Positions 1-64,000 of a stretch of DNA of 64,000 bases are shown one piece after another (the stretch's first letter is position 1; each line of letters begins with the position of its first letter). Both the position numbers and the translations under genes were made by a program. The notes beneath the pieces are model-generated. The model was given only the letters and a program-made list of their open reading frames with translations. It did not search any database and had not been told where the DNA came from. This DNA is from Vitrella brassicaformis CCMP3155 (Eukaryota; Protista; Chromerida), in NCBI GenBank assembly GCA_001179505.1, contig CDMY01000887.1, positions 124,001 to 188,000 on the forward strand, in the 5' to 3' direction.

Positions 1-3000
1 ACGTGCTGGTCCTGGTGTGCTTCCGTCATCTCATGGATCGAGGGCCGCGCCGCAGAGGACACCGGTGGCTTCGGCTGCTCCGGCTGCTCCTCGTCCCCAG
101 GCGAGCACAGTGGGACAAGAAGACTGTCCTCCTTGGAAGGCTTCTGCTGGATCGTCTCTGTCGTCGACGTCTCAAATGTCTGTTGCTCGATGGCTTGGCC
201 GACGAGCAGGTCTCTGTCCGTGTTGGTCGGCTGCATGGACAGCAGCAGGGTGTGGTCTCGGTCGTACAGCGACACGGCGTGTTGATCCTGCTCGATGGTG
301 TGAATGTCATCCAGCTCAATGGCTTTGAGCGGCTGCAAAACCAAGCGAGCACAATGAATGGACGACAAGATGAACGGCTACTGATTTATTGAGTGCTGGA
401 TATGACTCACTCCATTTGTGTCAATCAAGTGACGCCACTGATTGAACACAACATTGGGGGACAAGCCATAGTACACGCCTGTCGTGCATTCAACCGCCTT
501 GTTCACCTTCCTGTCTGTGAAGTGGCTCGCAGGGTGCAGGAACACCTCATATTCCGACGTCCATGTGTAAAAGGGCTCCTGTGTCTGCTCTCTCAACACG
601 AAGACACTCACTGCCGCCGGCGGAGGCACCGATATTTCGCTCTGCTGCTGAAATGGGGTATCTTCTATCTCCTCTTTCCTCGTTTCTCGCCTCAAATGCC
701 GTCTTGGCTGCCGTTGGGCTTTTCTCTTCTTGTTGTCGGCCTTTTGTGTGTGCTCGATGTGGCTTTGCATGAGGAGAACATCAAGCTGCTCCAGGCGCTG
801 CTCCTCCCTCCTTTGCTTGTTGGACAGCCTCTGGTGTCTTCTGGTCCCCACAGCTGCCCGAGACAGGCGCTTGGCCGTCTTACTGTGCCTTTGCTGCTCA
901 ATCTCCTCCAGGACCGCCTGAGTGAAAGCGTCTGCTTTCTCATGTCCGCCTCTCCTTCGCGACTCTCGGATGGCCACCAGAGCATCTTTGATCGCCGATG
1001 GATGGTCTCCTGCGCTTGCCTCCTTCCTCTTTGCGGCTCTCGCTGGGCAGAGAGCGTTGTACAGAAGGAAGAGCGGCAGCAACGGCAGGAGGACGAGTCG
1101 CGATGTTATCAAGTAAACAGGGCCGATAGTGAAGCAACCCTGACAGACATGGCAATTACCTTGCTTGTGTTTTTCTGTCTCTTTATCGAGCGCACACGTA
1201 CACGTACTCACCAGAAATCTGATTCCGGGCATGAGAACACAGAGACTCCCGATTCCAAAGCCTTCTCTTCTCTCGAAAGTGTCTCGGAAAAAATATGGCA
1301 GGCGATCCTCAATCGGCATCCAATCTTTGCGATCCTACATAGGCATACAAGACGATGGATATATGTGGATCCTCACAGACGCGTCCAAATAAGTCACTCA
1401 CCCGCAGCGACAGCGCGATTACAGGAACGATGAGAAAGGCGCAGGAAAAGGCGACGAATAAGAGGCCGATGTCGCCTGTGCACACAAATGGCGGAGATGC
1501 ACACGCATATAAGCGTACGTTCTCTTTTCAGTCTACGTACCCGCCTTGAGCATAGCCAGCAGGGCTGCCGTGTCAAAGATAATTGGTGGACTACCCGGCT
1601 TGGGCTCATCAATGGGAAATATTGCAGCGGCGAAGGTCGAAAGGTGTGTACACGCACACTGCATAAAACAAAATGAGCTGCTCCCTATGTGTATCTGTGT
1701 GAGAGAAACGGACCTCAATCGATTCGTCAGTCACTGACACGTTGCAATGAGCGTCGATATACTGTTCGGCCCATTCATCCCACTGCATGCAGAAGGGAAC
1801 TCCTCCAAAAGGGGCAGTCGAGTTGTCAAAAGGGAACGTCAACAGCACCGAAGCGTTGCCCAAGTCGTGTAGCTTGGTTTTGTCTCGCCACAAGTCCACA
1901 GTGATGGCTGTGTCGAGGACCTTAGCGTCTGTGGGAGTGTGCTTTGCCGAATACGGGTTTGTTGGCAGCGTGACGATGAGTGCTTGTGTAGCATTTATCA
2001 AGCTTGCGGGGGGCAGAGAGACACGCTTCTGCAGACAGAAACGCAACATGAAGAGACATAACATTTATGCATCAATTCATCTTCCATCCATTCCATGTGT
2101 CACCCTTTTGATGCCTCCCGTGTTGTTCTGAGCGGCTTTTATCACCACGCATTCGATCGAGAAATTACCGTCCTCGTGCAGATAATCCAATAGGTAATCC
2201 CTGGCGAGTGTCGTGATGTTTTCATATACGGTGGTCTGTAGCGATAGGGAGGGCAGGCGTTCGTCAACACAAGTCGTCACATTTCTTCTCCCTTCTTACC
2301 ATGAGAGACAAGGCGTCAGTAGCATTGGTTACATTTCTACTAGTAGCATTTGCCACGGAGTTTATGATACGGGCCGATATTCTCAGTTGAAGCTTGGCGC
2401 TAGTTGGGTCTCTCGGCGGGATCACACCTGTCAGCTTGGACAGGAATGCCGCTAGCGCATCCTCTGTGAGACACTCACTTCGGCCTGCTACGTCGGCAAG
2501 CTCTTCCAGCTCTTGAGCGACCATAGCTTGACCTCCTTGGCTGTCTTGTGGAGAGCCGAGAAGGTCGTCTAGCCGAGATTGAAGGTCTTCAAGGTCTGGG
2601 GGACATTTCGGAGCCTCCGTCGCGACAGAATCGGGGAGGACCGACGATTCTATCGACCCCGTGTTGAGCAGCGACCCGGAGACGATTAGTGTAGTATTCG
2701 GGCAGAGAGGGTCGTTGTCGGTCTTCGCACAGTGTCCGAGCATTGATGGAAGCCCGTCACTGTCATGCTCAGTGCACGAGAGATAGCACGTGCTGTTCAG
2801 CGCATCAGTGACCATTGCCAGAATCAAATACTCCCCTTCAGCGAGATGAAGCCGCAGAGATGGCTCGTGACTCCTGTAGGATTTCATTTTGATCGGCTTT
2901 GTCCTCGCCGGGTTTGTAAGAAAGACGCTGTATGTCTCCTTGCCGATCTCCTTTGCAGCTGGGGCAATCTCCCAGCCATATTGTTCGATGTGGACTTGCC

Positions 3001-6000
3001 CGTCGCGCATAAAAGCCTGCACCTCTCCAGCCACCGGGAATAGCGTTGCTCGTATGTTAGTGGTCCAGTGTTTAGTCTGCACATGATAGACCCAGCCGGG
3101 CTGTAGCTGCCCCGCAGGGATGGTTCCATTAGGAAAAGAGATCTGCTCTGTGAAGACCTGCACTGCTTGTTGACGCTTGTAGGACACGAGAGGGGTCAGA
3201 GTGATGCGAGACTTCGTGTCAAGATAAACCGCTGAATGAGATGACACCGGCCTCTCGATGGAGCGGTCGATTTTGTGAAACACTGGTTGGACGCCGTCCA
3301 TAATCTTGATTGCGCCAGCAATGACACTCCCTTTGCTAAGGTCTTGAAATGCCTCAACAGCAATAACGTAGATACCGTCTTTTGGACCGCTGAGCGTGTA
3401 GGTGTCCCGCATGTCCATAAACGAGGCGACGTGTGTCGCAACGGCAGGGAGCGGCAAACTTGCTTTGATCAATGAGTGGTTGAAGCAGTCGTGTCGCGGT
3501 GCATCGGCAACCAGCGCGCGACGCAGAAGCTGAGGGGCTGAAAAATAAGGCATCGTACGTGTTTCCGAGGCCGCAAACATCTCCATGTCATAGTCGATTA
3601 AGGGCGTCTAGATGCAGTACCAATCTGTGTAGACCGGTCGGAGCCTGTCTTCCGCCTCAAAGTCCAGAACAATATCTAGAACTTTTTCTGCGGCTGCGAC
3701 ATGGACAGAGAGAGGGCCGGTGCATCGTACTTGTCGATCTTGACAAGGAATGACGACTGTCTGTTGCAAGTTGGTGACGAGACATTCGCAGTGACGTTGA
3801 ACACGCGCCCGATGTCTTGGTCTGTAATGTTTCTCAGCAGGGTAGATCCATTGCGGCCATCTGGCAGCCACATAACTGATCCGCCTTGTGGAGTGTCCAC
3901 ATTCAAGCGTATCTATACAAGATGCAGAGACATCAATGTATGCGATACGGAAACCCCTTGTACCTGCTCTGTTGGTTTGAACGTATGCATTCTGTGATCG
4001 ACTGCGGCAGCCGGCTCCTCGCAGCACGTGCCATTGAGCAAGGTGATTCGCACACTTTTGGTTACATGAACACCGACATAGCTCATAGCGGCCACGGATA
4101 AGAGCAGTGGCTTGGTGCTAATCCGATAGACTTCGGCCAGCAATGCGCCGCTGATCACGAGAGTTGTAGCTGACGCGTTCAACCCTGCAACATAAGATCG
4201 GCGAGTTGTTTTCGTCTATTGCCTTTTCTGAGCTGTCTCACTACCTGACGCGCTAGTCAGTATGTCGTTGAGCGATTCACACGCCTCTTTTGGCTCTTCG
4301 CACTCAAAATGAAAGTAGAGTTTCCGACCACCACCGCCGCTCACATACACGTCAACGTGCAAACTTTCCCTCCCGCCCAGTGAAAATGATTGTGGCGCGA
4401 TGACTCGGATGGATGGGAGGATGCTGTCCGCCGTTGGCCCCACAGAATGCTTGATTTCGTCAGTGCCATTGAGCCCGCTCTTGAGCCACCCCTTGGCAAT
4501 CATCGCTTGACGTCCCGCAATGACCAGGATACACCTTCTGTCCGCTGTTGCCCACGTGCAACGAGCGCCTTCACCAAAAACGCCCATGTTCGCAATAGCT
4601 GAGCAGGGATAGCTGACGTTGTCCGTGAGAGGCGCCTCGAAACAGACGTGAGACACGGCGGGGGAAAATGACGTCTCAGCCACCGTAAGGCGAGGCATAG
4701 GATAACGCGTGGTGTAGGTGTCGTTTCTGCAGTGGCCGGAGCAGCCGTCTTGAGACCACAAGTTCCCATCATCGCATTGCTCGTCTTCATCGATGACGCC
4801 GTTCCCGCATGTGGCATTCTGCGACAGTCAACGAGGGTATGAGAATGAAGTGAGACAATCGGACGTGTTCATCTCTCGATGTGCTTACGATGGTTGGATA
4901 CACCTGGATCAGAGAGGTCGTCGTCGGCTCGATGGCGAAGTCACTTGGATCTGTACATGTCCCGCTGCCCACCCCACGACACAAGCACGCCTTGAAGCTT
5001 CCTTGGTGTGGCAATGTGACATCCCCCCCCCCCCCNNNNNNNNNNNNNNNNNNNNNNNNNNNNNNNNNNNNNNNNNNNNNNNNNNNNNNNNNNNNNNNNN
5101 NNNNNNNNNNNNNNNNNNNNNNNNNNNNNNNNNNNNNNNNNNNNNNNNNNNNNNNNNNNNNNNNNNNNNNNNNNNNNNNNNNNNNNNNNNNNNNNNNNNN
5201 NNNNNNNNNNNNNNNNNNNNNNNNNNNNNNNNNNNNNNNNNNNNNNNNNNNNNNNNNNNNNNNNNNNNNNNNNNNNNNNNNNNNNNNNNNNNNNNNNNNN
5301 NNNNNNNNNNNNNNNNNNNNNNNNNNNNNNNNNNNCCAGCCGTTTGGGTGTAGATCCTTGGGGCACCGAGCAATTGACCGCCGGTAGAGAGGAGCCACAT
5401 ACCGTGCTTGCATCGCCGGCAATAAGGATCAATTTGTGCCTGTCTGCGTCCAAGAGGTTTCCCCTCACGAATAGCGTCATGCTTTCGCCTGCCGTGAGGG
5501 GCTCTGTCGAAGCAAGATACTCGACAGCGCTGACAATGCTACCATCTGACACAAATCCGACAAACGACAAATGAGACGACCACAGCCGAAACAGCCTTTC
5601 TGCTGGCTTACCAATGCTCGTTGTTGAGTTATGACGCTTGTCCTCGCCATCAGCCGCCAGCGATACAGCGCACTTGCATAGACAGAGCTCAGGGGGCGTC
5701 TTATCGATGGTCGTTGTACAGACAAGCGCATCATCACAGGCAAGCAAGAATCCCTCCGGTCGGGCAGACTGGCCGCACGTTGAAAGACGTAGTCGGTCCG
5801 TTCTTCTGTTGAAGTCCTGAGTGAGAGTGATGCCTTGCATTTCGCCGTTGCTGAGGGCGAAGTGGAGGGTGCTCGGTGTGAAATCAGGAGCGAGCACGGG
5901 GGTCAAGAAACAGAGACACACCAATGAAGATCCACACACAGCCCCGGTGTGCGACTCTCCTGGTGTGTCTACGCTTCCTGGTGTCTCTGCTGTAGGCGCG

Positions 6001-9000
6001 ATGGGTTCTGAACATAAAAGAGGAAAAGCATCAGCGGAGACAGCCGATGTGCTTTTCTTATTGCTCACCATCCACCGCCCGCAGCCCAGTGTAAGAATAG
6101 AATCTGTTTGCATTGCCGGCGAAATCGGAGATCGCTCCTTCATTCAGGCTGATACTTGCATTGGCGGGCCATCCATCGAACTGGACTGTCACGCCGAGAA
6201 AACTTGCATGAAAAGGAGGGATCATGGCGTCTGTGAGCCTCGCATTGGTGACCTGTTTTCGACAGACATGAGATATGATTTCCCTTCCCTCTGAGGCTGT
6301 GGCACCGTTGTGCATTAGTTTTCTTACCTCAATCCTCTCCTTGTCGAGTTCTGTAATCGGCTCAGAAAACCTAAATTCCATCGTGAAAATCTCCTTGTTT
6401 GTCTCAATCGTCTGATTCGTCTCCGGGGACACTACGTATGGGAGCTCGTTTGCTGCAGGGGGGCAATAGCAAAAGAAACCGCGTCATGTCGCTTATTTTT
6501 CCCTGATTACCTGTCGTGATAACGGTGTGTGTTGCAACCTCATTCATTGCCGTGCCTCCCTCGTCAATGGCCACACAGGAGATCTCATACGTGGTGCCTT
6601 GGACTAGCTCAGAGAATGAGAACTCACCACGTCTGCCCTTAATCCTGCGTTGCTGCGCTGATATGCTTGTTGTAGGGGGCTTGTTAACTAAATCGAAGTC
6701 GGCAGGCGTGAAGGTCGCCTCGGGATGGTCATTCTGGATGGGCTGACAGAATATATCCGCTGTCTCATCCGCATCCACCTCAATCTGGATTGTCGTCTCG
6801 CTGACGGTGATGGACGTTGTGTTGAATTCAAGAGAGGGAGGAGTGACATCTGCCAGACACAACGACAGAGCAAGTGCAAATCTCTCACTGGCTTCACTGT
6901 TTGCCACAAATAATACCATAAGCAAGCGCCAACTGAGCCGCTTGAACGTTCGTGTTTCCGGCGAGATCCACCACCTTTCCGGCATCCACTCTTATGTCAA
7001 TGTCCCCCTCAGCGGCTGCTCGCATGCGTAAGACATTGCCGTCCATCGACAGAATTTCGGCGTTTGTCAATGTGAAGATGCTCCCCGTGATGGTCTGCAC
7101 ATCCTCCGAGATACTCATGGTGACATTGAAGTCTGGATCTCGTGTTTTGGGGGCAGAGGGAGAAGTGAGGGTCACCACTGGGGGAGTTGGATCTGACAGT
7201 AAGCAGAGAAAGCATAGGAGATTTGTGTGGCTGAGTGCAGCCACGCTTTTGTTTGCATGTCTACCCACCGTTTTCGACGTTTATTGTGTTAGATCTCGTA
7301 TTCTTCAGCCCAGCTGCATCTTCCATCGACTCCTCGCTCGGATAAATGCTCAAAATTCCGCCTCCAGTCTTCGCACTTGGTACACTCAGAGCCACGTCAA
7401 AAAATATGTCGGTCAGCTCTTCGCCCGTGGAAACACTGATACTTTCGCCGTCGATGAAGAAATGCCAGTCAACAGTAGTCGGCGGCGTACTGAAGGAAAC
7501 ATTGACAGGAACGGAGCTCGTGTTGATGAGAGATGGGGCACTTAGTGTGGCGGTCGGGATCCACGGCAGAGACTGGCCCGATGCGATGTAATCTGCACAG
7601 AAAAGGAAAGTTGACGACAGACTTGTAGGAAATCGATGCTTTTGTCTTTACCGAAGGTGACGTTAAGAGGCTCTGACTCTTGATTTGGATTGCTTGCGCC
7701 GTCGACAGCCAGTCCCTCGTTTGCTTTGATTGTCACGATGTCTTTCGTTGGAATGACATCCAATGAGAATGAATTGCCCGTCCCCGTGATGCCGCCAGCC
7801 GCCATGTCGCCATTGGTGGTCCTCAGAGCCGAGACATCGCTTATGGTGACATCCTTACTGAATGAGAGGTTGACATGGAAGGGGTAGTCTTTGGTAGTCT
7901 CCTGGTTGTCTTGCAGATACAGCACTGCCGTAATCGTGGTCTGATTGGTGGGGGTCGCTGGAAAATGGTTCGAATGACACATGCCCTGTGTGTGTACGGG
8001 CGTTTGTTGTTGAGTCTTACTGTAGTTTAGGGCGATGGAAGCTGGTGAGTTGCTCCTGTATGAGGCGGCGTCATCGACCACCACACCGCTTCCGATCGTC
8101 ACATTCACTTTGCCCGCGACTGTGGGACGCAAGTCGACTGTTACTTGTGCTATGCAACAAACACACACACAGGGAGAGGTCGATGATCACACGCATACGC
8201 CTCTGCTGCACAGAGATCATCTCCGAATGGAACGCATCTTTTGCCTTACATGGCTGGACGACCACATTGGAGTACACAACTGCCGCCGTTGCCTGCTGTG
8301 CAGGATCCAGCGCCTGAAGAGACAGTGTGAGGCCTTCACTGATGTTGAAAGTAGTGACGTCGATGGGGACGTCAAAGGTGACAATCAGGTGGATGGGAAG
8401 CGACTCCCACGTCGATTGGGGGGAGGACAGGTTAACCGTGAAGGGCACCACCTCTGACACAGATGCACCAAATTGTGCACACAGGTGAACAGGTCTACGT
8501 GTACCGTAAGTGAAAGTGAAGTTGGTGTTGGGATTTGGGTTTCCAAATGCGTCCTGCGGATCAATCATGAGTAAGAAAATGCAAATTTGTAAGTGCACAG
8601 ATGGATGTGAGTGTCCACTGTACCTGCACAATGCCCTGCATGACGGTCAGCTGCAAAGAGGTCACGTTGCTGCTACTTGGCGGGTCGGGCATTATCTCCG
8701 CCTCATAAAGTGTGTCATCGCCAGCCACCGGCCTGCACACGTAAGCACAGGCCACACTCATGAGAGGATGCGTGCGTATACCTCATGTCAATGAGAGTGC
8801 CGTTGGTCACGAAAGACTGCTGGTCGGCCGTCGCAAAGCCAGCGGACACAGGCTCGCCGAAATCGATCGTCAGAATGATCGGCGCGTTGTGATAAACATG
8901 AAAGGGGTTCCTGATCGATGGGACGGGGAGGTCTGTTTTGTAATAGCACCAACGGGTGGTGTTTCCATCAGCCGAGTTGATGAGCGAATAGTAAAGGCGA

Positions 9001-9993
9001 CACTCGGGCTCTTCCCAACGTCTGGTGTGTTCGATAGCAGTACAACGCCTGTATACACACATCTCGCATCTATTGCATCACCGTGTGGTGTTGTCCATCA
9101 GCGAAGGTACCTGTCTTCAATGCACTCGATTGAGCATTTCATCCGCCTCTCCCACTCAACAGTAGCGTCAGTCCAGGAGCTTACGTCTCCAAGAGCGTAA
9201 GGCTGTTCCTGGCCATTGTGGCGACACGAGCCATCAAGCTTGTTAACTGCATATTCGCATCTGTGAGCGTCTTCAATCACGGATTTTCCAGTGACATACC
9301 GCCGGTCGCTGCAGTGCCGTTCTGTCTCCTCTGGATGCACATTGCGTTGGGCGAGGGGGTCGATGCGGGAGTAGCGATGCTGTGGTGAACCTCACATAGC
9401 CTCTCGCTATCTGTCTGCACACCCACTGGCTGCACACAGACACACACACACACACACATGTACGCTTCTGGATGACTGCCACAAGTGCGCCTCACCGAAA
9501 GCTGAAATCCTGAGCACACGACGCTCGACAGACAAAGGACAGCATATTCATGCCTTCTCGCCTCTATGTCATCCTCAGGGATGGTCGAATTCAGCGTGTA
9601 GCCATGAAGGAATGAACTGTTCTTGTACCTGCACAGAAGCCGGAGACCATGCATGTCTCTATCGATGGGCCTGTGAGCCTGTGAGTCTTACGAGAACACT
9701 CTCTCTGGTTGTTTGGTGACCCCATCCTGTTTTGTTGCGTTGTTGATGCACTCAGTGTCTGGGTTGTCCTCTGCAGACACATGCGGTCATACACAGTAGT
9801 CAGACATGGTAGAGAGGGCTTTCTTACTGAATTCATCCTCCCACTCCGAGCCTGTGGCGTTGCCTGCAGTGCAAACATGACCAAACGATGCAGCGTCACC
9901 ACATGCTACATACACCTTGCGTCTTCTGTGATACTGCTGACATGGCGTCCATAGCCCAAGCAAGAGAGTGAGAACCGCAAGAACGGACGGCAT
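1..9993 (-). CDS. Giant multi-exon surface/adhesion protein, polycystin-1-like ectodomain: signal peptide, Ig-like (Big_13-type) repeats, FN3-like domain, Myxococcus-type Cys-rich repeat, REJ-like region, GPS, TM, cytoplasmic tail; 3'-partial (runs off window start)
   Basis: ATG at 9993 gives MPSVLAVLTLLLGLWTP (signal-like). Ig-like exons include DPTPPVVTLTSPS...DAGKVVDLAGNTN (~7030-7200). CGNGVIDEDEQCDDGNLWSQDGCSGHCR lies at ~4725-4810, a long REJ-like exon at 2264-3586, spliced CMQWDE...HCNVSVTDESIE|CACTHLSTF at 1630-1800, and a TM exon GDIGLLFVAFSCAFLIVPVIALSLR at ~1405-1480. The last exon (from ~335) is open to position 1. Not every internal exon was traced, and a gap interrupts the gene at 5036-5335. 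Confidence 0.75.
1630..1810 (-). other. GPS (GAIN) autoproteolysis motif of gene 1
   Basis: C-x2-W...C...C-A-C-T-H-L-S-T-F, rebuilt across a phase-0 intron (donor GAG|GTCCGT, acceptor ATGCAG|TGT, exon starts 1658). Confidence 0.8.
5036..5335. other. Assembly gap (300 N) next to a poly-C tract
   Basis: N run preceded by a C13 tract; lies inside gene 1. Confidence 0.98.
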
Positions 9994-10957
9994 CTTTTGG
10001 GAGACCTCGACTGCGGTCAAGAGGAACAACTTGAAGCGTGGTGAGGCTGAGATGGCTCGTCGTGACCGCTTCCCATGTGCAGGTGGCACGGGGGGGGCCA
10101 AAAAAGTGGGATAAGCTCGCATTTCCCGATCGAACTCATGTCAGTGAGCCTTTTCCCCGCATAAAGGTCTCCGCCCTATTGTCTCCGCCTCGAGCACAAG
10201 CACACACTCACCGCATAGACCGCACAGAGAGTGGCTCAACCACGCAAGTACACACAGGTGTGAACTGCATGAAGGAATGCGTCCGTTCGAGTGAGAGGTC
10301 TCAGTAGTAACGTGCATCAGCCTGTGAGCACCTTTGCACCAGTTATGCCTACGCACACACCCTTACGCGTGCAAGGAAAAACGACACTAGTCAGCCCTCA
10401 GCCCACCCACACACCAGTTCTGATGGATCGGTCGATAAGACAGGCAAACCTGGTGCCACTATCGCACAAGACACTGACCTCTAGTCACTAGACACAGAAG
10501 AGAGGTAGAGAAAGACAGACAGACAGACAGACAGGGAGAGGAGAAAGAACCTGGTTTGTTTGTTTATGTACACGCGAAAGGGACAATACCTACACATGTA
10601 TACGTATACATATTGGTGGGTGGGTGGATCGGTATATGTATATAGCGCACCGAGCCAGCCATCGCCATTAAATAGCATCCAATCATAAAACGCACGAATG
10701 CAATGCAATGCAATGCAATGCATGCATTGGTTGCACGTTCACACCACACACTCGTGTCGGCCGCAAACTGCAATCCGCATGAATGGGAAAACTTGCAGAA
10801 GACCTGCGTACTGCCTATGCATAGCAGACACACTGCACCGTCATACGCATAAATGCACGCAGTCACGCAGCCACATGCACAAACACACACGCAGGCAGCC
10901 ATCAAAGCACAAATGGCCCCTTCTGCACCCACCACCCCTCCCTCCCCGCTCCCTCAT

Positions 10958-12001
10958 CTACGTCCCCATCGGCTGCCCCTGCTGCCCCTGTTGCTGCTGT
11001 TGCTGCTGTTGCTGCTGCAGAAGCATGTCCGCAAGGTATCGCTGCTGCACTGCCCGAATGTCAACGCCTGGTATCGATATCAGATGCAGGTTGGCAAGTG
11101 TAGGCAGTGCCGCCGCCGCCGACTGCTGCTGCTGCTGCTGCTCCCCCTCGGGCGGCTTCTCGTCCCACGCTGTCCTCCTCCTGACCGCCGGCAATGCCTC
11201 CCCCTCCCTCTCACTCTGACGCGACGGCCCCTCACCGTCATCAGCACCCATCGCCCTTGGTCGCTCCCGCTCCTCGCTGCGGGCCCTCTCCCTCCTGGCA
11301 CGTTTGTGGTCCCTTGAGTCCCGACCATTGCGGGAACTGCCGCGCTTTCGAGGAGGGCGGTCAGTGGACGGGGACCGGCTGCTGGACGGGTGCGATTCGA
11401 TGACCCTATCCTGAAACCCACTGCCGCCCCGCCGGATCTTGTCGCGATCCCGCCACCGGCGACGGTCGTCGGGGCGATCGCGCCAGTCTCGCTCCTTGGA
11501 CCGGTCGCGACACAGTGGCTGCTCTCCGTCCCTCTCACGGATGGGTGGCCGCTCTTGCTGTCTCTCCCTCTCCCTCTCCCTCTCGCGAACGGGCGGCCGG
11601 TCTCGCTCACAGGGAGGGGTGATCGCCGGTCTCACTCCCTCGGCGTCAGTGGTGGGCGACATGCTGGGCGATGGCTGTGGCTTGGTGCGGGAGAAGTGGA
11701 GGTGGGGGTCGAGGTCGGGAAGGTCCTTGTGGGGCGGGTGGGGGGTGTAGGTGATGTTCTCGGGGATGTTGAAGGCCTGGCGGACGGCCTCGGGTATGGT
11801 GATGTATGGGTGGTGGATGGGGGGGCCGTTGCCCTGCCGCAGCTCCTCGACGAAGGGCTCGTACAGCTTGAGCAGGGCGTCGGGGGCCTCCTCGAGGTGG
11901 CTCAACGCGTTCTGCAGATCCTGCACTCACAAGACGACAGAACAAAACACCGTACCGTGACAGTGTCCTGCCTGCATTTGGCTTGGCTGCATGCACCCGT
12001 G

Positions 12002-12032
<31 letters not shown>

Positions 12033-15000
12033 CCTCACCGTCGGCAGCTCGATGTCGACCTTGCGATGCGCCACGTGTGGGCGGCCCTCGTCATCGATAT
12101 ATGGCTCGTTGAATGCGACGTGGTTGCAGTGCAGGAACACCCGTGGGCACCACCGCTGGTCCTCCTTGGCACGCTCCACGTAGGGCGAGCCCTCGGCGTA
12201 GGTGGTGTCGCGCACTAGGGGGTGGGGGGTGCCGGGCGCGGCGTTGTTGGCCATGTGCACACGGATCTGGTGAGTCCGGCCTGGCCATAGAGAAAGAGAG
12301 AGATCAGCCGCATCGCATCGCCATCCCTGTGTGTGTTGGCAGGGGTGGAGTGACGTACCTGTGTCGATTTTGAGTGTGACGAGGCAGAATCCGTCTGTTG
12401 GGCTGTTGATAGAGGTGCCCTTATGCTTGTAGACCTTCTGCACGGTGAAGTGGCTGATGGCGTGGGTCAAGTGGTTGCGTTGGCTCTCGTAAGCCTCGCG
12501 CGTTCGACGCTCCGACGGATTGTACACCAGGCAGTTGTTGATGGTGCCGTGCGGGCGGACCCTCATCTGCCCGTAAACCTGCCACACACACACACAGACA
12601 CACACAGAGAGAGAGAGAGGGGAATGCGTGTGTGGCCATCGCGTGTGTGTGGTGAGTTGACTGAGGGGGCTGACTGACCAGTGCGGTGTAGATTTTGACG
12701 AAGTTGCGTCCCTGCATCTCTGCGTTGAGGTACTGGTAGGCCCAGCTGTCTTTGGCGCACACGATGGCGCCCGTGGTCTCGCGGTCCAGCCGCTGCAGGT
12801 AGCCATACTGCCGGCTCATGTCGCTCAGAATCGGGTACTTGGCGTGGTCCAACGAGTGGTAGGACCAGCCCTGCAGACAACACAACGAGCATGCAACATC
12901 CATCCAAGCAGTGACAAGCTTAGAGAGAAGGGTGTGTGTGGGTGTGGGTGTGGGTGTGTGAGTGTGTGTGTGTGGTGCGGCTGTCTTACGGCCATCTGTG
13001 GTTTCTCGCCGTTTGTTTCCTTGGCGGTTTTCATCTTGTCGACGGTCAGGTTGGGCAGGTCGAAGGGGTCCTTGGTGGCAGACAGCCAGTCGGGCGGCTT
13101 GTATAAGACCCAACACCTGCACACAGACACATCAACAAACGACACCGCACTCGCCATCATCTCCCTCTCTCCGTTCTCTGTCTTGTCTCGCTCACGATTG
13201 CATCTCCTTGACGACGCTCGGCACTGTCCACGGAATGGCCTTGTCCCTCATTCCACCCACCAGACCCAGCGACGCCGCAGCAGCTGCTGCTGCTGCCGCC
13301 GCCGCCGCCGCAGCAGCTGCGGCCGATGCACCACCAGACCCAGCAGAGGCACCCGCACCCCCACCACTATTCGTCCCCCCGTTGCCGTTGCCGTTCGCGA
13401 CACCCAACATAGCGCTGCCACTGCCGCTGCGAGAAGTGCTGAGGCCGCTATCCGACCGCCCGATGGCTGCCTTGGACGTCGGCTTGGCCGCCGGCTTGGT
13501 TGCGTCCTTCTTGCGCGGGATGGGAGCCATGGGGCGAGATACCGTCGGCTGGGGTGGCTGCTGCTGGGGCTGCTGCTGCTGCTGTGGTGGTGGGGCCGAT
13601 TGAGTGGCTTGAGTGGGTTCTGGCTGATTGGCGGCAGGTGCTGCTGGCCCTGACGGCACTGGTGCTGCTGACGCTGATGGTGCAGATGTGCCGTCGGGTG
13701 CCAGCATCTGGGGCTCGACATTCTGTTCGTCATCGCCTGAGGACGCACAGGCAGACGGACAAAGAGACAGACAGACAGACAGGCAGACAGACAGACAGAC
13801 GTGCAGACATGCTGCTTCCGTGTTTATTTGTGCCCCCTGTGCGGTGTGCGCGCCCTGACCTTTGTCTACCTCCATGGAAGCAGCGCCGGCCTCTGGACGC
13901 TCCTCGCCTGCAGAACATCAGTCAACCAAAGGAGCCTGTCTCTGCTTGGCTGCCTGCTCGCGCGTGTGTGAGTGAGTGACGTCTCGCACCCTGAGCAGAC
14001 GGGGACTCCTGTGCTGTGGGCGGCGATGGGCCGTCGTCCGTCTGGTAGGCCTGACCGGGTGACGGTGACGGCCCCTCCTTCTCTCCCTTGACCTCACTCG
14101 ATGCCGCCGCCTCCCCAGCCGAGCCCTCCTGTTCTTTGCCCCCCTTCTCGTCCTTCATAATGACGTCCTTCGTCGATTCCTCCTCGGGTCGAGACAACCC
14201 GGCCGCCGCATCGACCTCAATGGCAGCCGCCATGTCGGCCTCAGCTGCAGCGGGGGCCGCCTCTCCCTGCCCCTCTCCCTCTCCTTCCCCGTCCCCCTCC
14301 GTATCAGCTCTCCGCCGCTTCTTGCGCGTGCGGCGGTCCTCCTTGGCCTCCTTGCTCTCCTTGGCGTGCTTCTTGTGCTTCTTCTTGTGCTTCCGGGGCT
14401 TCTGGGGGCGCTTGGGCTCGTTCTCGCTGTCGTTGTCCTTGTCATTGTCATTGTCCTCATTGTCGTCGTCATTGTCTGGCGATATGGCGGCGGCGGCGGC
14501 GGCAGCAGCTGCATCTGCTGCTGCTGCTGCTGCTGTGGCTGAGGAGGGTGAGTGTGAGGGGGAGAGTTTCGTGTGGTGCGATGATGCCGCTGCCGGGGAC
14601 GATGGCTTGGGGCGCTTCTTGTCCGCGAGCCGACGACGGGCCTTGTCGCGCAGGCTGACAGGGAGGGGAGAGGAGGGGAGAGGAGGGGGTGGGGTGTGTC
14701 TGTGTCTGTGTCTGCTGCCTTGTGTGTGTGTGTGTGTGTGTGTTGCCTACCGTCTGAACCATTGTTTCTTGACTTTGACGCATCGCTTCAGGAGAAGAGG
14801 GGAACCCTCGAAGCTGAAGCGATGACACACACCACACAGAAACACACGGAGAGTCACATGGCGTTCGGCTTGCTCACCCTGATGGCTAATGGAAGGTGCG
14901 TTGCGGTGCGTACCTTGTCTTGGGTTCCCATGTGTTGAGTTTGGCCTTGTATCCCTTCCACTTGACGTAGTACTGACCGTGGCGATCGTCCTTGGCCTTG

Positions 15001-18000
15001 CGGTACTCCTCTATACGCTGAACACACAACCGAACCACAGAACCACAGCGCATCGACACACATGAGATGAGGTGGGTGGATGCTTGGGTGTTTGGGTGTT
15101 TGGATGTTTGGATGTTTGGATGTTTGGATGCGCGCGTGCTCACCTGGACTTCGTACTCGTTGACGGTGCTGTCGTCTTCGCTCTTGTCATTGGACTCGTC
15201 CACAAGCTCGTCGCTCATGTCAGAATCAGCATCACCTATCAACTCCATCCCATCCTTCAACACACACACACAACACACATTCCCCTGCTTCCCTTCGGCT
15301 CTCTCTCTCTCTCTCCCTCTCTCTCTCTTACCACTTCAGTCACGCTGATGTCGTCACTGTTGGCGTCATGCTCCACGCCACCACCGCCACCTGATGCAGT
15401 CCCTCGGTCACTAGGCACACCACCAGACGACGCACCACCGCCGGCACCACCAGCAGCAGCAGCCATAACCGCGGCGGCAGCAGCGGCTGCAGCGGCCACA
15501 CGCCGCTTGGCAGATGGGGGGGAGGGGGGCGGCATGGCTCGCTTGTCGCGGTCGTCGTCATCCTGAGGCAAGTAAGCATCGACAAACAACATGACAAAGC
15601 ACATCACGAATGGGGGAGACGCTCTATGTGTCTGTCTGCCCCCGGGGCGCCGCGCCCCGTCCCCACTCACTCACTCACTCACTCACCTGAGCAGCAGCGG
15701 CATCCTCCTCCCCCTCCATGACTACATCGCGGGAGGCCTCCTGCCCCTTGTTCTGCTTCTTTCTCTTGCCGGCCCCCAACTCCTCCGAACTCTCCTCGGT
15801 CGCAGAGCTATCGTTATCGTCATTATCGTTGTCCTTGTCCTTGTCGGCAGCAGAGCCGTTGTCCCCGCCGCCCTCTGCTGCCGCTGCCGCTGCTGATGCT
15901 GATGCCGGTGACGGTGCTATCTGGTTGACAGTGGTGCGGTAGAAGTCCTGTACGGCTGCGAGGATGCCGGCGCCATGTTCCTTGAGGGTGAACGACTTGG
16001 TCTTGTTCTCGCCGCGGTCGTTTTTCCACCGGGCCGTCATGCCCCTGTACAGGCCGTCCTTCTTGAAGGGGGTCACGGAACGCGGAAGCTCCCCCGCAGC
16101 CTGATTTAAATAGATGCAGTCACACACAGAGACGTGTGTGTGTGTGGGTAAAGGTCAGGTCAGGTCAGGTGATAGCTCACCTTGAGCTCATCCATCCATT
16201 TCTTGAAGTCGACAGCGGGGTCTGACGACGGCTCGCGCGACACGCACGGCGAGGTGGGTGCATTCTCCTCCCTGGCCTTGCCACCACGGCCCTGCCCCCT
16301 GCCTCTCCCCCTCCCACGCCCCCCAGTCCCCTCGGTCGACCGCCCGGCACGCCCACTGCCACCCCGCCCTCGCGATCGGCCGCGGCCACCGCGGCCCCTT
16401 TTGCCACGGGTGGCGGGCTTGATGTTGTCAGAGGGCGTGTGTGATGGTGGTGGGGGGAGCGATGCGTCACGGTTGGAGTCCTCCTCGTCTCTGTCTCTGT
16501 CTCGTATTGACGCGTCGTCCTCGTTGTGTCGGCCTCGGGGTCCCCCTCGCTGTCCGTCGTTGTCGTCTGATGCTGATGCTGACGGGGCGTGCCCGATGGC
16601 GCCGTACTCGATGTTGGCCTTGACGGGGTCCTCGCAGTACTGGGGGAGCACTGCGGGACACACACACTCATTTGTTTGTGGTGGGTGGATTGGCATGGCG
16701 TGTGTGGTGTGTTGGGTACGCCTAGGTGGTGGTGTCGGGTCGGAGGGTTTGTTGCTCTTCTTGCGCTGCGTGTTGTCGATGATGAGCATGGCCATCTCGA
16801 TGCCCGTGATCTCCTCGTTGTCGCCGTCCTCATACTCAATGCTGAACAGACCGCTGCTGCTGCCGTAACCTGACACAGTACCCTGCACATGCACACCCAC
16901 ACAAACACATGGGCAGATCGGATGATCTGATCTGTCGCCTGTTTCTCGCCCCCTCCCTCCCTCCCTCCCTCTCTCTCCCTGTTTCGTCTCGTACCTGGAA
17001 GTAGTAGCTATTACGCGCATCGTTCCACGCGTTGAATTTGCGATCGATGACCGACTTGCCCAGATGCACCCCCAGCAGCGGCACCCACCCACCACTCTGC
17101 CCACCACCCGAACCAACGCCCGCAGACGCAGCCGACGCACTCCCGGCACCTTTGCCGCGAGGGACCGCTGCCGCCGCCGCCGCCGCAGCAGCAGCAGCTG
17201 GTTCTGCTGGTTCTGCTGAGTCAGGCTCTGGTGGGGGTGGTAGGTTGTGCATGTGCAGCGAGTAGAGTCGTTCGGCGATGTAGCACTTGTACTTGGTTGT
17301 CATGTTGGGGGGCAGGTCGACGAGAATCTCGTCCCCCGGGTTGAGTGCCGTGCCGGGCCTCCGGTGCAGCAACAGGTGCGGCCACCCGTCGCGATACACC
17401 TACACCCATACCCAGACACACATCAACCACAACCCACTCGTTCGTGTGCTGTGCTGACCGACCGTGGCGATCTGCACGTTAGATTTTCGCTTCTGCATGC
17501 TCTGCAGCACCGCCGCCGGCTGAAAATACGCGAGGCGGTTCTTGGCCGCGCGGAAGTCGAGCATCAGGCTGCCGTCCTTTGGCACAGCTGGCCGCTGGAG
17601 CGGCTGCTCTGGCTCCGGCTCCTGCTGTGAGTGGGAGCTGGGTGTGTTGCCGTGGGGAGGGTGTGGTGGCGGGAGTGCGTCGTGGACGAAGCGCAGCGGC
17701 CAGATATGCCGGGGGTCGTTCCATGACTCGGGCGTCTGCGGCACCACCTCACCCGTCAGCTCACCCAGCAACGTGATGCTCTGTGTGCACGACAAACCAA
17801 ACCAATAGCCACAGCCACACACAAAACACACAGATCATCATTCCATCTGTGAGTTGAGTGCCCCCCTCCCTCCTCCCTCCCCACTCCCTCCCTGCCTCCT
17901 GACCTACCTTGTCTGAGGCAGCCTTCGGCTCGCCCCGGTAGACGCACACGAAGGCCGAATCGTCTGCCTTAAGACCAGCACGCTTGGGGTGTTTTGGGTC

Positions 18001-18249
18001 GGTGACCCGCCGCAGTTCCAGTGTGGCATTCTCCTGTCTGGTGGCGTCCTCAAAGATGCGCAAGAGGTTGGGGTAGCCCTGCAGCACCCTCGACGAGGTG
18101 AAGTAGTGGGGGGACGCCCTGGCCTTGTCGCAGTAGTCCGCCATCTGGTTCTTGATGGCCGGGTCGCGGCACAGCTGGTGCCCGGCGTACTGCGCCTGGT
18201 CATCTCGCAAGGCGTCCTCTAGCGCAACAACCGCTGAATCAGATGTCAT
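10958..18249 (-). CDS. Multidomain protein (~1,872 aa, 18 exons): degenerate SET, Tudor-like, AP2-like, chromodomain, RluA-family pseudouridine synthase, Arg/Asp-rich tail
   Basis: Hand-traced exons: 18249-17908, 17780-17463, 17399-16995, 16882-16720, 16650-16181, 16100-15687, 15562-15332, 15254-15144, 15017-14914, 14813-14751, 14654-13990, 13907-13860, 13736-13196, 13116-12990, 12870-12679, 12578-12359, 12280-12039, 11920-10958. All junctions are GT-AG and phase-compatible; the sum is 5619 nt (1873 codons). Confidence 0.75.
11890..13230 (-). other. RluA-family pseudouridine synthase catalytic domain
   Basis: Motifs SVVKEMQSCWVLYKPPDW, YLQRLDRETTG (catalytic Asp), KIYTALVYG, TGRTHQIRVHM, RVFLHCNHVAF and ELPTDLQ, all rebuilt in frame. 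Confidence 0.93.
14751..15160 (-). other. Chromodomain
   Basis: Spliced sequence NEYEVQRIEEYRKAKDDRHGQYYVKWKGYKAKLNTWEPKTSFEGSPLLLKRCVKVKKQWF; aromatic-cage Y, W and Y are present. Confidence 0.9.
15935..16095 (-). other. Divergent AP2 (ApiAP2-like) DNA-binding domain
   Basis: LPRSVTPFKKDGLYRGMTARWKNDRGENKTKSFTLKEHGAGILAAVQDFYR resembles the ApiAP2 consensus GV..DK...W.A.W..nGk.k.k.Fsvk.yG...A...A. Confidence 0.6.
16780..17085 (-). other. Tudor-like domain (PTM/DIR17-type pattern)
   Basis: Spliced sequence LGKSVIDRKFNAWNDARNSYYFQ|GTVSGYGSSSGLFSIEYEDGDNEEITGIEMAMLI matches the GtV..y....ly.i.YEDGD.Eel pattern. Confidence 0.65.
17305..18030 (-). other. Degenerate SET-like domain
   Basis: LELRRVTDPKHP...SITLLGELTGEV...LMLDFRAAKNRLAYFQP...SNVQIATVYRDGWPHLLLH...ALNPGDEILVDL is colinear with the SET motifs; RFINHS and ELxYDY are altered. 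Confidence 0.6.
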
Positions 18250-18549
18250 GAGTGCAGGGGTGAGGGCAGGGCAGGGCAGGTGTGATGAGGCCGGGGCTCA
18301 GAACGGCCGCATGAGATCACAGGACGAGAGAGCGCGCGGAGGCCAGAGGGGCGCCAGATGTGCGGGCCTTCTGGGTCTCCCCGGCAGCAGCGGTTTCAGG
18401 GAGCACCCCAGGCCAGATTGCGAGCTTTTTGATTCTCACACGCCTTTCGTGAACGGCGCGTGACGAGGCTGTCTGAAGCCGAAATCAGCATATCCCTTCA
18501 TTTGCTGTCGAAGATCTGCCTCCAGTCCATCGTTTGACTCATCATCACG

Positions 18550-19401
18550 ATGGCCAGGCGGCTGCCCAAGACTCTCACTGATCAGTTCTTCCGAGCACAG
18601 CCAGACGTCGCCCCAGCTGCAGCTGCCACTCCCACTCCCACTCCCTCTCCCACTCGCAACAGCAGCAAACCCAACGCGTCAGCCAAAGCCAAGGCCACCC
18701 ACCATGCCAACAGCGGCAGCAGCAGCAGCAACAGCAGCAGCAGCAAGGGCAGGACCAAGCGGCCCATTCCACTCGCCATCAGCACCACTGCGGAACCCAG
18801 GCAGCAGCAGAGAAACCATCAGCCAAAGGGAAGCTCAGGCAAGGACGACACGAGCCCAACCGACAGCTGCGCGTCAAAGTCAAACGAGGAGTTCCTCCTC
18901 GGCGTTCAAGACTTGGCCCGAGAAGGCGACACAGAGGAGTTGAGGCGGCTGTCCGTTGACTTCATCCGTCGGCTGGACACCATGCGGCCCAAGCAGATCA
19001 GCCTCTCACTCAAGGCCTTCGCGCAGTCGCCCCTCAACGACGGCAACGCGCTCATGCGCAGCGCAGAGCTCTTCCAGGAGGCGGCCTTCAGGCTGGTCCC
19101 CTTTCTGCCGCAGTTCGGCGCCACCGACTTGGCTGTGACGGCTCACGCTTTGGCCCGGATGGGGCTGAAGAGCGATGTGGTGCTGGGGGAGATTGCCGGC
19201 CAGGGGATGGACAAGATGGGCAAGTTTGGTGGGAGCGACGTGGCCATGATGGCCAACGCGTTCGCGAGGCTGAATGTGGTCAACTACCCCCTGTTCAAAG
19301 AGATGAGTGAGTAGGCACCCAAGACACAGACAGAGGGGCAGGGAGAGAGGAGACAGGTCACACTTGATGGATGGCCTGTTGCCCGCTTCTCTCTCTCTCT
19401 C

Positions 19402-19451
<50 letters not shown>

Positions 19452-22400
19452 TGTGTGAGTCAGGCGAGCGCATCTTGCCGCAGCTGTCGCTGCTCAACGC
19501 GCAGGAGCTGTCCAACATCTGCAACGCATGGGCGCGGCTGCGCATCCCTGACCACTTCCTCTTCACGGCCATCGGCCGCGAGATACGCCAGCCGCACCGC
19601 CTCGAGGACTTCACGCCACAGAACCTCGCCAACGTCGCCAACGCCTTTGCGAAGATGGGCGTGGGCAAAGACAAAGGCATTGTGCCGGAGCTGTTTGACA
19701 ACATGGCCGTGGAGATCATCAGGAAGGTCCGTCGGTGGCTGGGCTGGTGGGGGCTGGATGGATGGAAGGGGGGGGTGGTGTGTGTGTGTGTGTGTGCAGG
19801 CTGTGTTCTTCGAGGCTGCTCACTTGTCGATGACTGTGCACGCCTACGCCAAGGTCAACGCCGACGCGCCACTGCTGTTGGACACACTCGCCCAGCCCAT
19901 CAAGGGTCAGCTTAACCAACACGTAGCCCTACCTACTCTGCGCACACACCAAGAAACACAGACACACACACACCCGTTGTCTGTCTGTCTGTCTGTGTGT
20001 GTGTGTGTGTGAACTGCCTCGCTGTGCTGTGCTGTGCGTCAGAGCGTATGGATGAGTTTGAGGTGCAGAACCTCGCAAACGTCGCTTCATCCTACGCCAA
20101 GCAGACGACAACGGTGCGCACGCCCACCACCATGGATGGCATCCACATCCACGTGTGGACGTGTGTGTGTATTGTTTGTGCAGGACCACGAGCTGTTCGA
20201 GCTGATATCGCGGCGGTTCCGCAAGATCAGCCACACCGCCAAACCAATCGAGCTGGCAGGTAGCTCCTGTAACACGTCCACACGTCCACACGCCCACGGT
20301 ATCAAACGGATGTGTCAATCCCGCTGCCTGGGTGTCTGTCTGTCTGTCTGTGCAGCGATCGGGAATGCCTTCGCGAAATGCGACCTGCACGACCCTCTCC
20401 TTTTCGACACGTACACACACACACACACACCACTAGAATGGCAATAATCCTCAGTGCGAATCTGTCTGTCGCTGTTGCTGCAGGCTGTGTGTGTCGTCTT
20501 TGAGGTGCCTGCGGCAGTTCAACGGCTGGTCCTGCTCCACCCTGCTCAACGCTCTCAGCAAATTCGAGGGCGCCCTCGGCACCACCGTGCTGGAGGAGTT
20601 CGCTGCTCACATCGTCAGCAATGTCCCTGCCCTCTCACCCCAGAGCGTCGCCTGCATCGTCAACGCTTACGCAAGGGCCAACTACAGACACGAGCCGCTC
20701 ATTCAACATCTGTTTGGCGTGCTGAAGGGAAGCCTGGAGGGACCACAAGAACAGCAGCAGCAGGAGGTTGGGGAGAGGGAGGGAGAGGGAGAGGGAGAAA
20801 GTCGGGTGGGCTTTCCGCCGTCAGCCTATGTGGCTCAGGAGAATGAGGACACACTCGAGAGGGAGTTTTCCCAGCAGCACCTGGCCAACGTCGTCAACGC
20901 CATTGGCAAGCTGCAGCCGAGCAACAAGACTGAGGTGACCCGCTCCCACCACACAGAGCGACACACCGACAAGAAAGCCATGGCATCACACATCACACCA
21001 ATGGCTGGCTCCTGCTGGCTGCAGATGATGGCCTTCCTGTTGCCCCGGGTGGTCCACACAGCCCCTTCTCTCTCACCCCAGAATGCCGCGCTAATCCTCA
21101 ACTCATTACCCAAGACGCTCACCGGGCAGACAGACGCCGAGACCCTCCGCATGTTCCGTACGGCATTCGCCGCCCTCGGCGCGAGGATCATCAGCGTCAA
21201 CCTGTGGGCGGTTTCGACGCCCTATCTGCTGCTGATACTGAACGCCTTTGCCCGGGTCATGGCGCCAAGGTACATGGGAGGCGACGGGAGCTTCGAGACG
21301 ATGGCCGACCACCTGCTGCCACATATGCCGTTCAGGTGCAGACAGCCAGGCAGGCAGGACGACAGCCCACACATAGACACAGATGAGAGCTGGTGTGTGT
21401 GGTGTGTGGGATGCTTGCAGGGTCAGGGAGCTGGAGGCCAACCAGCTGACCATCCTGTGGCACGCACTGGCCCGTCTCAACTTCTCCCATGAGAGGCTCA
21501 GCCAGCTCCTGGCGTCAACGGAGCTCTACAACCCACCCCTCCCTGTGTCTGCAGCAGCAGCGACAGCAACAGCAACAGCAGCCGCGGATGCAGAGCATCG
21601 GGCCGGCTCTGTGCGGGGGAGCGATGTCTTGGCTGACCTCTACGGCGCGTCGATGAGGAGAATGAGGAGAGGGGAGATGACGGCCAGTCAGTTTGCTGTG
21701 GTGGTCAAGGCGGCGGGCAAACTGGACGCACTCGCCGAGACGGTGAGGGAAGACAGCAACACGTGTGCTCGGCCGCCCCAGGTTGTGTCTGTCTCATGGA
21801 TCTGTGTGTGTCGGCTGCTGTCTTGTTTTGTCTTGTCCATCACCAGTTCCTGCAAGACTGCTCAGCGCTACTCGACCGCGGCCTCCTCAACGTAAGACAC
21901 ACATAACGGACCACCCCACTCTCCCTCCCATTGCGCACATCTGTGTCTCTGTGTGTGTGTGTGTGGCCCATTTACCCACCCATCCGTCAGGGCGCCTCTC
22001 TGCACCAGGCCGCGTCGCTGCTCGAGGCCGTCAGCTACCACATCGCTTTCTTCCAGGGCCAGGGGGATCATCATGATTATGGTCATTACGTCTGTGAGAG
22101 GTGCGTCGATCTGTGCGGGAGCATCCTGGCCCAGCGGTGTAAGGCCGTCATGGGGCCGCCGGGGGAGGACGGCACGTGGGAGCCGGACGGGCTCATGCAA
22201 TGGGGTGAGTGTCTTTCCGCACATCAACGCTCACAAACGCACACGCACACAAGTCGGTGTGGTGTTGTCAGCTCCTGCGAAGAGGAAAACCCTCCTGCGG
22301 CAGCTGAGCCTCGAAGGTGCCGGCGCATCACCTGCACCAGACGAGGACCACCTCTCCGAAGACACTCTTAACGACACTGGTGACTATCACCCCTCGCCAT

Positions 22401-23691
22401 CAACTTCGTCTTCGTCTCCGGCGTCTGTGTCCCTGCTGCTCGACCCGAAGCTGCTCAACGAGGTGTGGGCGCCGATTAGGGTGGCGCTGCGGTGCGTCCT
22501 CCTGCTGCCCACACAGTTCCCGCCACTCTTCCGGCAGACAACGCCTCAAGACCACCACCACCAGCATCACCACCAGCAGCAGCAGAGGGAAGACACCGCT
22601 GCTGTTGTTGAAGACGAGCTTGGCTGGGCCGAGGAGGCCCCACAGCAGTCGTGTCATAGCGGCTTGGAAGGAGCTGTGGGTGTGGGTGAAGGTGAGGGCG
22701 TGGCAGGGGAGGTGATGCTGGCCGTCAGCAAAACCACCACCACCACTTCATCAGCACCCGTACCCCTCTCTATGCCCTTGCTGCTCTTCTGGTCACCGAC
22801 GAGAGGGGCGTCGGGCTTCACCACCGCCACCCCCACCAGCAGCAGCAGCAGGATGACGACAGCCATGCGGTGCTTCAGCTCTTCTCCAGGCCGGCCACCA
22901 CCCACTCCACCCACTCCGCCACCACAGCAACAGGGCACGCAGGCGCCGCCAGCGGCAGCAGCACCTGTTTGTCCCCCGCCTGGCGAGAAGCAGTACAACG
23001 TGCGGGAGGAGCTCAGGAAAAGCCTCGCACGATTCGCCGAGGACATGCCGCGCGTCATGGTGAGCTAGTCTATATGGGAGGGGGGAGATGAGGGACCCTT
23101 GCCATGGTGTGTGGCTGTCTGTGTGTGGTCAGGGGTCTGGGTCACGAGAAGGTCGGCCGCCGCCCACCCGAGGGCCATCACGGTCGCCATCGGGCGGGTC
23201 GGAGATGTCTTCCCGCTTCCACGAACAGCTCGCCAAGTGAGTCTGCCCTGCCGGTCACTCGCTCAGCCAATGTGTGTGGTGTATCTGTGTGTGTGTGTTG
23301 TGTGTCGTGTGTCAGCACGTTGAAGCACATGGGCATCTCTCGCATGAGCCACGAGGTGCAGGTGGGCCCCTACATCCTCGACGCCGTCATCCCCCCAGAA
23401 CAGATCGACCTCTTCAACAGCAACCCTCCCACACCACGACAACACAACCAGAACCACCTACAAGAAGACGACGACGACGACACCACTCATACGGACCGGC
23501 AGCAGGCTTCCGCATCGTTCGCCGCAGCACCGCCCCCGCCCCCGCCCCCGCCCCCTCCACCACCACCACCTCCACCAGGCTTCTCGTCATCTCCACAGAA
23601 CCAAAATCAGCAGCAGAGGCCGGGGGCACTGAGGAGGGGACAGACATATAGGCCGAGTGCTGCTGGGGGAGGGCAGGGGGAGGGCCGGTGA
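18550..23691 (+). CDS. Heptatricopeptide-repeat (HPR/OPR-like) RNA-binding protein with a C-terminal RAP-like segment
   Basis: About 15 helical repeats, with counted 37-aa spacing in QFGATDLAVTAHALARMG / KFGGSDVAMMANAFARLN / LNAQELSNICNAWARLR. Later repeats include FTPQNLANVANAFAKMG, LSPQSVACIVNAYARAN and LEANQLTILWHALARLN. The C-terminus reads SRFHEQLASTLKHMG...EVQVGPYILD. The 3' end is uncertain. Confidence 0.8.
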
Positions 23692-24156
23692 GCAACTGGT
23701 GGCCGGGCGTCTTATAGTTGTTCTGAAAGGCCGTGGAGACAGACGTCCATGGCGATGTCGGCATCGTCATGCCCGCCCATCTTCATGTTGGTTGTGCGTG
23801 TTGTGGCTGTCTGCTGGATACCTGAGATGGTTTGAATGAATGAACGAGCGAACGGTTGTGTCCTACATATCATTCCTTCACTGATTCGGTCCGTCGGTCG
23901 CTTGCGTGTCTGTCTGTCTGTCTGCCTCGCTAGGTGTACACATCACGGCCGCCAGCAGCCAAATACACGGCAATGCAATCAACCCATGCATGAAAGCACT
24001 GAGCCATCCATCCACCCATCCATGGAAACACCCACACACACCACTACACACATGTCACAGAGCTGACACACAAAGGGGAGATATATTTACAAACGACTTG
24101 TCGGGCCGTTGAACTGGGAGATTCTCTCTCCTTCCGCCCCTTTCTTTCCGACAGGA

Positions 24157-24455
24157 ATGGCTTCGTCTGTTGAGAGCGCCGCGCTCGCCCTCTCGTGCCT
24201 GCTCGTCGCAGCCATGGTCCGCAGCGCTGCCGGCGCCGGGCGAGAGCTTGATCCCGTCCAAGGCGAGGGCCAGGGGCTGGACATCGGCACGAAGGTGCCC
24301 GTCGCTTCCTTCGTCAGCCCCGAGGACCTTGAGAAGATCTTCGCCAAAGACGCCCAGACGGAAGTCATCGAGAAGGACTTTTCCTTCACTGTACGTAAGC
24401 AGACAGGGTGGACTGACTGGCCGGATGGGGACGTGCTCTGAATCGTCTCTCTCTA

Positions 24456-24489
<34 letters not shown>

Positions 24490-24805
24490 TCTGCCTCTCT
24501 GTCTGTCTGTCTGTCTGTCTGTCTGTATGTTGTGCAGGAGGGCCCCGTGTGGGTTCCTGAGCTTCGAGATGGCAGGGGGGCGCTGCTGCACACGGACCTG
24601 GACTTGAACAACGTGTACGAGTGGTGTCCCGACACGCAGCGCGGGAGAGTCTTCTTCACCAACTCGGGAGGCTTCGTCGAGTGGTCCGTCGGCCAACGCA
24701 ACTCGGACTTCATCTTCATCAGCGGCAATGGTAGGTGGGTACTACACTACCTTCAGGCAGACAGACACTCCCCCTCCCTCCCTCCACACACCGGCTCTCT
24801 CTCTG

Positions 24806-24836
<31 letters not shown>

Positions 24837-26271
24837 GTTCCCTCCTTCAGGCCAGGCCATCGACCCCACAGAACGGAATTTCCTCACCATTGCGCAGCAT
24901 GGGTCGTTTCGTGTGTCGAAGATCGACCTTGGGCCGCTGATCAAAAATGGCGGCGCGCTGGCGCGCATCGACGAGTTCCAGACCATAGTCGACAACTTTC
25001 AAGGCGTGCGCTTCAACAGCCCCAACGACGTTGTTTACGCGTGAGGACCTGCCTGCCTGCCTGTGCAGAGAGGGATGTGTGTGACGATCGATGTGCCTCG
25101 CCGTCCGTCATGCGATAAATGTTATGTGGGTGTGTTGTGTGCAGGTGCAATGGTGGCCTCTACTTCGGCGACCCACGTACGCCACACGCTGCACAGGCCA
25201 GGCGGAGAGAGAGAATGAAGATTCTGTGCCATGCCGTGGCATGCTGTGCTGTGGTGTGCTGTGCGATGAATGGAATGCAGCGTTCGGCCGGCAAGCCGTG
25301 TTCGGTGAGGCGAGAACGGAAGGTGACGCCAGGAGTGAGATCAACGACGCCTTTGGCTTTGTGTCCGGTAAGGCAGGCAGGCAGGCAGACCCCCCCCACA
25401 CACATGGGTCGACGGATGGTCCACGATCACGGACGTCTCTCTGATTCGATCGATCCGTGTGTGTGTGCGCGTGTGGGTGTCTGTAGGCGTCTACTACGTG
25501 CCGCCCGACTCGCACGATGCCGAGCTGATCTTGCGGAACGTGTACCGCCCCAACGGCATTGGCATCAGCCCCGACGACAGCCTAATTATCGTCGGCGACA
25601 GCCTGTCGTCGTGCAATGTGCCGTTAACACTCACTGCAACCTGATGGACAATGCCCAGAGGGCCAAGAGTCGGACACCTCAGAGGGAAACTTGGGTCTCA
25701 CCTTCCCCTCGGGAAGGTGGTATGTCGCCAAGTACGTGACCTCCGTCTCAGACAGACACACAGACCTGTCACACCACACGCAATCACCACGCACCCACAT
25801 GGCGTCATTATATGGCGGGGTGGTTCAGGGTGGACCCGCACGATCCGAAGGAGACCCATGAGATCCTTTTGGTGTCCGAGGAGGAGTTCGCCGCCAAGGT
25901 CGACTTCAGCAAGTAACTAAAGCAACACGACACTCTGAGCGTGACACATTGGTGCTGCATTTGCTGACTGCAACAGAGCGGGCTTCATCGACGGCCTCGA
26001 CATCTCGGCGCCCAACGAGCACTTCCCCAACGGAGTGCTCTTCGCCTCAGGACCAGGGGGCCTCTACGTCATCAAGGTGCCCGAGACCAAAGACGTTGAT
26101 CTGAGCCAAGATGACGCAGGCGCCCCGATTTTGGCCTTCATCGACACCTCGACCTTCGCCGTCAACGCCCACGTGGCCCCTGATGGTTTCCTGTATATCA
26201 CGGGGGGCGCCAATCTGTTCAGGATTAAGCTGGCCGACAGCATCAAGCCGGCCATCTCAAGGTGTCATTAG
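24157..26271 (+). CDS. Secreted SMP-30/gluconolactonase/LRE-family beta-propeller
   Basis: Signal peptide MASSVESAALALSCLLVAAMVRSAAG; motifs FT|EGPVW, FNSPNDVVY, NGGLYFGDP, RPNGIGISPD, GFIDG and VLFASGPGGLYVI across microsatellite-rich introns. Confidence 0.88.
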
Positions 26272-26289
26272 CCGCATTGAAGTGATGAT

Positions 26290-28500
26290 ATATGATGCTT
26301 CATATCGACTGCGGACGGGCAAATGGGCCCCCGCTCTCTAGTGTTTGGTTGGTTGGTGTTTTTGTGAGCAAGGTACGCCGTGTGTGGAAAACGTGCTCTC
26401 GTCTTGTCTCTTGTCTGTGTGTGGATGTCATGTGGATGGCCGAAGGAGAGAGAGAGAGAGAGGGGGGGATGATGTCCTTTTGTGGTCTTTTTCGGCTGCA
26501 TGTATCGGATGCGAGAGATGACCTATGTGAGATGAGGGGAGGTCGGTGAGAGCACTAGTGGGCAAGGTTGTTCGGTACTGACGGCGAGTCTGTCGCCGGA
26601 TTGGGTGGTCTTGTCATCTATCTGATGTCGTCTAATGCCGCGTTAAACGCGTTTAGACAGTAATGAATGCAGTGCACGCACGGCCGTGTCTCAGAAATGG
26701 GAGAGGCGTATTTTATGTGTGTATGTGTGTGTGGGTGGGTGGGTGGGTGAAAGAATTTTCTACCTATCTCTCTCTGTCCGTGCCATTCATCTGTCTGTCT
26801 GTCTCAGCCCTTGGGCTCTGTCTTTCTCCTTCTTCATCCGTCTGTGTGCATGGCCGTTTTCACATGTTTTCTACAGGCATGGCCATGCTACCTGCCTGCA
26901 TGCCCCCCGACACAAATGCGCCGATGCATCCATCCATCCATTGCCACCAAATTGTGGCAAATTTGTTGATGCGTGCCATCTGTCTGTCTGTCTGTCTGTC
27001 TGTCTGCTCGTGCGGGTCGCTTTAAACGAATGAACGAATGGATGAATGGCCAGCCAGTGCTCCAGGCACTTTCTGTGTGTCACCTCTTATTGCTCTCGGT
27101 GTGCTCTCTCGTGTGTGTGTGTGTTCCTGCCTAGTATGTGTGTGTCCGCTGCTGCGTGAGTCCGGACAATGTGTGTGCTCGTGTGTGAGTGTGTGTGCGT
27201 GTGTGCGTGTGTGTGCTTGAGGAACCAAAGCTGCCTGACGTACGTACGCATGTGGGCAGAGACACAGGCAATTGACGAACGCATCGATGGCTGAGTGTGG
27301 AGTGGGGTGTGGGATGTGCTGATGAGCGGAAGCGCACGCACAAGGAGGAGAGGAAGGCCAGGGAGTGAGTGACCCATGAGCGTGGGGTTCGTTTTATCTC
27401 CATCCATCCATCCATCCATCCATCCCCTCTGTGCTATGCATACGCTGAATTCTCTTGCATAATTATATAGCGTGTGGATGGATGGATGGCGGCCGGGGGT
27501 GAACCAACGCTTCAAGCGTACGTAGTCGTTGACGAGGGTCCCTCGCCTCTCTCTCTCTCTGTTGTGCTGTGAAGTGAAGGAAGACATTTGTTGGGATTTG
27601 CCATGTGTTTTACGAGTCATAGCGCTCTACCTACTGTTTTGGCACACTTGAGCGTTGACTGACTTTGCTGCCTGTTTCCTGCCTCTGCCTTCATGTAAGT
27701 GGGTCGCCGATAAGCCCAGCCAGCCTGCATGTCATCGTGGGTCGCCGATAGCCCAGTTCGCCAAGGCCACGTGCCTTTTCGTGTTCGCCTTCGTGTTTGC
27801 CTGCCTGCTTGTTTATGTTGGACCTCTCTGCCGCTCTTTTATCAACGCTCGTGATTTGTGGGACTCTGCTATCCACACAACAACTTCAACAACATTTACC
27901 ACATCTCTAGCTACGCGTTTGTGTGTAGTGTGACGCTGCCTGCACTGGCACATAGTAGCAATGGTCGTGGTGTGTGGTGTGGTTTGTGGTGCGTGGCAGC
28001 TGAAAGCGGAATCCCCAGCACATTCAGTCAGTATCTCGACTGTCAAGTTATCTTTCGGTCAGCGAAACGAAGTCGTTGTCTGTCGAGTCTCAGGATGACT
28101 GTCAAGACACACACATGCGCAGCACAGCAAGCTACAAATGCATTTGGAATGACTGTGGACGTCACAGAACCATGTCAGTTCGCAAACATACGAGATGACA
28201 AGAGCGCGTAATCCCGTCCGGCGCCACACAGGCTGACAGACCTCAGTCAGTACCGACTTTTGTTCTTTGCCCCACTACATCCATCGTGCTGCCGCCGACC
28301 TCACCCCACCTCACCCCACCTCACCTTACATCGCATCCATCCATCCATCCATGCATCGGAAAAAGACGAAATAGAGAGGATAACATGTTAACGCGGCATC
28401 GCTACTTGCACACTCACTCCCTTCCCCGCACAACGACATCGGCTCCGTATGATACAATTAGAAGAAACACAGCGGACAACGCACGAGACATTGACCTAAA
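26290..28500. repeat. Microsatellite-rich intergenic region: (GT)n, (GA)n, (CTGT)n, (CCAT)n
   Basis: Dense simple repeats; ORF translations are low-complexity (CVCV, THTH) with no domain motif. Confidence 0.7.
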
Positions 28501-28547
28501 CAACACCAAACCAAAGACTTACACAGAGCGACCCGAGCAGCCCGTCG

Positions 28548-30547
28548 TCACTCGTCGGCTGGCGGGATACTCTGCTCATACGCAAAACCGATCGTCGGGT
28601 CATAGCGCTTCTTGACACGCCTCAGCCGAGCAACGTTCTCACGGTAGTAGGCCTGGATGAAACAGGAGAGCAAGAGACTGACTGATCCCAAGTGTTTTTG
28701 GTGGCGCGTGTCTGCAGCTTGTGTGAATTCCCCCACCGCACCGTGAGGTAGTCCTCGATGTCTCTGTCGACGTAGTTGACGTACGCAAACCCACTGGATG
28801 AGAACGGCGTCTGAAACACCCTGTGGACGTCCCTTTGCCACGCAAGGACAGGCTTCTTGTTGGTGTTGCCCGCCGCGGTGTCCTCCGAAGAGATGCCCGA
28901 CTGCACAAGGAAGGTGACGTTCCTGTGGGGGAAAGCTGTGGCTGTCGGGGAGAGATCGGCCAATGCGCTGCCCCACGCTTCACACACACACGCACAATAA
29001 AGCTAGCTGCTCACAAGGAGATTTCTTTCAATCTTTTCGGGTGCGAGTTACAGAAGAACTGGACGAAGATCAGAGTCACGCCATCCAGACTTGGGACAGT
29101 CTTTCAGAGCTGCAGCAGATCGGCGAGCTGATCGGCGTCCAGCGTGTCATAGACGATAGAAGACCTCAGCTTTTCGAACCTAGCTGAACACACAAACAAG
29201 AAGACATGGTTCATTCGGACACATACTGCACTGCTCATCAGTCTGCAGACACTCACAGGGAGAGGGCGCTTCAATGAGGGACTCCGGGTCGTCGACTGGC
29301 AGAAGGGCACTGTCAAGAATGGACTGGATGGGGTCATAGACCACCACCTGCTGGCAGGCCGGCTCGCCGGCTGCTTGGAAAAGCCCGCTGCGCTTCAGCT
29401 CGTCCCGCAGCTGCTCCTCGGTGCCGATGAACTCTCCGTCAAGTGCGATGCCCCCAAACAGTGGCAGCCAGATGAGCTTCGTGAAGAAATCCCTTGACGC
29501 ACACAGACGCAGGGAGGGAGGCATAGGCATGACCATTCATTCAACCCAGGCAGATAGATGCTTGTGTCCCTGCATGGCCTACCTCGGCGCTTTGAATGTC
29601 GCGTATTCCTGGTACCATTCAAAGAGAGGCACAAACTGGTCGATGTCGTACCGGAAGTTCAGATGTACTACGGTCGGCGACGGCACATAGAAGGCGGTAA
29701 AGCTGATTTGCGTGATGATGCCGAATTGACCTCCACCGCCGCCACAGCTCGCCCAGAAAAGGTCGCTCTCGCTTGAGTTGGTAACTTGCAGGATGGAGCC
29801 ATCGTACGTGACCATCTCCAGGCGAGTCAGAGTGTCGCACAAGAGGCCGTACTTCCTGCCCCGATGCCCTCGGCCTCCGCCGGCTGAACTAACACACAGA
29901 TATAGCCAGACGCGCACAGATCGCTCATCCGCTCTGGCGGATGGCAGGCAGCGTCTGTCAACGCGCAATGTGTCGTACGTGTGATGCCTCCCATGCTGCA
30001 CACACACACACACACACAGGGAAGACACGGATAGAGGCGTTTGGTCATCTCTGTGTGTGTGTGTGTGCATTTCTACGGTACCCGACGCTGTGCTCCGATC
30101 CACCGTTAAACCACGCCTTATGGTCGAACCACAAGTGGTAGTAGACGTAGCCCTGCCGCACCCCCGGCCCCACCGTCACATCAAGCGTCTCGTTGTCTCG
30201 CTTGACCACCTCGAATTGACGGAGCCCCTCAACGTCGACCAGCAGTCCACCACAGGAGCTGTAGCCTTCATAGGAGTGGGCCCGAGCGCGCACACACAAT
30301 CACGCTGTGGTTGGAGGCACAGCAGTTGCAGTCCGAGACCTCCTGTGCTGTCTGACACCGCCTTGTTGAGCACGACTCTCTCCGTCTCGTATAATTCAGA
30401 ATCAGCAGGCGTGACGACGGCCACAGAAGCATTTCTCAGGCATTCGATCAACGGAAGCTGCCTGCCTTGCCTCTCGGTTCTTCCTGCTGCCTGTGACGAA
30501 GGGGAGATGAGGTCAGTCAGCAGGAGGATGGCGAGGGAATAGAGCAT
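28548..30547 (-). pseudogene. Berberine-bridge-enzyme-like FAD-linked oxidase, probably pseudogenised
   Basis: Signal peptide MLYSLAILLLTD; motifs CARSG/HSYEGYS, VTVGPGVRQG, GGGRGHRGRKYGLLCD, SDLFWASCGGGGGQFGII, TAFPHR, AYVNYVD and LRRVKKRYDP. Apparent frameshifts at ~30358 and ~30280 and an in-frame TGA at 29104-29106. Confidence 0.75.
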
Positions 30548-31324
30548 CTACCCGCCCTAAACGTGACGGCAATGACGTCTTGACGTGTCCAAGCAGAACC
30601 GCATCGGAATCAGACAAAAACCTCGCTGCGTGTGTTTACAAATTACAACGGCTGGTCAACGGCTCGCACCCGCGGACACGGTGGGGACTAAAGGAGATGT
30701 CGTGAGCCTTGCGCATGGGCCAAAAAGGTGCTGGACCATATCATCCACCCGGGCGCACGCCCAACTCTCATCGCCTCCGATCTCAGCTTCATTGTACATA
30801 AGCACGACGGACTCTGCGGCACAGATTCTCTTGACTACACCCGGCCGGGTGCTGCGGGTATCAGTCAATTGGATCGATCAGTTTGGTCGATTGATTAACG
30901 TTGAGGGAGTTGAGTCAATTTCAATTGATTGCACGGGACGGGCCACACACACAGAGAGAGAGCCCCACCAATACGCAGTCCACACAAACACACCAACACT
31001 CAGCCATACAAACACACGAGCACCAGCACCAACACCAGCAGCAGCAGCAGCAGCAGGAGTCGTCGAGCGCATATCATATCATATGTTGCCAGGAAGCAGG
31101 CGGGCAGACAGGCCAGGCCAGGCCGCCAACAGAGAAACTTGATAAACACACACACACACATACACACACACATAGAAGGGATGCACACAACACAACACAA
31201 CACCTTTATATGTGTGAGTAGTGGAAGAAAGAGAGAGAGAGAGAGAGTGAGAGTCGAGAGGGCATTTCAGTGCTTACGAGGTCATTTGTGTCACAAACAC
31301 ACACACCATCATGGCCACCTAACC

Positions 31325-31623
31325 NNNNNNNNNNNNNNNNNNNNNNNNNNNNNNNNNNNNNNNNNNNNNNNNNNNNNNNNNNNNNNNNNNNNNNNNNNNN
31401 NNNNNNNNNNNNNNNNNNNNNNNNNNNNNNNNNNNNNNNNNNNNNNNNNNNNNNNNNNNNNNNNNNNNNNNNNNNNNNNNNNNNNNNNNNNNNNNNNNNN
31501 NNNNNNNNNNNNNNNNNNNNNNNNNNNNNNNNNNNNNNNNNNNNNNNNNNNNNNNNNNNNNNNNNNNNNNNNNNNNNNNNNNNNNNNNNNNNNNNNNNNN
31601 NNNNNNNNNNNNNNNNNNNNNNN
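31325..31623. other. Assembly gap (~300 N) next to a poly-C tract
   Basis: N run followed by a C tract. Confidence 0.97.
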
Positions 31624-32505
31624 NCCCCCCCTCCCTACCCACGAAAACACGAGTTCTCAATTGCGATCCGCTCATCCATCCATCCATCCATTCATCCATT
31701 CATCCATTCATCCATTCAATTGCGATCGGTACAAAACCCGTCATACACACCAAAACACACCGGGCGAAAGCCATCACACCCCCACCCGCACCTGGGCACG
31801 GCGCAATTTCTGCGCACTGCTCCGTCCACTAATTGCCTTGATCGAGCTGTACGTCTGTTTCCACAAAAGACGAGAGTAGCCGACACACTCACCCAACACA
31901 CCAACACAAGCCAAGACAAGGCCACACGGCAGGGAAGCAGGCCGGAGGCAGGCAGGGGAGGGAGGCAGGGGAGGAACACTCAGCCCACTCAGCCCACCCA
32001 CCCACACGTGTGGTGTCAAAAAAGGCAGCAACCAAGTTACTAACCAACCAAGCAACCATCGGTTACAATAATTATTACCCGTGCTGTGTGTGTGGCGAGG
32101 GAGGATGGGATGGATGGATGGATGGATGGGGCGCAAAAAGGCCGAGAGGGGCGCTGTGCTACGAACCTTACACAAGGGAGACAGACAGACGAAAAGACAG
32201 GTGCGATGGACGGAAACAGACTGACAGCCTGCCTGGGGTGGGGGGTGGGGGGTGGATAAAACGCCACGGCAAGCACATAGATAGATGCACCCCACGCCAC
32301 GGCACTGCTCCCCGCCTGCCTGCCTCCATTCATCCATCCATCCATCCCGCCCTCATTTGGCAAGAGTTGGAATCAAATACAAAATACTTAGTCTGTTAGT
32401 CTCTCTCTCTCTCTCTCTCTCTCACTTGACCCGCGCGCAGCGCACACACAGCCACTCCAGCAGCCAACCACTCACTCCCTCACACGACAGACACGCCTGT
32501 CTTGT

Positions 32506-35500
32506 CTAGCCCTTCTTCTTGGTCTTCTTCCCGGGGCCCTCCTTGGCCGCTGCAGCGGCAGCAGCGGCCTCCTCGGGAGTCATGCTCGCCTGATTCACGA
32601 CGATCCTGCACCAGACACAAGACAAGACAAGACATCACAACACATCCACCAACGCAGCGCCACTTCACACCACTTCCGTCTGAGAAGGTTACCTCGGAAA
32701 CTGTTCTGTCCAGGACTGCCCCAAAAAGATGCCGCTGCCCGCATCCGCCACCTGGCTCGTAATCGACTCGAACAGACTCGCCGTCTGCAGCCGACCCAGC
32801 GACTCCCGCTCCCTCTCGAGCCGCTCCCGCGCCTCCCGCGCCGCCCGCTCCCGCTCGCTCGCCGTGGGTATGGGCGTCTTGTTGCCGAAGTCGGCCACGG
32901 AGGGGTGCTCGACGATGGCCCGGTCGATGGCCTCGTCGAAGGCGTGTGAGGCGAAGGTCACCGACTTGTTGGACTTGGATGTAGCGTCGCCTTGGTCCTG
33001 CTGCTGCTGCTGCTGCTGGTGGTGCTGCTGGTGCTGCTGGTGATTTCCGGTGGCACCGGCGGGAGCGACAGCACGGTGAAGCTCTGAGGGAGTCTCGCTC
33101 AGCCCCACCTATCAGACAGCAGAAGAGGGCATGAGTCGAGTAGATCAGGAAGGACAGCTATATATCATTCTCTTGACCCTTCAGGACTGACCGTTCGCGT
33201 CTCCGACAGCCAGCTGGAGAGGTCCTGCAGCTCGCCGGCCACCCAGCCCACATCCCGGTCCCCCTCCCCCTCCGCCTCTCCCTCTCGCTCTCCCTCTCGC
33301 TCCTCGTCGCCCTCATCCCCCTCACCCACACACATGTCCTCCTCTCTAATGGCGGGCGGCGGCAGCACCGCCCCATGGCCCGCCGACAGCTCGTCAGACG
33401 ACTTGCGGTTGGGCAGCATGTAGGGCGAGAAGTACCCTCGGGGCATTGTCAGAGGCGGGGGGGAGGGGGAGGTTGTCATGGCGTCGCGGCTCCGGGACCG
33501 GGTGCTCAGCGAGAGCTGACCACTGGACGTGATCAGGTTGCCGGACCGGTCGGGGCCCAGACTGAGGAGGGAAAAGGTGAGAGAGTCATCCGTCGTGGTG
33601 GAGGGTGCTCATGGTGTGTTGGTGTGTGTGTGTGGTGTCTGTCGTGTGGTGCGCTGGGAAGGTGAGGTACCTGGGCGTGTTGAAGAGGACGGTGCTTGGC
33701 GGAGGGGGTGGGGGTCCACGAGAGGGTGACGGGATGGATGGCGACTCCGTGTCGACGTCACTCGCACCGACCAGGTTCTGCAGGCTGTCGGGCTGCAGCT
33801 CGTCGTCAGAAGGAGCCAACTGGTTCTGAAACACACCCACACACCCACACACACACGTTGGTTCCTTCAGCATCAACACACCCATCTTCACAGCCATCGC
33901 ACCTCAGGGATCTGCTGCAGCTGCAGCTTGTTGATGCTCCCCACCACCACACCGCCCGACGGCAGACTCGGCGGCGTACTCGAGTTGCTCGCACCTGACC
34001 CCTTCAGCTGCTGATGCTGCTCCTGCTGGTGGAGATGGTGGGAGTGCGTCGATTTCCCCCCACCACCCACAGCCCCGCCGCTGACATCCGAACCTCCGAA
34101 AATGTCCGACTCAGTGGCCGACGTGGTGGCCTGCGACGGCTTGCGTGAGACCTTCTTGTCCGCCGGCGGCTTGGTGGTCTTCTGGTGAGGGGGGGCCGCC
34201 ACGGGGTCCTCAAAGGCGGGGCTGCTGTCGCTCAGCAGGCGCCCTTCGCGGCGACGGGCGCGCAGCCACCCGCAGCAGCCACTGACGAAAGGACGGAACG
34301 ACACACAGGGAGAGAGAGAAAGGTGTGATGACTGGAGGGAGAGAGTGGAATGAATTGAGGGAGGGAGGGAGGGTCAATGACTTACATACCCCATGACTTT
34401 CTCCACTTTGGTCCGCTCAAATCGGCACGACACGCGCACTCGCCTACTAAACAGTCCCCCACTCACGCCGCCAACCGACGCCAACCGAGGCGTCCTGCGC
34501 GACAACCACGCACACACACACACACACACGTGTGCACATGTGAGCCGTCGGTGACCTTCCCAGCCACCCACGGGCCCACACACCCAGCGCACCCCACCAA
34601 CGTACCATGAGTTTCTTCTGCTCGCAGCAGGTGTGTTGCCGTTGCTCTGTGCCTCTGCCAGTGAGGTGGCGAGGTCCTCGGGCATGATGGGGGGGATCGA
34701 CACGCGCTGCGATGGCGTCTGGGCGGCAGACAGGCTGACCTTGGCCGACGGCACCGCCGCGCTGTGGGGGTGGGCCGCCACGTGCGCCGCTACTAAAGCG
34801 TCCAAAGACTGTCAATCAACCAGACCAGACAGAGATACATTGCCAGGTGGACGAGTGTGTGTGTGTGTGTGTGTGCTCTCCCTCTCCGTCTGTCTCCCTC
34901 CCTTGCCTGTTTGAGCTTGTCCATCCGCGCCTCATCGGTCTCCCTGGCTATGGCCTGGAGCTTCTTGATGAGCACGCTCTTCTGCCCCCACAGCTTGCAG
35001 TTGAGCCAGGTGCCGTGGCTGAGTGTGAAGGCCGCCTCGCACAAGGTGATGCCGAACAGCCCCAGCAGCCGCCCCACCCCGATGAGCAGCGACTGATCCA
35101 TCAGCTCGAGGTTGGTGAGCTCCACCTCGATCCGCCGGCTGCTCCCCGCCGCTGGGGCGAAGAGGTCCGCCGTCTTGGGGCGGTGCTGCTCCATCGCCGC
35201 CACGATGCCCAGACTCACGCCGCCCTCCTTGACCAGATCTTCCGGCCGACGAAGCACCTCCTACACATCACACATGGGGGGGAGAGAGAGAGAGAGAGAG
35301 AGAGAGAGGGCCCATCCATCCATATGCTCACGGTTGTCCCACACTGGCCGACTGAGCGAGTCACTGAGCTGGGTAGGGTACCTACCTGCAGCTTGCGTGC
35401 GGTTTGTTTGAGGTGCTCGAGGTCCATGGGAATGCCCTTGGGCATCAGGAGGAAGGTGGCCCTGAAGTGGCGGTCGCTCTTGATGGTCATGTTGCTGCTG

Positions 35501-35631
35501 CTGAAGAAGCAGTTGTGGTCGAGCACCGCCCGGCAGATGGTCTCAAACAGCCGCCAGTGCGAGATGCCCCACACGTGCGCCTCGAGCAGCCCCTCCGCCC
35601 GCACGTTGACCAGCGTACCCAGGTGGCTCAT
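32506..35631 (-). CDS. Multi-exon protein with two ACT-like segments followed by a long low-complexity/disordered region
   Basis: EAHVWGISHWRLFETICRAVLDHNCFFSSSNMTIKSDRHFRATFLL and IEVELTNLELMDQSLLIGVGRLLGLFGITLCEAAFTLS fit the ACT beta-alpha-beta pattern. The final exon reads IVVNQASMTPEE...KKTKKKG* (stop 32506-32508). The start codon is uncertain. Confidence 0.55.
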
Positions 35632-36111
35632 CCTGGGCGCTCACTCTGCTGCTCTGGCTGCCTCACGGATCTCGGCAACAGAGCGAAGAGCGAAGCAGAT
35701 GCGATGCCCGCCTGCAACAACAAGACAGATACGCAGCAGAAATGGCTGTATGGTGCTTGTGACGGCGGAAAGATCTCACCTTCTGAGTCTTTCTCCTTCG
35801 CTTCTAAGCTCGCAAATGTCTGCGAGCCGAGGGTTCTTTGTGCGCAGGGTGGCCTTGAACTATCGTGTTTGCTACTCGATTGCACCACGGCAGCTTCCTC
35901 GACATCATTAAGGTCCATCGAATGCGCTCGAATGCTCATCTGATGGAATTCTAGGTAAGAAATCGGCGCAGTGACGTGCGCAGTGTCTGTCGGTGCAAGA
36001 GTGACGCCCTCCCTCTCTCTGTGCGTTGTCGTTTCGTCCGCATGTAGAAGTGGCCGACTTTGAGCGGAGGAGGCGGGCGACTCGGAGGAGGCTGCCTGGA
36101 GGCAAGCGAGG

Positions 36112-37198
36112 ATGTACCGCGCAGATGGCCATCAGGACATCAACAACCAGCTGCAGGGCTTCTACATGCCACCGCCCAGGTGAATGAGGGCAGACACACA
36201 TGGCAGATCCATCCATCCATCCACCCTTCCATCCCAACTCGTGTTTTCCATCCGTCCATCCATCCGTCACTGGCAGGTTCCCTCAGGCGTTCCGCCCCTT
36301 CCCTCCCCGCCCCAGACCTCCCCCGGCCTTCCCCTCCGTTAGCCCCGCCGTGCAGACGCTCCTCGACCAGCTTCCCGTCGACGACCGACCCGACTACCTG
36401 CCCATCTGTCCCATCCTGCAGGACGTCCCCCGACAGCCCGTCGTCACCATCCACGGCGACAACCACAGCGGCTTCCAGCTCGGTCACACCTACGAGCGGC
36501 CGTGTCTGATGCAGTGGCTCAACAGCAAGGGCTTCTCGCCCATGAGCAAGCGGACGCTGACGGGGAGCCGTGTGGCGAGCAACCATGAGGTCTTGTCGCG
36601 GATTGAGGATTGGGGGCGGCAGCAGCTGCGTCTGCGGGGTGGAGGTGTGGGTGAAGATGGAGAGGGAGAGGGAGAGGGAGAGGGAGGAGAGGGCAATGAG
36701 GGTGAGAGGGATAAGGTTAGTGGGGGTGCTGGGAGGAGTAGCTCTGCTGCCGCTGCGGCGGCGGCGGCGGCAGGTGGTGGTGGTGGTGGTGTTGCAGTCG
36801 GCCACGGCAACAGGGTTGAGATAGGTACCGTCATAAAAGGGTCGCGGATGAGGTATCTGTGTTGCATTGTGTTGTGTTGTCTTGTCTTGTTTGTGGGGCG
36901 CGGTCAGATCTGACTCTGTCGCCGGCGCCGAACATCCTTCGGCCTGGTCCAGCAGCAGCTGCTGCTCCGGCTGCTGCAGACTACAACCCACCGGTACGCA
37001 CAAGAGGATATTCTCCTGTGGGTGGGTGTGCATTCCATTCACTGGTCCTGCCTCGCTGTGTGTGCTGCGTCTGTTGCGTCTGTCTGGCAGGTTGACGACT
37101 CGTCTGACGAGCTGTTGGCGTCGCTGCTGCAGGAGGAGCTCAATGCCGAGGCCATGAATCCTCCCCCCCACCATCAAGCTGCTGCTGCGGGGGTATAA
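36112..37198 (+). CDS. Small U-box E3 ubiquitin ligase-like protein with a UIM-like C-terminus
   Basis: Start MYRADGHQ (ATG 36112). U-box CPILQDVPRQPV...GHTYERPCLMQWLNSKGFSPMSKRTL...NHEVLSRIEDW. The last exon reads VDDSSDELLASLLQEELNAE and ends at TAA 37196-37198. Four exons, with compatible phases at the junctions checked. Confidence 0.82.
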
Positions 37199-37299
37199 CT
37201 AAGGGCATTCGATTTCCATCCATTGAGTCATTGATCATGTTTGCGCATCCATCCATGGTTCCTGCCTGCCTGGCTGCTTTTGGACTGTCAGCGCCTGTT

Positions 37300-37449
37300 G
37301 GATCAGCGCTCGCTGGGTCCGGCGGGGTTCCGCCCGCCGTTTAGGCACTTCCGCCCCGTCCGCATCAGGCCGCCACCACGGCCATTCGTACGCAATGCAC
37401 CCACGCCACACTCTAACGCACCATACGCCCTCTTGTGCAACGCTGTTCT
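37300..37449 (-). pseudogene. Possible decayed ankyrin-repeat fragment
   Basis: RTALHKRAYGALECGVGALRTNG loosely resembles GxTALHxAAxxGHxExVxxLLxxGA; no intact gene context. Confidence 0.25.
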
Positions 37450-37905
37450 CTTTGGTCTGGTGTGGCGTGTGTGCGTGTGGGCAGCGCCCTCCTCCCGTCA
37501 TCCCCCCCTGGGCGCAGCGCAGGCAGCGGACGTACGGTGAGGCCGCTGGGGCTCCTGGCGGTGATGGTGGTGTTGGTGTTGGTGTTGGTGTGGGTGCGGG
37601 CAATGGGCAGCGCAATGTGCGGCCGCGGCATGATTGATTGAGAGGGGGAAGGGGGGCATATGTAGCGAATGGGTGAGTGCTTGCATCAGTGGATGGTTGT
37701 GTATAGCTAGCTGCCATGGTATATATATCCTGATGGATGGGTGGCGTCACTGGCGTGCATGTTGTTGATCTAGTTGTTGATCCATGCGTGAGTTCCCCCA
37801 AACGCCCAACCACACAGTCAACAAAAGGGCAAAGTCAAACTGACATACCAATGGAAGACAAAAAATGGACCGACCGACCGACGACAAAAAGGACCCCACG
37901 ACAGG

Positions 37906-37958
37906 CCGAGAATCTCGGCGAGAATTCGAGAATTCGAATTCTCGCCGTCTCGAGACGG
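37906..37958. promoter_or_regulatory. Cluster of overlapping palindromes/inverted repeats followed by a T-tract
   Basis: CCGAGA-A-TCTCGG (37906-37918); GGCGAGAATTCG-6nt-CGAATTCTCGCC (37917-37946); perfect 14-mer CCGTCTCGAGACGG (37945-37958). Confidence 0.45.
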
Positions 37959-37999
37959 GTTTTTTTTCCACGCCAGCTCTCCTCATTTCTTACAAGCGC

Positions 38000-40842
38000 T
38001 GCTGCACGGCACTGTCCGGCCCTCTTCATCTCCGAGCCCCTGTAGGGGAACAGCACAGTTCCCCTCTGCCTTTGGTCTCGCCCTGTGCTGACCTCTGCCC
38101 ATCATGGTGGCTGATGGGAGCGGAATGTGGCACTCTGAGCGGCACATTGCGTATAGTGTTAGAACGTCCTCTCTTCTGCGGCTTGTGGCAGACCTTAGCG
38201 TACCAGCGGCCATGAGCCGGCCCAGGGAGAAGCGACCACCGCCGTAAGCCACACGTGCCACGAACATGGGCAGAGAGGCCGCACGGGGCACCCGGGAGAG
38301 ATCCAGCGCCCATCCTGTGCTACCGTCCGTGTGCGTGGTTGTTTTCTGCCATTCAGGAAAGCCTTTTGCTGCTGGTATGGTGGCGAAGTCGATGAAGACG
38401 AGGATGAGGAAGTGCCGTCCTTGCCGTGGCAGCAGGAGCGCCACGACCTGACCAAAACCATCTCCCACCGTGAGATCTACCGCACAGATCACACAACACA
38501 GTCGTGCCCTTGAACTGCTCCCTGTCTGGATGTCTGACAGAACACCAAGTGATAGCGATGATGTACCGCTCTCTCCGCAGTGTAAGTCGATTAGGAAAAC
38601 ACGCGGTGTGCAGACGTGTGTGTGTGTGTGTGTGTGAGCAGTACGGTGCCGAGATCGAGAAGTTGCGTGATGCGTTGGCCAAGTCAGCCGGGGACCACAG
38701 CACGGCGATGGCCCAGGTGGGGGCAATCAGTTGCCCTCTTCAAGCCGCCGCCTCAGCCGAAGGCCCCTCAAAACGGTCAGAGGCGCACGCAGCCAACCAA
38801 TGGAGTGATGGCGGGGGCCGGAGGACCTGCAGCCCCACCAGATTCAGCCAGTATTGCCCAACACCACATCGCACGGAAGAAGAAAGTGCAACACGTGAGA
38901 GAGATTATAGACAGAGACTCCCATCTGTACCAAAGCACATGACGGGATCCATCACGTCGCGTGTGTCTCTGTCTGTGTCTCTGTGCACTGCAGCAGAGGC
39001 TCGAGAATCGAGAGGCCACAGCTGGCCTGACGGCCTCAGCATCATCATCCACTGGTCTCGCTGCGGGCAGCTCCACTGGCAATACCGTAGCTTCAGAACC
39101 AGATCGCCATGTGGCGCGACAGTGTCGAGGCCATCAGCCGAGAAAAGGCGTCGGAAGTGGCACAAGTGAGTGAGTTGTCCTGGTTGGTCAGCGAGGCCAT
39201 CACACACACACACACACACACACACGCACATCTCTCCCTCCCTCTGTCTTTGTGTCTGTCGGTCTGTCTGTTTGTCGGTCTGTCAGGATCGACTTCGGCA
39301 GGCCGAGGCAAGCAACGGAGAGGTCAGAGAAACACCCCCCCCCCCCCCCCCCCCCCCNNNNNNNNNNNNNNNNNNNNNNNNNNNNNNNNNNNNNNNNNNN
39401 NNNNNNNNNNNNNNNNNNNNNNNNNNNNNNNNNNNNNNNNNNNNNNNNNNNNNNNNNNNNNNNNNNNNNNNNNNNNNNNNNNNNNNNNNNNNNNNNNNNN
39501 NNNNNNNNNNNNNNNNNNNNNNNNNNNNNNNNNNNNNNNNNNNNNNNNNNNNNNNNNNNNNNNNNNNNNNNNNNNNNNNNNNNNNNNNNNNNNNNNNNNN
39601 NNNNNNNNNNNNNNNNNNNNNNNNNNNNNNNNNNNNNNNNNNNNNNNNNNNNNNNNNCCCCCCCCCCCCCCCCCACACACAGACACGTACGCATGCAGCG
39701 CACCAAGCCATGTGTATGTGTGTGTGTGTGTGTGTGTATGTGTGTGTGTCTGAGCAGCACTCTGCTGAGGTGGAGAGACTGCGGGCCGAGTTGGACAAGT
39801 TGACGGAGGATCACGGGAGCGAAGTCGCCAAGGTGAGCTGGAATGGTGCTGGGAGGGAGTCGGTGAGGGAATTGGGGTGTGGGTGGGCCGGTGGGTGCAC
39901 TGCACTGCACTGATTGCTCTGGAGAGAGAGAGAGAGATGGATGGATGGATGGATGATGGATTGTGTGTGTCTGTGTGTGTGTTGGTTCAGCTCAAGTCGG
40001 GGTTCGAGCAGGTCCAGGGTGACAAGGACCGCGAGCTCGACAGACGCCAAAGAGACATCGACCAGGTGAGTGGATCATGAAACGAGCGAGGCGGGCACAC
40101 CCACAAACTAACAGACAGACAGACAGACATCCACACACACACACAAATCCCTCCCTCCCTCCCGTTTTTGTCTCTGTCTGCCTCGGTCAGGCTGAGGGCC
40201 TTTTGCAGACGACTTGCCAAAAGAGGACACTCTCAAAAATCGCTGCTTACATTTTATATGGAACGAGCCGTGTCTCTTACCATCTGTGTGTGTGTGTGTG
40301 TGTGTGGTTTGTGAGCAGTACTCGGCTGAGATTGGCCGCCCGCGCGACGAGATGACCAGGATGAGCGAGGAGTACAGGACGGAGTTGGGCCAGGTGAGTT
40401 GGAATGGTGCAGGGAGGGAGGGAGTCAGTGAGTGGATGGATGGATGGATGGGTGCACTGATTGTCGACGGCATTTCATGCCTGCGTCTGTGTGTGTGTTG
40501 GTTCAGGTGCAGTCGACGGTTGAGGACAAGGACCGGCAGCTGGAGCAACGCAAATCGGACATCGACCAAGTGAGTGGATCATGAGACGAGCGAGGCGGGC
40601 GCACACACCCATACACTCACAGACATACATCAACACACACACAAATCCCTCTGTCCCTCTGTCCCTCCCTCCCTCCCTCTCTCTCGCTGTGTCTGTCTGT
40701 CGGTCTGTGTGCGTGTCGGTGCAGGTTGAAGGTGTCTTGACGACAACCAGGGAGCAGCTTCGACAGGCCCATGAAGACAGACAACGCGTCAGTCAGGGAA
40801 ATGCCAACACACAGACACGCACGCACGCAGCACACCAAGCCA

Positions 40843-40876
<34 letters not shown>

Positions 40877-41110
40877 TGTGAGCAGTACGGGGCTGAGATC
40901 GAGAGATTGCGCAGTGCGTTGGCCAAGTCGTCCGAGGGGTACAGCAGCGCGATGAACAAGGTGAGTTGGAATTTTGCTGGGAGTCAGTGAGGGAGTCAGT
41001 GAGGGAATGGGCCGGTGGGTGCACTGCACTGATTGCTCTGGAGAGAGAGAGATGGATGGATGGGTGCACTGATTGTCAACGGCATTTCATGTCGGTGTGT
41101 GTGTGTGTGT
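38000..41110 (+). pseudogene. Coiled-coil repeat gene built from tandemly duplicated exon-intron modules, partly decayed
   Basis: Recurring exons EQYxAEIxxLRxxLxK (~38637, 39755, 40314, 40880), ...DKDRxLxxRxxDIDQ (~39990, 40507) and xEGxLxTT/LRQA (~39286, 40191, 40725), with homologous introns. The 40191 copy is truncated. Boundaries are approximate. Confidence 0.55.
39358..39657. other. Assembly gap (300 N) flanked by poly-C on both sides
   Basis: About C23 before and about C16 after the N run. Confidence 0.98.
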
Positions 41111-42713
41111 GTGCTTCAGAGGCGCCGTCCCCAGATACGCATCAGAGGCGGGAAAGAACCCTACCAACTCCACGCCGCACAGATGTCATGATGCTCCCCA
41201 CACCCCATGTCACAAGGCAAACGTCTCACGCCGGCAGACACCGGGCAACGATCGAGGTAATTGGACGTTCTGTACAGATTCGACCTGGCTTTGCGCCTTA
41301 TAGCCCGCCGCGCCACACGGAGGTCTCCATGCCCTCGAGACAGACACGCGGGCGCCGCAGACACAGATGGCTGCCCGTTCCTCGAGGCCAGCAATCCAGG
41401 TAAGCATTGGGCACACACACAGCTGGCGAAAGGTGAATTGTGTATGTTTGCATGGCAGACCCCGTTCGGGGAGATTCGACCTGAGTTGCGCTTTAGGGAG
41501 AACGGCGGGCGCAATATGCCGATAAGGGTAACTAAGACCAGAAGCACTCTCTGTCTGATAAACGTTTGTTGATTCGTTGGTTGTTCCTCTTATCAGGGCT
41601 GATAGTGATGGCACCATGGAGGCGTCCACTGGCCGAGAGGTGCCTGTGGCGTGCGGTTGGATTGAATTCCGTGGCGATTGCTCGGCGATTGCTCGGGGAC
41701 GGGCGTGAGTGTTGGAGCCGGTGTGACGCATCTGAGTGTGGGCGATGATGTGTACGGTGTGAGTGTGTAGTGTGCAGCTGTGATGACTGACTGTTTTCCT
41801 TTTCGGACATTCATGTGCGTAGGATGGAGGTGTCATGTGTACTGTGTGCTGACACGTGTGTGTTGGAGGACGATCCGATGCAACATCAGACCGAGCTGGG
41901 CGAGAACATGCCGATCCGGGTAATTGAGACCAGAAGGAATGTGTAATCGACCTTCGTTCATGTGTTGTTTCTTTTATCAACCAGGGACGTGCTGACTGAC
42001 TGACGGGAGGGGCGGCTGCTAGGCGGGGCGGCTGCGTATGCTGGCTGCTGTGGGTGCGCCTTTTTTTTCGGCTTGTGTGAGGTCGATGTGCTTGTGTGAC
42101 GTCGATGTGCTGTGAAATCAATTGCGCTGACGGCGGGTGCGTGTGATTTCGTGTGTGTATGACTGGGATTTCGGACCTACATGTATGAGCTGGGCGCTGG
42201 GAGAGAAAAGGGGGGAGATGCCTGACCGATCCGATGCATACACCACACTCTGATAATCGATTGGTGTGCGCCAGATACACAATGCGTGGGCTTCGCTTTC
42301 ATCTGTAGAATGGCTGCCCACGTTTCATATCTGAATGAGCCGTGTCTCTCTGGTGCGCGTGTCTGTGTTGATGCTGACGGTGTGTGTATCTGTGTATGCC
42401 CTGTGCAGCTGTGATGACTGACTGACGTGCTTTGCTTTGCTTTACGGACATAAATTGTCGGGAGGATGCAGAAGGTCCGATTATTCTAGGTACTAGTCAG
42501 GTGTCTGAACACAACAACCACTGCGAGCGTTAATGCCACCCATCCCCGACCGACCGAGCCCTTCTCTCTCAGCCAGCCCAACAATAAAAGAGAGAAAAGG
42601 CAACCTTTGCACACATATTCACAACGATAAACCCACCAATCCGTTTGTCCGTCAGCCTGTCCCTCCCCCATCCATCCACTCATCCCTCACTGTCTGTTTG
42701 TTGAATCATGCCA

Positions 42714-45700
42714 TCACATCATGCACGGCGCAAACCCAGCCGCCCCACACACGGCCCCGAACGGCGGGCAGCATGAGGCCTTCCCCGGCCTGGCCCGCCG
42801 GCACCGCCGCCCCCCACACCCCCGATGCCCACACTGCGCCGGGCAGCACGCAGCTGTGCCCGACTTGGCATCCTCAGCGAATATGCCGCCCAGGTACCTC
42901 ACGCACACCCCTTCTGGCTCATGTGGGATCGGCAGTGCCTGTGTCTGGTTGCTGGCTGTCGATGTGGACGTTGATGTGATGGCGATGGCGCTGTCTGGTA
43001 GTGCTGGCAGCTGCTGCGGCTGTTTGGGCTGTTTGCTTGGCGGTGGTGGGCGTGAGGCGGTCCAGTAGAGGGCCCACGACCGAGATAAACCGGTGTCTAG
43101 CGGCACGGACCTCAGCACCGTGTAGGCATCGGCCCTGCAGGCAGAATCACACACAACACACGCGTAAGCAACACACACAGAAACACACACACAATGATGG
43201 CCAGCTGTGGGGGGCGGGCGATGACACACTAAGACACTCAAGACTCACTTACTTGTTGAGTGTGGCGTAGTTGAGCATGAGTATGGACGTCCATGTGGTC
43301 CACTCGGCGGCCTTCAGGATGGGCAGGTCACTCAGCCGGTCGGTCCACTCGTGGTACACAAACTCTCTGGTGCGCATCAGAGGCAGCGCCGGCGTCACTG
43401 GCAGCATCTACAGGGACGAACGGCATCATTATCACACGTGTGTGTGTGGTGAGGTTCGCTTTCTCCCTGCCTGTCTGTCCGTCCGTCTGCCTCCCTCTGT
43501 GGTCGCTAACTCACCTGTATGCCGTGGATGTATTCGGTGTTGTCACCGAACCAAGTGGCGTAGTCGACCTTGTTCTCGAACAATATACCGGACACACGAT
43601 TCTTGACGAAGGCCGCTGGGTGGTTGCCGTTGTCGGGACTCATCAGGAAGTACTCGCGAATTGACGCACTGCACCCGTTCGTGGATGGATGGCACACACA
43701 TGGCTCTCTATATCTCTCTGTGTGTGTGTGAGTATATATGTGTGTGTCCTTCCTCCCTGCCTACCTGGCCATGTGGAGCATGGTGGTGCCCAGCGCTTCA
43801 AGGGCGCTGTCGCCCATGACCTTGCCCCACATGCACAGCCCGAAATGCCAATTCATCTCCTCCGACACACTCTCGGCATCCTTACCTACAACACACACAC
43901 ACACACGAATGACGTGCGGTGCGGGGGCAGGAAGGCTCACCATCGTTTGATGGGATGATGCCGCGAGACCACGAGTGTCCGTCCATCCACGAGAAGCTGC
44001 GGAAGGGGGGGAAGTGGGGGTCGTCGTCGGCGGAGGTCGACACGTCGCGGATGAGCGTCTCCACAAACGCCTGATGCACACAGGCAGACAGACAGACAGA
44101 CAGAAACAAACAGCCCCCACACCACATGAGGCCATTGATGGTCTCTTCCACTCCATTCGCTCACTTTGTTGGTCTTGTTGGCGGCCCACTGCGGCTGCAT
44201 GTACGCCAGGACAGCCGCGGACACCACAAAGTAGCCAACTGCGATGCGATCGATGGATGCGGTGCACACATACACACACGCACACACGCTAATGCAGCCA
44301 CACCCCTTCTGCAGACCACATGCTCACTCACAGTGGTAGTGGTGATCGTTGTAGAGAGCGTTGCCGAAGTCGGTCGATATCATGTCGTCCAAGTCACCAG
44401 ACAGCCCTCCAGAGCTCACCACGCCGCCCCAAGACTCGTCGTACCGCAGCGCAGGCGGCCCCTTCTCGCACTCGCCGTGGTTCACCACACACCCGAGCGC
44501 ACGCTCCAGCTTCCCGACACACCCACTGGTGACAGCGGCTGACTTGCCGAGCAGCTTGGTGGCAATGAGGCAGAGGTAGGCGAGTTTCTGGACCTGTTTG
44601 CCGGTCCAATAGTAGTCGGGGAGCATGGCGTGGAGCATGACGTCGTAGGCGGCGATGTCTTGCTCGACGATGGCCTTGATCTCTGCCTGATGCTCGGCGG
44701 TCATGTGCTCGTCGGGGGGGAGAAAGCCGATACTGGACGCTGGGACCTATGTGCCCACACACGCACGTTCACAGAGGGAGGAAGAATGGCGTCTGTTCTG
44801 TTCTCTCCCCCCCCAGTTGCTTACCCCCTTGACGCGCATCGTCCATTCATTGCCCACGACGGCCGTCATGCTGCCCTTAGTCGGCCCCTCTGTGACGTAC
44901 TTGGTCACACGGGCACCATCACTCGCGTCGACACCGCTCTTGACCTGGTGGGGGAAGGCCATGTGCAGCAGCTGGGGGCTCTTCCTCTCTGCGCCGCTCC
45001 CCGCCTCACGGCTGCCCGTCTTCCATCTAAAGCGGTAACCGTACATGTCTTCCTCTGTGTCGGGCGCGAAGACGTCCAGGTGTGCGCCGAGTGGCCACAC
45101 ACCGACGTGCTTGTCGAGAAGCCGCTCTCTCTGGGGGACGGTCAGCCGCTGGACGGTCGATGGCATCGGCTGCAGCTCGGGTGACGACGGCGTGTCGGCG
45201 AGCAGCGCCGCCCTCACTGTGCCGCTGAAGGACCTGCTCCCCTGGATGCTCTTGCTCTTGTCGTCGTAGACCAGCTGGAATGGGGTATTCGGTGCGGCAT
45301 CTTGTTTCTCCTCAATGAACCAGAGCTTCCACACCTGTTGGTTGTGCGTCAGCTGCACCAGGGCTGTTGTCACGTGCTCAGCCGACGCTGCATCCGCCGC
45401 CCTCACAGAGACGTCCACGTCAATGTCTTCAGGCCAGGTTGGCATGCCCTCAATCGCCACCAGCTGTCCGCTCTCGTCTCTCTGCGCCGCCCAGACGACG
45501 GGGAACAGCAGCATGAGGCGTGGGGTGACATCGCCGCCGCTGTATACAGCCGTGATGTAGGCCATCCCCTGGACGATCGGAAATGTCACCCCTCCCTCCT
45601 TGATCTTCGAGCGTCTCAGCTGCAGATGGGCGCCAAACATGTCGTAGTCAACGACCTCCTTTGTCTGCAGGCACGTTTGAACAACACACATAAGAGCTGC

Positions 45701-46672
45701 AGCTCGCGTGTTGTGCATTCAATGGCCTGGCCAGCTCGCTCACCGTGAGTGCCTCTGACACGGCGAAGGCGATTGACGGCTCGAAGGGCGTGTAGTAGAA
45801 CTGAATGCCATCAGGCGCGAGCCGGCCGGGGCCCAGGTGCTTGTACTGATGCGAAACCAACAGCTGCCAATCCACACAACAGAACACACACATCAGCTGA
45901 GTAGTGTGTAACCTCTCACTCGCCACCCGAGCGCAGACTCACCCGGTATCCGCCGCCCGTGGGATCATCCTTCTGGCATTTGACGACAAACGGCATTGCA
46001 TGCACAGGGCTGTCGCCATCGCCGATCACCAGCTGCGACCAGAACTTGTTGGTGTGGATAGGCCGGCCGCCTTTCACGCCCTCCCCCTCTGCCTCTGCCT
46101 CAGCCCGGCCCGAGAGCGTGTCGGCAGCACTGACGAACTGCGGGACGGGCACGGCTTGGTCCGGTGACCTGCGGAAGGGCTTGAACATGGACGCGTCCGG
46201 CGCACCAGTCGCCGCCCCTGTTGCTGGCTTGCCCAAAACGGCTCCCTTTTTGGCCGGTTTGGTCTTCTTATCCTTCTCTGTCTTCTCTTTCTTCTCACCA
46301 TCGCCGCTCTTCTCGTCTGCCGCTGCTGGCAGTAGGGTCAGTATCTCCTCTGCGTGTCCATCAGCCGAGGGTTGTGTGTCTGTCCTGGGGCGGGCAATGC
46401 GTGCATCGACGCGCACGCGAGGCCCCAGCAGCTCTCTTGCGTCGGGGGAAGCACCTGAAGCAATCAGATTCACCCATGCATCATCCCCGGAGGGGTTGTT
46501 TTGCCAAGTTGTGTTTGCGCACGTACGTGTGTCGCTTACTGATCTGGCCGACGCATACAACAGCCAGTAGGAGGCCGAGTGTGGTGGCCGCCTTGGAGAG
46601 GCCTGCCGCCCCATTCATGTACGCATCGACACGCTGTTCCCCGCCGCAACGGCTGGTCTTCTGATCGCCCAT
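42714..46672 (-). CDS. Glycoside hydrolase family 81 endo-beta-1,3-glucanase with an N-terminal membrane anchor and a C-terminal Cys-rich module
   Basis: Motifs PIHTNKFW, FPIVQGMAYITAVY, YYWTGKQVQKLA, LRYDESWGGVVS, DFGNALYNDHHYH, GHSWSRG, DAESVSEE and FENKVDYATWFG...IHGIQ. The first exon (ATG 46672) carries the hydrophobic TTLGLLLAVVCVG. Confidence 0.92.
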
Positions 46673-48071
46673 CTTCGCCGCGTTGCTTGGGGCGAATGAG
46701 CACGAGCGGGAAGGTCCGCACCGCAGCAGAATGGATCGGCATCCTTCCCTTCCCTCCCTTCCCGTCGCTCGCGTACTCGCAACACCCAGCTGCACCCAGA
46801 GGTGAGATGCTTTCGACGACGTTCTCTGTCTGTGCGTATATTCTGTGCTGCTGGCTTTCAGACGTGCTTTCAGTACTTGAAGCTTCTCGTCATCGTCGCC
46901 GCTTTGGCCGCCAGGCACAGATCTTGTGCGAATGGGGCGAGAAAGAGAAGAAGCAAGTGGTCACCATGATGATGGCTGCTGGGCCTAGTAAAGATGTGCC
47001 CTTGCCGATGCGGATCTGACTCGTTCGGAGCGGAAAAATCATGATCATCCATGAGGTGAGTGCGAGGCGGGGGGGGGAGGGGGGTGGCTGGCAGTGCCAT
47101 GCAGGCTGCGGCGTGGCGATATCATGATGACCCAATCAATGAACTGTATTAGCTTCAGACGGCTCATGCCGCTGGTTACAATATCAATTATCCCTGGCTG
47201 ATCATGCCATGCACTCGACACTGACTGTTCCTTCGTGCGTGATGAATGCACACATGCAGTACTTAACTTACTGTTCGCTGTCTGTCTGTCTGTCTCTGTC
47301 TGTTTGCAGGTTTGTGTTGTCTGAGGAAGGGAAGAGGCTGGACAAACACAGCCGCGGCTGATTGGCGTGACTGACTGGACACATGTGCGTGGCCGATTGA
47401 TAGAGTCTTCTGGTCTGCCATCTCGAGAGTTCCTGCGTGCGTGTTGATATGAAGGCGAGTGCCAGTGTTGATAATGAGCGAGAGATGCAGACAAGTCGCG
47501 CAGGTGAGCGATGGGATTGCGGTGTGTGTATGCTGCTGCGTGGCCAGAGAGAGAGAGGGAGAGACAGACAGACAAACAAAGAGACAGACAAACCGGCCCT
47601 TTACGTCATTGCGCCCACGCTGCAGAACACACACACACACGCACAGTTGAGATGAATGTCTCACAGTCTACCCAGGGATGACCCTCACCTGCTGACTCGC
47701 CCACTCACTCACTCATCTCATGCCACACGCGCCAATCGTCTAGCTCTCCATCCATTTGTAATTGCATACAGTACACATGCCCATCGACGTGTGTGCAGTC
47801 ACGTCACACAGACCGACACAAGAAATGTATGACGTACGCAGAGAGACACTCCAAGGAAGTAAACGGGACAGAGAGAGGGAGTCAGCTGGAGAGACAGAAA
47901 TGGGCAAAGCAACGATTCGCATGAGACAAGAAACGAGAAAATCAAAATCAACGCCGCACAGAGGCAACTCCCACAAAGGGACAAGGGAAAGTAAACCGAT
48001 TCGCTTGAGAAAAGAAACGGGAAACGCAAGACGCTGTGTCTTCGCGGCGCGTGTCTCTCTTCCATCGTGGA

Positions 48072-51000
48072 TCAGCAAGGTAATGACTCATTGCTACTGC
48101 TCGAGACAGAGATGCCCTCTGGCGCATCGTCGCCTTCAGCCGCAGCTGCAGGGATAGAACACGGCCGCTCCGACCAGTGAGTCGGGCCGCTCATATCGCG
48201 ACTCGGTGATGGGGAAGGTTGGGCCGGCGGCCACAGGACCGGCGAGCACTTCCGTTCCAGCCATGTGCTGTCCCTGACATAGGCGTGCCCGTGCTCAGCA
48301 CTGTCATGTCTTTGTGGCTGCGCCTTCCGGTGTTCGTCCCGGCTGCCAGTCTTGGCGGAATCAACATTCAGATGATAGAAGTCGCTGATGGTGCTGCAAG
48401 AAGCAAAGCTGCCTCGTCTGATCCGTCCTGGTGTCCCCTGCTCTCCGCCGCTCGGTGCATGTTTGTAGGGCACCCGGCCGCCTGCTTCGAGCGGGCCAGC
48501 TTCCCCTCTGCCGTCTGCTCTCTTCCACGGCAGCACTCCGGCGGCGAGGGCTTCAGAGGCGGAAGAGTCCATTCCCTCGTCGGATCGAGGGGACGTTGGT
48601 CCGTCATTTGCGGCACCGTGACTGTCCTCGTCTCGCCCATCGTCCCCGCCACCATGCCCGTGTGTGAAGCTGCGACTGCGAAGCGCGCGGATGCGCGCGA
48701 GGTTTTCACTGCCGCCGGCGCGATCGGGGGGGTTAAGGGTGGGAATTGTGTGGTGTATGTGGCCCTGGCCGGCGTGGTGCAGCAGGTGGTCGTACACGTG
48801 GTCGAACTCGGCCAGAGAAATGCGCCGGGAGAGCCTACGGCGGGTAGTGGTCGGCCGGCTCTCGACGCCAGAAATACTCGGCCTGAAACATCCATGATAG
48901 AGACATCATCATCGCGGTCTGTTGGTCGATAGGCGCCTTGTGTACCGCCGCGTTTCGAACATGTCGATGAAAGGCAGCACCTCCACCTGGACACATACAC
49001 AAGGGCTGGTGTTTGCAGGAAATAAGGGAAACCACACACACAAGGGCACATCGCAGACTCAGCACCGGACCTGGACAATTGCCAATGCCTCGGCAATGCT
49101 TTTCAGGTCGCATCTATGCAGCCGATTCATGGCGGCTCTCAAGTACTCCACTCTTGGATCCCGGTCTGAGCACGGGAAAAGGGGCTCTTCCACATGACTT
49201 GAAATCATGCTCGAGTCAGGGGGGGGCTGCAGACTGCGCACACTGAAAGCGCTTCTGAGTGCGCCGCCGGCTCCATCCTGCTGTCCGCTGTACTCTCTGA
49301 GCGAGGGGAGGCGCTGCGGCTGTCGATGGCTGCCTTTCAGGAACCCAACCACCGCGCATGAGACAGTTGTCATATCTTCCAGAACGCGTTTTACGAAGCT
49401 TTCTCGCTTTAAATTCAGCGGGCCACTTTTCCAGTTCCAAAGAAGGGAATACCAAAGTGCCGCGAACGTGCCGGCAATACCGAAGACCTGGAGGCATCAC
49501 AATGAACCTGCACCAAGAAGCACGGACGGCTTCCAGTGTCTGTGCTGATGGTTACGGCGATGGTCCACGTGACGTTCTGGAAGAATGGGAGCGAGCTCTG
49601 CTTATGCTCAGCCGAGTACGCACCAACCCTGATCATCAGTGGATGAACCATCGATTGGCTGGCGATAGATTGTTGCGTTGTGGTAAGCTCACATCAGCAA
49701 AATCAGGAGCAGAATATAAAACAGCGTCTCAAGGTAGTTACCTGGTGCAAAAAAACGACAAAAAAGGACACGCATGACCAGCCGACCCCGTCTGTCGCTT
49801 ACTTGCTGGTGTCCTCCACGGCCAAACCAGCAAATGGGCGACAAGGGAAAATATGATGATCAGAGAAGAGATGAAGCACTCCAGGGATCCATCGTGCCAC
49901 AGAAATAAGGGCACTGCTGCAAGCAGCGTGTTGCGCAACAGATGCACGAGCATCCACCAGTTTTTGTCCTGCAGCCGCGGTTTCACAATTAGAAATCCAT
50001 TGCTTTGTCCCCCATATAGTCGTGGGCTCACCGCTCTGCAGGACTCGAACATGTACCGAAATCTCACCCTGAAGGCGGCACTATGGTGCCAGATCTGAGG
50101 AGCTAGGTATAGGATTACACTGTAGAAGACCAGCACTCCCACGACATACACAAGACCCCCGACCACGCCCAGTGGGAAGAGCTGCGTCCACCACACTCCT
50201 TCATAACATAACGCCTGATGACATGACCGAACTCTCCTGAATACCCATATTTGCATCCGTTGTCTGGCGTGGAGGTGAGCGCATACGTGCGGCATGTGGA
50301 TCATGGAAAAGCGCCCATTTGGGTGTTTAAAACACTGAAAGATGATCGTGCAGGACACGACCAGAGGTATGTACATCGTGTACACCTGAATGACAAAACA
50401 AAGACGTGAATGCAAGGGCCGCGGGGCTCACGTCTCCCATAAGTCGGACCATCATCACGATGGACTGTGTAAGGGACAAGACAGTAAGCAATCACACTGA
50501 AGTGCATGGATACGTCACTTGCTGCGCGGGTGCCTCGTTACATTGCAGAGGCGATTGCCGTTCATCGGTGACCACTCCACACAGGCGTAGCACAGATTCA
50601 TCGTTGCACTTCCCAGCCGAGCTGGCTGCGCCTTCGCCCAGCGGGCTAAGTCTTTGCAGCTCTCGCATTTCCACAGACCTGAAAAGCCGACAAGGGAAGG
50701 CATTTGTCAAATCGGAATCGCACTGTAAGAGACGCGTATACATTTTTTGCTGGTGCTCCCAGCTGATTGCAGCCTGGAGGGCCGCTCGTCACCACCGTAG
50801 CTGATCGTGAATGCCGGGGCACTTAGCACCGGACGTAGCTCGGTGGTTTGAGTCGGACCAGGGTATCTCACAAATATCGATGCGTCTGACTCCTGCCACT
50901 TCTGACTTTCGCTGCGAGAGGGCCTGGCACCTAAGAGCAGCCTCTTGAAGGCATAGGGGATGAGCGACAGTGCCCACATGAGGATGAAAATAGAGCATAT

Positions 51001-54000
51001 CATCAGCGGGAGCAGCAGCCGCAGCAAATAGTATCTCAGTGGGGTAAGCTCAAATGGCAACCAGCATTGAGGCCTCAGGTGGCGAAGGTCGAAATCAAAA
51101 AGCCCTCCTACAGAAACGCGCACACGTGCACGCAAACAGTATAGGCACCCATCTGCGGTTTTCATATGAGATATGTAGACCTGCAGCGATGAACGATGAT
51201 GTAGGGTCCGGCCACCTGCAAGCCGACAGATAGACGAGAGCACGCCTCCTTTCCGATGCTCAAGCTGCCTCTTACGCGACATTGAATGAGCCGAAGATGC
51301 CAATAGTCATGAGGTAGCGGACGGTCAGGGAGAAGACCTGCCCCATACTCTTGATAAGGCTGCCATCCGGTGTGCCACTAGCCCTGGTGACTCTGAACGA
51401 GCGAGACATGGCGACCGTGAGTAGATCCTGCTTGTGCTTTGGTTGAGTTGTACTAAATGCAGACCTGTTCACATATACATGGACCATGGCGAAGAGGGCC
51501 ATAAGTGGAAGCAAGACGAGAGCAGCCCAGGCCATTTGGATGCCTGCAGCTGTCTGGGGGCACGGCTCGCAGACGCCTGAGCACAGGCAGACATTTATAT
51601 ACTGACATGCTGATGATACAGCGAGTCAGCCATCTCACCAACGGCTTTTGAAAAGAATCGCGGCAGGCACCGACCGCATGCAATGCTCGTCTGGTCCACG
51701 CCTTCTCTGCAGGCAATTTCGTTCATTGAAGGTCCCTTCAGAGTTCGTGCTGACCTGCAGATTTTGGGGGCCATTGTGGCAGCCTTTGACGCATTCACCT
51801 TCTTGATCATTCGCACGTCAAGCGGCCCACCCGGACACGCAGTCCTGGGATGGCACGTATAGATGTCTGCCTTCCACCCTGAGGCGTTTGTTGGCACCCA
51901 TTCTCGAGTGTCGACCCAATGACCAAGGGAGACGAAGGGCAGGAGGTCGCTGCCGTCACAGTCCAATCCGTTTGGGCATGGCACACACTCCTTGAATCGC
52001 TCCTCATCTCTCAACTCAACCGGCTTCTCATACGTGCCCTGCAATAGGGGAGAATACACTCAAGCAGTGAGCTGGCCTCACCTTCTTTATCCTCTCTTAC
52101 CTGCGGGCAGATGCACCTCTCATCTGATCGTGCGCCGGGATATGGTGTCACACGTACTCCAGGACACTGCTTGCATTCTGATTACAGGAAGGACGAAGAG
52201 AGAAGCGGCACATATGCCAGATCCACACCCATCACAAACCTGATCGGCCAGGGCGATCTGAATTCAATTGACAGCAAGACAATGTGACAGCAAGACAGTG
52301 TGAATGGATGCAAAAAGATGATCTCTCTCACCTTGGTAGTAGCCCACTTCGCACCTGAACGAAGGAGACACAGGATTTTGCTTTACCGTCATCATGAAAG
52401 AGGCTCCCCTTTTTGGCTGACCGCTCGCATTGAATGCTGCCGGACGTGGCTGCAAATGTTCCGGGTTGGCACATCTTGCATGCTCGGCCTCCTTTCGTCT
52501 CACTGAAGGTGCCCTGGCACGGAACAATGTCCATGAATCAGTGATGTATCTCGAAGTTTCTGCGAGACTCACTCACAGGGGGGCATATCTCACAGTCGCC
52601 GTTGCTTGCCATCACGTAACCCTCCTCGCATTTCCCAAATGCGTTCAAGATCCCTAGCTCTGTAAGAAAAAGACAGGAATGAATCTTTCACACGAGAGAC
52701 TTTTGCGCTGTCCTTGCCTGTAAGTGTGAGCTGGGCGGAAGCGGAACAAGCAGGATGGAATCGCATCACCTCTGTATCCTCTTCTTTCATGTGTGCAGGC
52801 CTTTCTCGCGCCGACATTATCTTACCCGAGGCAAGTGATCATTTTGCGGCAGGGACCACCCTGAAGAGTACGGGCAAGAAACGCTGTGCCTCTATGTCTC
52901 GAAGGGAATTGTGTTGACCACCTGCATAGCTGCCTCTTCGTTTCGCCCAGTCTGCGACAGAGCCACTTTTGGCATCTGAGCTGTTCATGAAGAGGAGCGA
53001 CAAGGCCACTTTCATTGCCAGCCTCTCGGGCACGTGCGGCAGAGCCGACAACGTCCACTCTGACCCACCCAAGAGGACACCATTGATGATTGAATGGACA
53101 AGCAGAGGCCTGTATGTGTCCTTGTCACCTGGATAGAGATCGGTACTGATCAAATAAGGGAAATCAAGGTGTTTTCTCTCATGCAACAGCTTCACATCCT
53201 CGACATTAATGTTCCCCTCGGCCTCCATCGCCTCCAAAGTGCCCGTACGAATTGTGCCACAGTCGCACTTCCCAGCAAGCACCCCATACACAGTCTACAC
53301 GGCATGCCACGACCACTGCAGAGAACCGCCTTCTGTGTGTTGTGTTCTGTTTGTCACCTCGTCGTGAGTTCCAAAAAACTCCACCCTTGAAGCATCTTTA
53401 TACGGGTCAATGCCCTGCGCCACCCAGCCATCATCACCACGACACGGTTCTGGACTGGCTTAGACGTGATCCGTTCAGCTTGCTCCCACTTACCCGTCGG
53501 ATCATCTCGTGCAGGCCCACAATCCACCCTCCAAAACTTCGACGATGCACTCCACACACCACCCGGTCTGTTTACAGATAAGAGCTCACATAGTAGAGTA
53601 CTAGCAGCTCAATACAAGATAACCAGAGTTTGCGCACCCCTGCATTCTAGTATTGAGTCAACGGTGAGGTTGCGACGAGTGAAAAGGACAGTCCCGAATG
53701 AATTCAAATGGATGCCGAGACTAATGTGAGACACACAGCGATGTCAGCCAAGTGGTGTGTTATGTACATTGAAAGCAAGCGCACACTTCTTGCTTACCGA
53801 ACCTTTGTCACCGACAAAAGTGGGCGGGTGCTATACATCGTTTGGAACTCCACTAAAAATGAAAATGCACAATCTCCTTATTTCTTGCCGCCGTTGTGTC
53901 TCTCTGGCAGACCTGTCATGCCTGTACGTAGGGACATGCAATGTATCTGCGTCATCCTTGTGCAGCATTGCTGCCCACTCATGGCACCTGCCTGGATTGG

Positions 54001-56967
54001 TGAATACGAAGTCCATAGGTGGTACAGAGTCGCTTCCCGGCGCCTAATAAAAGCAAAGGGGTGACAGTCAGACACCATAGTGTGCGGCGAGAAGACGGGC
54101 ATACCGCTGCTTCATGGGCGATAGACACAGAGTGATACATTGCGTCAAAATCCAAAGCCACAAGAGAAAACTCGACATCGCACTCATCGCCGACGGCACT
54201 GTTAAGGTAATTGTGGAATGTCGCCCGCCACTGGTGCAGTACTTTCTCTTCGCCGCGAAAGGCTATCACGGCCACTGTGACCTGCCTTCTCTCCGTCTCG
54301 AAGCTTCCACCTGGATAAGCGTCGCGGACATCGTATGATATTGTGTGCTTTTCTCGCCTTACATTTTTCTCGGGTTGCACGCGACCTTTCTGTCGCCTCG
54401 AATGTCAGCTCTGTGCGTATGAGGCCGAGGCACAAAGGAGACATTTGACCGAAGGTATTCCGACTTGGCTGTCTTTCAGTCTCTATGGCGACGCGCGTTG
54501 GAGCCGTTTGGTAGCAATCAGTCCTGTTCTTAGAAGACGAAGCCAGGTCGCTTGTAGACACGACGGCTGGCACCGCGTAGGGAAGCAAGAAGGCGTCGGC
54601 AGAATCCACTTGGGTATCCGCACGCACATTGTATACGAGGCATTCTTGATCTTGGGCAGAATCCTTGAGGATGAAAAGGACTGCAAGAGACACGCACAGA
54701 TGGAATCCCGTGCGTGATTCGAGTGCCAAAAGAGGCCCACCAGGCAGCACACTCCCGCACGGATACAAATCAATAAAGCTCCTGATTGAGAGGTCAAGCT
54801 TCTCTCCCTGTTTGCGCTTGCACAGACGCCCCAGAGATCGTGTTGCGCTGAATTCGCGGCACCGTCTTGACGCATAGTCAGGGTCATCTTCATCGAGTCC
54901 CTCTCCGCTATATATATGAAGCCCTCTTTCTACGTCATAGCTTTCATCGATGCTGTGGAGGCCGTTCACCGTGAAGAGCGTCCCGCCGAAGGGGAATTGG
55001 GAGATCAAGAACTGAATCCCGAAAGGCCTCGAAGGTATAATATCGATGGCCCCGCTATGATCCTCTGCGATGTCGTCGTAGATAGGATATATGCTGCTTC
55101 TCAAGAGCACAAGAGTCTCCGCGGCTCTGTCAAAGATATGCCGAGGAGGATTCGGGCACGTTGACCTCTCGAGGTGTGCATCGAGGAGGTGTCCCGTGTG
55201 ACTAAAAGCTGTGTCTTCTTTTACTGGCAAGCCCCATTCAGAAAACGTTTGGGATACCCTTTCGAGCACCTTGAAGCCCCCGTCCGCGTGTAATGCGGTT
55301 GCAGCGTCCACGTCCAGATCGAAATCGATAAAGGCAAAGAGGTGTTTGATATGCCTGATACACATGTCGACACCACAGGACACAACGCACACACACACAC
55401 ACACACCGACACGAGCATGTACATCCATCGCGCTTCTCCCCCTTCTTTCTTAACCCCACCTTATGTACATGACATCCGCGCTGCTTCGTTTTCTTGCATT
55501 GTTGTCTTCGTCTGAGCCCACATCCTTCCAAGCCCTTACTCCTTCGTACTCGACGTCAAAAACGAATCCCTCATCTTGGGCTAATCGATATGATGCGGTC
55601 GCCTTTGTGTCGATTAAAGTGCCAGACACCACAGTATGGGAAACGCCAGATATCACAAAATTCGTTTCTGCGTCTTTGACGATAAGCCAATCCTCCTTTG
55701 CGGTCATGTCCTCGACTGCCCCCCATTCAAGGAGAAAGATCGGCAGGTGAGGGTCGGGAAGCCGATGATATCGGCCAAGAAACGCGATGGTCATGCGATC
55801 CGCGCTCCTGAAGCTCTTGACCGCTTCTAAAAGCGGGAAGGCTACCCGTTTCTCGAGATTGGGAATGACGCGTGTTGATTCTCGATCAGCCTTGTCGATT
55901 AATGCGAACAGCCAACCCAGCGAGATAGCTTCACTGCGGTCCGTAGTATTCCACAGCTGTGGATCACTAGAGCCGCCGGGTATCATGAGCTGGTTCTCGC
56001 GCGCCACGGTCCCATTTACAAGTATTGTGATGGAAAAGCTGCTGTCGTTGGACGGATGATTGGTGTCGTTTGTGTCCATCTTCTTGTCTTCCCGCATTTC
56101 CTCCGCTTCGGCTTGGCAAGCAAGGTGTGTCCAGGGGAAGGAAACTTCAAGAGAAGGATGATCACTGGACGAATTCCACGCAGCTCGTGTGGGGATGAAA
56201 GGTACGCACGCCGCAAAATGTTCCATCTTCTCGTACGTGCCGTTTTCCAAGGGAGGCTTTTGAGTCAGGGAAAACATACAGCATAGCTGCCAAGAAGATT
56301 GAGAGACAGATTGGTTGCTTCGTAGACTGCCCCGCAGCACCAGTGAGAGCCCTACAGACGGGAAAGGTAGCTCTTGACTCCTCGTAGACTGCATCTCCTC
56401 TGAATGCGTGCCGTCGATAGAGAGCAGGCCGAATAGAAACGATTCACAACCATCAGGCTTTTCCGGTTTGATGTAAAGCCGGTGCAATCGCACCCAGCTT
56501 CGAATTTTCATTCCAGCTGAAATCACCACACATACGGAACACACAGCAAAACCGATCCATTTTATCAGCCTTACCCTTGCTGGCATCCCGCTCTTCAGGA
56601 AGGATTGGAAGCGCAGGGAACGTCAGTTTGAGGTCCTTTGCTTTGGCTGACGATCTTCTCCCGCTGTTGCTTCTGTTGCTGCTATTCGTCGTCCGCTCCT
56701 CTGGACCTCTGTTTTTGTTGCTCACGCGCATGGAACTGAGCAACAGGGGATAAGCTGTGAGTGAATGTATGTGTCCTCTTTCGCTTACAGGCCTCTGTCG
56801 CCCGCCAAAAGAGCATATTTTTGATGGGGCTGAGCGGCTTGCTTACTGCGGGCGGCTGATCTCGAGAAGCGGGGAGCCCGAACCACCTTCGTGAAGAGCT
56901 GCCTGCTTGAAGCTGCAGCGGCCGGCGCAACAGATGCAAGGGCGGCAAACCAAAGCAAAACATCCAT
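48072..56967 (-). CDS. Large receptor-like membrane protein: signal peptide, unknown ectodomain, PhnD/TtrS-type substrate-binding domain, Cys-rich (GCC2/GCC3-like) repeats, multi-TM region, cytoplasmic tail
   Basis: Start MDVLLWFAALASVAPAAAAS (ATG 56967). Binding-domain motifs VAVIAFRGEEKVLHQW, DFVFTNPG, GTIRTGTLEAM and STDLYP|EWTLSALPHVPERLAMKVALSLL. Cys repeats CKMCQPGTFAATSGSIQCE and CVPCPNGLDCDG. Several TM exons at 49780-51540. A phase-2 splice links to the 48072-48797 frame. Confidence 0.72.
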
Positions 56968-57338
56968 CGTTTCAATCTGTTGAACTTCGTTCTTCCCAGG
57001 GGGCCGCTGCGTGGCCCCAAACACAGAGGGACTCGCTACGCTCGCCGCTCCCCGAAATGCATGCAAAGCCCCCCCAAGCTCGCATGCAAGCCCCCACAAG
57101 CAACCGAAGGAAGTGCTAGCTTGGCCCCAATTACGGACAAACACTTTGTTTCGTAAGAGCGTGCCACGCTCAGCAAGCTTCGCGAGTCCTGAATGATTGC
57201 TGGCCTGCCAGCAGGGGAATCGAGATCCGGAGTTCGCACCCCTCCTCACGATCGTCCAGATCCTTCACCTGCGTTCGTCCATCACCGCAGTCATCTCGAC
57301 GCAGGAGGGAAAGGTCTCCTTTCTTGCTGGCTGTGTCA

Positions 57339-60300
57339 ATGAGGCTTTTGGTTACGGCTCTTGCCGTAGCTTTTCAATTTGTGATCTTATCTGCATCGAC
57401 TGCAAGCCTCCTCACTGATATCTGTCCTGGCGACCCCACCGTAAGCAACCAATCAGCAGGCTGCCAGCAGTGGCGAACAATCTATCGGTATGGCCTGTCG
57501 TCGTCACCTTTGTGCATGAATTCTCTCGTTCAGGTCACGGTCGAGACATGCAGAGGCTTGGATTCAGTGTCAGATCCAGTCAGATTTGATGCGTCTTGCA
57601 TGTTGGAGCAGACAGGATGCGGGGCAGGAGGTCAGGACACACGACTGGACGCCCGTACATTCAAAGGCCATGTCTGTGTTGCGCGCCAACAGGACATCTC
57701 TGTTGCCGGTATTGCGGGACCAACGGCATTTCATGCACAGATCCGCCCGACTGCAACACAGGTACGAAACAAGCGCATGTAGCAAGCGAGGATTGATGTA
57801 TTGGGGCGGGGATCAGCTTGCATCGAGCTTGGGGTCGAATATGACTTGCCCATCCAACCGTCTCCTCCGCGCAAGCTCGGCACACCTGAAGGCACCGGGT
57901 TCACCACGAATGACAACAATGAGACGCACCTGGTCCTCCAGGTAAAGATACTCGACAAGACAACCAGCACACGTCAAAGCAGCACTACAGGCAACGACTA
58001 GCCACAATTCGACTGAACTGCGGAGGGCATGATTGTGTGCCATTAAAGGGGCTTCAATGGCTTTGTTCTTGTGTTGCTTTCAGTGTCAGAAACTGTGTGC
58101 TGAGGATGAGGAGTGCACTCATTTTAGCGTCATGGATATTGGACATATATGGCATAATGAAGAGGAAGAGGAAGAAGAAGGGAGCATTTATGAGCCGTCG
58201 TGCCATTTATTTGAGATACCGCCGGGCAGTGCAATCCTCAGGCTAGCGGATCAGGATTCTATCAGCGGGCCGCAAGATTGCTTTGGTAAGTGATTTGCCA
58301 GCGCAACTAATTGCCACTTGGGACTATTTTGTTGCTGCAGCGATAGAATCGGTGGTAACGAGCCCCGGCTGTGTACCTGCTTGCATGAATGGAAGCATCT
58401 CGGATTATGGTTACGTAAATGTCTCGTCGACAACTCGCGACAGCATGGCCCTGCCCGCAACGTCTGCCCGGGCGTGCTATGCCTGGTGCCGTCAACGCAG
58501 CGATTGCGACTATACCAACTATGACATCGTTCACCAGTCGTGCTTCTTACTCAAGGAGACTGCAGACACCGGTCTGGTCAGAATGGATGGCTTTGAGGCC
58601 GGTTGTCTCAACGAGAACTGCCGAAGTGAGAGAAAGCAAGTGTCTTGACAAAGAACAGCGCCTACTAGCTTCGAGCTTACTGTTGTAGGAGGGGTGGATC
58701 TGTATAAGGAGGGAAATCCGTCAACTTGGCCGCCACTGCTGAATCTATTCCACCAGAACACACACGAGATTCCGGAAAGGTCCCATCTTTCTGATGCGAA
58801 CTTTGGAACGTCCTCGCAGCCGAGTGCCCTTGAGACGGTTAGTCTTTCACGAGGATGTCGTGCTTGTGCAGTCATGAATTTCTGCTTTGCTCTGCAGCTT
58901 TGGGATGCCCAGAGTGACGAGTTCTGGGAAGGCAATAAGACTGGGAGCGAAGTCGACCACTTCACAATCCAATTTTCGAGCAAGGTCAGCATTGTTTGAT
59001 GAGGATGCAGTATGTTTGACTGAGGCTTAGATGAACATTTCAGACATACGTTGGCGGCATCGCGCTCTTCTTCGGCCAGAAAGCGCTTGTAGAGCGCAAC
59101 ATCCCCCCGCTGCTCTCGGGCAATTGGACGCCGCAACACATCACCGTGAAATACAAGAACGACGAAAACGACTGGGAAGAGATCCTGTCTGCCGATGGCA
59201 ACACACAGGTACGTGTGTATGAAGATAAACACCTTTGTGACGCAGAAAGGTCTGTGTCTCTTTGTTTGTAGATGATGTTTGAGCGACACTTCGCCCTTGT
59301 GCATTCCGACGAGTTCACGGTGCTCCTCGCCGTCTCTGGGTATTCTCACATATACTCTCTGCTTCTGATATGCTCCGGCAGGTCGAGATGGCCTCGACTC
59401 CAACTGAAGAACCATCACGGGTGTATGGGGTCCATTTGTATGGGGTTCCAGAAGGTCAGTCAACTGGCGGCAGGAATCTGTACTTTTTGCCTTGTTCGGT
59501 TGCGCTGTGCAGCCTGCTTCCACACTATGGGAGCCTTCAAGTGCGCAGAGCCTTTCACTCATGGGCCCTTTTCAGGTGGCCTGTCAGTCTGCAAAGACGC
59601 GTAAGGCTTACTCACAAAGGAAGATGCAACCTGCAAACCATGTGTGCACCGCTTTACAATTATCAGATGTGCGAGTGACAGCAGCTGTCTATGTGCGACA
59701 TTCACGATGACGTCCCAGTGCAATGTTGGAGGAGGCCCCTACGGCATGACGGCCGACATCATGTCTACAAGCTTCGTCAAGGGCCCCCCCTGTAACGTCC
59801 CAGAGACATCATTTGCCTTGCGTCCGTCCATTTCCTTTCTGTATGTGATTGATCAGTTTCTGAGGCGAGCTCCGTCGACATGATGTTGATTGCCAACCAG
59901 TCGGCACGCATTGGAGATACAGCGATATTCCAAGCGGCCTTTCTAGACGATCACCAGTGTCGTACAGTTGGCCCCGTGAACGAAACTGTCCGTTCTGCAG
60001 TCACAGAGGTGACCGTCGAGACGGCTCAGGCGTGGGGTGCCAAGACAGGTATGTCAGCAATGCCATCTCACTTTTCTGTGATTCTTTGCGTTTATGGCTT
60101 GTCAGACTACGTCGAATGCCCGAACTCTCAGATGCGATTCGCCCGCTGTGCCCTCCAGACTAGCAGCCAGTCAGCCTGTGAAGCTCTTGGGTGCTGCTGG
60201 GACGCCTCAGCCGACGATTGCTACTCTGTTGACCCATGTGCGGCTTCGCACTAGCCTGGATAGAGAAGCTCGTCTTAATTGTGTGCCTCAATGTTTTGCA

Positions 60301-63300
60301 GTGTGGGACCTCACGGGCACCTATCGCTTGACCAGCGAGGCCGGCAACGTGGAAATCGAAATAACTCACGATCGTGAAAACAACCTCATCATGTAGGATG
60401 GAAACAGAGTGATAATCGTTTGGATTTCATGTGAGTGTGTGTGCATTCAGAGGGCCTTCTGTCGAGCTAGGCGGGCTCTTCAATGCCATCCCGCTCAGTT
60501 ATGTCTCCTCAGATGTCTCGACCCCTTTGACCATGCGTGGTCTTGAGACGCCCGACACAGAGCTCCATCTCGTCCTGGATGCTGGCGGTGGGTACGTCAA
60601 GGCATCTAGAGCGGAGATGGAAGTCGAATACATGGGCCAAACGTATACTCTCACGAGGATGCTTAATGTCTCTGCGTGTAAGCATGAAGGAATACTATTT
60701 TGGGACGAGCATGTGTCGATTTTGTGTCCCAGCCGGCAGCCATGTCATCGGTGAGCTCGGGGACTTCTCCAGCCTAAAAGATGCGGCACAACAAGTATCA
60801 GTAGACACCAGCCTGTCCGACCCAGGTCCGTAAATGGCTCGTAGTGATGTGATACATGAGACAAAGGCCGATGGATAAGAATGACTCTCTCTCTCCTGGT
60901 GTCCTGTTCAGTTGTCTTCTACGGAGTGAGAGCACCCACACACACACACAGCACAGGAAGAACGACGTCATGCAAGCGTTGTGTGTATATTGGTAGGTGC
61001 ACAGACCAGCCAACTCAAAGGCTAATACTGGCTCGACTCGTCCCAGGACATTGGCTGTCCTGGGGCCGCACGCTGCAAAGAGTGCGCCGCCCCAGCAGAA
61101 CTGGCACTTCTTTGCAGCGGCGGAAGAACCCTCCTGTGCCACTCCGGATTGTGAGTGAGAAGAAAGGCTGTATATTTAGTCCATCTTTCTCTGTCTCTGC
61201 CTCTCGCTCTACGTGTGTGTGTGTGTGTGTGTCTGACGCCAGATGTGGGCACTAGGGTGCCTTGGATGATACTCGAAAAAGGAAGTTACCTACTGCCGAA
61301 TCCCGGCAGACACAAGATGGATATGATGCATGTAGGTGGCTGAACTACTGCTCTACCCTCATTCTCTTGTCTCACCTTGCCTCCCTGATTTTCCTTTCGC
61401 AGGTGGGAACATTCACCATTCCAGCGGACTATGTGATTGGTCAGACCGAGCACAAATACCAACATCCCGGCTGGCATCGTGTCGTCTTTCCTAAATCCTT
61501 CCCACTCACAAGCGAAGTAAATAGTGAAGAAAAATGTAGTCCCTGAGACGGCTGCCGTTTCTTTCTCAGGTCATCGTGATTGTGACTGTTCTGGCATACA
61601 CCCACAGCAACAACTATGTCGCAGCGCGGGTCAAAGACGTGTCTCCGTATGGCTTCTTGGCTTCCCTCGAGGATGACAGTAATACAATAGTTCTATGAGC
61701 GTACATAAATGTCTTCATCTACACACTCACAGGCCATGGGATAATGGACGACTTGAGAAGAAAAGGCGATATCACGATTGGCTATCTCGCCATTGAGTGG
61801 CCTGGAGACGTGTAAGCTGCCTTTGCGAGAAGATTGCTGCAATGGGACACCCATGCGAAATTTCTGGATCCAGAAAGGTTCCAGTGTCGATCGGCCGGCT
61901 GGTCGGGATGAAGCGAATGTATCCAGCAGATGGAGACGATGAAATGAGATTCGACTTCCCACGGCGCTTCGACAAGGACAAATGGTTTGGCTTCGCTTCC
62001 TACGGCACATACATGGAGGCGGTCTCGAAGACCATGAAAGGCCTTTCGACCACCGGGACACGCCTTTACCTTGAAAGTGCGCGAAAAGACGAAAGGCGCA
62101 TCCATTCACTATCAACTGCCTTTTGTGACCCCCTTTTGTCTCGGCAGCGAATGACAATCATGAGTGTTACAAGGTAATCTAAAACACGTGATTTGTCAAA
62201 ATGCACATGTACGCGACCGTGTGTCGCTTTGTACCTTTCAGGACCCGACGCCAATGGAGGACCCACAGGAATGGGGTAGACAGCATGTTGCGCACCAGTA
62301 GACAGCCCATCGAAAGGAAAGCAGACAAACGTCCCACCGGCACATTTCCCCCTTTGCCTGTTGACAGTGCACTACGCCATTTGGCAGGACCCGACAGCCT
62401 ACAACCCCTCTGACCGCTCTTTCCATGCCAAACCGTTTCATAGGTACGCACCCATCTGACCAGAATGAGGTCAAAAAGGGCTGCGTATTGATAGCCGAGA
62501 CGGACTCGAATTGACCGCTGATGCATTGCCCTGATGGATTTCTATGCTCATTCAGCATTCTGCGGCCTGTTACTGTGCCGGTGACCAATGGCACGGCCAC
62601 GGCGTCTGCACAGCTCTTCCAGGCCGGGCGCACAATGGCACGCGTCGCCAAGCCTGAGACACTGAGAGGAGACAGCATTCAATATGCAGACTGGTATCCA
62701 GGTCAGGTTTAGTCCAGGAGACACAGACATCAACTCTCTCAGAGTCTCGGTCTTGTGTTGTGTGCAGCAACACAAAGGGCGACCCAGATAGTGGTATGCG
62801 GAAAAAATGTCATGTCTGACGTGTTCCTGGCTGTCCTCCTGCCGTGTCCACAGATAAATACCATGTCTGTGCTCCCCGCTGACGGCTCGAACTTCACCGT
62901 GTACGTGATGTTCACGGACGCGTATGGCAATCTGGTTGATCGAGGGCCAGACGGCTGCACCGACTCGTGCGAAGCCGATATTACGGTTTCGAACCCTTCT
63001 TGTGTCCAATACTACAACGCGGAGGGGCTTCTCGATGGAAAGCTGAATCTTGAGATGGGCATCGGCATTGCTACCGTGCAGGGGATGAATACATGTGCCA
63101 ACAGCTTTACGGCGACCTTCTCTGTCCTTGGACCCGACGGTCTCGCTGCGGATCGCCAGCTCACCTTTGCAGGTGAGAGACATGATGGCTATCGCAGCTG
63201 CTGTGTTTGTCTGCATTCTCATTTGTCCTCCGCCAGAAACAGCCATGCAAATACACATTGACACCGACGTCTTCTTCGCCGGAAGTGTGAATGAGGGCAG

Positions 63301-64000
63301 AATCAAGGCCAAAAGCTACGGGGCAGACGGCCTTACGGATGAGTCTCCCAGTTCCGCTTTCTGTGAGACTCATCCACAAACACGCCCACGGAGAGGCACA
63401 AAGTTCTGTGTGTGTATGTGTGCATCAGCGGGGACTTTGCGGCTGCATGTGACTGGAGGGGCGAGCTTCAGTGAAAGTGACGAAGCTCTCAATTGGATGG
63501 ACATCTCGTTGGAGAGCGCCGTGGGGAGCTTCATCATTCACGCCCACCGACCCGGTGTGTGCCAGCTGACGATCGAGGACATCGGCTTATCCAATTACTA
63601 CATGATTCCGAAAGCCTTCCAAGTCATCCCCGGTTCTCCGATCCGGTTAAAAGTAAACGCGCCATCTAGTGCTGCAGTCGGAGAGGTGGTCAACATAGCG
63701 CTCTGTCTTCGCGATTCGAAGAACAACGATTATCACGGTGCGACGGGCAAGGTCATCATGAATCTCAAGTATGCAAGCGGCGCCCGATTTGTGGGAGGCG
63801 TGGACGCATCAAACTCGACAACGCTTTCCTTGGGTTGCGGCTCGTTCTCGATTCAAGGCGATGTCGACGGACAGAGAGTCACTGTGGAGCCTAAGTTTGG
63901 CTTGACAAACCTGGCCAGCACGGGCTACAATCTCGATGATATCACGATCGACACCGCAGACATATGGATCGGCACGCCGCCTTTGTATACGCAGGCCGCC
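57339..64000 (+). CDS. Large secreted/surface adhesin-like protein: PAN/apple x2, trefoil-like, H-type-lectin-like and Ig/invasin-like domains; 3'-partial
   Basis: Signal MRLLVTALAVAFQFVILSAS (ATG 57339). PAN-like CQKLCAEDEECTHFS and SARACYAWCRQRSDCDYTNYD...CFLLK; trefoil-like RFARCALQTSSQSACEALGCCWD; lectin-like HRVVFPKSF...AARVKDVSPYGF; Ig-like FTVYVMFTDAYGN and VNIALCLRDSKNN. The last exon is open to 64000. Confidence 0.72.

Follow-up and report, generated by a model that had tools for sequence, protein, structure and literature searches.

A Vitrella brassicaformis gene joins a chromodomain and a Tudor-like domain to a predicted RluA-family pseudouridine synthase in one spliced transcript

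Does a single gene of Vitrella brassicaformis join readers of methylated proteins to an enzyme that modifies RNA? The question is raised by a locus in contig CDMY01000887.1 (positions 124,001 to 188,000, a stretch of 64,000 nt that we analysed whole and refer to as the window), where the original prediction read 18 exons of matching phase as one 5619-nt open reading frame. An independent rebuild of the coding sequence gave identical figures: a single gene on the minus strand from 18249 to 10958 with 18 exons and 17 GT-AG introns, whose open reading frame of 5619 nt including the stop encodes 1872 aa, with phases in agreement at all exon joins.

10958..18249, minus strand: whole coding sequence (independent rebuild and spliced RNA contigs)
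18249-17908, 17780-17463, 17399-16995, 16882-16720, 16650-16181, 16100-15687, minus strand: exons 1-6
15562-15332, 15254-15144, 15017-14914, 14813-14751, 14654-13990, 13907-13860, minus strand: exons 7-12
13736-13196, 13116-12990, 12870-12679, 12578-12359, 12280-12039, 11920-10958, minus strand: exons 13-18
13860..13907, minus strand: 48-nt micro-exon, phase 1-1, bridging the low-complexity linker (flanking joints both in runs X5 and X6)

Spliced contigs of 4212 and 3980 nt, assembled from RNA of two studies, extend unbroken from the poly-Q codons by the stop into exon 5. Both traverse the RluA exons, the micro-exon and the chromodomain exons, and the spliced contigs of the two studies join the exons of an RGG box and of a small strand-helix module to the RluA exons. 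For nine introns the joint itself can be read in spliced contigs from run X5, run X6 or both, and the junctions 13990/13907, 13860/13736 and 13196/13116 are each present in both runs; the micro-exon, as predicted, has RNA joints on either side.

13117-13195, 13737-13859, 13908-13989, 14814-14913, 15018-15143, minus strand: introns seen as RNA joints (X5 and/or X6)
16101-16180, 16651-16719, 17400-17462 (X6 only), 17781-17907, minus strand: introns seen as RNA joints (X5 and/or X6)
14655-14750, 15255-15331, 15563-15686, minus strand: introns fixed uniquely by contig-length arithmetic and the open frame

For the four RluA introns the alignment of homologues is gap-free over each junction, and the calculated contig end, the CAG run at about 10989, agrees with these four introns. 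Intron 3 (16883-16994) is a predicted intron placed by reading frame, splice consensus and continuity of the Tudor domain. The locus is one nuclear gene with one spliced transcript. A second copy of the gene exists, about 96% identical.

De Bruijn contigs can fuse neighbouring genes, and this together with the second copy of ∼96% identity would favour reading the fusion as a misassembly or as read-through from one gene into the next. We regard that explanation as highly improbable, as 12 introns are cleanly spliced out and 5.6 kb remain in one open frame, and the same form was recovered in the runs of two studies, while unspliced DNA-like contigs also match the window. The first strand of the RluA domain, moreover, is encoded in the upstream exon: it begins in exon 13, where PSVVKEMQS/CWVLYKPPDW (slash, exon join) aligns to the conserved first strand of the homologues, as the original prediction had it, and the equivalent stretch is contiguous in the genomic DNA of a Vitrella paralogue.

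11876..13227, minus strand: RluA-family pseudouridine synthase, aa 1282-1567, end of exon 13 to start of exon 18 (PF00849, clade profile and blastp)
12784..12786, minus strand: codon of catalytic Asp1363 in the motif QRLDRETTG (aligned to HRLD of E. coli RluD, 1prz)

The exon-15 piece scored 42.1 bits against PF00849 PseudoU_synth_2 (cut-off 26.8), and a clade profile built from relatives matched at 213.8 bits, with 7-268 of its 270 positions covered. By blastp, the RluA domain matched its closest relative, P0073, at E 5e-37. The expected catalytic Asp in QRLD was recovered: Asp1363 aligns both to 1prz and to the invariant D90 of the relatives' alignment A1. The motifs GRTHQIRVH, KIY, KPPDW and WCPRVFLH are all there, and the sole change among clade-invariant residues is a Ser to Thr beside the catalytic motif. 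Judged from its sequence, the RluA domain is complete with its catalytic residues kept, and it is a predicted enzyme that would convert uridine to pseudouridine. Searched against the PDB, the clade profile found 1xpi, 1prz, 2i82, 5vbb and 5uba (E 5e-45 to 9e-20). It also matched 6yxx mt-LAF3 and 7aoi, which we take to be catalytically inert pseudouridine-synthase folds that serve as structural factors in mitoribosome assembly. These two matches would fit a chromatin scaffold, in which the RluA fold is an RNA-binding module (for example for an ncRNA) with no enzymatic role; with Asp1363, GRTHQIRVH, KxY and WCPRxFLH all kept, we consider this very unlikely.

The RluA domain could also be made separately. 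Three in-frame Met codons (1181, 1221 and 1274) lie just upstream of the domain, Met1274 only 8 residues ahead of it, and assembled contigs are blind to transcript starts and so are compatible with a shorter RluA-only isoform. An internal start in exons 11-13 would then yield the working RluA-only enzyme, comparable to the RluA-only Vitrella paralogues (488 and 831 aa), and the long fused form would be minor or regulatory. Against this, the RNA runs of both studies assemble the fused spliced form, molecule ends were not reported to pile up, and contig depth, a weak measure, is alike over the 5' exons and the RluA exons. We think such a division into two products unlikely.

14762..15158, minus strand: chromodomain, aa 814-870, exons 8-10, cage Tyr815/Trp838/Tyr841 (PF00385; flanking junctions both in RNA)
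16760..17084, minus strand: Tudor domain, aa ∼326-396, intron 3 inside (PF21743)

The chromodomain is canonical. Exon 9 alone reached 37.8 bits against PF00385 (cut-off 25.1, E 1.9e-9) and matched 43 PDB chromodomain chains at E<=0.01, including HP1, CBX, Polycomb and CDY. Trp838 and Tyr841 align with the cage positions of the HP1 KWKGY motif in HP1/CBX. By our reading of EYEVQRI in exon 8 against EYxVEKI of HP1, Tyr815 would be the third cage residue, and the aromatic cage claimed earlier thus appears intact, two of its residues by alignment and one by reading. The domain would be expected to bind methyl-lysine. It shares the core YYVKWKGY...NTWEP and all three cage aromatics with the HP1, Polycomb, CBX and CDY proteins; in contrast, their partner domains are chromo-shadow or silencing/acetyl-CoA modules and none is an RNA-modifying enzyme. 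The Tudor-like part cleared the cut-off for PF21743 (PTM/DIR17-like Tudor) barely, at 28.0 bits versus 27.2 (E 1.8e-6), with a marginal match that is partial, covering HMM positions 14-45 of 48 in exon 4 only. The exon-4 piece had no match among PDB sequences.

17250..18027, minus strand: N-terminal region, aa ∼75-270, exons 1-3, earlier called SET-like (no Pfam or PDB match on exon pieces)
15918..16079, minus strand: small strand-strand-strand-helix module, aa ∼574-627, earlier called AP2-like (AlphaFold2 single-sequence model, pLDDT 65.6)

For two further parts of the original prediction the searches gave no support. Exon pieces 1-3 gave no Pfam HMM or PDB match, each piece being a fragment of a would-be domain split over three exons (no unassigned domain lies complete within one exon), and on these pieces the SET-like assignment is unsupported. 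By our alignment by eye, the region has a SET-resembling order of motifs, with AYFQPA at the NHxC position and EILVDLP at that of the final Tyr; if this alignment is right, neither motif survives. Language-model and atlas features give a weak EVE/PUA-like lead for it. The module taken for AP2 shares with ApiAP2 and AP2-ERF domains a predicted strand-strand-strand-helix order and, in our own reading, a YRG...W...KSF pattern, but it lacks any HMM, PDB-sequence or homologue match. The AP2/ERF model PF00847 was not matched at E<=1, no AP2 domain was among the PDB phmmer matches at E<=10, and its exon had no homologue in 5.8 billion clusters. Four fold searches (Foldseek PDB, VIA-wide, AFDB Swiss-Prot and atlas shape search) did not place AP2 among the best matches, a negative that the low-confidence model weakens. 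The best fold matches were COMM, Pur-alpha, PC4, Cren7 and chromo-shadow, all at noise level; the Plasmodium AP2 structure 3igm ranked 40 (Z 2.9), and no ERF was among the best 30 matching Swiss-Prot models. Atlas features gave a sub-threshold AP2 lead at 0.85. With these searches negative or non-specific, the AP2-like claim too is unsupported, and what stands of the original prediction is the single gene, its Tudor, chromo and RluA domains, and their absence together in the relatives inspected.

16280..16408, minus strand: RGG/RG box, aa 491-533 (motif scan of the spliced protein)
14306..14413, minus strand: Lys/Arg-rich NLS-like clusters, aa ∼955-990 (sequence reading)
10988..11608, minus strand: Arg-Asp/Arg-Glu/Arg-Ser-rich tail, aa ∼1657-1800, and poly-Q, aa 1854-1863 (dipeptide count)

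The remainder of the protein would fit a nuclear location. The N terminus is acidic, and between the chromodomain and RluA lie Lys-rich NLS-like clusters (KHKKKHKKH and RKKRRR occur in the protein) and a low-complexity linker of ∼400 aa. The predicted RD-rich tail was confirmed, with 43 RD/RE/RS-type dipeptides in 160 aa. RD/RS-like tails occur in splicing-associated nuclear proteins, and the protein is probably nuclear.

How far is this architecture shared? Among 23 long RluA relatives scanned with Pfam, none had a Chromo or Tudor domain (0/23); other long RluA relatives contain CCCH fingers, MATH/USP7 or WW alongside PF00849. Long alveolate RluA proteins (Vitrella CEL97914.1 and CEL94387.1, Alexandrium A0A7S4RFI4, Porospora KAH0477850.1 and Cardiosporidium KAF8819531.1) fall in the same RluA clade with 25-33% identity, WCPRxFLH and a C-terminal LPxDLxxAL helix, but PF00849 is the only Pfam domain found in them. 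E. coli RluC, RluD and RluA and human RPUSD1/RPUSD4 share the catalytic domain with its motif II Asp, KxY, GRxHQIRxH and LH motif; unlike the protein described here, stand-alone enzymes of the family carry an S4 RNA-binding domain at most, and no Tudor or chromo readers, RGG box or RD-rich tail. Of the close relatives that can be named, the second and third best overall are the Vitrella paralogues, and tblastn of the gene model against two annotated Vitrella RluA paralogue loci found RluA similarity only, with no chromo or Tudor. The closest relative, P0073, is on a 3.5-kb scaffold containing Ns; its N terminus is possibly incomplete, which makes it no guide to whether the fusion is confined to one lineage.

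No public protein with the searched exons was found in sets that included the Vitrella proteome, and the gene model is therefore a new annotation. A stop-free piece spanning exon 16, the intron and exon 17 had no self match among protein representatives (best 49 bits), the exon 4-5 piece and a neighbouring 400-aa ORF yielded no homologous proteins, and neither exon 2 nor the start of exon 18 retrieved anything from metagenomes. The homologue search was filtered to 0.55-1.75x query length, which places the full-length protein outside its scope. Literature searches found no report of this domain architecture. No orthologue of the same architecture was found, so that conservation offers no argument for function.

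From N to C terminus, the domain order as read from the translation is an N-terminal domain, Tudor, RGG box, strand-helix module, HP1-type chromodomain, linker, RluA and RD/RE/RS-rich tail. We give an even chance to a chromatin-docked synthase, in which readers of methyl marks hold the protein at histone tails and RluA pseudouridylates local RNA. The chromodomain and Tudor domain would dock the protein onto methylated histone tails, the flexible linker would let the C-terminal synthase reach RNA made or processed at that chromatin, and the synthase would convert uridine to pseudouridine in such RNA, a choice of substrates that we infer. Docking at promoters or chromatin, and modification of nascent RNA there, would be plausible extrapolations. 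Support for docking comes from the single open reading frame with matching phases and RNA-joined exons; from Chromo, Tudor and PseudoU_synth_2 each scoring above the Pfam cut-off; from the cage Trp and Tyr aligned to HP1/CBX and the complete RluA domain; and from the acidic N terminus, Lys/Arg clusters and RD/RS-like tail. The marginal, partial Tudor match and the lack of an RNA joint for intron 3 count against it, as does the wider range of Tudor and chromo domains, whose ligands include methylated proteins other than histones. The stronger proposal of pseudouridylation guided by histone marks, in which readers of histone methylation decide which nascent RNAs the fused RluA modifies, is a tentative one that we lean against.

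Somewhat less probable again is that the protein is tethered to RNPs and not to chromatin. Tudor domains commonly bind methyl-arginine, and the Tudor domain would here read dimethyl-arginine of Sm/RGG proteins, perhaps of the protein's own RGG box (aa 491-533), with the chromodomain reading a methylated non-histone protein or RNA, and the synthase would be brought to snRNPs, pre-ribosomes or nuclear bodies. The RGG box and RD/RS-like tail fit this, and among solved structures RluC and RluD, which modify rRNA, come nearest to the RluA clade profile. However, the Tudor domain matches the PTM/DIR17-like family and not an SMN-type model, and the chromodomain most resembles those of HP1, CBX and Polycomb, which read histones.

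For the chromatin-docked synthase there are precedents in possible mode of action, not in family membership. The fusion bears on the way in which pre-mRNA targets are selected by stand-alone pseudouridine synthases, and on a possible role of chromatin state in steering that selection. Chromatin-associated pre-mRNA is a substrate of stand-alone pseudouridine synthases (bioRxiv 10.1101/2020.08.29.273565; PMC10381945), and chromatin-guided co-transcriptional RNA modification includes human PUS1/PUS7/RPUSD4 on pre-mRNA, dyskerin with Pol II, and H3K36me3-METTL14 m6A (bioRxiv 10.1101/2020.08.29.273565; PMC10381945; review PMC8968631). By the logic proposed here, these systems likewise bring an RNA writer to nascent RNA at chromatin; they do so through protein-protein contacts, whereas readers and writer would be one polypeptide in Vitrella. 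As a Rosetta stone, the reader-synthase fusion predicts a functional link, maybe between separate proteins in other eukaryotes, and it offers a defined construct for testing that reader-writer link, with cage mutants set against D1363A.

The minus-strand gene at 18249-10958 is one real gene in which Tudor and chromodomain readers are fused to an intact RluA-type pseudouridine synthase, a new domain combination built from known parts. The original prediction had placed these domains together with an AP2-like one; the Tudor, chromodomain and RluA parts of that fusion stand, the AP2 label is not supported, and the predicted SET-like part remains a candidate. We translated all three minus-strand frames and built the gene model independently of the predicted exon list, arriving at figures identical to those predicted: 18 exons separated by 17 GT-AG introns (63-127 nt), with a coding length of 5619 nt including the stop, yielding 1872 aa. 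Nine of the 17 introns were taken directly from spliced contigs, for three the number of contig letters separating anchored pieces, combined with GT-AG ends and an open frame, fixed the position, and five were picked among GT-AG candidates that preserve the frame. Between an in-frame stop at 18298-18300 and the start ATG at 18249 there is no other ATG in frame, and contigs cover the 5' UTR to at least 18365. Most introns are (TG)n- and (CT)n-rich and read as 'SLSLSL' or 'CVCVCV' when translated in ORF lists. Owing to these runs, repeats were skipped at several exon borders when reading contigs.

Sequencing runs were sorted, using two run searches, by the presence of the 123-nt intron 13737-13859. 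The intron is present in X2, X3 and the DNA runs X9-X11, and X4-X7 carry the exons without it. When contigs of the runs were placed on window 12400-18399, X5 and X6, which belong to separate studies (P4 and P2), each yielded one long spliced contig (4212 nt and 3980 nt, respectively).

Pieces joined in the long spliced contigs, and further joints in RNA contigs
12989-13113, minus strand, piece joined in X5 and X6
13193-13735, minus strand, piece joined in X5 and X6
48-nt exon, minus strand, piece joined in X5 and X6
13989-14478, minus strand, piece joined in X5 and X6
14914-15017, minus strand, piece joined in X5 and X6
15144-15255, minus strand, piece joined in X5 and X6
15336-15567, minus strand, piece joined in X5 and X6
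15719-16099, minus strand, piece joined in X5 and X6
16180-16501, minus strand, further piece joined in X5
16650/16720, minus strand, joint linking exons 4-5
17399/17463, minus strand, joint within exons 1-3 (X6 only)
17780/17908, minus strand, joint within exons 1-3

The predicted junctions 13116/13196, 13736/13860 and 13907/13990 each occur in X5 and X6, and the 48-nt exon said to bridge the long gap is joined on both sides in both contigs. The 3' end of the long contig, computed from contig coordinates, lies at ~10989-10995 and is consistent with the four chosen RluA introns; it falls within the CAG run coding for poly-Q at 10988-11017, where an assembly break is expected. Word depth over the 5' exons resembles that over the RluA exons, which counts weakly against an abundant RluA-only transcript. 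Contigs of X4 and X7 match the window and are unspliced (DNA-like). For intron 3 (16883-16994) no RNA joint was seen in the contigs, the adjoining poly-Ala-coding stretch having been skipped as a repeat. The main argument for joining exons 3 and 4 is the Tudor pattern, which by our reading appears to run on across intron 3, from '...SYYFQ' to 'GTVSG...IEYEDGDNEE'.

The predicted Tudor-like part is matched by Pfam on exon 4 only, marginally (PF21743, 28.0 bits, barely above the cut-off of 27.2). The chromodomain scores 37.8 bits from exon 9 alone and matches 43 chains, comprising HP1, CBX, Polycomb, CDY and SUV39H1 chromodomains. Its 'QYYVKWKGYKAKLNTWEPK' aligns over 'EYYLKWKGYPETENTWEPE' of HP1, which locates two residues of the aromatic cage, and we would place the third at Tyr815 in 'EYEVQRI' (exon 8), in keeping with the intact cage that had been proposed. 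At the N terminus, the motif order looks SET-like by eye, but the cofactor-binding NHxC and the catalytic Tyr appear replaced. Pfam and PDB searches of the pieces of exons 1-3, across which this candidate domain is split, gave no match; atlas features of exon 2 lean weakly EVE/PUA-like (0.83, low recognition) and those of exon 1 give no lead.

The AP2-like label was attached to the exon-6 segment, for which we found no Pfam match at E<=1, no AP2 among PDB phmmer matches at E<=10 and no homologue in a homologue search. A single sign speaks for AP2, a sub-threshold lead from a language model (score 0.85; PF00847 in 22/100 neighbouring clusters). AlphaFold2 without an alignment models three strands and a helix (pLDDT 65.6), an order common to AP2, chromo, chromo-shadow, Pur-alpha, PC4 and COMM domains, and the Foldseek PDB, VIA-wide, AFDB Swiss-Prot and atlas shape searches all return a noise-level mix of AP2, chromo/chromo-shadow, Pur-alpha, PC4 and COMM. 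The Plasmodium AP2 structure 3igm ranks only 40th (Z 2.9), and the top 30 fold matches include no plant ERF. Because of this generic order, the noise-level mix and the low rank of 3igm, we label the segment a small module, possibly nucleic-acid-binding; that it belongs to AP2 is unlikely.

Pfam matched PF00849 to the exon-15 piece (42.1 bits), and exon 15 aligns with E. coli RluD (1prz), with QRLD over HRLD, as expected for the predicted catalytic Asp. Searching the whole library by HMMER with the stop-free exon 16-intron-exon 17 piece gave 93 relatives, to which aa 1283-1589 of the spliced model aligned end to end by local blastp; upstream of aa 1275 the model matched none of them. A profile from ten relatives (A1) scores 213.8 bits over aa 1282-1567 (profile positions 7-268 of 270). 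In the multiple alignment KPPxW, RLD, KxY, GRTHQIRVH, VxDxxY and WCPRxFLH are kept, a Ser-to-Thr substitution following the catalytic motif is the sole departure from the invariant residues, and all four exon junctions within the domain lie in conserved, gap-free columns. The first RluA strand ('PSVVKEMQS') sits, as predicted, at the end of low-complexity exon 13, and its equivalent is contiguous in DNA at the locus of a Vitrella paralogue (L003). Since the clade profile matches RluC, RluD, RluA, RPUSD1 and RPUSD4 in the PDB, RluA-family membership is secure.

The spliced protein also carries an RGG box (aa 491-533, motif scan), the clusters KHKKKHKKH and RKKRRR, and a tail in which 160 aa hold 43 dipeptides of the RD/RE/RS type, features which we take to mark a nuclear, RNA-associated protein. 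As a mechanism for the putative enzyme, chromatin-guided pseudouridylation of nascent RNA by the fusion protein would be the best reading, at roughly even odds; its main rival is that the protein would instead be tethered to RNPs via methyl-arginine.

A Pfam scan of 23 long RluA relatives (442-4462 aa) found PF00849 in all 23, a few also with CCCH fingers, MATH/USP7 or WW, and Chromo or Tudor in none. We found no description of a chromo/Tudor plus RluA architecture in the literature. Named relatives include Alexandrium, Porospora, Cardiosporidium and Vitrella brassicaformis paralogues, so the searched library covers the Vitrella proteome; exons 16-17 are in no library protein by HMMER, that proteome included, and exons 4-5 in none of 208-663 aa. 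The gene seems absent from public protein sets. The window has a GC content of about 0.60, matching the 0.598 of Vitrella contig L002. The best blastp match among the 93 relatives is P0073 (33% identity, E 5e-37). On its scaffold (L001, 1-400; JGI Ga0186167_101073) a run of N lies just upstream of the called start, with an open frame beyond, and the 490-aa protein may lack part of its N terminus. At the CEL94387.1 locus (L003, CDMY01000218.1), the 5' half of the RluA domain is present as an exact tandem duplicate (8566-9075 and 10352-10861) and ~5.8 kb upstream holds no annotated gene; our gene model finds no chromo or Tudor similarity there.

A divergent plus-strand ORF (window 18250-19314) starts at 18550, only 300 nt from the gene's ATG, a spacing and orientation that make a common bidirectional promoter probable; the 254-aa exon of this ORF has no Pfam match. 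A 400-aa ATG-to-stop ORF on the minus strand at 4941-6143 matches no Pfam family and, within the protein length range of 220-700 aa, no homologue; it may be non-coding or an exon of a longer gene. Variant contigs in X4-X7 differ from the window over 16505-16884 and 17572-17806 by 19 substitutions and two indels (exon 5 gains 3 nt and intron 3 loses 6 nt at its 3' end), with 12 non-synonymous and 6 synonymous coding changes. In X5 and X6 the counterpart of intron 4 has been spliced out of the variant, evidence of a second copy or allele, ~96% identical, that is expressed.
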